The notes under the pieces are model-generated. The model worked only from the letters and a program-made list of their open reading frames with translations. It made no database searches and was not told the origin of the DNA. Positions 1 through 64,000 of a DNA stretch of 64,000 nt are shown here, piece by piece. Both the position numbers and the translations under genes were made by a program. Origin of the DNA: Callorhinchus milii (lineage: Eukaryota). The DNA is taken from positions 9,860,001 through 9,924,000 of the forward strand of contig NW_024704742.1 of NCBI RefSeq assembly GCF_018977255.1, given 5' to 3'. Positions within the stretch are counted from its first letter, which is position 1, and the number at the start of each line of letters is the position of its first letter.

Positions 1-259
1 TATTTCAACTCTTAAGAAGTCACCACTAGGGGCTTTGAATATGACCAAATTAATTTTCCATTCATAGAAACAGGAATAGGCCATTCAGCCTCTCAAACCT
101 GCTCTGCGATTCTATAAGATCATGGTTGATTTGTACCTCAAGTTCAATTACCCACCGTTGCCCTGTATCCCTTAGTATTCTGATCTAACAAATAGATAGG
201 TTCCTTGATAGAGGAAGCAGTTAATTAAACAGGAAAAGGGGAGAAGACTAAAGACTCAC

Positions 260-453
260 TTTTCTTCCCATCCATGTCTGCGTGGATTTTTCGAGAGAGG
301 AACCCTGTTTTGTATGTTTTAGCATTGGGATCCCGGGGAATGTCCAGGAAAGGGTTGCTGCTGGAGCCAATCCGATTGCTGGTCCTGGATCCTGCACTAT
401 CCGTTTTATCATTTGCCAGTTCGGAGAGAGACTTTCTCAACTCTTCTTCATTT
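260..453 (-). CDS. PSD3: PSD3 exon (194 nt), linker and start of PH domain: NEEELRKSLSELANDKTDSAGSRTSNRIGSSSNPFLDIPRDPNAKTYKTGFLSRKIHADMDGKK
   Basis: ttgcctttcag acceptor and gtgagt donor. RIG...NPFLDIP.DPNA..YK.GFL.RKIHADMDGKK fits PSD3 better than PSD or PSD2 as I recall them. Confidence 0.93.
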
Positions 454-1078
454 CTGAAAGGCAAAGGAAGAAAATTAAATTCAAACCACGAGAGTAGTGA
501 ACTGCATCAACACAAATTCCTTGCTCCTATTCTTTGTTCACCTACAAATACAATAAAATCCTGTGAAGTGCCTTGATAAATCTCGAAGACATCTCTATCG
601 AATGCCAAAATTATTATATTAAATGCGCACTTTTTCCCCCACATCATTTCAATTTAATTGCCACAGATTCTCAAACGGTTCAGCAAGTCATTACACTTTA
701 CTGAGACCCAGTGCTGTCCTAGGTCAAAATATCAGCTGGAAACAAGATACACAGATTTATTCAAAGTTATTATTCACTAATGATTGATCAAGATGAAGCA
801 GAATTAAGCGAAGGGCAGCCCCAATGGTGTTATGGATTGTGCTGCTCTTTACAGACCAGCTCACTATCACAACAACAACAACAACGTGCATTTATATAGT
901 GCCCCTCACTCAGGGTAGAGTCCCAGAGCACCAGTTTGAATCCTGGTCTGCACTGTGTTTGCTGGTCTCAGCCAGGGCTCCAGGGCTGCATTGAGATACA
1001 ATGTTGGCCCCAGCCTTCTTACAGTTAAGGAAGGGATAACCATCCAAAGATCCTGCTTCACATCCCTATTCAACCTTT

Positions 1079-1622
1079 ACTGCTGAATGCGGGGATTTTT
1101 TCTCACTCAGCTCTAGTTAAGCTTACAAGCCGAAGCCCTAACAAGTAGGGTGGTCTAAGTTGGATGAGCAGTGGGAGGCTTGCAGTGTCCTCAATGGCAT
1201 TCCTATGTGGTTTTAAGTGGCACCATGATTCCCTGTACTGCTTTTACTGACGGGGAGTGCCTGTGGTAGCCGGGTAGAGGGTTGACTGTAGACATGATTA
1301 TGAGATTCCAACCCAGACTGAAAGTACCACATATGTACATGGGAATTTCTCTAGTCTGGAATGAAAAGTGCACTCTCGCTGGGGAACCCTGCTTACCAAA
1401 TTTCAAAAGGATATTAAATGCAAGTTGGCAAGAGCCAAGGCTTGGTGACCCCAAAGTGTGCATTGGGGTACTTCTGGAGTTTAAAATCTGAAGCCGCATA
1501 GCTTGCCATTGAGAGCAATGTCTGGCCAGATTTCAACTGTTCATCCAACTAGGATCATCCTACTTATTAGGGCTTCGGCTAGGAAGGGTAGCTGAGTGGG
1601 ACAAATGCCAGTGTTCAGCGGT
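1079..1622. mobile_element. MITE-like non-autonomous DNA element with ~140-bp imperfect terminal inverted repeats
   Basis: 1079-1217 is the reverse complement of 1488-1622 (e.g. agccgaagccctaacaagtagg / cctacttattagggcttcggct). A partial second copy lies at ~39960-40333. Confidence 0.75.
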
Positions 1623-1954
1623 GCCCTGGATGAAGTACTGTGAACCCACCCAGCTCAGGAACTGGGCTACTGAGACCACCATCGAGTGGGTTGGCTTGAT
1701 CCCGACATTCCTTTAACATTCGAGCTCCAAGAAGACCCCACTTATAACTGCCAACACTCCCTGTTAAGGCTTATACATGAACAATGGCCACTAGGAAGGC
1801 AACCAGCGCCTGTGGAACAAGGGCAAGAGGAGGCTTGACCAGGAGCAGAGAGGCATATGGCAGAGGGAAGACAATTAGAGAAGAACAAAATTACAGACAT
1901 TGTTTCTTTTTAAATACTCAAGCCAAAAAATCAGGAGTCAATCCCGCTGAACGT

Positions 1955-2505
1955 CAGCATGACCGAGGCCCTCCGGAATGGCTCGCGCCAGCTCCTCCGT
2001 ATCTCAGGCGCTGGCAGCATCAGCATCCATGGCTGCACACTCAACCTCACTAAGCCAGTCAGGAAACTAGGTATCTTGTTTGACCCTGAACTGTCCTTTC
2101 TCCCCCACATCCATGCCATGACCGGCACTGCCTACCACCACCTCCGCAACATTGCCAGACTCCGCCACTGCCTCACCCCTCAGGCTGCCGAAACCCTCAC
2201 CCACGCATTCATCACATCAAGGCTCGATTATGGAAATCCACTCTTCATCGGCCTTCCGAACGCTTTCCTTCACAAGTTGCAGATCATCCAAAACTCTGCA
2301 GCTTGTGTACTCTTGCACACCAGGCTTTGTGACCCCATCACTCACACCATCGCCCGACTCCACTGGCTCGCCATCCCTCAGAGGATCGAATGCAAGATTC
2401 TCGTCCTCACTTTCAAGGCCATCCATGGCCTTACCCCTCCTACCTCTCTGACCTTCTGACTCCCTACCAACCTGCCCGCTCCCTCCGTTTAGTGGGCTCC
2501 AGCCT
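1955..2505 (+). mobile_element. L2-clade LINE fragment (ORF2 C-terminus)
   Basis: VRKLGILFDPELSFLPHI...[13 protein letters not shown]...[11 protein letters not shown]...LHWL, typical of L2 ORF2. Confidence 0.9.
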
Positions 2506-3213
2506 TGTTATATATGGTATTATATAGTCCTTACTATATTATATAGTCCTTATCATCGGACCATAAATAGATATTTGATCCAATTACTCTCCCTTATAAA
2601 ACAATACTTTTTCAGCACATTTTTTTAATCACATGGAGGTGGCAATAAGCATTTGCCACAATAATAATATTTTGAAATGAAAGAGTCCACTGAGATGTTT
2701 GTAGCCTAGTTAGTAGTCTTGGTTTGGGAAGCCTGGATTTCTGATGGCTAGATATGTTGCATTCAAACTATATTGCTTGGTTTGTGACAGTAAGACCGTT
2801 AGTTTAGAGAGGATTCATTGTAGGCTTTGGGACTTAGAAGATTTAGATTTTGTTCTATTCTGCGCACGATTTGATAGTGCTATAAATCACAAAACATACA
2901 TTCTGGGTGACTGTTAAATTTAACAGCAGATTTCTGATTTAACACAAGAAGCTTTAGGCTACTGGCACTGTGTTATGCGCACTCATCATTCACCTCTGGG
3001 ATCTGGATCCAGATCAGACTGAGAGGATGAATGTAGTACATGATGATAAGGATCTTGCATGAAATAATACAAAGCAATGGAAAGCCAGTTTCATGGGTTC
3101 ACAGCACAAAACGGCACAGGATTCAGGACTAATATGCATTTGCCACTGCTTGCCACAATCATTCAGTGAATTTGCACTTGTGTGTTCCCCACCCACCATC
3201 GTAGAGTCCCACT

Positions 3214-3597
3214 GGAATCCTGTAGCTTAGTGGTAAGAACACTCGCCTCACAAGCGAGAGGACTTGGGTTCGACTGCTGGGCAGGATGAAACCTTAGGAA
3301 AGTTTCTTTACTCCACAAGCCTATTTACCTAGCAGTAAGTAAGTAGGAATCGGGTTGTTAGTTGATTGGCGGATTGCTTTCTGGGGGTAATAATAATCCC
3401 TTTTAAAGAAAATAATAATTTGGTCATTCAATCCATGACTGTTTGTGGGAGGGACTCTGTTGTGCTCAATTGGCTGCTGTGTTTTGCCCACAAAATATTA
3501 CAGTCAACTTACTTTACAGTATATTCTGTGAAGCACTTTGAGACATCTCGAAGAAATGATAAGGCGCTGTATCAAATGCAAGGAGTATTATTATAAT
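3214..3597 (+). mobile_element. Full-length tRNA-headed DeuSINE-like element (long form)
   Basis: tRNA-like head with A/B boxes, core tgtggga..ctg.tgtgc.caattggctgc, L2-type tail ending (ATT)n. Confidence 0.88.
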
Positions 3598-4024
3598 AGG
3601 CACTCTGCACTAGAAAGCCCAATGATGGGGGCTTCAATGGACAAATGAAAATGTGAGTAGGAGTCCTCTTATGAGATTGTTTTCCACAAAATAAAGAGGG
3701 CTTCTAACAGTACTGTTTCTGTACTAGGAGTCAATGATATGTTCTTTGGGTGTCTAAAATGGTAAAGTGTTCCCTTTACCAGCATAATTAGCATGCTGAT
3801 GAAATGTCACCCAATACATTTCAAAACCATATTCAGTCTTTAATGTGTTTCCGATTTTGTTAATTACCTCTGCAGTTATGATGAATACAGTTCTTCTTCT
3901 GACTGAAGCAAATGGCCTTGAGAGCATAGAGACTTATGGTAGAATTATAATTTACTGCTCTCTCCTGAACACCAGTAGATATATTATGCAATACCAGTTG
4001 GCATCACCCCAGGCAACAAATTAC

Positions 4025-4871
4025 AAACATTAATAAACTTGCTGAACGGGTATTTAATTGGCAAATTAATTTCATTATAGATAAGTGTGAGGTGGTACAT
4101 TTTGGTCAGAGGAATAAGGAGGTCACATACTGCCTGGAAAATAAGAATCTAAATGGGGTAGAGGAGCAAAGGGATCTAGAGGTACAGATACACAAATCGC
4201 TAAAAGTAGCGACTTTTGCAGGTTAATAAGGCCATAAAAAAACAAGCGTTGGGGGTCATTTCTAGAGGAGATGTAAAGCAGGGAAATTATGCTGAACTTA
4301 TGTCGAAGCTTGGTTAGACCACACTTGGGAGTACTGTGTACAGTTCTGGTCCCCATAGTACAGAAAGAATATAGAGCCACTGGAGAATGTGCAAAGGAGA
4401 TTTATAAGGATGATTCAGGAACTGCAAGGTTATACCTATCAGGAAAGGCTGAACATGCTTGGACTCTCATCTCTTGAAAAGAGAAGGGTGAGTGGTGACC
4501 TAATAGAGGTCTTTAAAATTATGAAAGGTTTTGATAGGATAGCCATAGAGAAGATGTGGGGAGACCAAAACCAGGGGGCATCAATATAAAATAGTCAGCA
4601 ATAAATCAAATAGGGAAGTCAGAAGAAACTTCTTTACCCAGAAAGTGGTGGGAATATGGAACCTGCTACCACAAGGAGTAGTTGAGGCAAATAGCATAGA
4701 TGCATTTAAGGGGAAGCTAGATAAGTACATGAGGGAGAAAAGAATAGAAGGTTATGCTAGAAGGCTTAGTTGAGGAAGGGCAGGAGGAGGCTCATGTGGA
4801 GTATAAATGCTGGCATAGACCAGTTGGGCCGAATGGCCTGTTTTTTTGCTGTATATTCTATGTAATTCTAT
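4025..4871 (+). mobile_element. CR1 LINE 3' fragment
   Basis: SLVRPHL..., RRFIRMIQELQGYTYQERLNMLGLSSLEKRR.GDLIEVFKIMKG, and 3' end gggccgaatggcctg...attctat repeats. Confidence 0.92.
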
Positions 4872-4874
4872 CAA

Positions 4875-5412
4875 CCTCCATCCTATCCTAATGCCTCGCA
4901 GGTTACCCACAGCTTGCCCCCAGTGTATCCACTATTCAAAAGATCCAACTCATTCAGAACTCTGCCGCCTGCATATTTACCCAGACCAAACTCTGTACCC
5001 ACATCTCACCAGTTCTGGCCAGACTCCACTGGTTCCCCATCACCAAACGGATCAACTTCAAGATCCTCACTCTCGTGTTCAAATCTCTTCACTCTCTGGC
5101 ACCTCCCTACCTCTCAGACCTCCTCACTCTCCAATCCACTACTCTGCGCCTCCACTCGACTGGCACCAGCCTCCTGCTCATCACTCGCACTCTCCACCCC
5201 ATCTTTGGAGGTCGTGCTTTCAGCCACTATGCCCCAAAACTCTGGAATACCCTCCCTCAATCTCTCCGCCTTGCCCCCTCTCTCCCTTTTTCAAGTCCCA
5301 CCTGAAAACCTTCCTCCCCACCCCCGGCTCGATGTCAGGCTCCGCCACTGTTAAGCACTCTGAGCTGCTAATCTGCATGGAGGGTGCTTTATAAGAGCAA
5401 GTTGTTGTTGTT
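4875..5412 (+). mobile_element. L2 LINE 3' fragment (tail type B)
   Basis: FKSLHSLAPPYLSDLL...GGRAFSHYAPKLWNTLP, ending in (GTT)n. Confidence 0.88.
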
Positions 5413-5907
5413 GTATGCATCAAATTTCATCTTAAATGCATTGATGCTTTCTGTTTCAACCACAGCTTCTGGAAATGGCTTTGCATCACCCTCCATGTAA
5501 AGAAGTCCTACAACTCTGTTATAGATCTGTTTTGGGTCATAATATATATCCTCCTTGTTATCTTGCTATGGACTCACCAACAAGTAGAAACATTCTATTA
5601 ATGTTTACTGAGCAACTTGATACATCCTCCCGATGTGAAAGGCACTATATAACGCCTTGGGATGTCCTCCCGACGTGAAAAGCACTATACAAATGTAATC
5701 ATGTTGTTGTTGTTGTAAACATAAATGTGCATTGTATGGATTGACCCCTCTAATTTTAAACACCCCTATCAGATAATCTCAATTGTAGTATATCCAGGGG
5801 CAAAAGCTCTAGTCCAGTCTTTCCGGATAATTGTATTCTCTTAACGATTAAAACATTCTTATAAATCTATGCTGTACTCTCTTCAACATCAACAACTTGC
5901 ACTTATA

Positions 5908-6227
5908 TAATAATAATAATAATCCTTGCATTTGATATAGCGCTTTTCACGTCGGGAGGACGTCCCAAAGTGCTTCACAGAACACACTGTAAAGTGAATT
6001 GACTGTATATTTGTGGGCGAACGCGGCAGCCAATTGCGCACAGCAATGTCCCACAAACAGTCGTAGATTGAAAATGACCAATTTATTATTGTTTTTGGTT
6101 TTGAAGGGATTATTATTAGGCTCTGTGTGGAGTAAGGAAACTTGCCCAAGGTTTCGCCCTGCCTGGAATTGAACTCAGGTTTCTCGCTTGCAAAGCAAGT
6201 GCTCTAACCACTGAGCTACAGGACTCC
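5908..6227 (-). mobile_element. Young tRNA-headed SINE (short subfamily), nested in an L2 tail remnant
   Basis: Near-identical to 41848-42165 and 45250-45575. The interrupted tail reads ...cttgcacttatata [SINE] atatagcaccc. Confidence 0.92.
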
Positions 6228-6274
6228 ACATATAGCACCCTTCACACAGGACAGAGTCTCAGATCACTTAATTA

Positions 6275-7000
6275 CCACAATATCCTTCTTGTAGAACGGT
6301 GACCAGAACTACACAGTTTCCAAATGTGGCTAAGTAAGGTCTTATACAAATGTAACATTACTTCCTTGCATTTATATTCTTTTCCTCTGGACATAAAGCC
6401 TAGGACTCCATCTGCATTCTTCATGACTTGATCCATCTGGATCCTGGGCTGGGCGAAACCTTAGGCAAATTTCCGTACTCCCCACTGTTTACCTAGCAGT
6501 AAGTTGGAACCCGGTTGTTAGTTGATTGGTGGATCGCTTTTCTGGTAATAATCCCTCAAAAAAAAATTTGGGCATTCAACCCATGTCTGTTATGCAAAAT
6601 TAGCTGCCACGTTCACCCACAAAACACAGTCAATTCACTGTACAGTATATTCTGTGAAGTGCTTTGAGACGTCTCAATGATGTGATAAGGTGCTATATCA
6701 ATTGCAAGGATTACTATTATAATTATTATCTGTGCTGCTACTTTCAGAGATTTATTAATCTGTATCCCCAGATCCCTCTGTTTTCCTGCATCTTTTGCAG
6801 TCTTCTTCATTGATCACCATACTCTCAGTTTGGTCTCATCTGTTAAGAATTGATACTTTACTTCCTATAATCTCAGTAAAAGTCACTTATGTACATAGTA
6901 AACAGTAGTAGCCCTAACATGGATCCCTGCGCTTGCCCCACTTCCTATTTCTTGCCAGTCTGAGAAGCTGTTCTCTACTCTTTGTTGAGGTAAAGCATTG
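6275..7000 (-). mobile_element. Degraded CR1 fragment containing a plus-strand SINE (~6445-6728)
   Basis: gaccagaactacacagtttccaaatgtggctaa and cccagatccctctg are reverse-strand CR1 motifs on both sides of the SINE. Confidence 0.7.
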
Positions 7001-8644
7001 TTGTGAATTTAAACTGAAAATCTAACTATTGTATTACTAGAATCTCCTGCTTCATATGTAACAGCCTTTATCAAATCCTTCCCAGAATGAATAATGGGAG
7101 ATTTGCAGGAAATGTGTCAACAAATTGATACAGTTCAAGTCACAGATCACAACAACTATGATCCAATTCAACACAACTTCAATGCAGCCATTAATTACCC
7201 TTTAATTGCCAAACTGTGACCTTTAGTTAAAAATAAAACTCCCACCAATTCCAATTAAATCTAACTATTCAGGACAGACCTGCTTTTAAATCCAATTGAA
7301 CTATGTCAGAATCGTGTTCCTCTGTTCTCTTCTTAATCTCAGAACCGATTCCATATTTACACATTGTGAGCTTTAAAAACTGGGGAGGGACAGGGTTTAA
7401 CACAATACCGTAAAATGTGATTGCAAAAGAGTTGTGAAACTTCAATAACTTGGACTAAATCTGTCAATTTGTTTTAGGAATTTAGCACAAATAAAATACT
7501 AAAAAGGTGAATTTTTTAATGTCTTGTTATTTATAGCCTTTAATAAGTTTAGTATAATGGAATAAAAAATGCAATGCAATTTAATCTCTTTGCATGTGTC
7601 AGATGATTGACAATCAATGTATAAGGCAATCAAAAAAAGCTGTGCTGCAGACTCAAACTCAAAAAAAGCAGAGACCCGATTTAATTATTTGACCCAAGAG
7701 AGTCATGGAAATGTGGAATAGACTACCCAAGGATGTGCCAGAGGCAGATTGTGTCAACAAATTCGAGAAGAAATCAAGTACTTAGTTACTCTATTTGACA
7801 TACATTAATTAAGGATAAGAGTGCAGCTTTTTGTTATAGCAATTCTTTTTTGGTTTGGGACAGATGAACTGCAATCGTCTATTTTTGGTCCTCTACATTC
7901 TTAAGCGTCTCGCGCTCAGCTTTCAAGGAAATCTGAAGTGTTTCAAACTCAAAAGTGGTAAAAACAAACAGTTACAATGTAGGAAATGACATTTTATGCT
8001 TTACAGTAAGCATACGTCCAAGTAATTTGACGTTTTGCTGTAAAACTGTTCCAAAAGGCTTTGCAATCAAACTGGCATTTTCAGAATAGCCGAGCAGATT
8101 TATTGCATTGGAAGGGCTCATTCCTCTTCACAACTAACGGGAATGAGCTTCTTCACCTGTCCACTTTAGTGATAAACTTTCATATTTAAAAAAAGGGCAG
8201 GTTGCTCTGTGGTGGATTAATTAGGTCTACACAACACTCCAATAAATACTGTTCTATCATAAAACATTTATAATTATTATTGAATTGGAAAATAGGGAGT
8301 TTGTTTTTAAGTTAATGTAAAACGAAAATACAATCCGTTTTTGTAAACACTGAACATCAACAAAACAAAGAGCAAGGGAATTGCTGCATGTTCTTCTGGT
8401 CAATATGTTATCAGAAAACATAACTTACGTGAATAAATATTTTAGTATGTTGAATTAAGGCGGTGTAGAATTCAGCACCGAGGTACTATGGTCATTCATC
8501 ATTACACAGCTCTGGAATGTTGCCCTTTACTACTTCTGACGAATACAGCACTCATCACAAAGTCTTTGTCCTAAACTGGAGATTGACTGTCACACTAGAG
8601 AGATGGCAGCCTGACAGCTACTTCAGGCACATTGGAACATCTTT

Positions 8645-8707
8645 TATAATATAATATAATATAATATAATATAATATAATATAATATAATATAATATAAT
8701 ATAATAA
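8645..8707. repeat. (ATAAT)n microsatellite expanded from a SINE tail
   Basis: About 12 perfect pentamer units, directly adjoining a minus-strand SINE 3' end (8708-8880). Confidence 0.95.
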
Positions 8708-11575
8708 TCGTTGCATTTGAAATAATGCCTTATCATCAAAATGTCTCAATATCCCTCAAAGGATTTACCATAGTGTGCGCTGATTGTATTTTGTAGACGA
8801 ATCTTGCAGTCAATGTGTGTACTGAATTGTCCCACAAACCACCATAACCAATTTTATCCAGGTGACTGTTAGCCAGTACTCCGGACAAACTATCTGCAAT
8901 GAGAATGCTGCCAACTGCACCAAATTAACACCCTTGGAGTGGAAAGGCAGAGACAGGTTGGAGATGGGAGTGATAGTGAGAGTTTGAAGGACTCAGGGCA
9001 GTTTGTTAACATTTAGCAAAATGATAAGACAAATGTTAAAGCACTAATACTCACCTCCTACTTTTCTACCGAGGGGAAAAGAGAAATATTTTGAAATAAT
9101 CCGCCTAGGTTGCCACTTATTTGAAACCTCCCTTTAGGGCAATATTAATGTATAAAACGCTTTCAGTTTATGGGTCTCATTAATCAAGCAATGCAGATTT
9201 TTATGCAGTCCTAATGTACCAAATCATTCACAATGCACCAGCATTTTGCTTGGCAGCAAACACACTCTAATATAATGAATATAATAATCGTTACACTTGG
9301 TATAGAGAAGGACTTGCTGGCAAGCTGTAAGGCACAGGTGTATTTCTTTACAATAGCAAATGACAGCGGACGCATTGTCACTCTGCTGCAACATAGAAAA
9401 ACGCATACAATAAGAATTCTTGTATTCAATATAGTGCCTTATCACGTCCACAAGATGTCTGAAAGCGCTTCAAAGATATACTGTAAAGTGTAGTGACTTT
9501 AGTTGTAAGCAATCCCAGTAGCCAATTTGCTCATAGCAATAACCCATAAATAGTCACTGAAGCTGCCATTCTTTGCCCTGCAATGCTTCTGCATCACTGT
9601 ATTGGAGTGTCAGGAGCTCAAATCCCTGGGTTATGTGGGGCTTGAAGCCACAACTTTCTGACTCTGAGGCAAGAGTGCTAACAACTGACCCAAGCTGACA
9701 CCTATAGCTGGACAATCAGGTCTTCAGCACGCAGTGATCCAAATTATGAGTGAAATTTATCCTAACATGACTTGCATTTGGCTATTTTGCGATATTTGCA
9801 AAATAATTTGGAAATCCTGACTCCTGCACTTTGCAGAAGTTCCCTCTCAACACCGATTTCACTTTCAACTTCCGAGACCCTAAATTCCACCTTCTGTCTT
9901 AAAATGTAAACATTAAACTTCTTAGTTTCAGAAATAATTCTGAAGACATTTTCTTTTTAAGAACTGTAGAAAATTGGCTTCCCAAGTAAGACTGGATTGA
10001 AGAATTTTTCCATAATTTTGTGGCAACCATTTGCAAATTGCACAAATTAGGCTCTCCAGTTATTTTTAATCAGGCAAAAAAGATCCCCGAAAGAGACAGG
10101 CATCATTTTAATAATAATCCTTGCATTTGATATAGAACCTTATCATGTCTTTGAAATGTCTCAAAACTCTTCACAGAATACACTGTAAAGGGTATTGACT
10201 GTGTGGGTGAAACGTGGCAGCCAATTGCACACAGCAATGTCCCACAAACTGTTGTGGATTGACTGAACAATTATTTTGATTTGTTTGTTTTTTTAGGCGC
10301 AAGGTTCCATGACTTGGTGAACCCCTATTTATAACAACCCCATTTAATGCACGTCCAGTTTAGCACAGGGCTGCATATAGCAGTGTGTTATAGGGTTGGA
10401 TGTAAGACCAAGAGGGTTCAGGGGTAATGTAATGGCATCTTCAGGAATATGTTATAATGATGCATTAACATGAACAAAGTCACCCCTATGTGTGTAATGT
10501 TATTGCTTTCCAACTATCATTTAATTCCTCGTGCAGCCTTTTCCACTGCTGTGAATATTTGCTCCTTCACTCTTCCCTTCCTCCTATAATTCATAGCCTT
10601 TAAAACCGACTTTGGGGTTACTGGTTCATTACTATTTGATTTATTCCACCTTCTCTCCTCAATTCAGTGTTAGTGCTGTCCCTCATTATAGCACTCGGTT
10701 CTTAACCTTAGTTTCTCAAATTATTTTTTATATGTAAAAACGGCAGTCACACTAAAGAAAGAAAATCAGAGAAAATAATCTTACGGAAGTACTCTAGTTC
10801 CAAAACAATAACAACAACAAATTGCATTTATATTGCGTTCACGTCAGGAAGCCAAAAGGGTATAGATAATAAATATTAAATAATAATCTTTGTATTTGGT
10901 ATAGTGTCTATAGCATTGAAACGTCCCAAAGCACTTCACAGGAAATTGCTGTCAAGTGTAATGTTTTCGTATTTGCTGGCTAACATGGCACCCAAATTTG
11001 TGCACAGCAAAAACACTCTTTCTAAATTAATGATTTTTCACAATTCCGCACTCTCTTACGTTTTCAGACAATGGTCATGAGGCTAAGACCACAACAAACG
11101 ATAAGCTTTGGGTCTTCATGCGGAGACAAGTTACCTGGTAATGAGCCAGAAACAAGATACTTTAGTTACAACATGATCACGATAGGGCATCAGGTAAAAA
11201 AGGCCCTTTGGCTATTTGATCTTATCATTCCAAAATATCTATCCTACAGCCTTCCCATAACAACATCAAGCTGTTTATAATAATAATCCTTGCATTTGTT
11301 ATAGTGTCTTATCACGTCTTTGAGACGTCTCAAATCATTTTGCAGAATATACTGTAAAGTGAATTGACTGTGTATTTTGTGGACAAAAACACGGCAGCCA
11401 ATTGTGCACAGCAGTGCCCCACAAACAGTTGTGTTTCTTAAATGTGACCATCGTCCCAGCCTCAAGCACCTTCCTTGTAACCGTTGACAGCCCTACATTA
11501 CCACGGAGGAAGCGTTATCCCAAATGTTATCCTAAACATCGTATTTGATTATTAACTCATCATTGGCTTCATTGG

Positions 11576-11895
11576 GGAGTCCTGTAGCTCAGCGGTTAGA
11601 GCACTCGCCTTGCAAGCGAGACACCTGGGTTCAACTCCCGGCAGGGCGAAACCTTGGGCAAGTTTCCTTACTCCACACGCCTAATAATAATCCCTGCAAA
11701 ACAGAAAACAATAATAAATTGGTCATTTTCAATCCCACTGTTTGTGGGATACTGCTGTGCGCAATTGGCTGCTGAGTTTCGCCCACAAATATACAGTGAA
11801 TTCACTTTACAGTATATTCTGTGAAGCACTTTGAGACGTCGAGAAGACGTGAAAAGCGCTGTATCAAATGCAAGGATTATTATTATTATTATTAT
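11576..11895 (+). mobile_element. tRNA-headed SINE (short form) whose head folds as a near-complete cloverleaf
   Basis: A box TAGCTCAGCGG, B box GGTTCAACTCC, DeuSINE-like core and (ATT)n tail. Confidence 0.92.
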
Positions 11896-14047
11896 CTCAT
11901 GACTAAAAAACCTTTTTTAGGCTGGGAATCAGGCTCCGTCATTGTTAAGAGCTCTGAGAAGCTACCTTGCGTGGAAGGTGCTATATAAATTCAAGTCATT
12001 GTTGGTGTTGTCTTTGACTTTCTGCATGGCGGTATATTTTCCTTCATGTCACGTCTAAGCAACAGAAGAATCCCGTGGTGTATTGCAGATTGTGAGAAAT
12101 ACCTAGAAGTCATGGGACACATCTCAACTTATCGTACTCTTGGGATCAATTCAAACATAATTGTAATCTGCTTCTAGTTTAGAGTTTAGCTGGTGCATCG
12201 TTAAAAGGGGCAAAAACAAATCAATTGCAGGCACTCGCCTCCAAATCATGCAGTCACTACAACAATATAGTGTTCTATATAGCATCCTCCACGCAAGGTA
12301 GCGTCTCAGAACGTTTAACAGTCATGGAGGCTAACACTACACTTTTCAGTACATCCTGTTTGAGACATCCTCCCGACATGAAAGGTGCTACGTCAAATGT
12401 AAGGATTATTGTTTTATATCATTAATAAGAAACATTTGCAAATAAGACTTATATTATAAACAGGCCAATAATGATTCAGTCATTTTTTTGCAAAGTAGCC
12501 AATGTGATTAGGGCAGCTCAATGCACAGCTATGCAAAACACTACTGTCAGATCCAATCATTCAATTGGCTCTAAGCTTCTCAAGGAGTCTGTAGCACAAA
12601 GGCGATTTTTTAAAAAAATTAAAATTTCAACTCATTAGAGCACCAGGAAGCATTAAGGACTGGATGAACTTGGTTGCCCAATGTTCGTGTCTGTGGACTG
12701 ATAAAACAGATGGCCAGTTCTTAATTTGGACCCAAACTCAAAGACAGATTGTACAAGCTGTTTTCAAGTCTGGTGTGACTCCAAATCAGTCGGAGTTAGT
12801 GAGGTGAGCAGTTTGCTGTTGGCTGGTATCATAACAGCTTGATAATTCTCAGCAAAGCAGGCTGGCGTTCCACAGGCAGCCAGTAGCATTTTACCGAGGG
12901 CTGGGGGAAGGTTTTGAAGGGGAGGAAAATTAAAAGTGACCAACAAAAGCTAGATAAAAAGGACCTGCAAGGGTCGGTCCATGAAAGAATGACACAAGCC
13001 CATAACAAAGAGTTTTGTGAGGCTTTGAGAATTTTCAATCAACCACATTTTAGTTATGGAGGGAACCAGTGGGCCCACAGGACAGTTTTGGTCAGTAAGT
13101 GGAGATTTTTAAACCTAGAAGAGGAACTTCTCACCAGGATTAACTGGAAGTCATATTAGCTCTAGCGCTAAATAGCAATAGTGGTAAAATACGAGCATGT
13201 GTTCCATCCCTCCCCTCTCTCTCTCTTTTCCATCCCACTCTTTTTGCTCACAAATAGCCATTAAATGATACCATCTTAGCAGAGTGGTGTGATCACCTCC
13301 AGCCCAAGTACACAATGGCTATCACACACTACAGTTGGTGCACTCAGTTGCTTTAAGAATTCCACTCAGTGGCACTTGTGAATTTCAGCTGAAGCCCTCT
13401 GAATGCAAGCCATGCTGATTAATGGTTGTGCACCAAGAACCATTGGTGGTGCAATTTGCTAATGCTCCAGATTACCCCCATCTCAGACTGGCCACAATTA
13501 TATAATTTTTCCATGCACTGCACATAAAGGCCATCCTTTTCTTTACATTGCCCAGTGAGCTGTGTTTAATTGGTGAGAATGCATCTTAGCCGGTAGCTAC
13601 TGCATCCATTAGAGCATCCTGCTTCCATCTGGATCATCATCTGGTGACTATCACTTATTGTGTTTATTGACAGGTTGCTTAGTGTACTGCCCAGTTTTGC
13701 TATGCACTTTCCAAACTGTTAGTTTCTACAAAGTAAATCTAGTTACTTGTTGGTGTCCACACTAACACTCTGGGGAGGAGAGGATTTGAGGGTAAGACGA
13801 GGCCAGCGGAATGAAGTCCACATTTCACCTGAGGAATATACAGGATTGAAAAAGATCATCTGGCCCAAAATGCAAATAAAATGCTGAAAATAACAAAGAG
13901 TGCTACACTACATCTTCACATCAGTGGTTGTAAAAATGTGGAACATGCTGCCTCAGGAGGCTATAGAGGTGCAATCAATTGCGATATTTAAATGGGAGAT
14001 ACTTAGATACTTGGAAAACAAAGGGGACTGAGGGGTATGGGGAAAGC

Positions 14048-14462
14048 CTGGCTCAATAGGGTAGCATTGTTGCTTCTGAGTTAGAAGGTTTTGGGTTCAA
14101 GACCCACGTCAGGACTTGGGACCATATAGTTTATGCTGATTCTCCAATGCAAGGCTGAAGGTGTGCTGCATTGTCGGAGATGCTGTTATTCTGCTGATAC
14201 ATTAAACCAAGGAGGCTGTAGAGGTCTGCCTGCACGTTCCCATGGCACAATTTGAAAAGAGAAGGGAGTTTCTCCCAGTGTCCTGGCCAACAATCCCCCA
14301 AATAAAATTAGTTGTTTGTTGGACATTGCTATGTGCAAATTGGCCACCTTGTTCGCCCTCCAAAAAAAAAGTCACTCCACTTTACGTTATATCCTGTGAA
14401 GTGCTTTGAACATCCTTCTGACATGAAAGGTACTATTGCAAATGTAAAGATTATTATTATTA
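14048..14462 (+). mobile_element. Older SacSINE1/AmnSINE1-like DeuSINE, inserted in a CR1 3' fragment (~13905-14550)
   Basis: Head gtagca..tgcttctgagttagaaggt..gggttcaag, body gctgcattgtcggagatgc, Deu core and L2-type tail. Related copies at ~9408-9700(-), 21218-21610(-), 25420-25665(-), 29520-29775(+), 34430-34770(+), 62330-62850(-). Confidence 0.75.
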
Positions 14463-14599
14463 AAAGGTAGGGAATGGGATTCAAAGATGTGCCCTGATCT
14501 CAGGTTGCACAGACCGAATGCATCCTTCTGCTGCTAGGATTCCATCTCTCACAAGGCTCAATTGAATACTTGATACTGCAAAAGCAAGTATTTTGATAT

Positions 14600-14730
14600 T
14601 GCAAAATACTGCAGATGCCGGAAATCTGAAATAAAAACAGAACTCGTTGGGAACACTCAGCAGGTCAGGCAGCATCTATGGAGAAAGGAAAGTGAGTCAA
14701 TGTTTTGGGTCCACGACCCTTTGTCAAAGC
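14600..14730 (-). mobile_element. Penelope-like element terminal fragment with decayed hammerhead core
   Basis: caaaatactgcagatgccggaaatctgaaataaaaacaga...cagcaggtcaggcagcatct is a repeat end I recall from cartilaginous fish. A second copy in opposite orientation lies at 24455-24583. Confidence 0.6.
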
Positions 14731-15668
14731 TCTCTAACTCCCTCTTGAATTTGCTGCCACAATCTGCTTCCATTGCTTCCTTCAGCATTCTATTCCACAT
14801 CAGTCCAGGTCTTCATGTAAAAGTATTTGAATCTGACCAATCTGTTCACTTCTGAGCTCAAGTCCTTGCCCCAGTTGTAGATTTTATGACAATCTTCTGA
14901 AGGAAAGCTCAGAAAAGACTTCCTGATTTGTAAAGTCAATTGAGCAAAGTGTATATATATTCTTCCATCCCGATTATCTGGTTATCCCATATTCTGTATT
15001 TCCTACCATCCACTCACTCAGCCCAACCAGTAACATTAGTAACTGAGGGACTAAAGTTCCATTAGTTCTGCAGGTCAGGAAAAATCCACTGTGGAATAAT
15101 TATTGTATGGATAACATTTGAAAAATAAGTGCAAATTATTTTACAAGAGGAAGTAATATTAATCCGTACATTTGATATAGTGCCGTATCACATCATTTTA
15201 CTGTGAATGTAGTGACTGTCTATTTTGTAGACAATCTCAGCAGCCAATTTGTGCCCAGCAATCAACCCACAAATAGCCATGAAGTGAATGGCCAGTTTTA
15301 TCTGGATGATAGTTGGCCAGGACACCAGGAGAAACTCTCTTGTCTTAAGTGCTCTGAGACGCCGTCCGGCGTGAAGGGCGCTATATAAATGCAAGTTGTT
15401 GTTATTGTTAAGTAACCTCCTTCCAGTGAAAATCTCTGAGCTCTCAAAACAGTGATGTCTGAAAGTACAGAAGAGTCATCAGCAAAGAATTCTGTACATC
15501 ACCATGGAGCTTTCCATAGCAACAGAACCGTGTAATTTGTGCAAGGTTTAGGCGTTCTCAATTTAGGTTATTTTTAAAGCCTAGAAGTATAAAACGTTTT
15601 CACACATTACAATGACTGGACAAATCTGAAATATCTGTGTTGTGTTTGTGGCACAGTAAAGTTTTACT

Positions 15669-15932
15669 TCAGTTCAGGCGAAGGAAATGTGGAATGGAGT
15701 TCCAAAGGGTGGGGGCAGAGAGGCTGAAGGTCCGGCCACCGACGATGGGGCGGGGGAAGTGGAGCAGGCCAGAGCCCACTGAGCGGAGTGAGTGGACAGG
15801 TTGATATGGGGTCAGCAGGTCACAGAGGTAGGAAGGAGCAAAGCTGTGGAGGGCCTTGAAGGCGAGGACGAGGATTTTGAACTCTATCCTCTGGTGCATG
15901 GGAGACAGTGGAGCCGGGCGAGGGTGGGGGTT
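15669..15932 (-). mobile_element. L2 LINE fragment
   Basis: [32 protein letters not shown]...GGRTFSLSAPTLWNSIP. Confidence 0.88.
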
Positions 15933-17169
15933 TTGGTAATGCTTACATTTGATATAGCACCTTATCACATCTTCAAGACGTCTCAAAGTGCAGCACAGTA
16001 CATACTGTAAAGTGGAGTGACTGTGTATTTTCTAGGCGAAACACAGCAGACAATTGCTCACAGCAGTGTCCCACAATCAATCGTGGATTGAATGACCACA
16101 ATATTTTTTTTAGAGAGAGGGATCTACCAATCGACTGACAACCAAGTTCATACTTATTGTTAGGTAATGGCCCTCACTGGTATCTCTTCCACCCCTCCCC
16201 CCACATGAAGGACTTTGTCTTCTTAATTCTCCTGCCAGGGAACCATTCCATGGGTCAAAAGCACTTCTGTTATCTTGCCCAAAGGACCTTTATTCACATG
16301 TTTGGTGTAGGCTGTTATTTTCCTCTTGACTTTGGGTAAGTTACTCCATGTGCTTCTGTTTACCTAGCAGTAAGTAGGAACTTGGTTGTAAATCGATTGG
16401 CAGATTGCTTTTCCGGGGATAATAATCCCATCAAAATAAATTTAAAGAATAAAATAATAATTTGGTTACTCAATCCACAAGTGTTTGTGGGACACTGCTG
16501 TGCGCAATTGGCTGCCGCGTTTCGCCCACAAAATATACAGTCAATTTACTTTACAGTATATTCTATGAAGTGCTTTGAAAGAATACCAGGTAAGCGGTCA
16601 CTAAGGATATCGGCACCATCACAGACTGCTCTGGCTTTAAAATCTTTTATTGTTCTTTGACTTTGTACATTTGAGCCTCTGTGTTATGTACGTAGATGGA
16701 ATGATGCACTGCAACATACTTTCAATGCAAAAAACAATCTATTTATTAACGTGTTCGGAGGTCATGGCACACATGCCAATGATAATAGGCTCCTGGGTTG
16801 TCCCCTCATGAACATCTTCTGGTTGTTGTTTAAGTGTTCCTATTAAATGCTCACCTGGTTCAAGGAGCAATATCATCGGTTGGTGCTGAGTGTGTATTCA
16901 ACTGCAGACTTGTGGGGAATCGGAAGCCCAGCTACTCATGTCTATGACTAACCCTGATGGTCCTAATAAGCAGGAGGGGTCCTTTGTGCTGTTGGCTCCA
17001 ACAGTGTGTTTGGACCCATCATTTCTTGTGCTACTTGGCAGCCAAAACCATTGCACTCGCAAGTGCCAACCAGGCTCCTGTACTCATGCCACAGGAAAAG
17101 GCATCTCCTCAAGACCCATTGATCTATTCAAGCACAACACACTGGCTTCTCTGAGGTTTGGGAATCCAT

Positions 17170-17402
17170 CCTTACTGCATGCGCTGGAATGCTCTGTGGA
17201 ACAGGTTCTCTAGAGACAGTTGAAGCAGGAAGTGTTGATTCCTTCAAACACAGAGTAGATAGTTTTCTTTTTGGAAATAACATTATGGGATATAGTACAT
17301 AGGTAGTTTGGGACATATGTACATGCGACCGCCAGGAAGGTGGAAGGCAGACTAGATGGACCTTGGTCTTTTTTTCGTCTAACATTTCTTGTGTTCTTAT
17401 GT
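17170..17402 (+). mobile_element. CR1 3' end fragment
   Basis: tggaatgctctg...gttgaagcaggaagtgttgattccttcaaa...ctagatggacc...tttcttgtgttcttatgtt. Confidence 0.7.
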
Positions 17403-19760
17403 TTTTAATGTTCAAGAGAATTGAATCTGACCATGGGATCTTGACCCAACATCTCCATAGCAACAGTGGGAACCTTCATGAGAGATCCTTCTACTTAGCA
17501 CATGTTCTGCAATGAACTCTCCATAGCTGGTGATACTGGTGCCAAATGCTCTTTGGGAGGCTGGGCTGCCCAATGAGGGTCAAATACCTCCACCTATACC
17601 CAGGCCACTTTTTAGATAATGTTACCAATGCCTCTACTACATTAGCTTTGTACACTGCCTGCCCCTGTTTGAAAGCAGAAAGCCCACTGAGCTCTCCATT
17701 CCCATCTAAAAGGAGCATTCCGCCTGCCGGACCTTCTCCTTTTCCGATCATGGCTGATTCCCCTTCTGACACCCTGTACCTTCACACAACAGTTAAACCT
17801 CCCACAGTGAGTGAGTGCATCTGAGCCATTGTTTGCTCCAAATATGGTTGGGGATGACTGATGCTCTGCTGTGAAATGATCCTGTGTTGTGGGACGAGGC
17901 CCATCAGGATCCCCCTTGTTCTTTCTGTAAACAGAGCACATGGAACGTCAATGGTCACATATCCAGTGACGTTATTCCTATCCCACAATCCCTCCGCCTC
18001 TCTTGCCTCCTTCTAGTGCCGCCTAAGACCTTCCTCTTCAACCATGCCTTCACCCACAAAAACACAGTCAATTCACTCTACAGTATATTCTGTGAAGCAC
18101 TTTGAGACATCTCAAAAATGTGATAAGGCGCTATATCAAATGCAAGGATTATTATTATTCTTTCAACAAATAAATAGAAGTGAGTGGAATATTGAATTGG
18201 GTCCATGAAATATCCTTTACTCACACTTTTGTCATATATTCATGGGAATTTGCTTTATATTGCTGTCTTCGTATTTATTACTCTGCTTACCTAATACATT
18301 AATCTGGAAAAATGCTTTATTCAATGAGGAGTTGCACTTAGCAGATGTCAGTAGCGCTGGTCAGAACAAACTGCATCCAGTTTACCTACAAGTCGCTATT
18401 CTCGACTCCTTGACACATTTTCAGCCCTTATTATTTCCCTGTCAATATATATTTTAAGCACAGAGCAGTTGCAACTCAACTATCTCCAATATGCAATCAT
18501 AACTGCCAGTCTCCCTGCTGTACAAGAATAATAACCCTTTACCTTGGTCAAATTCCAGGTACGCAGCCTCTTTCAAACCTCCTGTCAGGTGTTCCGAACA
18601 GCAGGGATAGCAACGACACCATTTTCTTCCCACACTTCCTGCTCTGACTGTGTGTGAGGAGGAGGTGGATGGGGGCGGGGGGGGGGAGGCGGAGAGAAAG
18701 AGAAGTACAGTTCCTCCCCTGTACAAATCTACTGGCTTTTCTCCATCCATGTCTTCTCAAGGTCTTGGGAGGGCATCTTGAGAAAATCATCCTTTTAGCT
18801 ATTTTCTCTCAAAATGGCATGCCCGAAAGCCTGGATTAACGAAGTTTCAAGTCGAAAAGCCTAAATTGGTTCACATAAGTACTTCAGCAGTGAAATACTT
18901 ATATAAGGCGTCTCCTCATTTTCGCAATTGGCTGCCACGTTTCGCCCACAAAATATACAGTCAATTCACTTTGCCGTATATTCTGTGAAGCGCTTTGAGA
19001 TGTGTAGAAGACATGATAAGATGCTGTATCAAATGCAAGGATTATTATTATTATTATTATATTGAACCTTCCCCACCTGCACTCGGGGTGGTAGGCCAGA
19101 ATGTGTAACCAGCCCAAAACACCTTTGAAATCCTGTACATTCCTATGTTTCTATGTCACTGCAGTTTCCATTACAAGTACAGTGTGCGAATGTGAGCTCA
19201 GAAAAAAAAATCATAAAACAGGCTTTCTGCCTGACATCAAACAATAGCTTTTATGAGTCACTGAACAACAACAACAGAGCCAAGATGGTACATTTGGTTT
19301 ACTCCTCTGAAGTTAGGAATGCCAGCACATCCTCAGATTAGCGTAAGCAGTGTTGCTTTCTCTATGATCCATCTGACGTTTGATCTAGAATCAGCTGATC
19401 GCATAACTCTCCCAATGTTTGCCACTCCTTAGCGCATGCAGAGAAGACTACACTACAGCACCCACCCGCTAGTCCGCAACCAATTTAATCAGCACCAGAA
19501 AGAAATGGAAATAATTTGAAACATGACAACATGCTCATTTGTAACAATGAATTGTAAACGCTGATTAGCATATTAACATGCTTTGTACTTTCCACAGAAG
19601 AGGAGACCAGACGGATTTTTAGATGCATTGTAAATGGGTTAATACCACAACTAAACCATCTTTTGTATTTCCGCCAACCTCCAAAGACTTTAACAGGAGG
19701 AAGGCTTAAGGAGATTCAATCCCACAGACACTAACAGACACAAGCCTCCAAGATACTTAC

Positions 19761-19804
19761 ATTGCCCATTCCAGCTTTTCATTTTTGATCGAGTTGTACA
19801 GCGG
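19761..19804 (-). CDS. PSD3: PSD3 exon (44 nt), end of Sec7 domain: PLYNSIKNEKLEWA(I)
   Basis: tgtttgtcttgcag acceptor and gtaagt donor. LYNSIKNEKLEWA family motif. This reading frame is not shown in the ORF track. Confidence 0.95.
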
Positions 19805-22228
19805 CTGCAAGACAAACAGAAGCAGCCATTTAGACACGTTTGTTTTTTTGAGGAGCTATCAGTTACCTCCATGCTGTAGCAGGACACGCTCAATTAATGC
19901 AAGGCCGTGCATGATAAAACAGAGCCCTTTGAGTAAGCTGGATGGTGAAGGGTGTAAAGCTACAGACGCCTGTGGCACAATCACCCTGCGCGCAATTGAT
20001 GATTGCTGCCACTGTAATGGTTACTCAAATGCCGACAAATATTTTTCACCACATGTCAGTTCTGCACCCCTGATGTAGCAACTATTTAGCTTATCACAGC
20101 AAATCCCAGAAATCAAACTTACTGATTAAGTAATGCTCTTTGCCCTAGGATTTCTATTTTACTTGAAAAAAAATAAGAGATTGAAAAATATACAGAAACC
20201 ATTTGTTTTAGAAACACAGCATGAAAGAAACTGGAGAGGAGGCATGATGATGAGGTTTATTTTGAAAGCAATAATAATATTTTGGCAGTCCAGCAGTTGG
20301 TACCCTCCATTGTAATGCTTCAAATTTTGAGGATCTTTGCAGGAGAGCCACATTATTATACTTCCCGTATAATGGGATGGAAGTGAACAGACTACTTCAC
20401 TGAATCAATTCCAATCAGCATTGGAATTGAGAAGTAAAGACTTGACTTTCACTTTAAGCTATTGGTGAATGCAAATTCATTCACCAACTGCCAAAGCATA
20501 GCATTTGATACAGCATCTGTGATCATCCGGACTTTGAAGCAGGAGAATCACCCGCATAATATCAATATCAATAATAATCCTTGCATCTGATATAACGTCT
20601 TATCATGTAACTGAAACATCTCAAGGTGTTTCACAGGTATAATGTGAAGTATAATGATTGTGTATTTTGTAGGTGTAAATGTTAAAATAATTACATTTTG
20701 TTAACTCAAATAATCAAACCTCAGCTTAGGATACCAGTTATATGTAAAGTAAATATATTTTTATATACTTGACTTTTCGTTATTCTGCAACCTTAAAACA
20801 ATGTCACAATTTGGAGTAAATTTGAGTGCTCCGAGACTACCCCAGCTTTTTAACTCAAACTGTTGTAAATTTCTCTATGGTGATCTCCCTGGTTTAAACA
20901 GCACTTGTGCTAATTCTACACAGTTTTAATTGAGACAAATGTCAATTAGATTGTTGTGATGGTAAAACACCAAAGCCAAGATTCAACAACTCTTTTTTTC
21001 CCCTCCCTCACCTCACCCCTCCATCATCTCCTCCCCTCCCTCTTTCAGTTAGACTCATGTACAACCAAATATTCCTGGAGATTAATCTTGTAGGTCAGGA
21101 CACATACTGGAGCTCGAGCAGTGAAAATAATAAAACAGAAGCATGGTTACTTTATTGTTTTTCTTCTTTACCACATTCATCTTTATTGCTGCCCAGATAC
21201 TACCCTCCCTATAATGTAATAATAGTCTTTGTATTTGATATAGTGCCGTATATCATCAAGACGTCTCAAAGGGCTTCAGAGATACATCATGTGTAGTATA
21301 GCAACTGTGCATATTGTATGAGAACGTAACAGCCAATTTGCACACAGCAATGTCTCACAAAAGCCACCAAGTGAATAACCAATTTTATTCGGGGGATTGT
21401 TGGTCAAGATCCCAGTAGAAACTCCCTTCTTTCTCTTGAATATGGGAATCATGGGATCTTTAACGTCCACCCAAACAGGCACACCCGTCATCAGTTTAAA
21501 GTCTCACCTCCAACAAAGCAGCGCTGCATTGGAGTTTCAGCCTCGACTGAGGTTGAAGTCCCAACTTGGGGCTTGAAGCCTTCTGGATCAGAGATGAGTG
21601 CTTAACATCTATATATTGCAGTATTGACATCATGCTCCCACATTGTTGTACAGATACCATGCTGTATCTGGGAAGCAATGCTGTTTACAAGCGGTAAAGG
21701 CATTTCAATGCTATCAGTGAGCAAATTCTGTAAAACGGTTTACAGAAAACAGACCTTCACCTAAAAGCACACAGACAAAAACCTTTTTAATAGACACAAA
21801 AATGTATTTACAAAAAAAATGTATCCTCATCTGAGCCCACGATAAAATAATTGCTCACTGTAGACACAATCGAAGGATTCAAAGCAAATCTGTGTTCGGC
21901 AGTTCTGTGGAATAGACACATTATCGGGATATTTCTTTTTGGGGGGGGTGGTGGGGGAGAGTTGGGAGAACCGGCACAAAAAGGAACCTCAATCCACTAG
22001 TGAGGAGAACCAGTTCTTTAAAAATAAGATGCCATTATAAAGTATGTGCTAGTACTGCAATCATTGCACATCCAGAACTGTCGACAACCTTCTCTGTAAT
22101 AAACAGCAATGCGTTTTAAGACGCTTTGCCCACCCTGCAGTTACAATTATATTCCTTTTGCTGTTACAAATTCTAAAAGCACTGCATCCTCCTCTACCCA
22201 CGCAAAATAAAAGCCCTTAAATGTATCA

Positions 22229-22290
22229 GTTATTTTTCTCTCCGAGCTACATGGTTCTGCTCAACGAAAGGAAGTTAAGCTGCCTCTCTC
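22229..22290. repeat. 62-bp direct repeat, copy 1 (copy 2 at 23359-23420)
   Basis: gttatttttctctccgagctacatggttctgctcaacgaaaggaagtta...gcctctctc aligns by eye with copy 2 with few differences. Confidence 0.85.
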
Positions 22291-22568
22291 AGTGTGTTTT
22301 TTTTGCTTAAATTGGTCCCAGCCATGGGTTACGAAAATAAAAAAGCCAAATTCTTGAGAAGCTCTTTTTATTGTATTACAGCAAAGGAGAAAAGCTTAGC
22401 TAAATAATACAGATCACCAGCAATACAGCAAGCAACACTGAAAACCCCTGCACAGCAATACAAACAGTGCATGTCGTGTTCCTATCACAGCAGATAATGC
22501 ATAACACGAACAAACACACACACACACGAGCTGTTTCTCATGGCTAAGCTGATATTTATCATTTTTAC

Positions 22569-22736
22569 CTTGCTTTTTGGAGGGTGTGGAGCTGCAAACT
22601 CAGTGGAATAAGAGGTTTTCAGTGACTTTGACCGGCGAGGGTGGTACCTCAATGCATCTTCCCGTCCGTATCTCATTGATCCACCGGTCCGCACTCGGAC
22701 TTTGCTGGCACTCTGTACACTGTTCACACCGATCAT
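22569..22736 (-). CDS. PSD3: Putative alternative first coding exon of a short, Sec7-less PSD3 isoform: MIGVNSVQSASKVRVRTGGSMRYGREDALRYHPRRSKSLKTSYSTEFAAPHPPKSK
   Basis: ATG (ggacATG), exactly 56 codons, then AAG|gtaaaa donor in phase 0, matching the 19804 acceptor. CpG-retaining, repeat-free context. From memory, a MIGVNS-type N-terminus resembles short EFA6 isoforms (unverified). Confidence 0.78.
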
Positions 22737-23162
22737 GTCCGAAAAGGCACTTGCTAAATCTCAGTCTCCCTCTGGATCAAAGGCCTGAGACTGCACTGAC
22801 ACTGCCTAAATCTGAAGTGCAGCAATCAGCATTTGATCAAGATGCATTAGGCGACCACGGGAGTCTTCAGCTTCAAAAGCAGAGAGCCTGCCTTTGCTGG
22901 CGACTTGCAATCCTGTTTTGATTCGGAATGATCATTTCAGGACAGGCTCACAATCGGGGGTTCTAAGTCACTACAGGGGTAAAAAAAATCTCCCCTGAAT
23001 GGATGGAGCCAATGGCAAAAGGCCAGACAGACAATTCATTTACATTCTAAATAGCAACACGACTGCTCTACCGATGTTGGAATGCAAGCTTATTAAAAAG
23101 GTAGGCAATGAGAAGCCACAAATAAAAGCAGAGAACTGCCTGCCAGCTATATGTCGCGAGGC

Positions 23163-23255
23163 AAATTGAGCCTGGATTACGAAAGGGCGTGTACATATAT
23201 AAGCAGCACCAACGCTCGAATCAAATGTGAGCATTCTGCACACACCGTTTATTGG
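23163..23255 (-). promoter_or_regulatory. Putative internal Pol II promoter for the short isoform (CCAAT box, TATA box, Inr)
   Basis: On the minus strand: CCAAT 23255-23251, TATATATG (fits TATAWAWR) 23201-23194, TCAATTT (fits YYANWYY) 23169-23163. About 430 nt upstream of the ATG at 22736. Confidence 0.5.
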
Positions 23256-23358
23256 CAGATTTTTGGTCCTTTTTACTCGCGCCCCATTACAGAGAGAGCT
23301 GCTGACAGAAAGCATCAGTATGGATCACAAAGATTGATGTCCGTGTCAATTTCAGATT

Positions 23359-23420
23359 GTTATTTTTCTCTCTGAGCTGCACGGGTTCTGCTCAACAAAA
23401 GGTAGTTAGCCTCTCTCTCT
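23359..23420. repeat. 62-bp direct repeat, copy 2
   Basis: gttatttttctctctgagctgcacgggttctgctcaacaaaaggtagttagcctctctc. Confidence 0.85.
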
Positions 23421-24139
23421 CTTGGTTTAGGCATTGTCGTCACTTGTCTAAAGGATTCTCACGATAACGTGATTTTTCTTGCACCGCAAGTTTCAGATCT
23501 TGCCACTTTATTTAACAGCAACTTTCATGCTTCAAGTTTTTATGTACCTGTATGTGTATATATATAAAACTGATGCATGATATGAATATATAACATTCGC
23601 ACCCAATAATATATCAATCATGAATACTTATAGATGTGTACACACATACTATATAATTTACATTATGTTATTTGTACTATACGTAAACAATACACCCAAA
23701 CACTTGGAGCCTATATTTTAAATGCCTAAAATTCGATAATTCTTGCATGCTCAAAAACTCCGCACCTCTGGTTTTAAAACAAAAGTCCATAATTTCTCTT
23801 CTTCAGTAACTGCAAGCCTACAATTAAAGGGCCAACACTAAACATTATGACTCCCATTAAAAATCAAGCCATTACAAGAATTACAATGAATATGATTCTC
23901 TCACCCCCCCCTCCATACACCCCACCCCCAATTAGTGATCAAATGATGGTGATCAGGTAATGATTTAAAGGATCTGCTCATTCCAACAGTGCAGGAGCAT
24001 TAAATTAACATGAGATACCAGTATTAACGCAGGGTGCTTCAGCTTCTGCTGTGTGCATTTTAATTCATTACCTTCACACCATAAGCTCAGTAGCTGCCCC
24101 GAGCTATTGTCTGCACATCATCAGTAGTCAGCAGTTCAA

Positions 24140-24362
24140 CTGGAAATCTGGAACTCTCTCCCCCAAAAGGCTGTGGATGCTGGATCCATTCCCATCTTCA
24201 AGACTGAGGTGGGTAGATATTGTTAGGTCAGGGTATTAACGGATACGGGGCAAAGGCGGATAATTGGACTTGAGGTACGGATCAGCCATGATCTTATAGA
24301 ATGGCAGAGCAGGATTGAAGGGCTGAATGGCCTACTCCTGTTTCTATGTTGCTATGTTTCTA
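24140..24362 (+). mobile_element. CR1 3' end fragment
   Basis: tggaactctctcccccaaaaggctgtggatgc...gatcagccatgatct...gggctgaatggcctactcctg. Confidence 0.85.
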
Positions 24363-24454
24363 ACAAAGCGTAATTCTAATAAAACATTCAACAGAAGTTA
24401 CAAACGGAAAGAAAAATTCAAAGGGACGTCAAAAGTTGATACAAATTGTATTTG

Positions 24455-24583
24455 ACCTTTCTTCATGAACCAATCGAAACGTTAACTAATTTTCCTCTCT
24501 CCATAGATGCTGCCTGACCTGCTGCTTGTTCCCAGCGACTTCTGTTGTTATTTCAGATTTCCATCATCTGCAGTATTTTGCCT
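24455..24583 (+). mobile_element. Penelope-like element terminal fragment, second copy
   Basis: cgaaacgttaac...ccatagatgctgcctgacctgctg...tttcagatttcca.catctgcagtattttg is the reverse complement of 14600-14700. Confidence 0.6.
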
Positions 24584-26769
24584 TATCTTTATAACAGGGT
24601 TCTACTGTACAGAACATGTACCCGTCGAAGTGCACTTTGCATGGATTTCAATATAATTTACATTATTTGTTTAGACTTGCAAAGGAAGTAAGAAACTCTT
24701 TCCTTTTAGCAGCAGTTATCAGTTACATGAATTCATCACATCAACCATAACTGTTGGCAGTCAGTAAAGTGCTGAGGCACTAATTCAGTGAGCAGTTTAG
24801 ATGAAAACATCCATTCTGGTAGTAACATCAACAAAGCGATGGAATATTACCTTAAACTCACCAGTTGGTTTTCTTATTGATTACATTGTTTGTAACTCAC
24901 ATTCCTGTATACCTATATTCTTATATTCACTTTCCATATCGTTCACGATAGAATGCAATTGAACGCGAGAGGAGGTAGAGTGTTTATGGAGTGATGTGAA
25001 GGATTAAATCATTCATGATAATGATGCTTTCATTTGATACAGCATCTGTCTTATCACATCGTGCAAGATGTCCCAAAACGCTTCACAGGACATACTGTAA
25101 AGTGTAGTGACTGTGTATTTGTGGTCAGCCAGCACAGCAATCGTCCCACAAACAACCATGGAGTGAGTGACCTATATTACTCCTACCTACCTCTGTGACC
25201 TGCTAACCCCTTATCAACCTGTCAACTCCCTCTGCTCAGCGGGCTCTGGCTTGCTCCACGTCCCCCACCTGGCCCACCCCACCATTGGCAGTCGGGTCTT
25301 CCTCCCTGCCCTCCACCCTCCCTGATCCCAGTACCCCTTTGCTCGGGCCCAAATCCCTGTCTGTCCAGCGCCTTGGGACGTCCTCCCAACTTGAAAGGCG
25401 CTATACAAATGTAATTTTGTATTTTATCTGGGGGATTGTTGGCCAGGACACTGGGAGGAACTCCTTTATCTTTTCTACAGTGCCATGGGATCTTTGACAT
25501 CCACCTGAACAGTTTAACAGCACCTCAAACAATGCAACACAATCTCAGTCCTGCATTGGAGTGTCAGCTTAGACTACCTGATTCCAAGTTCCGACGTGTG
25601 GCTTGAACACCCACAACTTTCTGACTCAGAGGCGAGAGTGCTACACATACAACTGAGCCAGACTGAAACAAATTTACTGTCAGAAGCATAAAGATTTTTG
25701 AGTTTTGTTTTGAAAGACCAGCAAACGCCTGAGATATGTGTGAATAACATGAAGACTGGTCCCATCAAAGTTATTAAATAGCTCCAAGGAACTACACTTA
25801 ACAAGTAATTATATATGAAGCACTACATAGGCTTTGCAGACTTTTCATGACCTGCTACAGATAAATTCGACTTTTCTTTTTATGTAATTACGTAGTTCAT
25901 TACATTTATAATGGCCCCATTCACGTCAGGAGGATGGCTCGTGAGACAAAGTACCAGCTCAAGATGGACTCAGCACCTGGCTCTCGCAAATTCCAGAAAA
26001 TTGTTCAGTTCAAAATGATTTTGTTATCACGTGGTTTTGTCATATTCATTAAAAGATATTTCTAATTCAGAAATTTAGCTGTGAGGCACGGAAAGCAAAC
26101 TACATTATAAAACATTTTGCATTACCTTTGCCTACAAAATACGCAGTCACTACACCTTACATTACATCCTTTGATGCACTTTGAGGCATCCTTCTAATCA
26201 GTGGCAGAGCCATTGGTCATTAGTGGTCCCACCTTCCTGTTGCTCTCCTCACTGCCTCAGGCCTCCAGCTCCTCCTATCTTCCTTTCACTCTCCATTGCA
26301 GCCTCTCACAAGGTTGTGCAAGGCACGAGTTAGTGCACAGAGTGATGGGAAGTGAGTCAGAGTGGGAAGCAAAGATGCCATACATACACCTATTAGCCGC
26401 TGGGGTGGCAACCTCCACACCTCCCCCCCAACCCCCTATTACCTCCCCCACTGCTCCCTATGTGAAAGGTACTATATCAAATGTAAGAATTATTATTATT
26501 CACATACTATCGCAGTTTATTTATTTTAGAAATTATTGTAAATGGTAACATGCAAATGCGAGTAGAGAAGCAGAGAAATCTGGTTTGTGGATACATACAT
26601 AGGCTTGTGGGACACTGCTGTGCACAATTGGCTGTGGTGTTTCGCCCACAAAATATACAGGCAATTCACTTTACAGTATATTTTGTGGAGCTCTTTTGAT
26701 ACGTCTCGAAGACGTAATAAGGCGCTATATCAAATGCAAGGATTATTATTATCATCATTATTAAAGGGG

Positions 26770-27190
26770 GCAGCACAGGGAGAGAAAAGACAGCAGAGAG
26801 ATGAAATCGGTGGCTTTATATCCAGAGGCTTAGTAAGGAGGTAATGATGAGCTAATGCTGAATGTAGACCATGGTTAGGGCTCAGCTGGAGTACTGTGTA
26901 CAGCTTTTGGCACCCCATTACAGGAAGTATGTGAAAGCCACAGAAAAGGTGCAATGTAAATTCACTGGGATGTCATTCGGGATGAGGGAGTTTCAGATAC
27001 TCAGACAGACTTGAGAAGCTAGGGCTTTTTTTTCACTAGAGTTGAGAAGGTTGGTGGGGGGGGGGGGGGGGGAGGTGGAGTAGGCGTGGTGACCTGACAG
27101 ACGTCTTCAGTATGAGAAACAGTATGTTAGTGTGAACAGAAATAGATTATTTGCACTGGTCAGGGAGTCAGGAACAAGAGAGCAAAATTA
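26770..27190 (+). mobile_element. Degraded CR1 fragment
   Basis: cagctggagtactgtgtacagcttttggcacccca (LEYCVQ..AP motif). Confidence 0.75.
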
Positions 27191-29063
27191 AACATGACCT
27201 TTCTGACCCCTCTTTAATTCCTTTCTTGGGTGGTTTTAGTCAACTGATCGCAATTGAGGCATTAAAAAATCCATTGAAAAAAAGTTCAGCAAGAGTGATA
27301 AATGCACCATTATTCAGAAGCGTGTGGAGTAAGGAAACTTGCCTAAAGTTTCGTCCTGCCCAGGAACTGAACCCAGCCCTCAAACCAAGTTTAACAAAGT
27401 GAAGCGAGAACTGTGCACTGACAACAACAACAAACAACAACAAATTACATTTATATAATGCCTTTCACGTCGGGATGATTCACGTCCCAAGGCGTTGGAC
27501 AGCCAAGGGCTTGCACCTGAGCTGAGGGTTGGTCGACAGGGCAAGTGGTCAAGGTGCAAGGTCGTGAAACGGGCCTTGAAGAAAGTAAGGGAGGGAGCGA
27601 GCTGGGAGACTCCAGGAGGGAGTTCCAGATGATGGGGGCAGAAATGCTGAAGGCCTGACCGCTGATGGTGGAGCGGCTAGGGCAGGGGACATGGAGCAGG
27701 CCATACTGGCTCATTGAAATGTAGAGAGCATCTGTGAACAGTGTCACTGGGAGCCAAGCAGAGGGCCTCTGTCTTGTCGACATTCAACTGGAAAAAGTTG
27801 GCCATCAGGACTTGATGGGTGACAAAAATCCGTCAGGACAGCAGTGGCCCAGGAGACGAGGGTGGAGGCAGAGAGATGGAGTTTGGTGTAATCTGCATAT
27901 ACGCATAAGATATATATTCTATATAGACGATATCACTGAGCAGAAGCACGTAAATATTGAAGAGAAGATTAAGGATTAAGGACAGAGCCCTGAGGAATGT
28001 GATGGTGCGAGGGCTGGAGGAGAAGCCAAAGTGGAGATGATGGGAAAAATAAGAGTGAAACATGTGACATGTGTGACCTAGACCATAGCTGACAGACAAA
28101 AATAACACCTGCAATATATGTAACGCCCTTCACATAGGATACCTCACAGAGACACTATGGATAAAGCAGGTGCCTTAGAGAGTTTGCACATGGCTGGGTT
28201 GCTCCTCTGTGAGCTGAACAGTTTGAATGTTACACAATGATGGCAAAATCTCAGCATTGCACATGCCTGAACTTTCACGCCCAAGATAAGGTCAGGCCTC
28301 AAAGTGTCAAAGTGCCTTCTCGGCTGCAGAATGTTGATTGTTTGCCTCTTTTGACGCCCTTTATCAGGATGTTATCCAGAATAATCGACTGTTCTGCCTC
28401 TGGCAAAAAAGCAGTTTTGTGTGGGGGAACATTGGGAGCGCTCCAAAATTACAACCAACACCTAATATTCTACACTGGTTAACATTAGCAACTTGAGAAA
28501 TCTCTCACCCCTTCTCTATTTCTCACCGAGGCTGGCAGGCTTCCTAGTAACACTTGGCAGGAACATAGCTGGAAATGAAGATTTCACTGTTGCAACAAAA
28601 GTTGCAAAAAAAAACTCTGTCATAATAAGGATGGAGTACTTTGGAATAATAATAATTCTTGCATTTGATATAGTGCTTTCACATCTTCCCGAAGTCTCAA
28701 TTGCACATAGCAGTGTCCCACAAACAGGCATGGATTGAAGTGACCAATTTATTATTGCTTTGTTTTTGTTTTTCTTGAGGGATTATTATCAGGAGGGTGG
28801 AGTAAGGAAACTTGGCCAAGGTTTCTCCCTGCTGGGAATTGAACCCAGGTTTCTCTGTTGCGAGGCGAGTGCTCTAACCATTGTGCTACAGGACTCCACA
28901 ATGATCTAATGATTAAATATTAGTCCGTCACAATTGTATTTTCAAGGAAAGCCCCTCACAAACCGCCTTGTTCTCAACGCTAATACAGGTGGGGAAATAA
29001 GAGTTTGTGTCCACCACAAGTTTCAGAATGAACTCATCGGACAACTGTTTCCTGTGCAGTGCA

Positions 29064-29507
29064 GGGGTTCCTGTAGCTCAGTGGTTAAAGCACTCGCCTC
29101 GCAAGTGAGAGACCTGGGTTCAACTCCCACCAGGGCAAAATGTTGGGCAAGTTTCCTTACTCCACATGCCTCTGTTTACCTAGCAGTCAATAGAAACCCG
29201 GTTGTTAAGCGCTCTGAGACTCTACCTTGCATGGAGGGTGCTATATAAGTGCAAGTAGCTGTTGCTGTTAGTCGATTGGCAGATCGCATTTCCGGGAGTA
29301 ATAAATCCTTCCAAAAAAAATAATAATTTGGTCACTCAATCCACGATTGTTTGTGGGACACTGCTGTGCGTTATTGGCTGCCCTTTTCGACCAGCAAATA
29401 TACAGTCAGTCCATTTTACAGTATATTCTGTGAAGCGCTTTGAGACCTCTCGAAGATGTGATATTAAAGAGCTATATCAAATGCAAGGAATATTATTATT
29501 ATTTATT
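29064..29507 (+). mobile_element. tRNA-headed SINE interrupted by a ~60-bp L2 tail insertion (29208-29265)
   Basis: The SINE body is split at ccggttgtta|gtcgattggc, with TGTTA duplicated on both sides of the insert. Confidence 0.85.
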
Positions 29508-31217
29508 ATAAGTTCTCCATTGTCAGAGGTGCCGTCCTGGGGATGAGACTTTAAACCGAGGTCTCATCAGCTGGTTCAGGTGGATGTTAAAGATCCCACA
29601 GCACTATTCAAAAAGAGAAGGGAATTTCCCCCAGAGTCCTGGCCATCAATCATTTCTTGGCTGATTGTTGGACTGCAGTGTGTAACTGACTGCTGTGTTA
29701 CTGCAAACAGTCACCACACTTGAGAGCAATGGCCTGTGCAGCCTTTGAAACATTGTCACTATAGGCACCATCAAATACAAAGGTCAGGATAACATTGAAG
29801 GGGGACAAAATTACAATCTTGGCATTAGAAATAGTGCAATTCACATCGGGACCACATTTCAAAGCACTTTACAACAATAACAACAATTTGCATTTATCTA
29901 GCATTCCTCAGGCTCAGTGGTGTCTCGAAGAGCGTTACAGGATACACTTTAAAATATAGTGACTGTGCATCTTGTCGTAAACGTTGTGTACCAATAACAC
30001 TGTAGATGCATAGAGTGGTATGCAGTACTCAATAAGCGCCTTAGGACATCCTCCTAATGAGAAAGGTGCTTTACAAATGTAATTTTGCATTGTACTGTAA
30101 TAGAATATTAACACTGATAGTTAATACTAAGAGTTGGCATTTGCAATTAATGGTCTTTAATATACATTTAACATTAAGTATACAAAGAGCAGTACATTTG
30201 CAGATCTTTACTGGGAATTTTATTTTCATAATTTGCAATTTCTGCAACCCAATTAAATAGCAACCCATGAATACCACAATATCTAATTAGTCTTCAATAC
30301 ACTCTGCCCCTTAGAATTTTGAATATCTCTATTAAATCTCCCTATTAAACCTTCTGTTCTCTAAGGAGAACAATTCCAGCCTCGCTAGTCTTTCTACATA
30401 ATTGTTATCCCTCAACTCTGGTATTATTCCAGTAAATCTCCTCTGCACCCTCTACAAGGCCATGTCATTCTTCCTAAAGTGTAGTGCCCAGAAAGATATT
30501 GAAAGGAATTGCAGAGGTGGGGAAATCACAGGTTAATGGGACTAAAAGGATTGCTCTTTCAAAGTGCCAACAAATACACAATGGGAACAGTGGCTTTGTT
30601 GTAAACAGTGCTGTAAATTCAATGGTTCTCTGACTGAAGAACAAGGGACAGGGAAAATTCAGTTCTGTCAATATCTAACAGCTAGACAGGCTTATCATTA
30701 TTAATAATCCTTGCATTGGATATAGTGCCTATCACACCTTCAAGACGTCTCAAAGCGCTGCACAGCACCTACTGTGAAGGGTAGTGACTGTATACTTTGT
30801 GAGTGAAAATACACAGTATCTTATCAAATTCTTATCCGAGTTTTTACCTGTGATTTTTTGTTTATGTGCGCCACTTGGAAATGCTATTTTTAAGTTTAGA
30901 ATTTCCCGTCAGTCTGAATATGGTCATTGCTCTCAGCCAAAACTACGCGTTCATAATTCACTGGAAGCTGAACTGAAAGCGCTTTCAGCCACTAAGTCCC
31001 GAAGCTCTGGAACACTCTCCCTCAATCCCTCCACCTTGACCCCTCTCTCCCCTTACTCAAGTCCCGCATGAAAAGCTTCCTCTTTGACCATGCTTATAGT
31101 CACCTCCCCCGCCCCAGCTCGGAGTCAGGCTCCACCAAGTGGTCTGAGATGTTACCCTGCGTGGAGGGCGCTATGTAAGTGCAAATTGTTGTTGCTGAAC
31201 GCTCACAAACAGACTAT

Positions 31218-31617
31218 TCAGGCGCTGACAGCATCAGCATCCAAGGCTGCACTCTCCACCTCTCAAAGCCGGTCAGGAACCTCGGGGCTCTGTTCGATCC
31301 TGAGCTGTCCTTTCTTCCTCATATCCGCGCCACAACTGGAACCTCCTTCCATCACCTCCGAAACATCGCCAGACTACGGCACTACCTCACCCCTCACGCT
31401 GCTGAAACTCTGGTCCACGCCTTTATCACCTCAAGGCTGGACTATGGGAACTCTGGCTCCGGTCTGCTCCACGTCCCCCGCCCCAACCGCCCTACCATCG
31501 GTGGCCGGGACTTCAGCCTCTCAGCCCCGAGGCTCTGGAACTCCATCCCCCAGTGCCTTCGCCGCCTCCTCCCTTTCCTCCTTCAAGGCCGGTCTCAAGA
31601 CCTTTCTCTTTGACCAT
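31218..31617 (+). mobile_element. L2 fragment with internal 255-nt deletion
   Basis: Closely matches 35717-36353 but jumps from DYGNS to GSGLLH. Confidence 0.88.
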
Positions 31618-34600
31618 TTTACTGAAGGGCAGAACAATACATGTCTTTGCTCTGTTCGTTTTAAAGACGTTCTTATTTTAAGTAATACAGGCTGCTAACC
31701 ATTTGGGGAATGGCAAATCCTCCTCTCTCAAACAGGCTCCACAGAGGGGAACAAAACACAATTATTGAGAGTTGCGCTTTATTCAAAATTCAGGTTATCA
31801 AGTTACACTGAAGATGAAAGAAGAGCTCTCAGTGCTCGAAGCAGTTCAGATATTAAAGCAAAATACACCGTTCCCATATTAGGGAATAAAAACAGAATCT
31901 CAGTAAAATTCTAACAGAGGCAGCAATTCATGAGCGAGATAAGTGGCTATTTATTGAAAGATGTGAAGGTTTCTCATGATTTTAATGATAAGAGATCTCT
32001 GATAAGTAATATCATCCCAGTCTTCTCCAGTTCCTCCAGTCACTAATGATAGGTCAAACTACTCATCTTTGGTACGTGTCATGCTAGCAAATCTTTTCTG
32101 CACCCTCTCTATGACTTTGAACTTCTTCCTTTCAGGGCACATTGTGAAACAGCACCTGAAACTCAGTGTTTAATCTGGTAACAGATTTTGATGGATCCTT
32201 TCAATAAAATAATGGAGTGCGGGCGGACGGGTGGCAGAGAGGGAGAGAGAGAGAAAGTGTAGAGAGATTGGTCTGTTCCTCGGACCAATCGGGGAATGAT
32301 GAAGCAGTAAATAAGCTAAGAATAAGGCTGTGCGTCAGGATGATGAGGGTCACTACAGTCAGGCCATTTTGTGGTGATCTAGCAAGTCAACGATTAATAC
32401 ACGGCTATGAATCATTGATGAGAATGAGCACGAAAGGCAAAAAATTATTGATGAAGGGAAAGAGCCATCACTCACCCTCAAACGGATTTACTTATTCAGA
32501 AGAAAGGTAGAGGAAGTGCAGCAGGCATCAATCAGAAGCCACGGTTTTATCACGGTCACAAAGGTACAATAAATGACCAGCGAGCATCACAGTGGCAAAA
32601 ATATTCCTTTCATTATTTCTGGGTGTAATAATCCATTAAAAAAAATTATAATTTGGTTACTCAATCCACACAGTGGGACAATGCTTTGTGCAATTGGCTG
32701 CCACGTTTCGGCCACAAAATACATACACAAAGTACACTTTACAGTATATCCTGTGAAGGACTTTGAGACATCTCAAAGACATGATAAGGCGCTATATCAA
32801 ATTCAAGGATTATTATTATTTTATTTATTATAAAAATAATCAAGTTAGCTTATGTGTGACATACAACAGCTGAGGAGCAAGTCCAGGAACACTCAGGTGT
32901 ATGTTAGCCTGGTATAGAGAGATGGCAACCTCTGGCCTTGTTCTCCACAGGTCACTGCAGACATCCGTTGTTCCCCATCATCCCACCAGCATTCAATGAG
33001 CCGGAAGGGATTGCAGTCTGCTATTAATCAGTGATGGATGATGTGATATCTGGATAGCCCAGGGTCATGGTGAAGTGAACTAATTAATGGTGGTTAGGAA
33101 CGAAAGTCACTGCATATTAGAAGCTTATGTGAACAAGGAGCAGGCGGCTGCTACTGGACTAGCTTGGCCTGCACATCTGCAGATTGGAAATAGTGTCCAT
33201 TACCCCATCACAACACCGGTGACCTTTACAGTCGCATCCTGAGGTCAATCTTTAAAATATTATAATAACCCTTGCATTTGATATAGCGTCTTATCATGTC
33301 TTCAAAACGTCTCAAAGCATTTCACAGAATATACTGCAAAATGAATCAACTGTATATTTCATAGCTGCGATATGCAGTTTCAAGCATCTAGGCTTATGGT
33401 TGCCCTAGAGCTAACAGAAGTTCAGTCTCTGTGCCCAGTAATTAAGAAGTGGTGTTTTGAGAAGCGCTGAGGTGCTCAGGGTTAAAGAATAAAGTATGCA
33501 TTTGCCAACATGCATTTCTCATGGGCTTTGTGATGAGCCACCTGCACAGATAACCTATACAGCCCATTATCTGTCAGTGAAAGAAGAACATAAAATGAAC
33601 TGCCTTAGTCACTGTGTGCAGCAGAACTGGAAGCACAGTAATAATAATTTTATTACATTTTATATTTGATGTCATGCACCAATACTATTGAAACATCTCA
33701 AAGCACTTTACAGGATTCATTGTAAAATGTAGTGACTGTGTATTTGTGGCGAATGCGGCAGCCAATTTGCACACAGCAGTGTCCCATAAAAAACTCATGA
33801 AAAGAATGTCCAATGTCATAACAATAATAATCATAAATTTTTATCAGGGGGTTTGTGAGTATTTTAACTGAAAACCTACAAGTCAGAGAAGCTCAGAGAA
33901 GTCAGAGAAACTGACTTGTCAGAGAAACTACTCATTTGGAATTAACAAATAAGACTTAGTTTATGGGCATCTCTTTTAAACCTCCTCTCCTTATTCTTCC
34001 TCCCAAAATGCATAACCTCATATTCGTCTGCATTAAATTTCACTTGCCATTTCTCTGCCTGATCAACCAATCTGTTACGTGCCTCTGAAGTTGCTTACCC
34101 AAAGCAAATCAAACTCAAAAAAAATCTTGCTTTATTGGTTCACTTGCAATTTTTAATAGAAAGTTCAAAATGATTCCCATCAGTGAAGTCAACAGCCGGT
34201 TGGTCAAACTATTCTTTCCCACCCACCGGCAGAAACAAAGCCAGCACCAAAAGAAACACTGCATAGTAGGCTGCAAGAAATGGAAAATGAACAGGACTTT
34301 GATCAGAGATATAATCATAAAATCATCGGCACTGGTGCAAGAATTATATTAGCCACCAGTAGGACACACGAGCTGGAAAATGGTGACCTTTCACGAGGCG
34401 CAAAGTGTTGGATTGAGTTGGTGTGTTAGCCTGACTCAGTTGGTAGCACTCTCACCCCTGAATCAGAAGTCAGAAGGTTTAGGGATCAAGTCAGGATTTG
34501 AACATCATCTAGTCTAAGGTGATACAATGACGCTGCATTGTTGGAGGTGACGTCCTTCAGATGAGATGGTAAACCATCCAGGGCTTTGTTCAGGCGATCG

Positions 34601-35016
34601 CAGATGACCCCGTGGCACTATTTGAAGAGAGAAGGGAGTTGCTCTCTCCGATTATCCTGGTCAACAATACCCCAAATAAAATTGAGCACTCACTCTATGG
34701 CCCTTTGTGGGACATTGCTGCATGTAAATTTGCTGCTGCGTTTACCTAGAAAACTAACAATCACCCAATTTTACAAGGAACCCAAGATGACTAGGGGTTC
34801 AGTCCTGCTTCCATTAGATGCCACTATTCTTACCACCATCCCTTTACCAAGTTCCCCTTTCTCCTGCCCCTAAACCTGGTCTCAGGACTGCACTGCCACT
34901 AGGTGGCTGTTCAGAATTCAGCTTTCCCACTCAGCAACCTCACCAGTTGAATTCAATGGCACTGTGACATTTGTATTCCTGCCACGTTCACCTCAAAAAT
35001 TCAGTCACTTGCTTTT

Positions 35017-35120
35017 GGAGTCCTGTAGCTTGGTGGTTAGAGAATTTGCCTCGCAAGTGAGAGGACCAGGCTGGGTTCTCGGCAGGGCGAAACATTAGGT
35101 AAGTTTCCTTACTCCACACA
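35017..35120 (+). mobile_element. 5' half of the SINE split by the L2 (3' half at 36525-36755)
   Basis: ggagtcctgtagct...gtttccttactccacaca, resuming after the L2 at ggaacccggttgttag. Confidence 0.85.
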
Positions 35121-36523
35121 CAGCTGCGCTCTTTCCTCTCCACCCATTCATTATTCGAACCCCTTCAGTCGGGTTTCCGTGCTGCCCATAGCACAGAAAC
35201 TGCCCTGGTCAAGGTCACCAATGACATCCTGACCATCTGTGACCAGGGCTCCCTCTGCCTCCTCGTCCTCCTCGACCTATCGGCAGCATTCGATACAGTC
35301 GACCACGCTATCCTCCTCCACCGCTTGTCCTCCCACCTCAACCTTCAAGGCCCTGTCCTCGAGTGGTTTAGGTTGTACCTCTCCCACCATCTTCACTTTG
35401 TCTCCACGAATGGTTTTACCTCCAGCCCCCGCACTGTCTCGTGCAGTGTCCCTCAAGGCTCTGTCCTCGGTCCCTCCTCTTCACCCTCTACATGCTCCCC
35501 CTGTGGTGACATCATCCGCAGACATGGGGTTAACTTCCACATGTATGCGGATGACACCCAACTCTACCTTTCCTCCTCTACCCTCAACTCCACGACCACC
35601 GATGTCCTGACAGCTGCCTGTCCGACATCGAGTCCTGGACGAGAGACAACTTTCTTCAGCTCAACGTGCGCAAAACTGAGGCCCTCCTGATTGGCTCACG
35701 TCAGCGCCTCCGCACCTCAGGCGCTGACAGCATCAGCATCCAAGGCTGCACTCTCCACCTCTCAAAGCCAGTCAGGAACCTCGGGGTTCTGCTCGACCCT
35801 GAGCTGTCCTTTCTCTCTCATATCCGCACCACAACTGGCACCGCCTTCCATCACCTCCGGAACATCGCCAGATTACGTCACTACCTCACGCTGCTGAAAC
35901 CCTGGTCCACGCGTTTATCACCTCAAGGCTGGACTATGGGAACTCTCTCCTCTCCGGCCTTCCTGGCACCTCCCTCCACAAGCTGCAGGTCATTCAGAAC
36001 TCTGCAGCTCGTGTACTGTCCCGCACCAGGCTTCGCGACCACATCACTCCCACCCTCGCTCGCCTCCACTGGCTCCCCATCCCCCAGAGGATCGAATTCA
36101 AGATCCTCATCCTCACCTACAAGGCCATTCACGGCCTTGCTCCCTCCTACCTCTCCGACCTACTATCCCCCTATCTACCTGCCCGTACCCTCCGTTCCTC
36201 TGGTTCTGGTCTGCTCCACATCCCCCGTCCCACCATCGGTGGCCGGGCCTTCAGCCTCTCAGCCCCCAGGCTCTGGAACTCTATCCCCCAGTGCCTTCGC
36301 CGCCTCCTCCCTTTCCTCCTTCAAGGCCGGTCTCAAGACCTTTCTCTTTGACCGTGCCTTCAGCTCCCCTCTCGACTCTCTACCCCCTCCTCGCTCCCTC
36401 CCTTCCCTCCCCTCACCCTGACCATTTCCCCCCTGCTCGGGTCCTGACCCAACTGTACAGCGCCTTGGGACGTCCTCCCGACGTGGAAGGCGCTCTATAA
36501 ATGGAATCTTGTTGTTGTTGTTG
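35121..36523 (+). mobile_element. 5'-truncated young L2 LINE (RT domain to 3' tail, frameshifted), inserted into a SINE
   Basis: QSGFRAAHSTETALVKVTNDIL, LLDLSAAFDTVDH, VPQGSVLGP, HMYADDTQLYL and [13 protein letters not shown] motifs, then tail agcgccttgggacgtcctcccgacgtggaaggcgct and (GTT)n. Confidence 0.95.
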
Positions 36524-37549
36524 TGGAACCCGGTTGTTAGTCAATTGGCAGATTGCTTTTCCAGTGGTAATAATTCCTTCAAAAATAATTTGGTCACTCA
36601 ATCCACAACTCTTTGTGGGACACTGCTGTGCACAATTGGCTTCCGTAATTCGCCCACAAAATATACAGTCATTCACTTAACAATATATTCTGTGAAGCGC
36701 TGTGAGACATCTCGAAGACGTGATGAGACGTTATAAGTAAGTATTATTATTATAATGAATCCTATGAAGCACCTCTGAAACATCCTCTGTAAGTGAAAGG
36801 TATTTTATCAAATATAACGATAATTATTATTATAAGAATAAATAATAATCCTTGCATTTGATGTAGCACATCAGTGAGACATAATAATACTTACATTCAG
36901 TGTATTTAGTAAAGCGCCTTTCATGTCAGGAGGATGTCTCAAAGTGCTTCACATACTATAAAGTGTAGTGACTATATTTGTAGGTGAATGCGGCAGCTAA
37001 TTTGCGCACTGCAATGTCCCACAAACAGCCCTGAAATGAAAGACCAGTGTTATAATAACAATGTGTCAACTCATTCTGCAGTGATTAGAGAACACAAGTG
37101 CGTTTGTGCCATACAGAGATGTTTCAGAAGCAGGTTACCAAACAACTCAACAATTAATGGCGCACCATTGCTTCACAGAAAGTTAACATTGAGCTCATAG
37201 TTGAAGGTACAGGCTTTGCCATCAAATTACAATTACTCTTTACTTAACATGATGTAAAGGACCCATTATGTTGAGCCATAATGGGTCTTTACATCATGTG
37301 GAGTGTGGAGACAGTGTCTGACATTAGTTCTTGTGGCACATTACTCTGCAGCGCTATTGCTGTCAAATCTCAAGGTTTTCCACTGATTTTTGTGTTTCTG
37401 AGTCCCCTTCTCAGAAACCCAGTGCGTCCCGGAGTGATGGAAGTGATGATTATTGTGCTCCCACACTTGTCCTGACCACTCACCCTGATGAGATCACCAT
37501 GGCAAACCAGCAGGGAGACTGCCATTACTCATCAGCCATTACATCAGAT

Positions 37550-38368
37550 ACTGGCAGCATCACTCCACCTCACCAAGCTAGTCAGGAACCTAGGAGTCTT
37601 GTTCGATCCTCAACTGTCCTTTCTCCCCCTATATCCGTGCCATGACCCGCTCTGCCTTCTCCCACCTTCCCAACATTGCCCGACTCCACTGCCTCACCCC
37701 TCAGGCGGTCAAAATCCTCATACACGCATTCGTCACCTCAAGGATCGACTACGGAAACTCCCTCCTTGTCGGCCTCCCCAACTCTTCCCTCCACAAGCTG
37801 CAGATCATCCAGAACTCTGCAGCTCGAGTCCTCTCCCGCACTAGGCTCGTGACCCCATCACCCCCTCCCTCATCCGGCTCCACTGGCTCCCCATCCCTCA
37901 GAGGATAGAATTCAAAATCTCGTCCTCACTTTCAAGGCACTCCATGGCCTTGCCCCCCCCCCGCCCCACACCTCTCTGACCTGATGATCCCCAATCAACC
38001 TGTCCACTCCCTCTGTTCAGGCGGCTCCGGTCTGCTCCAGGTCTCCCACCCAACCCACTCTACCATTGGTGGCCGGGCTTTCAGTCTCTCTGCCCCCACC
38101 CTTTGGAACTCCATCCCACAATCCCTTCGCCTCGCACCCTTGCTTGCCTCCTTCAATGTACATCTCAAGACCCTCCTTTTCGACAGTGCCTTCAGCCGCC
38201 TTCCTCCCCCCTCTGCCCTCCCTCCCTCCCTCCCAACCCTGCCCTCCCCCCCAACCCTGCCCTCACCCCCATGCTCAGATCCTGATCCCCGACTGTTCAG
38301 CGCCTTGGGACATTCTCCCAATGTGAAAAGCGCTTTACAAATGTAATTTTATTGTTGTTATTGTTATT
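37550..38368 (+). mobile_element. L2 LINE 3' fragment
   Basis: VRNLGVLFDPQLSF...HAFVTSRIDYGNSLLVGLP...IQNSAARVL...[17 protein letters not shown], followed by the L2 tail. Confidence 0.92.
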
Positions 38369-39959
38369 CATAGACCTTGTTAAACACCAACACTGCTGAT
38401 TTGAAATATATATATATATATATAATATATATTTTCAGTCTGAAAGCCTGAACATATGCAAGCAATAAGGTTCCCACTCACCAGGAAGTGCACTTTCTAA
38501 TGAATATGTATGTGAGTCTCAGAGAAGGTTAGGTTCTCAAGCTGGTGAAATAAAGTAATCTGCGCTCATTAGGAGCACTAAACCCAGCCAGAAAATGAAA
38601 TGAAAAGCAACGACATTAATCCTCAAACAATTATATCATTGAAGATAAACTCGGACAAATATGATGGCACAACATCATCAGCGACCAACTAGACACCGAC
38701 AAACACAGACACGCCAACAGTAATTCGAATATCAGGGTCATATCCAGGGGTAAATGCATTTGAAATAGCGCCCTATGCAGTCGCTGTGATGTCAGAAAGC
38801 GCCGATCAGGATTTTACTGTGAAGTGTAGTGACTGTGTAATTTGTAAGCAAATGCAGTAGCCAATTTGATCCCATTAATGTCCCAGGAAAAAGTCGCACC
38901 TCTTTTCAAATAGTGCCATGGGGGTCTTTATCCACGACAACTTGCACTTATATAGCGCCCTCCACGCAGAGTAGCATAACAGTGGCGGAGCCTGACTCTA
39001 AGCCCGGGGGAGTGGGGGAGGGGATGAAGGTGGGTGTAGGGAGGCAGCCGTAAGCACAGAGTCGTAGAGGAAGGTTTTCTGGCAGGACTTGAAAAAGGGG
39101 AGAGAGGGGGCAAGACGGAGGGTTGCCATCAACCTTTCCACTGAAAAAAACATTCCAATATCAAAATGTCCAACAAGGCAACACCTCCACCACACACTCT
39201 CTCTCTCTTTCTCTCGCTCTGAACTCCCATATCTTCAATTCTATTCGTTCATTAAATCCAGAGGCCTGAAAATCCACCCTGTCTTAGCATCAAGATAATA
39301 ATGATCATCCTTGCATTTGATATAGTGCCTTATCACGTCTCAATCACAAATTATATTCACATACATACACAAGATATTCACGTATTCACGTCTCAAAGCG
39401 TTTCACGGAATATACTGTAAAGTGAATTGAGTGTATATTTCGTCGGCGAAACTCAGCAGCCAATTGCGCACAGCAAATTGTTTCTTTTTCTTTAAATTGG
39501 AGGAATTATTACACCCGGAAAAGTGATCCGCCAATCAGCTAACAACCAGATTCCTACTTACTGCTTGGTGAACAGAATTGTGTGGAGTAAGGAAACCTGC
39601 CCAACATTTCGCCCTGCCCAGGAATCAAAACCTGGTCCTCTTGCTTGTGAGGCGAGTTCTTTAACCACTGAACTATATACAATGGTCTTGAAATCTAAGA
39701 TTGCGGAGACATTGTTCTTAAGATAAGATCCTGTGAATTTTTAGCTGCTGAAGTCCAGGCACAAACGAGATTTACACATTTGTATCAGTGCTGTTTCAAA
39801 GAGAACAGAGACGTCCCCTACTGGTCAAATGCAAGAACACGCAAGGATTTCCTTCAGGTTCAAGTTGAAAAGTTTTACATTGTGGCAAATACAGAAGTTC
39901 ACAACAACAAAATTACATTTTAAAGCGCCTTTCACGTCGGGAGGACGTCCCAAGGATGG

Positions 39960-40333
39960 TGCATAATGTGGATGGTGAAGTGTCTGATACATGTGGGAAA
40001 TCCATCACATTGCTTAAGAGTATCCAAACCAAGCTGAGATTTCCACACATCCCACCGACACATGGAGATCCCAGAGATAGATTGTTGGAATGGAATGTGC
40101 ACTCTCTCCCTGGAGGGACACATCCTTATTATCTAATTCCAGAAAATATTAGGCGCAGGTTGGCAAGAGCCAAGACTTTGAGACCCCAGAGTGTACATTG
40201 GGGTAACTGCTGGAGTCTAACCAGCTAAATCTGCATAACTTGCCATTAATATTGCTTTCCGGCTGCTTGTCCAGCTAGGACCACCCTACTCGTGGGCTTT
40301 GGTTTAAAGAGTTAACAGGAGCTGAGTGGGATG
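39960..40333 (+). mobile_element. Diverged partial copy of the 1079-1622 element (interior plus right arm)
   Basis: Shares tggaatg..tgtgcactct, ttggcaagagccaag..gacccc..agtgt.cattggggta and agctgagtggga with 1245-1601. Confidence 0.75.
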
Positions 40334-41104
40334 ATTTGAGACGTCTCAACAACGTGATAAGGCACTGTAACAAATGCAAGGATTATTATATTATTATTCC
40401 CTGCCCCCAGTGACTGTTCCCCAGGGGGCTGACAGGAAATCAAATTAAACGTTGCCAATGATTTTGTCACTTTTGGTCAGAGATCCTACAAGGATGGTGA
40501 AGGGACACGACACTGACATACACAGATACTGCATATCTGCAAATATAACAGTCCTTGCATTTGATATAGGGCCTTATCATGTCTCCTAGACGTCTCAAAG
40601 CGCTTCACAGAATATACTATAAAGTGAATTGACTGTGTATTTTGTGGGCAAAACTCGGCAGCCAATTGCGCACAGCCGTGTCCCACAAACAGTCGTGGAT
40701 TGAAGTGACCAATTTATATTTTTATTTATTTGGACAAAATGAAGGAGCACATTGAGAAGCATGCTTTATTCAGAATGTAATCGGTGTTACGCTGGCTGTA
40801 GAGAGAGAATGGATTGTGCAGACAATGGGTGCAGGGAGTGGAAAACAATTTGATTCCCCAGGATTGACTTCTGCCTTTGAAGTGCAACGTAGGCAAAAAA
40901 GATAAATATGCTTCTTGTACAATTAGATTAACTCGCCTTCACCCATTTTATAAAAAACAAACTGTCAATCTTTAAGACGGATTGGTGAGATTCATGGGCT
41001 GTTTTGATACAGACCTCTCTGGCAGTGTGTTGCTGCTGCTAAAAGTAATCCCAATATTCCCCAGGAAAGCTGATAGTTCACAAGCATAAACAACATTTTT
41101 AACA

Positions 41105-41385
41105 CAAATTTAAAATAGTTTGCAAAAAAAACAGAGGGGAGGTGAGAACTTTTTTCACCCAGAGAGTTGTTCAGATCTCCAATGCATTGCCTGCAAGGGC
41201 GGTGGAAGCCGATTTGATAACAACTTTTAAGAGAAAAGTAGATAATTATTTGGGGAGGACAAGTTTGCAGAGCTATGGGGAGAGAGCGGGGGAGTGGGAT
41301 TAATTTGGAAGCTCTTTCAAGGAGCCAGCAGACACGATGGGCCAAACAGCCTCCTTCTGTGCTATAAAATTCTATGATTCTATGA
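41105..41385 (+). mobile_element. CR1 3' end fragment
   Basis: ttttcacccagagagttgt...gcagacacgatgggccaaacagcctccttctgtgct...attctatgattctatg. Confidence 0.85.
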
Positions 41386-41589
41386 TATGCAACAAGCTGT
41401 GTACACCAAACCACCTCAGGCAGGGCAAGAATAGTTAAATGTAAATAACCCTCAAAGTGTCTGGATGTGGCAGCCTCGCTTTCCTCAACTTTCCGCAACT
41501 CGCTCAAAGGTTCCAGTTAATAATAACATCAGCTTCTCTCAATTCCCTACCTCCAGAGACAGCTGAAGCACCACACGTTTCAGCAGCTC

Positions 41590-42355
41590 AGCAACGACAA
41601 CTTGCATTTATATAGCGACCTTCACGCGGGATGGCATCCCGGAGCGCTTCACAGTAGCGGTGTCTGACACCGAAGACAGGGGGAGAGGGAGGTGACTGTA
41701 AATACAATCAAAAGGAAGGTCTTTAAGCAGGATTTGATAATGGGGAGGGAGGGGGCAAGGCGAGGGATTGAGGGAGAGCGTTCCATAGTTTCAGCCATAG
41801 TGCCTGAAGGCACGACCACCGATGGTGGAGCGGAGGGCACAAGAGACAATAATAATAATAATAATCCTTGCATTTGATATAGCGCTTTTCACGTCAGGAG
41901 GACGTCCCAAAGCGCTTCACAGAACACACTGTAAAGTGAATTGACTGTATATTTGTGGGCGAACGCGGCAGCCAATTGCGCACAGCAATGTCCCACAAAC
42001 AGTCGTAGATTGAAAATGACCAATTTATTATTGTTTTTGGTTTTGGAGGGATTATTATTAGGCGTGTGGAGTATGGAAACTTGCCCAAGGTTTCGCCCTC
42101 TGCCTGGAATTGAACTCAGGTCTCTCGCTTGCAAAGCGAGTGCTGTACCCACTGAGCTACAGGACAAACAGGAGGCCGGAGCCAGCCGACTGGAGGCAAA
42201 GGGTGATGGAGTGGAGAGTAAGCAGGTTGGAGAGATAGGGAGGTGTGAGGGCATGAAGTGATTTGAAAACGAGTGAGAGGATCTTGAAGCCGATCCGTTC
42301 AATGATTGGGAGCCAGTGCAGCCTGGCAAGGACTGTGTGATGGGGTGAATCAGTC
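41590..42355 (-). mobile_element. L2 3' fragment (tail B) split by a young SINE
   Basis: [35 protein letters not shown]. The uninterrupted relative at 60440-60985 shows the two halves are contiguous. Confidence 0.88.
41848..42165 (-). mobile_element. Young tRNA-headed SINE (short subfamily)
   Basis: Near-identical to 5908-6227 and 45250-45575. Confidence 0.92.
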
Positions 42356-43164
42356 TCATACTTAGATGTGAATGTGAATCCTTTCTCCCCTACCCCCCCC
42401 ATCTAATGGCTGGCTCAAAGTGTGGTCCAGAAAGCCAAATAGCCAATGCAGGATGGCTTTGGACCTAACCACTGTGACCGAGTTGGGCCAGGGGGTGGGC
42501 TCACAACCATAGCTAGTGTCAGACGGGCCTCAAGTATATCCATCAATGAAGTTATCTCAATGATAACATCACATCACAATTTTCACTCCCATCATATCTC
42601 TGCTTACTCTTCAACATTCCAAATATTCATTCAGCTATTTTTTTCCAGGAGTCAAACAACACAGTTGATTAAAATTATGAAAGATTTGATAAGGTTTGTT
42701 TGTGAATCCGAACCAAAGGGAGCATAAATATAAGGAAAACGCATCAACATATTTAAGAGGAAACTTGATGCCTACACGAGGAGAAAGGGAATAGAGGAAT
42801 ATAGGAGAGGGGTATTGGAGGGCTGGAAGTTTATGTGGAGAATAAACACCAGCACAGACTAGTTGGACCAAATATCCTGTTTCCATGCTGTAATCGTTAT
42901 GTAACACAGATTGGATCTTCGTACCTATTTATTTCTCGATGAAGCATTAACAATGAACCTCTGCTGCTCTCACAGTGAATGCCCAATAGGCATGTTACTT
43001 CAACAATACAAATGTATTTTAAAGTAAAACAGACGGGTAGAAACAGATGGTTATCATCAATTTCATTGTACATTTAATAGACCTGCAATTTCACCCAACC
43101 TTAACCAGTTTTCAGTGAAAGCAAGGATGTCGACTTTTTCGTCAACAATCAGTTTGTGGACAGA

Positions 43165-43547
43165 GAATCGATTGCAAAACCCTCGTTCTCACCTTCAAGG
43201 CCCTCCACAGTCTTGCTCCACCTAACACTCCGACCTCCCAACCACATATTAGCCTGTCCGCTCCCTCTGCTCGGCGGACACCGACCTGCTCCAGGTCCCC
43301 TACAGTTCCCGCCCCACCGTTGGCGTCGGGCATTCAGCATCTCCGCTCCACAGTCTGGAACTCTATCCCACAATCACTCTACCTCACCCCCTCTCTTGCC
43401 TCCTTCAAGTCCTGTATAACTAAAGACCTTCCTTGTTGACGTACCTTCAGCTACCCTTCCTCGGTCCAAAAATCCCTGACTGCCCACTGCCCAGGGATGT
43501 CTTTCTAATGTGAAGGGGGTTATACAAGTGTAATTTATTGTTGTTGT
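43165..43547 (+). mobile_element. Degraded L2 3' fragment
   Basis: ctcaccttcaaggccctccac...gggcattcagcatctccgctcc...tctggaactctatccc, followed by a (GTT)n tail. Confidence 0.8.
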
Positions 43548-44169
43548 AAAAACATTTTGTCTCAACATTTAAGGTGACAACCTGGAACAGATCATGAAAA
43601 GTGAATTGAGCAACAAGGCAACAGACAAAACAAGAGAACACATTGGAGTAGATACCTTACCCTGATATACCCCATGGCTCAACTATAGCTGCTCAACTAT
43701 GATAGACATGTTCACTGATGGAACTATTTCAGCTCACAAAAAATAGCAGAAACCCGAATACTCCAGCATCTCAACTTGAAAGACTGCTAAGCAAAGGTTA
43801 CTCAGTTACCATTCAGATATTGAGTTTCAAAAGGCTCTTGGAACAGCGAAATTGCAACGTAAACAGTGTCTCGGACCAGTAAAAGGATCTTAGGGATGTA
43901 AAGTGCATCTCGTATGTATACAAAATCATGAGAAATCAGTTCTTGCCCAATTTGACGGCAGTGTACTCTGGCAATGAAGGGATTGATTACAGGCATGACA
44001 ACACGATTGTGTATAGATTCAGAGCAGACTTCTCAAAGGCCTATGTGACATACATGATATTCCCAGGGCCTGACATGCCAAAAGCCCCATTTATGCATTC
44101 AGCCTGCATTTTGTGTTGTCTCAGCTGTGTCAAACACTTTAAGATGTCCTCCTGACATAAAAGGCGCTA

Positions 44170-44424
<255 letters not shown>

Positions 44425-44899
44425 TTAACCATAGATTACAAATAACATTAAAAATAGGACGACTATATAGAAACTGCAGCACTCCCTAAAATAGGCCTCA
44501 AGAGAAAAACAATATGGGGATTTCAGTCATGGTTAGCACCAAGTACCTTACACAGTGATTATACCATCAATAAAATCACCTGCTGTAAATGTTACTACAG
44601 CGGGTTGATTTATATCAAGCCTATTTGACATTTCCATCACCTTCTCTAACAGGGACTTCACTGGGACAATTCTCTTGCCAATAAATTTACTGACCACTGT
44701 TGTGGGAGCTGAAAACAAGAATATACAGCGAGTTTAAGCTCGGAAATCTATGAATTTATCGACCAACAGCGAATGCCTCCTCTCTCCCACCCAGTGCAAC
44801 AAATTAATCAGCGGGCAACTATGTGTAACATAGGTTAATCGATGGCAACTCGAGCTGGCCTCTCTATCCATGCTTAAACAAGGATTTCTGTTAAGTATA

Positions 44900-45178
44900 A
44901 TAATAATAATCTGTGCACTTGATATAGTGCCTTATCATGTCTTCTGAGACGTCTCAAGGCGCTTCACAGAATATACTGTGAAGCGAATTGACTGTGTATT
45001 TTGTGGGAGAAACGGCAAATTTGTGACTGTTTGTGGGACACTGCTGTGCACAATTGGCTGCCACGTTTCGCCCACAAAATACAGTCAATTCACTTCACAG
45101 TATATTCTGTGAAGCGCTTTGAGACGTCTTGAAGATGTGATAAGGCACTATATTGAATGCAAGGATTATTATTATTAT
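44900..45178. repeat. Head-to-head inverted pair of SINE 3' halves (fold-back)
   Basis: 44900-45017 is the reverse complement of 45059-45178. Confidence 0.88.
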
Positions 45179-45249
45179 CATCCACAATTTGGCAAATTCA
45201 GGGCGTTTTGGAGCATCCACAATTTGGCAAATTAACTGGTATTAACAGG

Positions 45250-45575
45250 TAATAATAATAATAATAATAATCCTTGCATTTGATATAGCGCTTTTCACGT
45301 CGGGAGGACGTCCCAAAGCGCTTCACAGAACACACTGTAAAGTGAATTGACTGTATATTTGTGGGCGAACGCGGCAGCCAATTGCGCACAGCAATGTCCC
45401 ACAAACAGTCGTAGATTGAAAATGACCAATTTATTATTTTTTTTTTTTGGAGGAATTATTATTAGGCTCTGTGTGGAGTAAGGAAACTTGCCCAAGGTTT
45501 CGCCCTCTGCCTGGAATTGAACTCAGGTCTCTCGCTTGCAAAGCGAGTGCTCTAACCACTGAGCTACAGGACTCC
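45250..45575 (-). mobile_element. Young tRNA-headed SINE (short subfamily)
   Basis: Intact head (ggagtcctgtagctcagtggttagagcactcgctttgcaagcgag), CpGs retained, (ATT)n tail. Confidence 0.92.
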
Positions 45576-46074
45576 ACTAATGAATGTTTAGTGTAAGCGA
45601 GCAAGATTTGCTGTACCCCAAAGTGAGCTGTCAAACCACAAGTCTCAGCTTTCATTTGAACAAAAACAAAAGGTGCAATTGGTGTACTAACAGCCCAGCT
45701 GCCATGCAAGTGGGAAGCTGCGGACAGGGATGGAACTTCAAGCGCTGTGCTTGATTTCTCCTAAAGTACAGAGACTGATTCATTAACTACAGTAACTCTG
45801 CATTGGGCTGTTTCTCTAGAAAAATGAGGCATGAATTTCTGGATGTGCTTTGATGATTGCCATGGGAACATTGGCAAAAAAAGGAATCTCCATGTAAAAA
45901 ANTAACATGAATGTTTAAACAGGGTGTGGATGGATTTTACTGGAGTATAATATTTAACTCAATTTTTTTTAAAACTAGCAGCATGGGGGAAAGTGAGGCA
46001 GGATCTAACAACAGAAAATGATGCTATAAATCTCCTGAAGCAGTTTGTTACATAGTATTAATGGGGGCAGGTTA

Positions 46075-46375
46075 GAGAAATTCTACCCACTCTACATTTA
46101 CCCTATTTTCGTGGCATTTTGGAGCATCCTCAGTTTGGCAAATTGTTGAATTCTGTCTTAACTTTGAAGATCGATACATTGTGATTCTGAGAATTTACAG
46201 GAAACGGACTTCAATATTGAAATACCATTTAAGAATTTGCCAAATTAAGGATAACAACAACAGCTTGCACCTTGCACCCTTCATGCAAAGTAGCATCTAG
46301 GACCACTTAAAGCACTTGTATGCTCTCAAATGCCAAAAAAGGAGGGTAAATCTAGACTGTGGTGAAATCCCCCTC
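46075..46375. mobile_element. Old palindromic MITE-like element interrupted by an L2 tail (~46253-46319)
   Basis: tctacatttaccc..tggcattttggagcatcctcagtttggcaaatt pairs with aatttgccaaattaaggat[insert]gctctcaaatgcca..gggtaaatctaga. Confidence 0.65.
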
Positions 46376-46754
46376 ATCCCCCATCCATCCAGTGTCCCAC
46401 AGACAAGAGGCCTGGCTGATATATGGTTTAGGATCAGGTGGCTCTATCTGCAATGTTTATGGGTCACTTCACCTCAGTGATATTGCATATAAGACCAAAG
46501 TCAAGAAGAAGTTGCCTTTTTTAATGTAAAGGCTATGATGGTGTAGCATGGATTGCACTGCTATCTGCCTCTGATTTCCCCCACCTGAGCTCTTTATAGT
46601 GTCAGGTTAAACCTAGCAAAAGACTCCCTGAAGGTCTCTTTGAGAATCATAAGACATTCCTTCACACTATGCAGCAGTCCATGTCCCATTTGTTCCCACT
46701 GTCCAGCAATCCATGTCCTACCACTCGGAGTTCTATGGATTTCATGTCCCATTT

Positions 46755-47047
46755 CCTGTGGCTCCGGCCTCCTGTTTGTCCCTCGTGACCTCCGCTCCAC
46801 CATCGGTGGCTGTGCTTTAAGTCACTATGCCCCAAAGCCCTGGAACTCTCTCCCTTAATCCCTCCGCCTTGCCCCCTCCCTCCCCACTTTCAAATCCCGC
46901 CTAACGACCTTCCTTTTTGATCGTGCTTACGTTCACCTCTCCCCTCCCTCTCCCCCGGCTCGGGGTCAGACTCCACCACTGTCAAGCGCTCCAGGACGCT
47001 ACCTCGCATGAAGGACGCTATATAAATTCGTTGTTGTTTTTGTTGTG
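46755..47047 (+). mobile_element. L2 3' fragment (tail B)
   Basis: GSGLLFVPRDLRSTIGGCALSHYAPKPWNSLP, with tail aagcgctccaggacgctacctcgcatgaaggacgctatataaat. Confidence 0.85.
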
Positions 47048-47736
47048 GAGCCATTATCATAAACCTCCATGGTTAGATCACCAGTCTTGGTGGTTTGGAC
47101 TTGGTGGCTAATGACAACTTTTCACCAAAGCGGCAGTGAAACAAAAGTGTTATGACATTTCCAATGTTAATGCACCGGAGGAAGGCAGGGGTTAGTCAGG
47201 GTTAATGGGAACACAGAAAAGAAGTGATTGAAGCAAAACTTACTGCCTAGCAGGCCAACCAAGCAAGCAAACAAGCAGAAGGTCCAGGGAGAGGGAGATG
47301 ACGATGGAGAGGAAACAGGTATAAAATTCCATTAGTACTTCATGCAGTGACTTTGTTCCTTCAACAGGCATGCAGCAATCTACTTTAACAACCCATGCAT
47401 TGAGGTCAAACACAGAGCCAAATCCTAAAGTATTATACACACTTGAGTCACTATGAAAACCTCATCTGCCCGAAAGCAGAACGAGATTTTTAATAGCCAT
47501 TGTTAAAATATATTTATATATCCACCAGAAGTTGCCTTCACTCAGTTCTGAGGCAAGAAATAGCAACGGCTGAGGAAATGCTGCTCATGTGTGTAACAAA
47601 ACTTAGCAAAACAGTCTTCAACACTGAGTGCAAATCATTTCTGCACAAAGGACTGCACTGAGGTCAGAGCAGTCACGAAGCTTCTCTGCTAGATTAGTGC
47701 AATTGTTTACCGCCACCACTGCTGGGATCGTTCTTA

Positions 47737-48110
47737 TTAAGAGCAGAGAAGGTTAAGAGGAGATTTAATCGAGGTGTTCAAAATTATGAGAGGTTTTGAT
47801 AGAGTAGATAGAAACTGTTTCCACTAGCAGGTGGGTCAATAACCAGGGCATATAGATTTAAGAAAATCAGAGAATTTTTTTTTACACACAGAGAATTGTT
47901 ACGTTCTGGAATGCATTGCATAAAAAGGTGGTGGAAACAGATTCAATAGCAACTTTCAAAAGGGATTGGAGAGGTAATTGAAAAGGAAAAATTAGCAGGG
48001 GTATGGGGAAAGAACGGGGGAGTGGGACTGATTGGGTAGCTCTTCTAAAGAGTCAGCACAGGCACGATGGGCCGAATGGCCTCCTTCCGTGCTATAATAT
48101 TCTATGATTT
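47737..48110 (+). mobile_element. CR1 3' fragment
   Basis: gagcagagaaggttaagaggagatttaatcgaggtgttcaaaattatgagagg (EQRRLRGDLIEVFKIMRG) with a CR1 3' UTR. Confidence 0.9.
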
Positions 48111-48996
48111 CATCTCAACTTGCAGACACGGAGACATTACAGGGAATGGGTTAGTCTCACAAAGGCCATGCTCTTTGAGCAGAATGACAGATGCCTTTTG
48201 CACTAAATGTACATGCAATACAGATGGAGTCATACTGGACCTGGGGGAAGGTCTGTGGGAAAGCACCAAACTGAGCAGCAGCTACAAAGAAATACAGACT
48301 TGCTATATGGACTTCATATAAACACCACGCACCAACTTAGAAACTGGAGAGTGATACACTGTTGGTGGCTCTGCTTTCAGCCTTGTCAGGAAATAATCAA
48401 ATGGAAAAGCTCTATGGTTTGTGGTACGCATCTCTTTGGTGCTGAGGGAACCCAATGGCGATACACAGCTGACAGCTTCCCAACTATACCTGCAGGGAAT
48501 CGCTGTGCATTTCTGTTCAGTTATTGTGCTGCTGGGGCTTTGAGAGGTAACATCAATCCACAATTGTTTGTGGGACACTGCTGTACACAGTTGGCTGCCG
48601 CGCTTCGCCCACAAAATACAGTCACTCCACTTTACAGTATGTTCCGTGAAGCGCTTTGAGACGTCTCAAAGACATGAAAAGGCATCATATCAAATGCAAA
48701 AATTATTATTGTTATTATAAGCTGCTGCTTTCCTCAAACAAAACCGCAGCTCGGTGGAGCCTGCTGTGTGAGGAAAGATATTGGTTCTCTCCTGGACATC
48801 TGGAAGGAATCCTGGTTGGAGTGGAGTCAGTGATGCGTGGGGGTGGGGGAAGAAAGACTATTTATAATTGAAACTGCCTGCCAGGGGGAGGAGAAAAAGG
48901 AAGAGGGGCAAAGCAAGTCAATCTCTTCCACCCCGCACATCCCAGCAGAGGACCTGTCACTTTCCTTGCCCTCTCCTTCAGGCAATGCAGGTAAAC

Positions 48997-49378
48997 TAAT
49001 AATAATAATAATCCTTGCATTTGATATAGCACCTTAACACGCCTTCGAGACGTCTCAAAATGCTTCACACAATATACTGTGATATGAATTGACTGTGTAT
49101 TTTGTGGATGAAACGCGGCAGCCAATTGCTCACAGCAGTGTCCTACAGACAGTCGTGGATTGAATGACCAAATTATTATTATTATTTTTGTTTTGAAGGG
49201 ATTATTACCCCCAGAAAGGCGATCCGCCAATCAACTAACAAACAGGTTCCTACTTGCTACTAGGTAAACAGAGGCGTGTGGAGTAAGGAAACTTGCCCAA
49301 TGTTTCGCCCTGCCTGGAAATCAAACCCAGGTCTCTCGCTTGCCAGGCAGTGCTCTAACCACTAAGCTACAGGACTCC
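48997..49378 (-). mobile_element. Full-length tRNA-headed SINE (long form)
   Basis: Head, central insert (tgtttacctagtag..gtaggaacc), Deu core and tail are all present. Confidence 0.9.
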
Positions 49379-50649
49379 AAACTAAGCCAGTGATCAGTAG
49401 AAAACTTCCACATTTCACAGGTATCAAGGCTGAAAAAAAACATTTTTTGTTGAAAACAAAACACACACAAAAACATATCCAAATCAGTCACATAAAACAA
49501 ATAAAGTAGGGCAAAAGGTTCCCCAAAATACAATGTAGTCGATGCCTCATGCACTCCATACTGAGAGTGGCAATACAGTGTGCCACCTGCAGGCAAAGCA
49601 GCTCAACTGCGCATCACTTTTGTCTTCGCTCATTTATTCCCTAATTTAGACAAAACAAACTTTATTTGAAGAGCTAGAGTTTAATGAGGAGCAGGTATAA
49701 CTTGCCCCATTTGGCCGCAGCCAAACCCTTCAATTAGATTTGATGTGATACGATCGAGAGCAAAATAACATGGACATGCAGTGTTAAAAAACATCCTTGC
49801 ATTTGCTGTGTTAATTGTGAAAAGGTTTCCTTTCAAATGGGGTATGCACACATATGCGCGGACACACTTTGCGCTAAGAATCAAAGTATGTTTTAACAGA
49901 AGTTTAACAGAAGTTGTGTTTTTATGCCCACGACCTAGATTAACATTTAAAAAGAATAATAAAAATAATAATCCTTGCATTTGATATAATGCCTTTCACA
50001 TAAGGAAGACTCGCTCCACAGGATTGAATGCAAACTATTTATAGTTAAATGCTGTAACCAATTTACACACAACAATGTCTCACAGATAGTCATAAAAAGG
50101 AATAATACATTTTATCAGGGTGGATTGTTGGCCAAGAAACTGGGAGAAATTCCCTTCTCGTTTTGAATAGTGTCATGGGATCTTTAACATCCATATGAAC
50201 AGAGAGACAGGACCTCAGTTTAACATCTCAACTGAAGAATGTCACCTCTGATAAGTGCCTATCCCCAGCAATTAACCCATAGGCAGTGCATTCAACAAAG
50301 AACCTACAGAGGTTATTTTGCTGAGTGAATTCCATGGCAAAAGAACCTATAAGAGTTATTTGGGGCATTAAGCCTTGTAATACTAATCCTTTTGGTACAT
50401 TTTGCCAAGTTAGTCCTTGCATGCTTATAAATAAGTCTAATGCAATTTTAGGAGTAGAATTTAATGTTGCACATTGAATCTCATGGTATTTAGAAATTAA
50501 AACTTTGTACCTGTTTTTATTTATAGGTCAACAGGAACTAATTAGTTAAACCTGTGAAATAGGAAATAACACTCTGTATCAGCCTGGCCTCTCGGGAGTC
50601 TCTTCGGCAGCATTTGCAAAACATGCACAAAGGCGATCACAGATGCAAA

Positions 50650-50886
50650 TCTAGCAGTAAGTAGGAACCCGGTTGTCAGTCCATTGGTGCATCGCTTTTC
50701 TGGGGATAATAATCCCTTAATAATAATAATTTTGTCAATCAATCCACGACTGTCTGTGGGACACTGCTGTATGTGTTTCACCCACAAAATACAATAAATT
50801 CACTTTACAGTATATTCTGTGAAGCGCTTTGAGACGTCTCAAAGACATGATAAGGCGCCATATCAAATGCAAGGATTATTATTATC
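50650..50886 (+). mobile_element. 5'-truncated SINE
   Basis: ctagcagtaagtaggaacccggttg...gaagcgctttgagacgtctc...caaatgcaaggattattatt. Confidence 0.88.
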
Positions 50887-51960
50887 ATTCCCTCTCTGCA
50901 CATAGTTTGCACAGTTTGCAAATTAGACTCCCTCCACTGTTTACAATGAGAGCTTGGGAACATTGAGAGGCTAAACGTGAATACAGGCTGCTCTGACCTG
51001 AGGAACAGAAACAGTAGATCGTTAATAATTCTAATGAAAAGAAGAGGAATGATGGAATTGAAAGAATGCCATTTCCATTACAGCTTTTTTTTGCTGTAAG
51101 AACTCAGGGCTGGCTAAACGGAATGACTCCCAGGCCTCAGAACTCCATCTGCTAGATGATTATTATTATTATAATAATCCTTGCATTTGATATAGCGTCT
51201 TATCACGTTGTTGAAATGTCTCAAACTGCTTCACAGAATATCCTGTAAAGTGAATTGACTATTTAATTAATTATCTCTGAAAAACCACCCGGCTAGCAGT
51301 GGGCAGGTCTGAAAACCATACCAAGATGTGGAGTAAGGGTCATCTTCAGCACAGATTGTTACTGGGTCAGTCAACTTAGGAGGGGTGGAGATGTAGGAAG
51401 AGAAGATTATGAGAGACACTTTATAATCAAGATGAGTGATGCAAATTACAAGCCCATTAAAAAGTTATGGATCTGCATCACTCAGAGTTACATATATCAA
51501 CATCAAAAGACTCTTTAGATCTGCAACCTGCCAGGATCTGACACATATGATTGTAGCAATGCACACAAATAGTACATCAAAATAAAATGGACACACAAGA
51601 CACTAAAAATCCAGACTAGCAAACAGGAATTATTGCCTTAGTCGAATTGTAAGATTCTCAAAGACAGCAAATCCCAAGGGGGCAAAGTCCAAAATAAGAT
51701 TGGATTAATGAGTAAAATTTTGGCTGTAGGGAACATGGCAACTGTCCATGGAACCTGCTTCAACATTTTCTTAGATCATGGCTGATATGCAACTTAATAC
51801 CCTTGGCTTCTCACCGTATCCCTTGATCCTACGTCCTATCAAACATCCTTGATCGTATTAGTCAATACCATAAATCGGGCTTACGATTCTCCTTTTTCCA
51901 GATCACTATATCATTACTAGACTCTCTTGATTCAATCAACAAAGCTCTTGGAAAGGCTCA

Positions 51961-52104
<144 letters not shown>

Positions 52105-52937
52105 TCAACAGTCACCGGGGGAGTTCCTCGGCGCAGTTTGCAGTTACCAAGTGCCACTGAACATCTAGTTGCAGTCCAGTTATTGCAGCACTCACAAACA
52201 ACAACAACAACTTATATTTGTGTGGGGCCCTTCACCTAGGATAACACAGTACAGGCCGATCAAGAGAGGAGCGGGAGGTGACTGGAACCGCAGTCAAGCT
52301 GGTAGGTTTTTAGAAAGATGGGAACAGGATTTTAGAAAGATGGGAACTGAGGGATGGAAGGAGGGAGTTTCAAAGGTCGGGGCAAAATAACAACAACAAT
52401 AATAGTCCTTGCATTTGATGTAGCGCCTTATCACATCTTCGAGACGTCTCAAAACACGTCACAAAATATACTGTAAGGTGAATTGACTGTATATTTTGTG
52501 GGCGAAACACGGCAGCCAATTGTGCACAGCAGTGTCCCACAAACAGTCGTGGATTGAGTGACCAAATTATTACTTATTATTTTTTCAAGGGATTATTACC
52601 CTTATATGTGAAGACTCAGCCACCAATGGTGGGGCAGGGTAGCACAGAAAGCCAAGCAGAGGGGGTGAGCAGAGTAGCCGGGTAGGCGAAGATCAGAGAG
52701 ATAAAGAGTTGCTGGAGCAAAGGGATTTGTGAGTAGGGTTGACCTTGAAATCGATCCAGGGACAGTGGAGATCTGAAATGAGCTCATAGTTCCCATTTAA
52801 GTGTCAGATGTTAAACCAGGAAATGTATTAACTTTTGTGCTTGCACTGTAGTTTCACAACAATAAAGGGATTATGAAGGAATGTTGGCAGGGGTGATTGG
52901 AATGAGATATTGCGCTTTGCAGATTGGATGGTTTTCA

Positions 52938-53293
52938 TTAATAATAATCCTTGCATTTGATATAGCACCTTATGTCTTTGAGATGACTCAAAGCGCTTCA
53001 CAGAATATACTGTAAAATGAATTAATTGACTGCATATTTGTGAGCGAAATCCAGCAGCCAATTGCGCACAGCAGCGTCCCACAAACAGCTGTAGATTGAA
53101 GGGACCAATTTATTATTATTTTTTTGAAGGAAAGGTGATCTGTCAATCGACTAGCAACCGGATTCCTATTTACTGCTAGGTAAACAGAAGCTTGTAGAGT
53201 AAAGAATCTTGCCTAACATTTCGCCCTACCGGGAATCGAACCCAGGTCTCACTTGCGAAGCGAGTGCACTGACCACTGAGCTATAAGACTCCA
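52938..53293 (-). mobile_element. Full-length tRNA-headed SINE (long form)
   Basis: Same family signature. An adjacent truncated copy lies at 52395-52602. Confidence 0.9.
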
Positions 53294-53584
53294 TAACGAA
53301 CAGCAGGCAGGTGGGGCAGAAGTCTGACATCAGTGTCAAACAAGGAAAGGGCAAGTACCAGTTCAATTTATCATCAACCCCTCCCCTCCCCCGAGCTACA
53401 CTTTCACAAGTGTTATCGTATACAGTCAGGGAAGGGAAAATAAAAAGAGAGCCCACTACTGGAGGAGAGGCTCTACTGGAGGAGAGGTTTTCAGCCTTTG
53501 GGCTCCATTCCAGTCTGTTCTGCCTTCCATACTTTTTAAATAACAATATTTTCCCACCCTCAGCAGCACAGCAGATTCCAAGAA

Positions 53585-55130
53585 TCACAAGATCATGGTT
53601 GATCTGGATGAAGAAGGTTGTTTGATCCATCTGATCTCATCCCTCCAGAACACCAGTCCCTGTACCAATCTGCTTTTTAAATGAGTCGCGTTCCTCTGAG
53701 TAAAGAAACATTTCCTGGTATCTGTCCTGAAATTGCCCTTTATAACTCTAAACCTGTGTCTTCTTGTTCTACTGTCATGATACATCCTAACATATTGATC
53801 TAGGTTTACCTTTTCAATATCATTTAAAATATTATACACCTTTATGAGGTTCCCTCTAAGTTGTCTACTCTCAAGGCTAAAGAGCCCTAACTTGTCTTGT
53901 CATTACTCATAGCTCATTCCTCTAACACTGGGGATAATTCTTGTTGCTCTTCTCTGCACTGCCTTCAGTGTGGACAGCCTCTTATATGGAGATGACCAGA
54001 ACTGTTTGAGGTATTTAAGGTGCAGTCTGACAAGGGCTCTGTACAGCCAGATGTCTGGGGATCTAAACAACTGATTTAGCAATGTAGCCCAGCATCGTGT
54101 TTGTCTTGTTTATTGCTACCTCATGAGTGAGCAACAAGTCAACTAACACCTCTCGATGTGGAGTCCTGAGTTCAGTGATTAGAGCACTCGCCTCGCAAGC
54201 AGGCAAGTTTCCTTACTCCAAATGCCTCTGTTTACCTAGCAGTAAGTAGAAGCCGGTTGTGAGTCGATTGGCGGATTGCTTTTATAGTGGTAATAATCCT
54301 TTCAAAATAAAATAATAATAAATTGGTCACTTCAATCCACGACTGTTTGTGGGGTACGACTGTGCGCAATTGGCTGCCGTATTTCACCCACAAAAATATA
54401 CAGTCAATTCACTTTACAGCATATTCTGTGATGTGAAGTGCTTTGCGATGTCTTTAAGACGTGATAGGTGCTGTATCAAATGCAAGGATTATAATTATTA
54501 TATCTCTTTCAGCTTCCCTCTGGCAAATTCAATCCCATCCATGGATTACTTGTGATTCCTATTCTCGGACCTTATATGTAGTACCCTTGCTTTTATCTTA
54601 TATGTAGTACCCTTAATTTGCCAGCTATCAGACCATGTGCAAACCCAATCAAACGACTGTATCTGCTGATTCCACAGCTGGTGTTCCAACCTTTTATCAG
54701 CTGTAAATGTAACTATCTTACACCTGGTCTGCAAATCCGTCTTATTAAAATACGTGAGGAACAAGAGGGGTCCCAGTGGAGACCCCCTTAGTATCTCTCC
54801 CCATTTTCACCTAAGTCTACTAACAAAGATCCTTTGCTTCTTTCCCTTGAGCCGATTCTGAATCCACATCAATGATCCCCAGTGACTACAGTTTGTGGAG
54901 GAGAATTGATGAAGTAATTTGACAAATGATTTTTGGAAGTCCAGATACGCTACATCATATGACTTCCCACAGTCAATTTGGGCTGTCACCTCCTCAGAAA
55001 AGTCAATCAGGCAATTACGTTGGTCAGGCAAGACCTACCCTTTCTGAACCAACCCATGTTGGCTGTCAATTATTAGGTTATTTTTACACAGATAAATATC
55101 TTCCACTTGGTTTCTGATGATCGACTCCAA
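53585..55130 (-). mobile_element. Degraded CR1 LINE (RT region to 3' end) containing a plus-strand SINE at 54159-54500
   Basis: LIDFSEEVTAQIDCGKSYDVAYLDFQKSF, WSDSWQIK and RTRRHRFRVIKGNFRTDTRKCFFTQR motifs. Confidence 0.88.
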
Positions 55131-55331
55131 TAATGCATTCAGAAAAACATTAACCATTACTTCCTTTCATTTAACAAAGGGAGGTGTGTGTGTGTTTGTG
55201 GCTGTGTGTGGTGGAGAGGAGGAAGGGGTGCGGCATTAACCCTAAGAATGTCAATGTCGTATTTACAGATTAGGTGTTGAATCCTGTGCAACACTTTGAG
55301 ACGCCCTCTTGGTGTGAAAGGCTCTATATCA

Positions 55332-55535
<204 letters not shown>

Positions 55536-56067
55536 CTATGAACAGAACTGAAGTTACAGCCTCTATCAAGATAGCGTGCTATACGACGATGCCACAGTAG
55601 AGATATCTTACAGGGCAAGATGTTAACATGAAGCCCCAATCAACATTTTCAAATTAAACCCATTTCCCACAAAAACAGCATACATTTCAAATGAGCCTGT
55701 TCAGGTGAATGTTATGACACTATTCAAATATGAGGAGGGAGTTCTTTCCAGTGTCTTGGCCAACAATTCTCCACATTAATAGATAAACAAAAGGCAAAGT
55801 AATAGGTTTGTTCATTAATAAATTATTCATCTGATTGGCTACTTGTGGGAACTTGCTTGGCCCAAATGTTTGGATCAAAAACAATCACTTTGCAGTAACT
55901 ACAAAAAACAATTTGCATTTATATAGCGCCATAGAAAAACTACACATAGAAAAACATCTTGCAATGGTTAGATCAGTAAAGGAAAATGGAGAGGAAGAGG
56001 TGATCATCAGCGTGGTTGAGGTTTGAACTGGGACTTAAGGACAGAGAGAGAAGCAGGGGCATACTGT

Positions 56068-56430
56068 GGAGTCCAATAGTGTTGTGGTTAGATCACTTGA
56101 CTTGCAAGCGAGAAGACCTGGGTTCAATTCCCAGGGGGCGCAAAACCTTAGGCCAGTTTCCTTATTTCACACGCCTGTTTACCTGGCAGTAATTAGTTCG
56201 ATCAGCGGGTCATTTCTGGGGGTAATAATCCCTCCCAAAAAAATGCTGTTGCTCAAACCGCAATTGTTTGTGGGACACTGCTGTGCACAATTGGCTGCCG
56301 AGTTTTACCCACAAAAAATACAGTCAATCCACTTTACTGTACACTCTGTGAAGTGCTTTGAGATGTCTCAATGGTGTGATGAGGTACCATATCAAAAACA
56401 AGGATTATTATTGTTATTATAGTATTATAA
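56068..56430 (+). mobile_element. Full-length tRNA-headed SINE
   Basis: Family head, core and tail, diverged. Confidence 0.85.
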
Positions 56431-57632
56431 ATTACCTACACTTAAACCACAGGGTTTAAGACATTCAGACTGGTAGTGGCAGCTATGTTTTTCTTCACCT
56501 CCACACTTAAAGATCCAGGCATAAGTTGAAATGCACAGACAATACTTTTCCCCTCATTCAATTCCATCAAAAAAAACAAATTAGTTGTTAGATGTAGATT
56601 AAGTGCCGTGTTTGCATACACAAGTCTCAATACTTCAAAGCAACTCATTGGTCAATGCTTTGTGATAATAAGGCTCTTTCTTCCTAAATATCTTTGTATC
56701 TATAGCTTTGTCTGTCGAGCTGTCTCAAACACTTGACAATCAATCCAATTAGACACCACAAAAAGCTTCAGATTAAACAGCGTGTCAATGAAATAAAACA
56801 ACAAAGGCTGGTGTTATATTGGCATTCTGTCAGAAATAGTCAGTGACATGTCTATTAAACATTACATCACACTACTGAGTCTGCAACCAATTATTCCTCC
56901 ACTCTGCTACCTGAAACTGGAATTACTAACCACAGAATTCTGCTTCCACTAAGTGATCACTTTTTGGGGGGGTGGGGGAAACAACAAGAAGTTCATTAAA
57001 TAATAATAATAATTCTTGCATTTGATATAGTGCCTTATCACATCTTTGAGACGTCTCAAAGCTCTTCACAGAATATACAGTTAAGTGAATTGACTGTATA
57101 TTTTGTGGGCACAACGCTGCAGCCAATTGTACACAGCACAAACATTCGTGGTTTGAGTGACCAAATTTTATTTTTTTTAGATATCAAACTTATTATAGAT
57201 GTGCTTCATGCTGTTACTTGGGGTGCATGTCAAATGCCCAGGGAAAAACAGACCATACCATAGCAGCAGGCTAAGTAATATCAGTCTCACAGGTGTCTGA
57301 ACAGAGAGGTGCTTCCACAGCAACAGCAAGTGAGAGACAGAGAGAGAGAGATGCTCAGACATAAGCACAGTCAATAAAGCAAGTCTAGTCCTTTTTGATA
57401 ATGCCTGTTCAGAAATCTCCCTTCTCCAGGCCCCAGCCCCCATGTGCAGTGGAGCAGGGTTTAATCATCCCACCTGCCATTCCTGCCCCCAAATTATCAG
57501 TTATCTTGCAATCTCGCAGGAAAACGCCCGTTCTTTTAAAATGCATTCAGCATTATCAAGCAAGATAATAATGAGTGAGTGTCACCAGGGTGAGAAGGAT
57601 CAAATGCGAAACGAGAAGGTATATACACTTAC

Positions 57633-57713
57633 CTAAGGGACTGGTCCAAGGTCATTCCTGTGAAGTCAAAGTATCTGAGGTATTCTTCAGCCACCAGCCT
57701 GCTGAATTCATTA
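57633..57713 (-). CDS. PSD3: PSD3 exon (81 nt), Sec7 domain: NEFSRLVAEEYLRYFDFTGMTLDQSL(R)
   Basis: tctcccacag acceptor and gtaagt donor. Typical Sec7 motif FDFTGMTLDQSLR. Phases match both neighbours. Confidence 0.96.
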
Positions 57714-57829
57714 CTGTGGGAGAAAGCAGACACCATCATACGTGGGGGAAAAAACACCTGAGCTGCCATTATTGACTGCACAGATAAGTACTGTAATCTG
57801 TTCTCAATCAACAACAACAAAATGCATTC

Positions 57830-58240
57830 ATAAGAGAAGGTTACGGGGAGATTGAGAAGTTTAAGGGGAGATTTAATAGAAGTGTTCAAAATTACAAGGG
57901 ATTTTGATAGAGTAGATAGGGAGACACTGTTTCCACTGGTGGGTGGGTCAGTAACCTTGATTTAAGATAATTGGCAAAAGAACTAGAGGGGAGATGAAGA
58001 GACTTTTTTTTATATATATTAAACAGAGTTGTTATGGTTTGGAATGCACTGCCAGAAAGGGTGGGGAAATAGATTCAATAACAACTTTCAAAAGGGGATT
58101 ACATAGGTACTTGAAAAGGAAACATTTGTAGGGGTATGAGGAAAGAGCGGAGGAAGTGGGACTGATTGGGTGGCTCTTCCAAAGAGCCAGACATGATGGA
58201 CCGAATGGCCTCCTCCTGTGCCGTAATATTCTATGATTTT
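57830..58240 (+). mobile_element. CR1 3' fragment
   Basis: aggggagatttaatagaagtgttcaaaatt...atggaccgaatggcctcctcctgtgccgtaatattctatgatt; same family as 47737-48110. Confidence 0.9.
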
Positions 58241-59369
58241 ATATACCGCCCTCACATCCGAAAGTACTGGACAGTCGAGAGTAAGTATCCGAGCTGGGGT
58301 TTGGATTCGGGATGCCTGGGGAAGCTGACCAAAGACACAATCTTCCATTGCTGTTACTCTGACATTTACTGAAGAGGATAATAAGCTTTTACAAAATAGG
58401 CTGCAGCTGATCAAAAGGTCCGCAGCCTGCATCCTCTCTCCAGGCTCCACTGGCTCCCAGCAGATGGGATCAAGATCCTCAGGGACCAATAAATCCCTTC
58501 ATGCCCTATCACCTCTTCATCGTACTCTTGTCCCACTCCTCTGTCAGAAGCTCTGCATGCTTAACTCCCACCCCAGCAATGTAAAACACTCAGAAGACAT
58601 TACCCAAGTGAAGGGTGCTATATAAATGAAAGTTGTTATTGCAGTCTTATATAGCAACAATCTGTAAGATAATAAACCAAACAGCCCAGACATTGACCGT
58701 GACCCTACATTTAACATCCACGCTACAAAGCTTTTGATCACATCAGTGATGCTTTATGTCAAAGTTACTATGTCAAGCCTCCTGCTACCCAATAACCGGT
58801 TAGGTTTCTCTTTTAAAAAATGAATTGAAATCATAAATAGAATTAAAAATAAATCACAAAGACAGCAACTTTCATTCCCCTTCCTACGAGAATGTACGCC
58901 TGGTTTCAATTAGAAGGATTTTCAAGGCTGCAGAGACACAAACAGTGTTTAATAAAAATACAAATATTGGCTCTGGGTCTGTGAAATGCCCTTTGCAGTT
59001 TTAGCTGCAATGAATGAAGGATGATTTACAAATGCCAGCGACATAACTCCACAGTGCTTCAAAGAGCAGGAAAGAGTACAAGTTCAGGAGTGTGGAAGGC
59101 TAGAGAGGAATTATGCTGGTCTTTCTCATGAAAGGAAAGTTCATCTAAGGAAAGATTTGGAGAATTTGCCTCTAGCAAGGGATAGAGTGAGCATTGCAGC
59201 GGATCACAAGGCTTGGTGCAGAAGTGAAAATGGCTCATGGGGTCAGGACCAATTGAGCTAAGCTCCCAAAATTGTATTCAGAACTCCTCTGTACAGAGCT
59301 GCCTTTGTACAACGTGAATGCCCCCGTTTCAGGCTCTTTAGCTGAAACATTTAACAGAACATAGGAACA

Positions 59370-59690
59370 ATAATAACAAAATTACATTTGTAAAGCGCCT
59401 TTCGTGTCGGGAGGACATCCCAAGGCGCTGAATACTCAGGGATCAGGACCCGAGCATGGCGGAGCAAGATTGGGAAGAGGGAGGACAGAGGAGTAGGAGG
59501 ACGGCTGAAGGCACGGTCAAAGAGGGTCTTGAGATGTGCCTTGAAAGAGGCAAGAGAGGGAGCAAGGCGAAGGGATGGAGTTCCAAACGGTGGGGTCAGA
59601 AAGGGTGAAAGCCCGCCACCGATGGTGGGGCAGTGGGGAGGGAGACATGGAGCAGGCTGAAGCCTGCTGAATGGAGGGAGTGGACATAAC
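59370..59690 (-). mobile_element. L2 3' fragment (tail A)
   Basis: PTIGG...LRLAPSLASFKAHLKTLFDRAF, followed by the reverse-strand tail. Confidence 0.85.
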
Positions 59691-60439
59691 TCTTTGATCT
59701 GGACGTTTTGGGATGTAATTTTCAGTATGTAGCAGGGAATCTGGTTCATACAAATGAGGACCCAATTCCACAAACCAGAAATACAAGGGAACTCCACACT
59801 GACATGATATATTGCCAAAACAGAGTTCCGTGTGGGCCAAAGGGAATTTTAATGGCATTCATTATCGTGACCAGGGGATAAACCCTGTGCTGCCTTTAAT
59901 GGTTATTGCCGCTCAACCTACGTGTAAAGGAGCGTATTGTTTTTTTGTTTGTGTAACTCGGTAAAAGAGTGCCTCAATCAAGGAAGCTCACGAGGGCTCG
60001 GCTCCAATCACGCTTGTTTGGAGTTCCAGCCCTAAGAGCTAATTGGCCACCAGCCAACAACAAATGACATTTGTATAGCACCTTTCACGTCAGGAGGACA
60101 TCCCAAGGCACTGGACAGTCAGGGATCCGCAAGCTATTGAGCACCAGTATAAAGCTGGGGACTAGTGTTGAGAAGTCTGGAGACGACGTACGTAAAAAGA
60201 TAGCGCCTTCTTTCTTTTTATTGTTAAAACCGTGTGCAAGTTTTCTTTTCCGAGCATGACCCACATCCTCCTGCACTTATAAAGAAATCTTGTTAAAAAA
60301 ACACCACAAATTTGATTCCTTTGGTCTTGTGGTTGCCTGTGAATCATGGGAGGTGTTTAAAGGGAAGTAATCACTTGAGGACTCGCTGTTTTAAACAAGA
60401 TAGTAACTTGGCGGAGACTGACAATGTGCCGGGGGAGAG

Positions 60440-60985
60440 GGAGGGGGAGGTGACGGTAAGCACAATCAAAAAGGAAGGTGTTTAAGCGGGATTTGAAGGT
60501 GGGGAGGGAGGGGGCAAGGCAGAGGAATTAAAGAAGAGAGTTCCAGAGTTTTGGGGCATAGTGGCTGAAGGCACTGGAGCAGAGGGCACAGGGGAGAAAC
60601 AGGAGGCCGGAGCCAGCTGAGCAGAGGCAGTGGGTGGTAGAGTGTGGGGGGTAAGCAGGTGGGAGAGGCAGGGAGGTGCGAGGGCATGAAAGGATTTGAA
60701 AACGAATGAGAGGATCTTGAAGTCGATCTGTTCAGTAATTGGGAGCCAGTGGAGCCTGTCAAGGACTGTGTGATGGGGGAAACAGAGTTTTGTGGTATCC
60801 GGGTGGTGGAGTTCTGAATTAATTGTATTTTGTGTATGGTGGAACTAAGGAGACCAGTGAGGAGGGCATTGGAATAGCCCAGGCGTGAAGTGACAATGGC
60901 GTGCGTGGACGAGGGTTTCAGCTGCTGTGGGTGTGAGGTACGGACAGAGGCGGGCAATGTGGTCGAGGTGGCTACAGGACTGAGA
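60440..60985 (-). mobile_element. L2 fragment starting ~25 nt downstream of the 195-nt exon donor
   Basis: HAIVTSRLGYSNALLTGL..STIHKIQLIQNS. Confidence 0.85.
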
Positions 60986-61010
60986 AGATCACTCGGCCGT
61001 GTGGACTCAC

Positions 61011-61205
61011 TTCTTTCCCAAGTGCCGAGCAACATCCGACCTCTTGAATCCCTCGAGATTGTACAGCCGCTTGGCCAGCCTCCGAGCTGCCTCCAGGTCA
61101 CTCTTGTGTCCATTGCTGACCGCTTCGCTGCTGTGCTGCTCCAGCTGCTCTGTGCTGCCCATTTCAAACTCAACTCTCGGAAACACGTCCCTCAGGCCAC
61201 CATCG
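61011..61205 (-). CDS. PSD3: PSD3/EFA6D exon (195 nt), start of Sec7 region: DGGLRDVFPRVEFEMGSTEQLEQHSSEAVSNGHKSDLEAARRLAKRLYNLEGFKRSDVARHLGK(N)
   Basis: Pyrimidine tract ttttgtctccttgtggtag acceptor and gtgagt donor. EMGSTE...AARRLAKRLY.L..FKRSDVA.HLGKN is the EFA6-family signature. The phase-2 end joins the next exon (AA|T = Asn). Confidence 0.93.
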
Positions 61206-63211
61206 CTACCACAAGGAGACAAAAGTGAAACGTCAATTTCCAAAGTCACGTTTTGAACGCTCAAAGAACGGCTTTGTTTCACCACTTCAACTAAAAAAAT
61301 ATAATAATGATAAGTAAATAAATAATCCTGGCATTTGATATAGCGCCTTATCATGTCTTTGAGACGTCTCAAAACACTTCACAGTATTGACTGAGGAGAG
61401 AAAAGAGTGGAGCAGAAAACTGCAGGCTTGTTTTGCGTTACTCAGCTCACAGGCCCATGACTCGGCTACAATACATACAGTCACATCTCACCGTCACCTC
61501 ACTGACTCTAATTCAATTATCAATTAATTAAGAAGACTGGGAGTTTAGGCACCTGACGCGCTGCTACCAAATGAGCCAAACTGACTCCTTGTTTCACCCA
61601 GTCACTCCACTTTGCAGTACATACCGTGAAGCCCTTTGAGGTGTCTTGACAACGTGATAAATGGGGACATTCGTCACCTCAAATTCTGAATTTATAGTTA
61701 AAACAACTAATAACCCTTGCATTTGATGTAGTACCTTCCACATCCAGAGAGCGTCTCAAAGCGCTTCACAGGATAGTGACTGTGTATTGTTTGGTCGTCA
61801 AAATATTGGTTTAAAAAAACAAGCTGTGTTAACATTCCAAAAAAACAGTTGTTACGAGAAGGGTTAACAATGCAAGTTAAACACCCATAAAACACGCCAT
61901 TAAAGAAATAAATCCCCGAAACATTTCTAAAGCTTTGGAACGTCACAGTTGAGTAGGTCCAAAAGAAATTAATTATACATCAATAACATTTTCAGCTGGT
62001 ATAACAAAGTGTAGTGTGTGCAAGTGCCAGTGGGTTGAAAAGGAACACTATTGCTTTCATGGAGGCTTTATATAATACTTCAAAGTCACGTCTTCTAATA
62101 ACATTTGTTGCTGCTGCGAATACAGAAAAGATAACGCTTGCCAAAATCCAGCTACACAGGTCTAATTTCCTTGGAACTTACAAAGTTGCAACATTTTCTC
62201 TTAGCTCTGAACTTGAATCAGTGTTAAATTCGCCAAATACAGTGCAATCATTGCCCCTCAACCCCCCCAAAAAATTGGCACTCACCCACACTACAGAGAT
62301 TGCTTAAATACACAGTATACATTCAGTTCATTGTAAAATTTTGTGAGGCACTTTGAGATATCTTGACAATGTGATAAGGTGTTGTATCGAATGCACCAAT
62401 TATAATAATAATCTTTCCATTTGATTCAGCTCTTTCAGTCGGGAAGATGTCCCAAAATGCTTCACAGGATATACTATACAGGATATAGTGGAGAGGATAT
62501 GTGTTTAGTGGGCAAACACAGCAGTCACTTTGTGCACAGGAATGTCCCACAAACAGTCATTACCACACAAAAGTGAGTGACCAATTTTATTTGAGGGATT
62601 GTAGGCTAGACACCCAGAGAAACTCCCTTCTCTTTTCCAAGAGCCGTGGGATCTTCAATGTCCACTTGAACAAGCAGTAGGGCCTCGATTTAACTTTGCA
62701 TCTGAAGGACGGCTCCTCCAACAATGCAGTACACTCCCAGCACCGCATTGGAGTGTCAGCTTAGACTATCTGAGTTCCAAGTCCCGATGTGGAGGCTTGA
62801 ACCCACACCTTTCTGACTCAGGAGGATAGAATTCTACCAACTGAGCCGGACTGAGGCATTATACTAATATGAACCCGCAAGGCACCTTGGAGCCGTCAGC
62901 AACTGGAAATTTAAACAATGGATAAAACATGCAGCAAGTTCAAGAGGGATTTCTTGAAGAGGAAATGATTAGGTGGGGGGGGGGGGGGGAGAGTCCAATT
63001 AGGAGATGGATTTACATCATGTGTCATTCTGAATCATGAGAACTCCCATGCCAAATGTAGACCAAAATGGAGCAGCATTCTCATAGCATAATGTACTATG
63101 ATCCTGATCAAGAAATTCCATCAGAAAATGTCCTATGTTAGACCCCAATGGCTAACATTGGAACGCTCTCCTAATGTGAAAGGTGCTATATCACTGTAAA
63201 ATATATATTAA

Positions 63212-63372
63212 CAATAATAATCCCAGCATTTGATATAGCACCTTATCACAACTTCGAGACGTCTCAAAGTCTTCACAAAATATACTGTAAAGTGAATTGA
63301 CTATATTTTGTGGGCGAAATGTGGCAGCCAATTGCACACAGCAATGTCCCACAAACAGTATTGTATTGAAAT
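63212..63372 (-). mobile_element. SINE 3' half
   Basis: Deu core and tail of the main family. Further fragments at 61320-61390 and 63963-64000. Confidence 0.85.
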
Positions 63373-64000
63373 TATAAGTTTATTTATTGGGTGAATTGAG
63401 ATTGAAAACGCGTCTCAATGAAAGGGAAAAGGCTTTTTCTCCAACACCGATCAACCCTTTATCGAAAGGACAAACAAATCAGAGGTGGAGCTGGGCATCA
63501 GAACACCCTGAACATAATGCAGTTGTTAAGAGGAAGGAAATCAAAAAGGAACAGAAAATTGAAGGAGCCAAATACCATTTTTTTTTAAGAACAGGAAAGC
63601 GAGGGCAATTTACAAGAAAATCAATCTGGCCCAACCTCAATTACATAAAACGAAAATACCAGCAAGATTTAGGATTTACTTATTAAAAAGGGAATTTGTT
63701 ACTTATTTCTAAAAATATGGAAGTGGTAGCACCGGCGATGTGCTTGCTTGACAATGAGTCATAAAAACAAGTGGGTAAGACTTCCTCAAAGGGATATAAC
63801 ATAATCAAAAGCTTGATTATTTTAGGCAGCTCATGCGTTTTGGGGTTAGAATTGTGGAGACCATTTTAACCAATAAAAAGGATGTTTGAGGTACAGGCTG
63901 TCTTTGTATTAATCACCTCATTGGAGCGCAGATTTGTTTTGAACATAGACCTGCGAATAGAACAATAATAATCCGTGCATTTGATATAGCGCCTTATCAA

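Follow-up and report, generated by a model that had tools for sequence, protein, structure and literature searches.

Short isoforms that lack the Sec7 domain have been described for EFA6A and EFA6D. EFA6As is a product of EFA6A/PSD that comprises the PH domain and the C-terminal region (Sironi et al. 2009, J Cell Sci, as cited in PMC6522047 and PMC6915736), and EFA6D1s and EFA6D2s are products of mouse EFA6D/Psd3 that contain a PH domain and a coiled coil (Fukaya et al. 2016, J Comp Neurol, as cited in PMC6522047). According to the account in PMC6522047, which refers to Sironi 2009 and Fukaya 2016, EFA6As and EFA6D1/2s have the PH domain and the coiled coil in common. In PMC6915736, the short isoform of EFA6A is likened to the PH-Ct construct of this protein, the C-terminus is described as bundling F-actin, and the short isoform is stated to have caused branching of dendrites in PC12 cells. 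The PH-Ct construct produces actin-rich membrane protrusions without exchange activity (PMC6915736). A 50-kDa EFA6C band is left unexplained in the relevant part of PMC6522047, and the human isoforms in the available part of PMC13131818 are Sec7-containing ones only.

We analysed a stretch of 64,000 nt from Callorhinchus milii (“the window”), in which a reading made from the bare letters (the sequence-only reading) had proposed a hidden alternative first exon, deep in an intron of PSD3, that gives rise to a Sec7-less isoform. The class of isoforms is already known, i.e. it is in print for mouse (EFA6D1/2s) and is widely annotated in databases, so that the attribute “hidden” has to be dropped. 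An annotated counterpart is isoform X5 of PSD3 from the ray Mobula hypostoma, which has the same architecture (N-terminal peptide, K/ALYNSIKNEKLEWA, linker, PH domain, and coiled coil; about 375 aa; the slash marks the exon junction here and below). In the first exon it is 73% identical to the window, and in the linker exon 91% by tblastn. Isoforms X4-X10 in bichir, frog, birds, squamates, teleosts, and mammals are equivalent to X5 of M. hypostoma. A PSD3 protein of Mus spicilegus (390 aa) has the same MIGVNSVQ... start as the peptide encoded in the window, and the mammalian peptides are 64-69% identical to the latter, depending on the measure. The published mouse isoforms are products of the same gene and likewise consist of the PH domain and the coiled coil without Sec7; their presumed identity with the isoform considered here is based on the database proteins of M. 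spicilegus and other species.

The isoform differs from the other described systems in several respects. EFA6As is encoded by a different gene, and the first exons of the EFA6A type have only a common core with those of PSD3, i.e. MIG[VL]NS, RY, and R-x-[KR]-[ST]-L-[KR], in a comparison that was made with PSD1-type proteins of fish. The PH-Ct construct has the same domain content as the predicted short isoform, but it is an engineered truncation without the conserved 56-residue N-terminal peptide. A protein with the window's own peptide was not found in the database, where the best match has 73% identity, and therefore the short PSD3 isoform seems to be unannotated for this genome.

The PSD3 locus and its alternative first exon

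By tblastn, the exons are arranged on the minus strand in the order Sec7 exons, candidate exon, 44-nt exon, and linker/PH exon. The features are given below with their positions in the window and the evidence in brackets; X1 and X2 are sequencing runs, and P0064 is a full-length PSD3-like protein from the database.

61210-61013, minus strand: Sec7-domain exon (tblastn)
57715-57632, minus strand: Sec7-domain exon (tblastn)
55520-55407, minus strand: Sec7 exon carrying GETQERER (tblastn; Pfam Sec7 PF01369, profile positions 85-121, E 9.7e-8)
52047-51988, minus strand: Sec7-domain exon (tblastn)
44340-44251, minus strand: last Sec7-domain exon of the full-length isoform, the donor of which, AAG/gtatgg, competes for 19804 (tblastn, splice sites)
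22737-23561, minus strand: transcribed leader 5′ of the ATG, reaching no less far than 22970 in X1 and 23561 in X2 (contigs)
22569-22736, minus strand: alternative first exon, coding part, ATG plus 55 codons (sequence, homology, X1/X2 joint)
19805-22568, minus strand: intron of the short isoform, 2,764 nt, GT..AG on the gene strand (X1 and X2 contigs)
19761-19804, minus strand: shared 44-nt exon, end of the Sec7 region, with the acceptor for the canonical and the alternative upstream exons (splice sites, tblastn, P0064)
453-260, minus strand: linker and PH-start exon, INEEELRKSLSEL...HADMDGKK (tblastn, splice sites, X2 loose end)

The assignment of the gene to PSD3 in the sequence-only reading proved correct. 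Sec7 exons are present upstream, the linker/PH exon shares 98.5% identity with a protein listed in the database as PSD3-like, and in a tree of 151 rows the locus falls into the PSD3 clade with a support of 98, apart from PSD, PSD2, and PSD4. The ATG at 22736 lies downstream of all Sec7 exons (61210-44251). The exon aligned by Pfam with the central part of the Sec7 profile (positions 85-121) is located 33 kb upstream of the alternative start; its GETQERER stretch is taken by us to hold the catalytic glutamate. Because of this upstream position, the GETQERER exon is missing from the short isoform.

The candidate first exon begins with an ATG at 22736-22734 on the minus strand and has 56 sense codons, which translate into MIGVNSVQSASKVRVRTGGSMRYGREDALRYHPRRSKSLKTSYSTEFAAPHPPKSK. 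Its last codon, AAG at 22571-22569, ends in phase 0 and is followed by gtaaaa, the donor gt being 22568-22567. The canonical upstream exon, which ends with ...KELLK AAG/gtatgg at 44251, is likewise in phase 0. The canonical intron has a length of 24,446 nt, and the alternative donor is found 2,764 nt upstream of the acceptor at 19804. An in-frame TGA is present 8 codons 5′ of the alternative ATG (the stop-to-stop frame is 22485-22760), and no in-frame AG acceptor was found between this TGA and the ATG; hence, the alternative exon cannot be read as a continuation of the phase-0 exon that ends at 44251. The GC content is 0.47-0.49 at the alternative exon and lower, at 0.31-0.43, in the adjoining part of the intron (19000-22599), and neither a tandem repeat nor a strong CpG island was found at the exon.

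The acceptor of the 44-nt exon reads ...ttgcag/CCG at 19804, and the exon (19804-19761) encodes PLYNSIKNEKLEWA plus AT, followed by gtaagt. Joining of this AT to the first base of the exon at 453 gives the codon ATA for Ile, the residue that had been predicted from the sequence for the split codon. The coordinates, the 56-codon frame, the donor AAG/gtaaaa, and the phase match to 19804 were also found to be correct upon inspection of the sequence and its translation. The full-length protein P0064 reads ...ELLK/PLYNSIKNEKLEWAI, which confirms the acceptor as well as an unusual Pro at the start of the 44-nt exon.

The first codon of the 44-nt exon (19802-19804) is CCG for Pro, and the same Pro is present in P0064, which is the full-length entry of the closest species. 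In contrast, the annotated short-isoform architecture has Ala at this position. Among 10 aligned PSD3-type orthologues, eight have Ala and the others Gly or Thr; in two PSD1-type proteins the residue is Val in one and Ala in the other.

The peptide was searched against longer proteins in a collection of 5.8 billion proteins, and 20 proteins with E ≤0.01 were retrieved among 32 candidates (best E 4.9e-13). These single-sequence matches include PSD3 isoforms of 373-390 aa from ray, bichir, lungfish, frog, a mouse species, and primates. A profile built from seven N-termini yielded 61 proteins with E ≤0.1 among 3593 candidates from the same collection, with E-values down to 1e-27, and it widened the range of taxa to marsupials, birds, turtles, squamates, and several orders of teleosts. 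PH domains without Sec7 are present in 36 of the 61 proteins, all of which begin at the Met of the MIGVNS exon, 18 are short fragments without a Pfam match, and seven are gene models that include Sec7. All matches that were named after a PSD gene by their source are called PSD3, with the exception of one PSD2 (Varanus), and the other names are generic. Of the 56 positions, 27 are invariant when eight sequences ranging from ray to primates are aligned. The orthologous annotated isoforms run ...K/ALYNSIKNEKLEWA-linker-PH, i.e. their junction is identical to the predicted one. A search of the own genome with the 56-aa peptide revealed one copy of the alternative exon in the assembly, which makes a processed copy unlikely. 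Another match in the own genome (contig C1070, E 7.3) was rejected as a chance match, and a Pfam match of the peptide to DUF6158 was rejected at 16.5 bits with a cut-off of 26.8.

Taken together, 22569-22736 is confirmed as a genuine alternative first exon of PSD3 that is conserved across jawed vertebrates. Conservation of the codon frame had been put forward as a check of the proposed exon, and it is seen as peptide-level matches from ray to mammals with the same K/ junction.

A homologous first exon in PSD

The genome contains four EFA6-type loci, on the contigs C1, C7, C13, and C28. For the paralogues, the sequence from the last Sec7 exon up to the linker exon was extracted, i.e. 12.6 kb (C7), 1.7 kb (C13), and 0.5 kb (C28), and the intron in the window was used as a positive control. 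When the profile was applied to the six-frame ORFs of these intervals, one ORF of C7 was detected with E 7.4e-5 among 2226 (control E 7e-35). The intervals of C13 (PSD2-type, L009) and C28 (PSD4-type, L010) gave no profile match better than E 18. A search of the orthologous introns of PSD, PSD2, and PSD3 in other vertebrates had been suggested with the original proposal; the profile search in the own genome revealed the exon in the PSD-type locus, and not in the PSD2- and PSD4-type loci.

The ORF on C7 (L008:2365-2210, minus strand) is a 52-codon frame opened by an ATG, starts with MIGVNSV, and ends with AAG/gtaaga in phase 0. It is located 1,415 nt upstream of the 44-nt exon of its own gene (L008:794-751, reading VLYSSIKNEKLQWT plus 2 nt), in the intron that follows the last Sec7 exon, and it has the same intron position and phase as the exon of PSD3. 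The search of the own genome with the 56-aa peptide had missed this exon, which was found only with the profile restricted to the introns of the paralogues. The 52-aa peptide (P0211) retrieved nothing with E ≤0.1 among longer proteins, with only five candidates, and the homologous exon on C7 is probably unannotated in this genome.

It was only when the profile was applied to 234 fetched proteins that related proteins came up, namely a “PSD1-like isoform X10” of the zebra shark (384 aa, E 2e-7), two sturgeon models, and one darter model. All four of these PSD1-type fish proteins begin with MIG[VL]NS. The zebra-shark isoform X10 and one of the sturgeon models pass straight into the sequence of the paralogue's 44-nt exon; the darter model has extra sequence ahead of it, and the second sturgeon model does not show it. 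Fourteen first-exon peptides of both genes were aligned, and they have MIG[VL]NS, a central RY, and R-x-[KR]-[ST]-[LM]-[KR] in common.

The paralogues were assigned with a FastTree phylogeny of 151 rows, which was built on the PH/coiled-coil region. In this tree, C7-type proteins fall together with PSD/PSD1 of axolotl, lungfish, marmoset, and platypus (support 98). C13 is placed among PSD2-type proteins (support 100) and C28 within the PSD4 clade (support 99); the tree does not resolve the branching order of PSD, PSD2, and PSD3. Rows P0142, P0149, and P0152 of a library at 50% identity proved informative. The short proteins of this library (10 of the 150 listed) were rejected as candidates, as they are fragments or have internal starts or unrelated N-termini, and none has MIGVNS.

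A UniRef model of C. milii, P0089 (349 aa, PSD2-type, C13, L005/L009), has a PH domain and an N-terminus that is unrelated to MIGVNS and maps inside the short PSD2 intron. This N-terminus may stem from an erroneous gene prediction, or it may represent another type of start without Sec7.

The presence of a homologous first exon in the same intron of PSD/EFA6A indicates that the exon arose before the duplication that led to PSD and PSD3. The suggestion that the design with two promoters is older than the split of the paralogues thereby gains support from the C7 orthologue of PSD as well as from shark, sturgeon, and darter. The MIGVNS first exon is likely to be an ancestral module, older than the separation of PSD and PSD3 and present before the last common ancestor of jawed vertebrates; both genes would have kept the signature and the motif, and PSD2 and PSD4 would have lost the exon secondarily. 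A published statement of homology between first exons of the EFA6As and EFA6Ds types was not found in the literature searched, to which the primary isoform papers did not belong. The homology of the first exons of the short isoforms of PSD and PSD3 is possibly the sole fresh point of this analysis.

Transcript contigs, the leader, and other readings of the exon

For the exon, 12 sequencing runs were listed, none of them recorded as RNA; six contain the stretch, and the contigs of four runs (X1, X2, X3, and X7) were placed on 19000-30999. X1 and X2 belong to one study, and their classification as RNA is by guess only. A joint between 19804 and 22569 skips 2764 nt; its ends are CT..AC when read on the plus strand and hence GT..AG for the gene. 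One contig of X1, with a depth of 12.6, and one contig of X2, with a depth of 507, contain this joint; in both runs the shorter side of the joint has 27 letters, which is below the 31-letter rule for bridging records. The X2 contig covering 22569-23561 (993 letters) has a mean depth of 196, versus about 5-10 for intronic contigs of X2. In addition, X2 has a loose end of 30 letters at 19761 that matches, as reverse complement, the 30 bases with which the exon at 453 begins, showing that X2 contains spliced transcripts of the PSD3 gene. The joint is absent from X3, in which a contig spanning 21452-23904 is colinear with the genome. It is also absent from X7, which stems from the same study as X1 and X2, and this blank was read neither for nor against the junction. 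The junction from 22569 to 19804 that the sequence-only reading had predicted is thus present as an exact GT..AG joint in the contigs of X1 and X2, with a 27-letter side and from one study with a guessed RNA status.

Upstream of the ATG, the covered leader contains 11 ATGs, each of which is closed before the main ATG. Because of these 11 upstream ATGs, translation would be hampered if the entire covered leader were 5′-UTR. Contigs cannot show the start of a transcript, and the end of the X2 contig, at 23561, coincides with a TA-rich low-complexity run. The stop of the X1 contig at 22970 coincides exactly with a candidate acceptor, t-run...cctgtag/ (22971/22970; window 22970-22990, minus strand), and it is possible that an upstream non-coding leader exon is spliced into 22970. 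Such a non-coding exon and a transcription start closer to the ATG would each fit the contig data.

The pattern of frame and donor by itself is not beyond chance, and it is the homology and the spliced contigs that raise the exon above this level. Frames of such a size are common, i.e. the whole window contains 658 stop-to-stop frames of at least 45 aa. The intron has 29 ATG frames of at least 50 codons on the gene strand, two of which have a phase-0 GTRAG/GTAAA donor after at least 50 codons, so that a donor-like site in phase 0 is found for one further frame. An open frame and a GT that occur in the intron by chance would be in line with these counts, but this reading is contradicted by the homology, with E-values down to 1e-27 among 5.8 billion proteins, and by the exact spliced joint in two runs, and the homologous exon in the PSD paralogue also speaks against it. 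We regard it as virtually inconceivable and have rejected it.

The exact end of the X1 contig at the polypyrimidine...tag/ site (22971/22970) would also suit a “poison” exon, an internal cassette that is included, e.g. via 22970, behind the last Sec7 exon and ahead of the 44-nt exon, and that encodes no protein but down-regulates PSD3 through stops in the full-length frame. The seven of 61 database models that combine Sec7 and the MIGVNS peptide in one protein point in the same direction. These seven models resemble read-through predictions, and the one that was examined as a whole has unrelated, intron-like sequence ahead of the Met. A non-coding poison exon does not need the conservation of amino acids that begins at the ATG and extends across jawed vertebrates and to the paralogue, and it does not agree with the 36 of 61 profile matches that are PH-only proteins starting at the Met of the MIGVNS exon. 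Furthermore, the X2 contig is colinear with the genome beyond 22970 to 23561, and no joint to an upstream exon is found among the joints listed. A cassette exon is accordingly judged to be very improbable, and an alternative first exon is the preferred reading.

The intron also contains other features. On the opposite strand, a fragment of a reverse transcriptase is present at 35103-35690 (plus strand; Pfam RVT_1, E 1.9e-19), which is probably the remnant of a retroelement. Beside it, long frames continue to 36500, including frames of 288 and 200 aa without a Pfam match. The summed contig depth is very high at 23800-24600, 25000-25800, 26600-27400, and 28600-29800 in all four runs, reaching up to about 5e5 in X3. 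With their many joints and loose ends, these stretches look like high-copy interspersed intron repeats.

The predicted product and its meaning

Pfam domains were determined for three orthologous short isoforms, which have PH_9 and PH only, and for a long model, which has Sec7 and PH. The window itself holds only the start of the PH region (453-260), and the PH/coiled-coil architecture is taken from the orthologues. These results, together with the position of the Sec7 exons upstream of the start, agree with the claim of the sequence-only reading that the product is devoid of Sec7. The proposed order of peptide, 44-nt exon, linker, and PH domain is matched by the annotated orthologues, which read ...K/ALYNSIKNEKLEWA, and by the joint in X1 and X2.

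As an overall explanation, it is very probable that an internal promoter of PSD3 gives rise to a Sec7-less short isoform, which is the orthologue of the known one and begins with an ancient exon. A promoter inside the 24.4-kb intron after the last Sec7-domain exon of PSD3 (EFA6D) would drive the transcript, the first coding exon (22736-22569) of which would provide the ATG and a basic, serine-rich N-terminus of 56 residues. Splicing in phase 0 to the 44-nt exon at 19804 would be followed by the exons for the linker, the PH domain, and the coiled coil. The predicted protein would thus consist of the 56-residue peptide, the remnant of the last Sec7 helix, the linker, and the PH domain, and it would be the orthologue of the known Sec7-less PSD3 isoform (mouse EFA6D1/2s; about 375 aa as annotated from ray to primates). 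Because the catalytic Sec7 core is missing, it is predicted not to perform nucleotide exchange on Arf6.

To judge by EFA6As and the PH-Ct construct, the short isoform would most likely be located at the PI(4,5)P2/F-actin cortex. It would bind to the cortex through its PH domain and its C-terminus and would reshape actin or bundle it without involvement of Arf6, and it might compete with full-length EFA6 proteins. The literature on these relatives suggests a function as a plasma-membrane/actin scaffold that is independent of Arf6 exchange. It is less likely, albeit conceivable, that the short isoform is mainly a dominant-negative competitor of full-length EFA6 for PI(4,5)P2, F-actin, and C-terminal partners, and not an autonomous organiser of actin. 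The entire PH and C-terminal region is common to the short and the full-length forms, which is in line with competition, and the GEF-independent effects of PH-Ct in the literature are compatible with both modes. However, membrane recruitment of the C-terminus alone is described as sufficient for actin-rich protrusions (PMC6915736), which argues for an autonomous activity.

The sequence-only reading had taken RRSKSL and similar motifs of the N-terminal peptide as candidate sites of basophilic kinases. The motif R-x-[KR]-[ST]-[LM]-[KR] is present in 65 of the 66 fetched proteins that carry MIG[VLI]NS. A conserved basic motif with a Ser followed by Leu/Met and a basic residue presumably fits sites of basophilic kinases in general, and the motif may be regarded as a candidate phosphosite.

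With regard to annotation, an unlisted short PSD3 isoform is added to this genome, and the gain for biology is modest. The case illustrates that a reading of the sequence alone can find real alternative first exons. For studies of the short isoforms, the conserved N-terminal peptide with its candidate phosphosite represents a defined target for mutation. The conservation from cartilaginous fish to primates, together with the homologue in PSD, suggests that Sec7-less EFA6 isoforms are an old and selected feature. If the ancestral origin of the first exon holds true, the conserved R-x-[KR]-[ST]-[LM]-[KR] motif would be a probable phospho-switch, and the exchange-dead PH/coiled-coil protein would be an original, separately regulated product of EFA6 loci rather than a neuronal curiosity of mammals.
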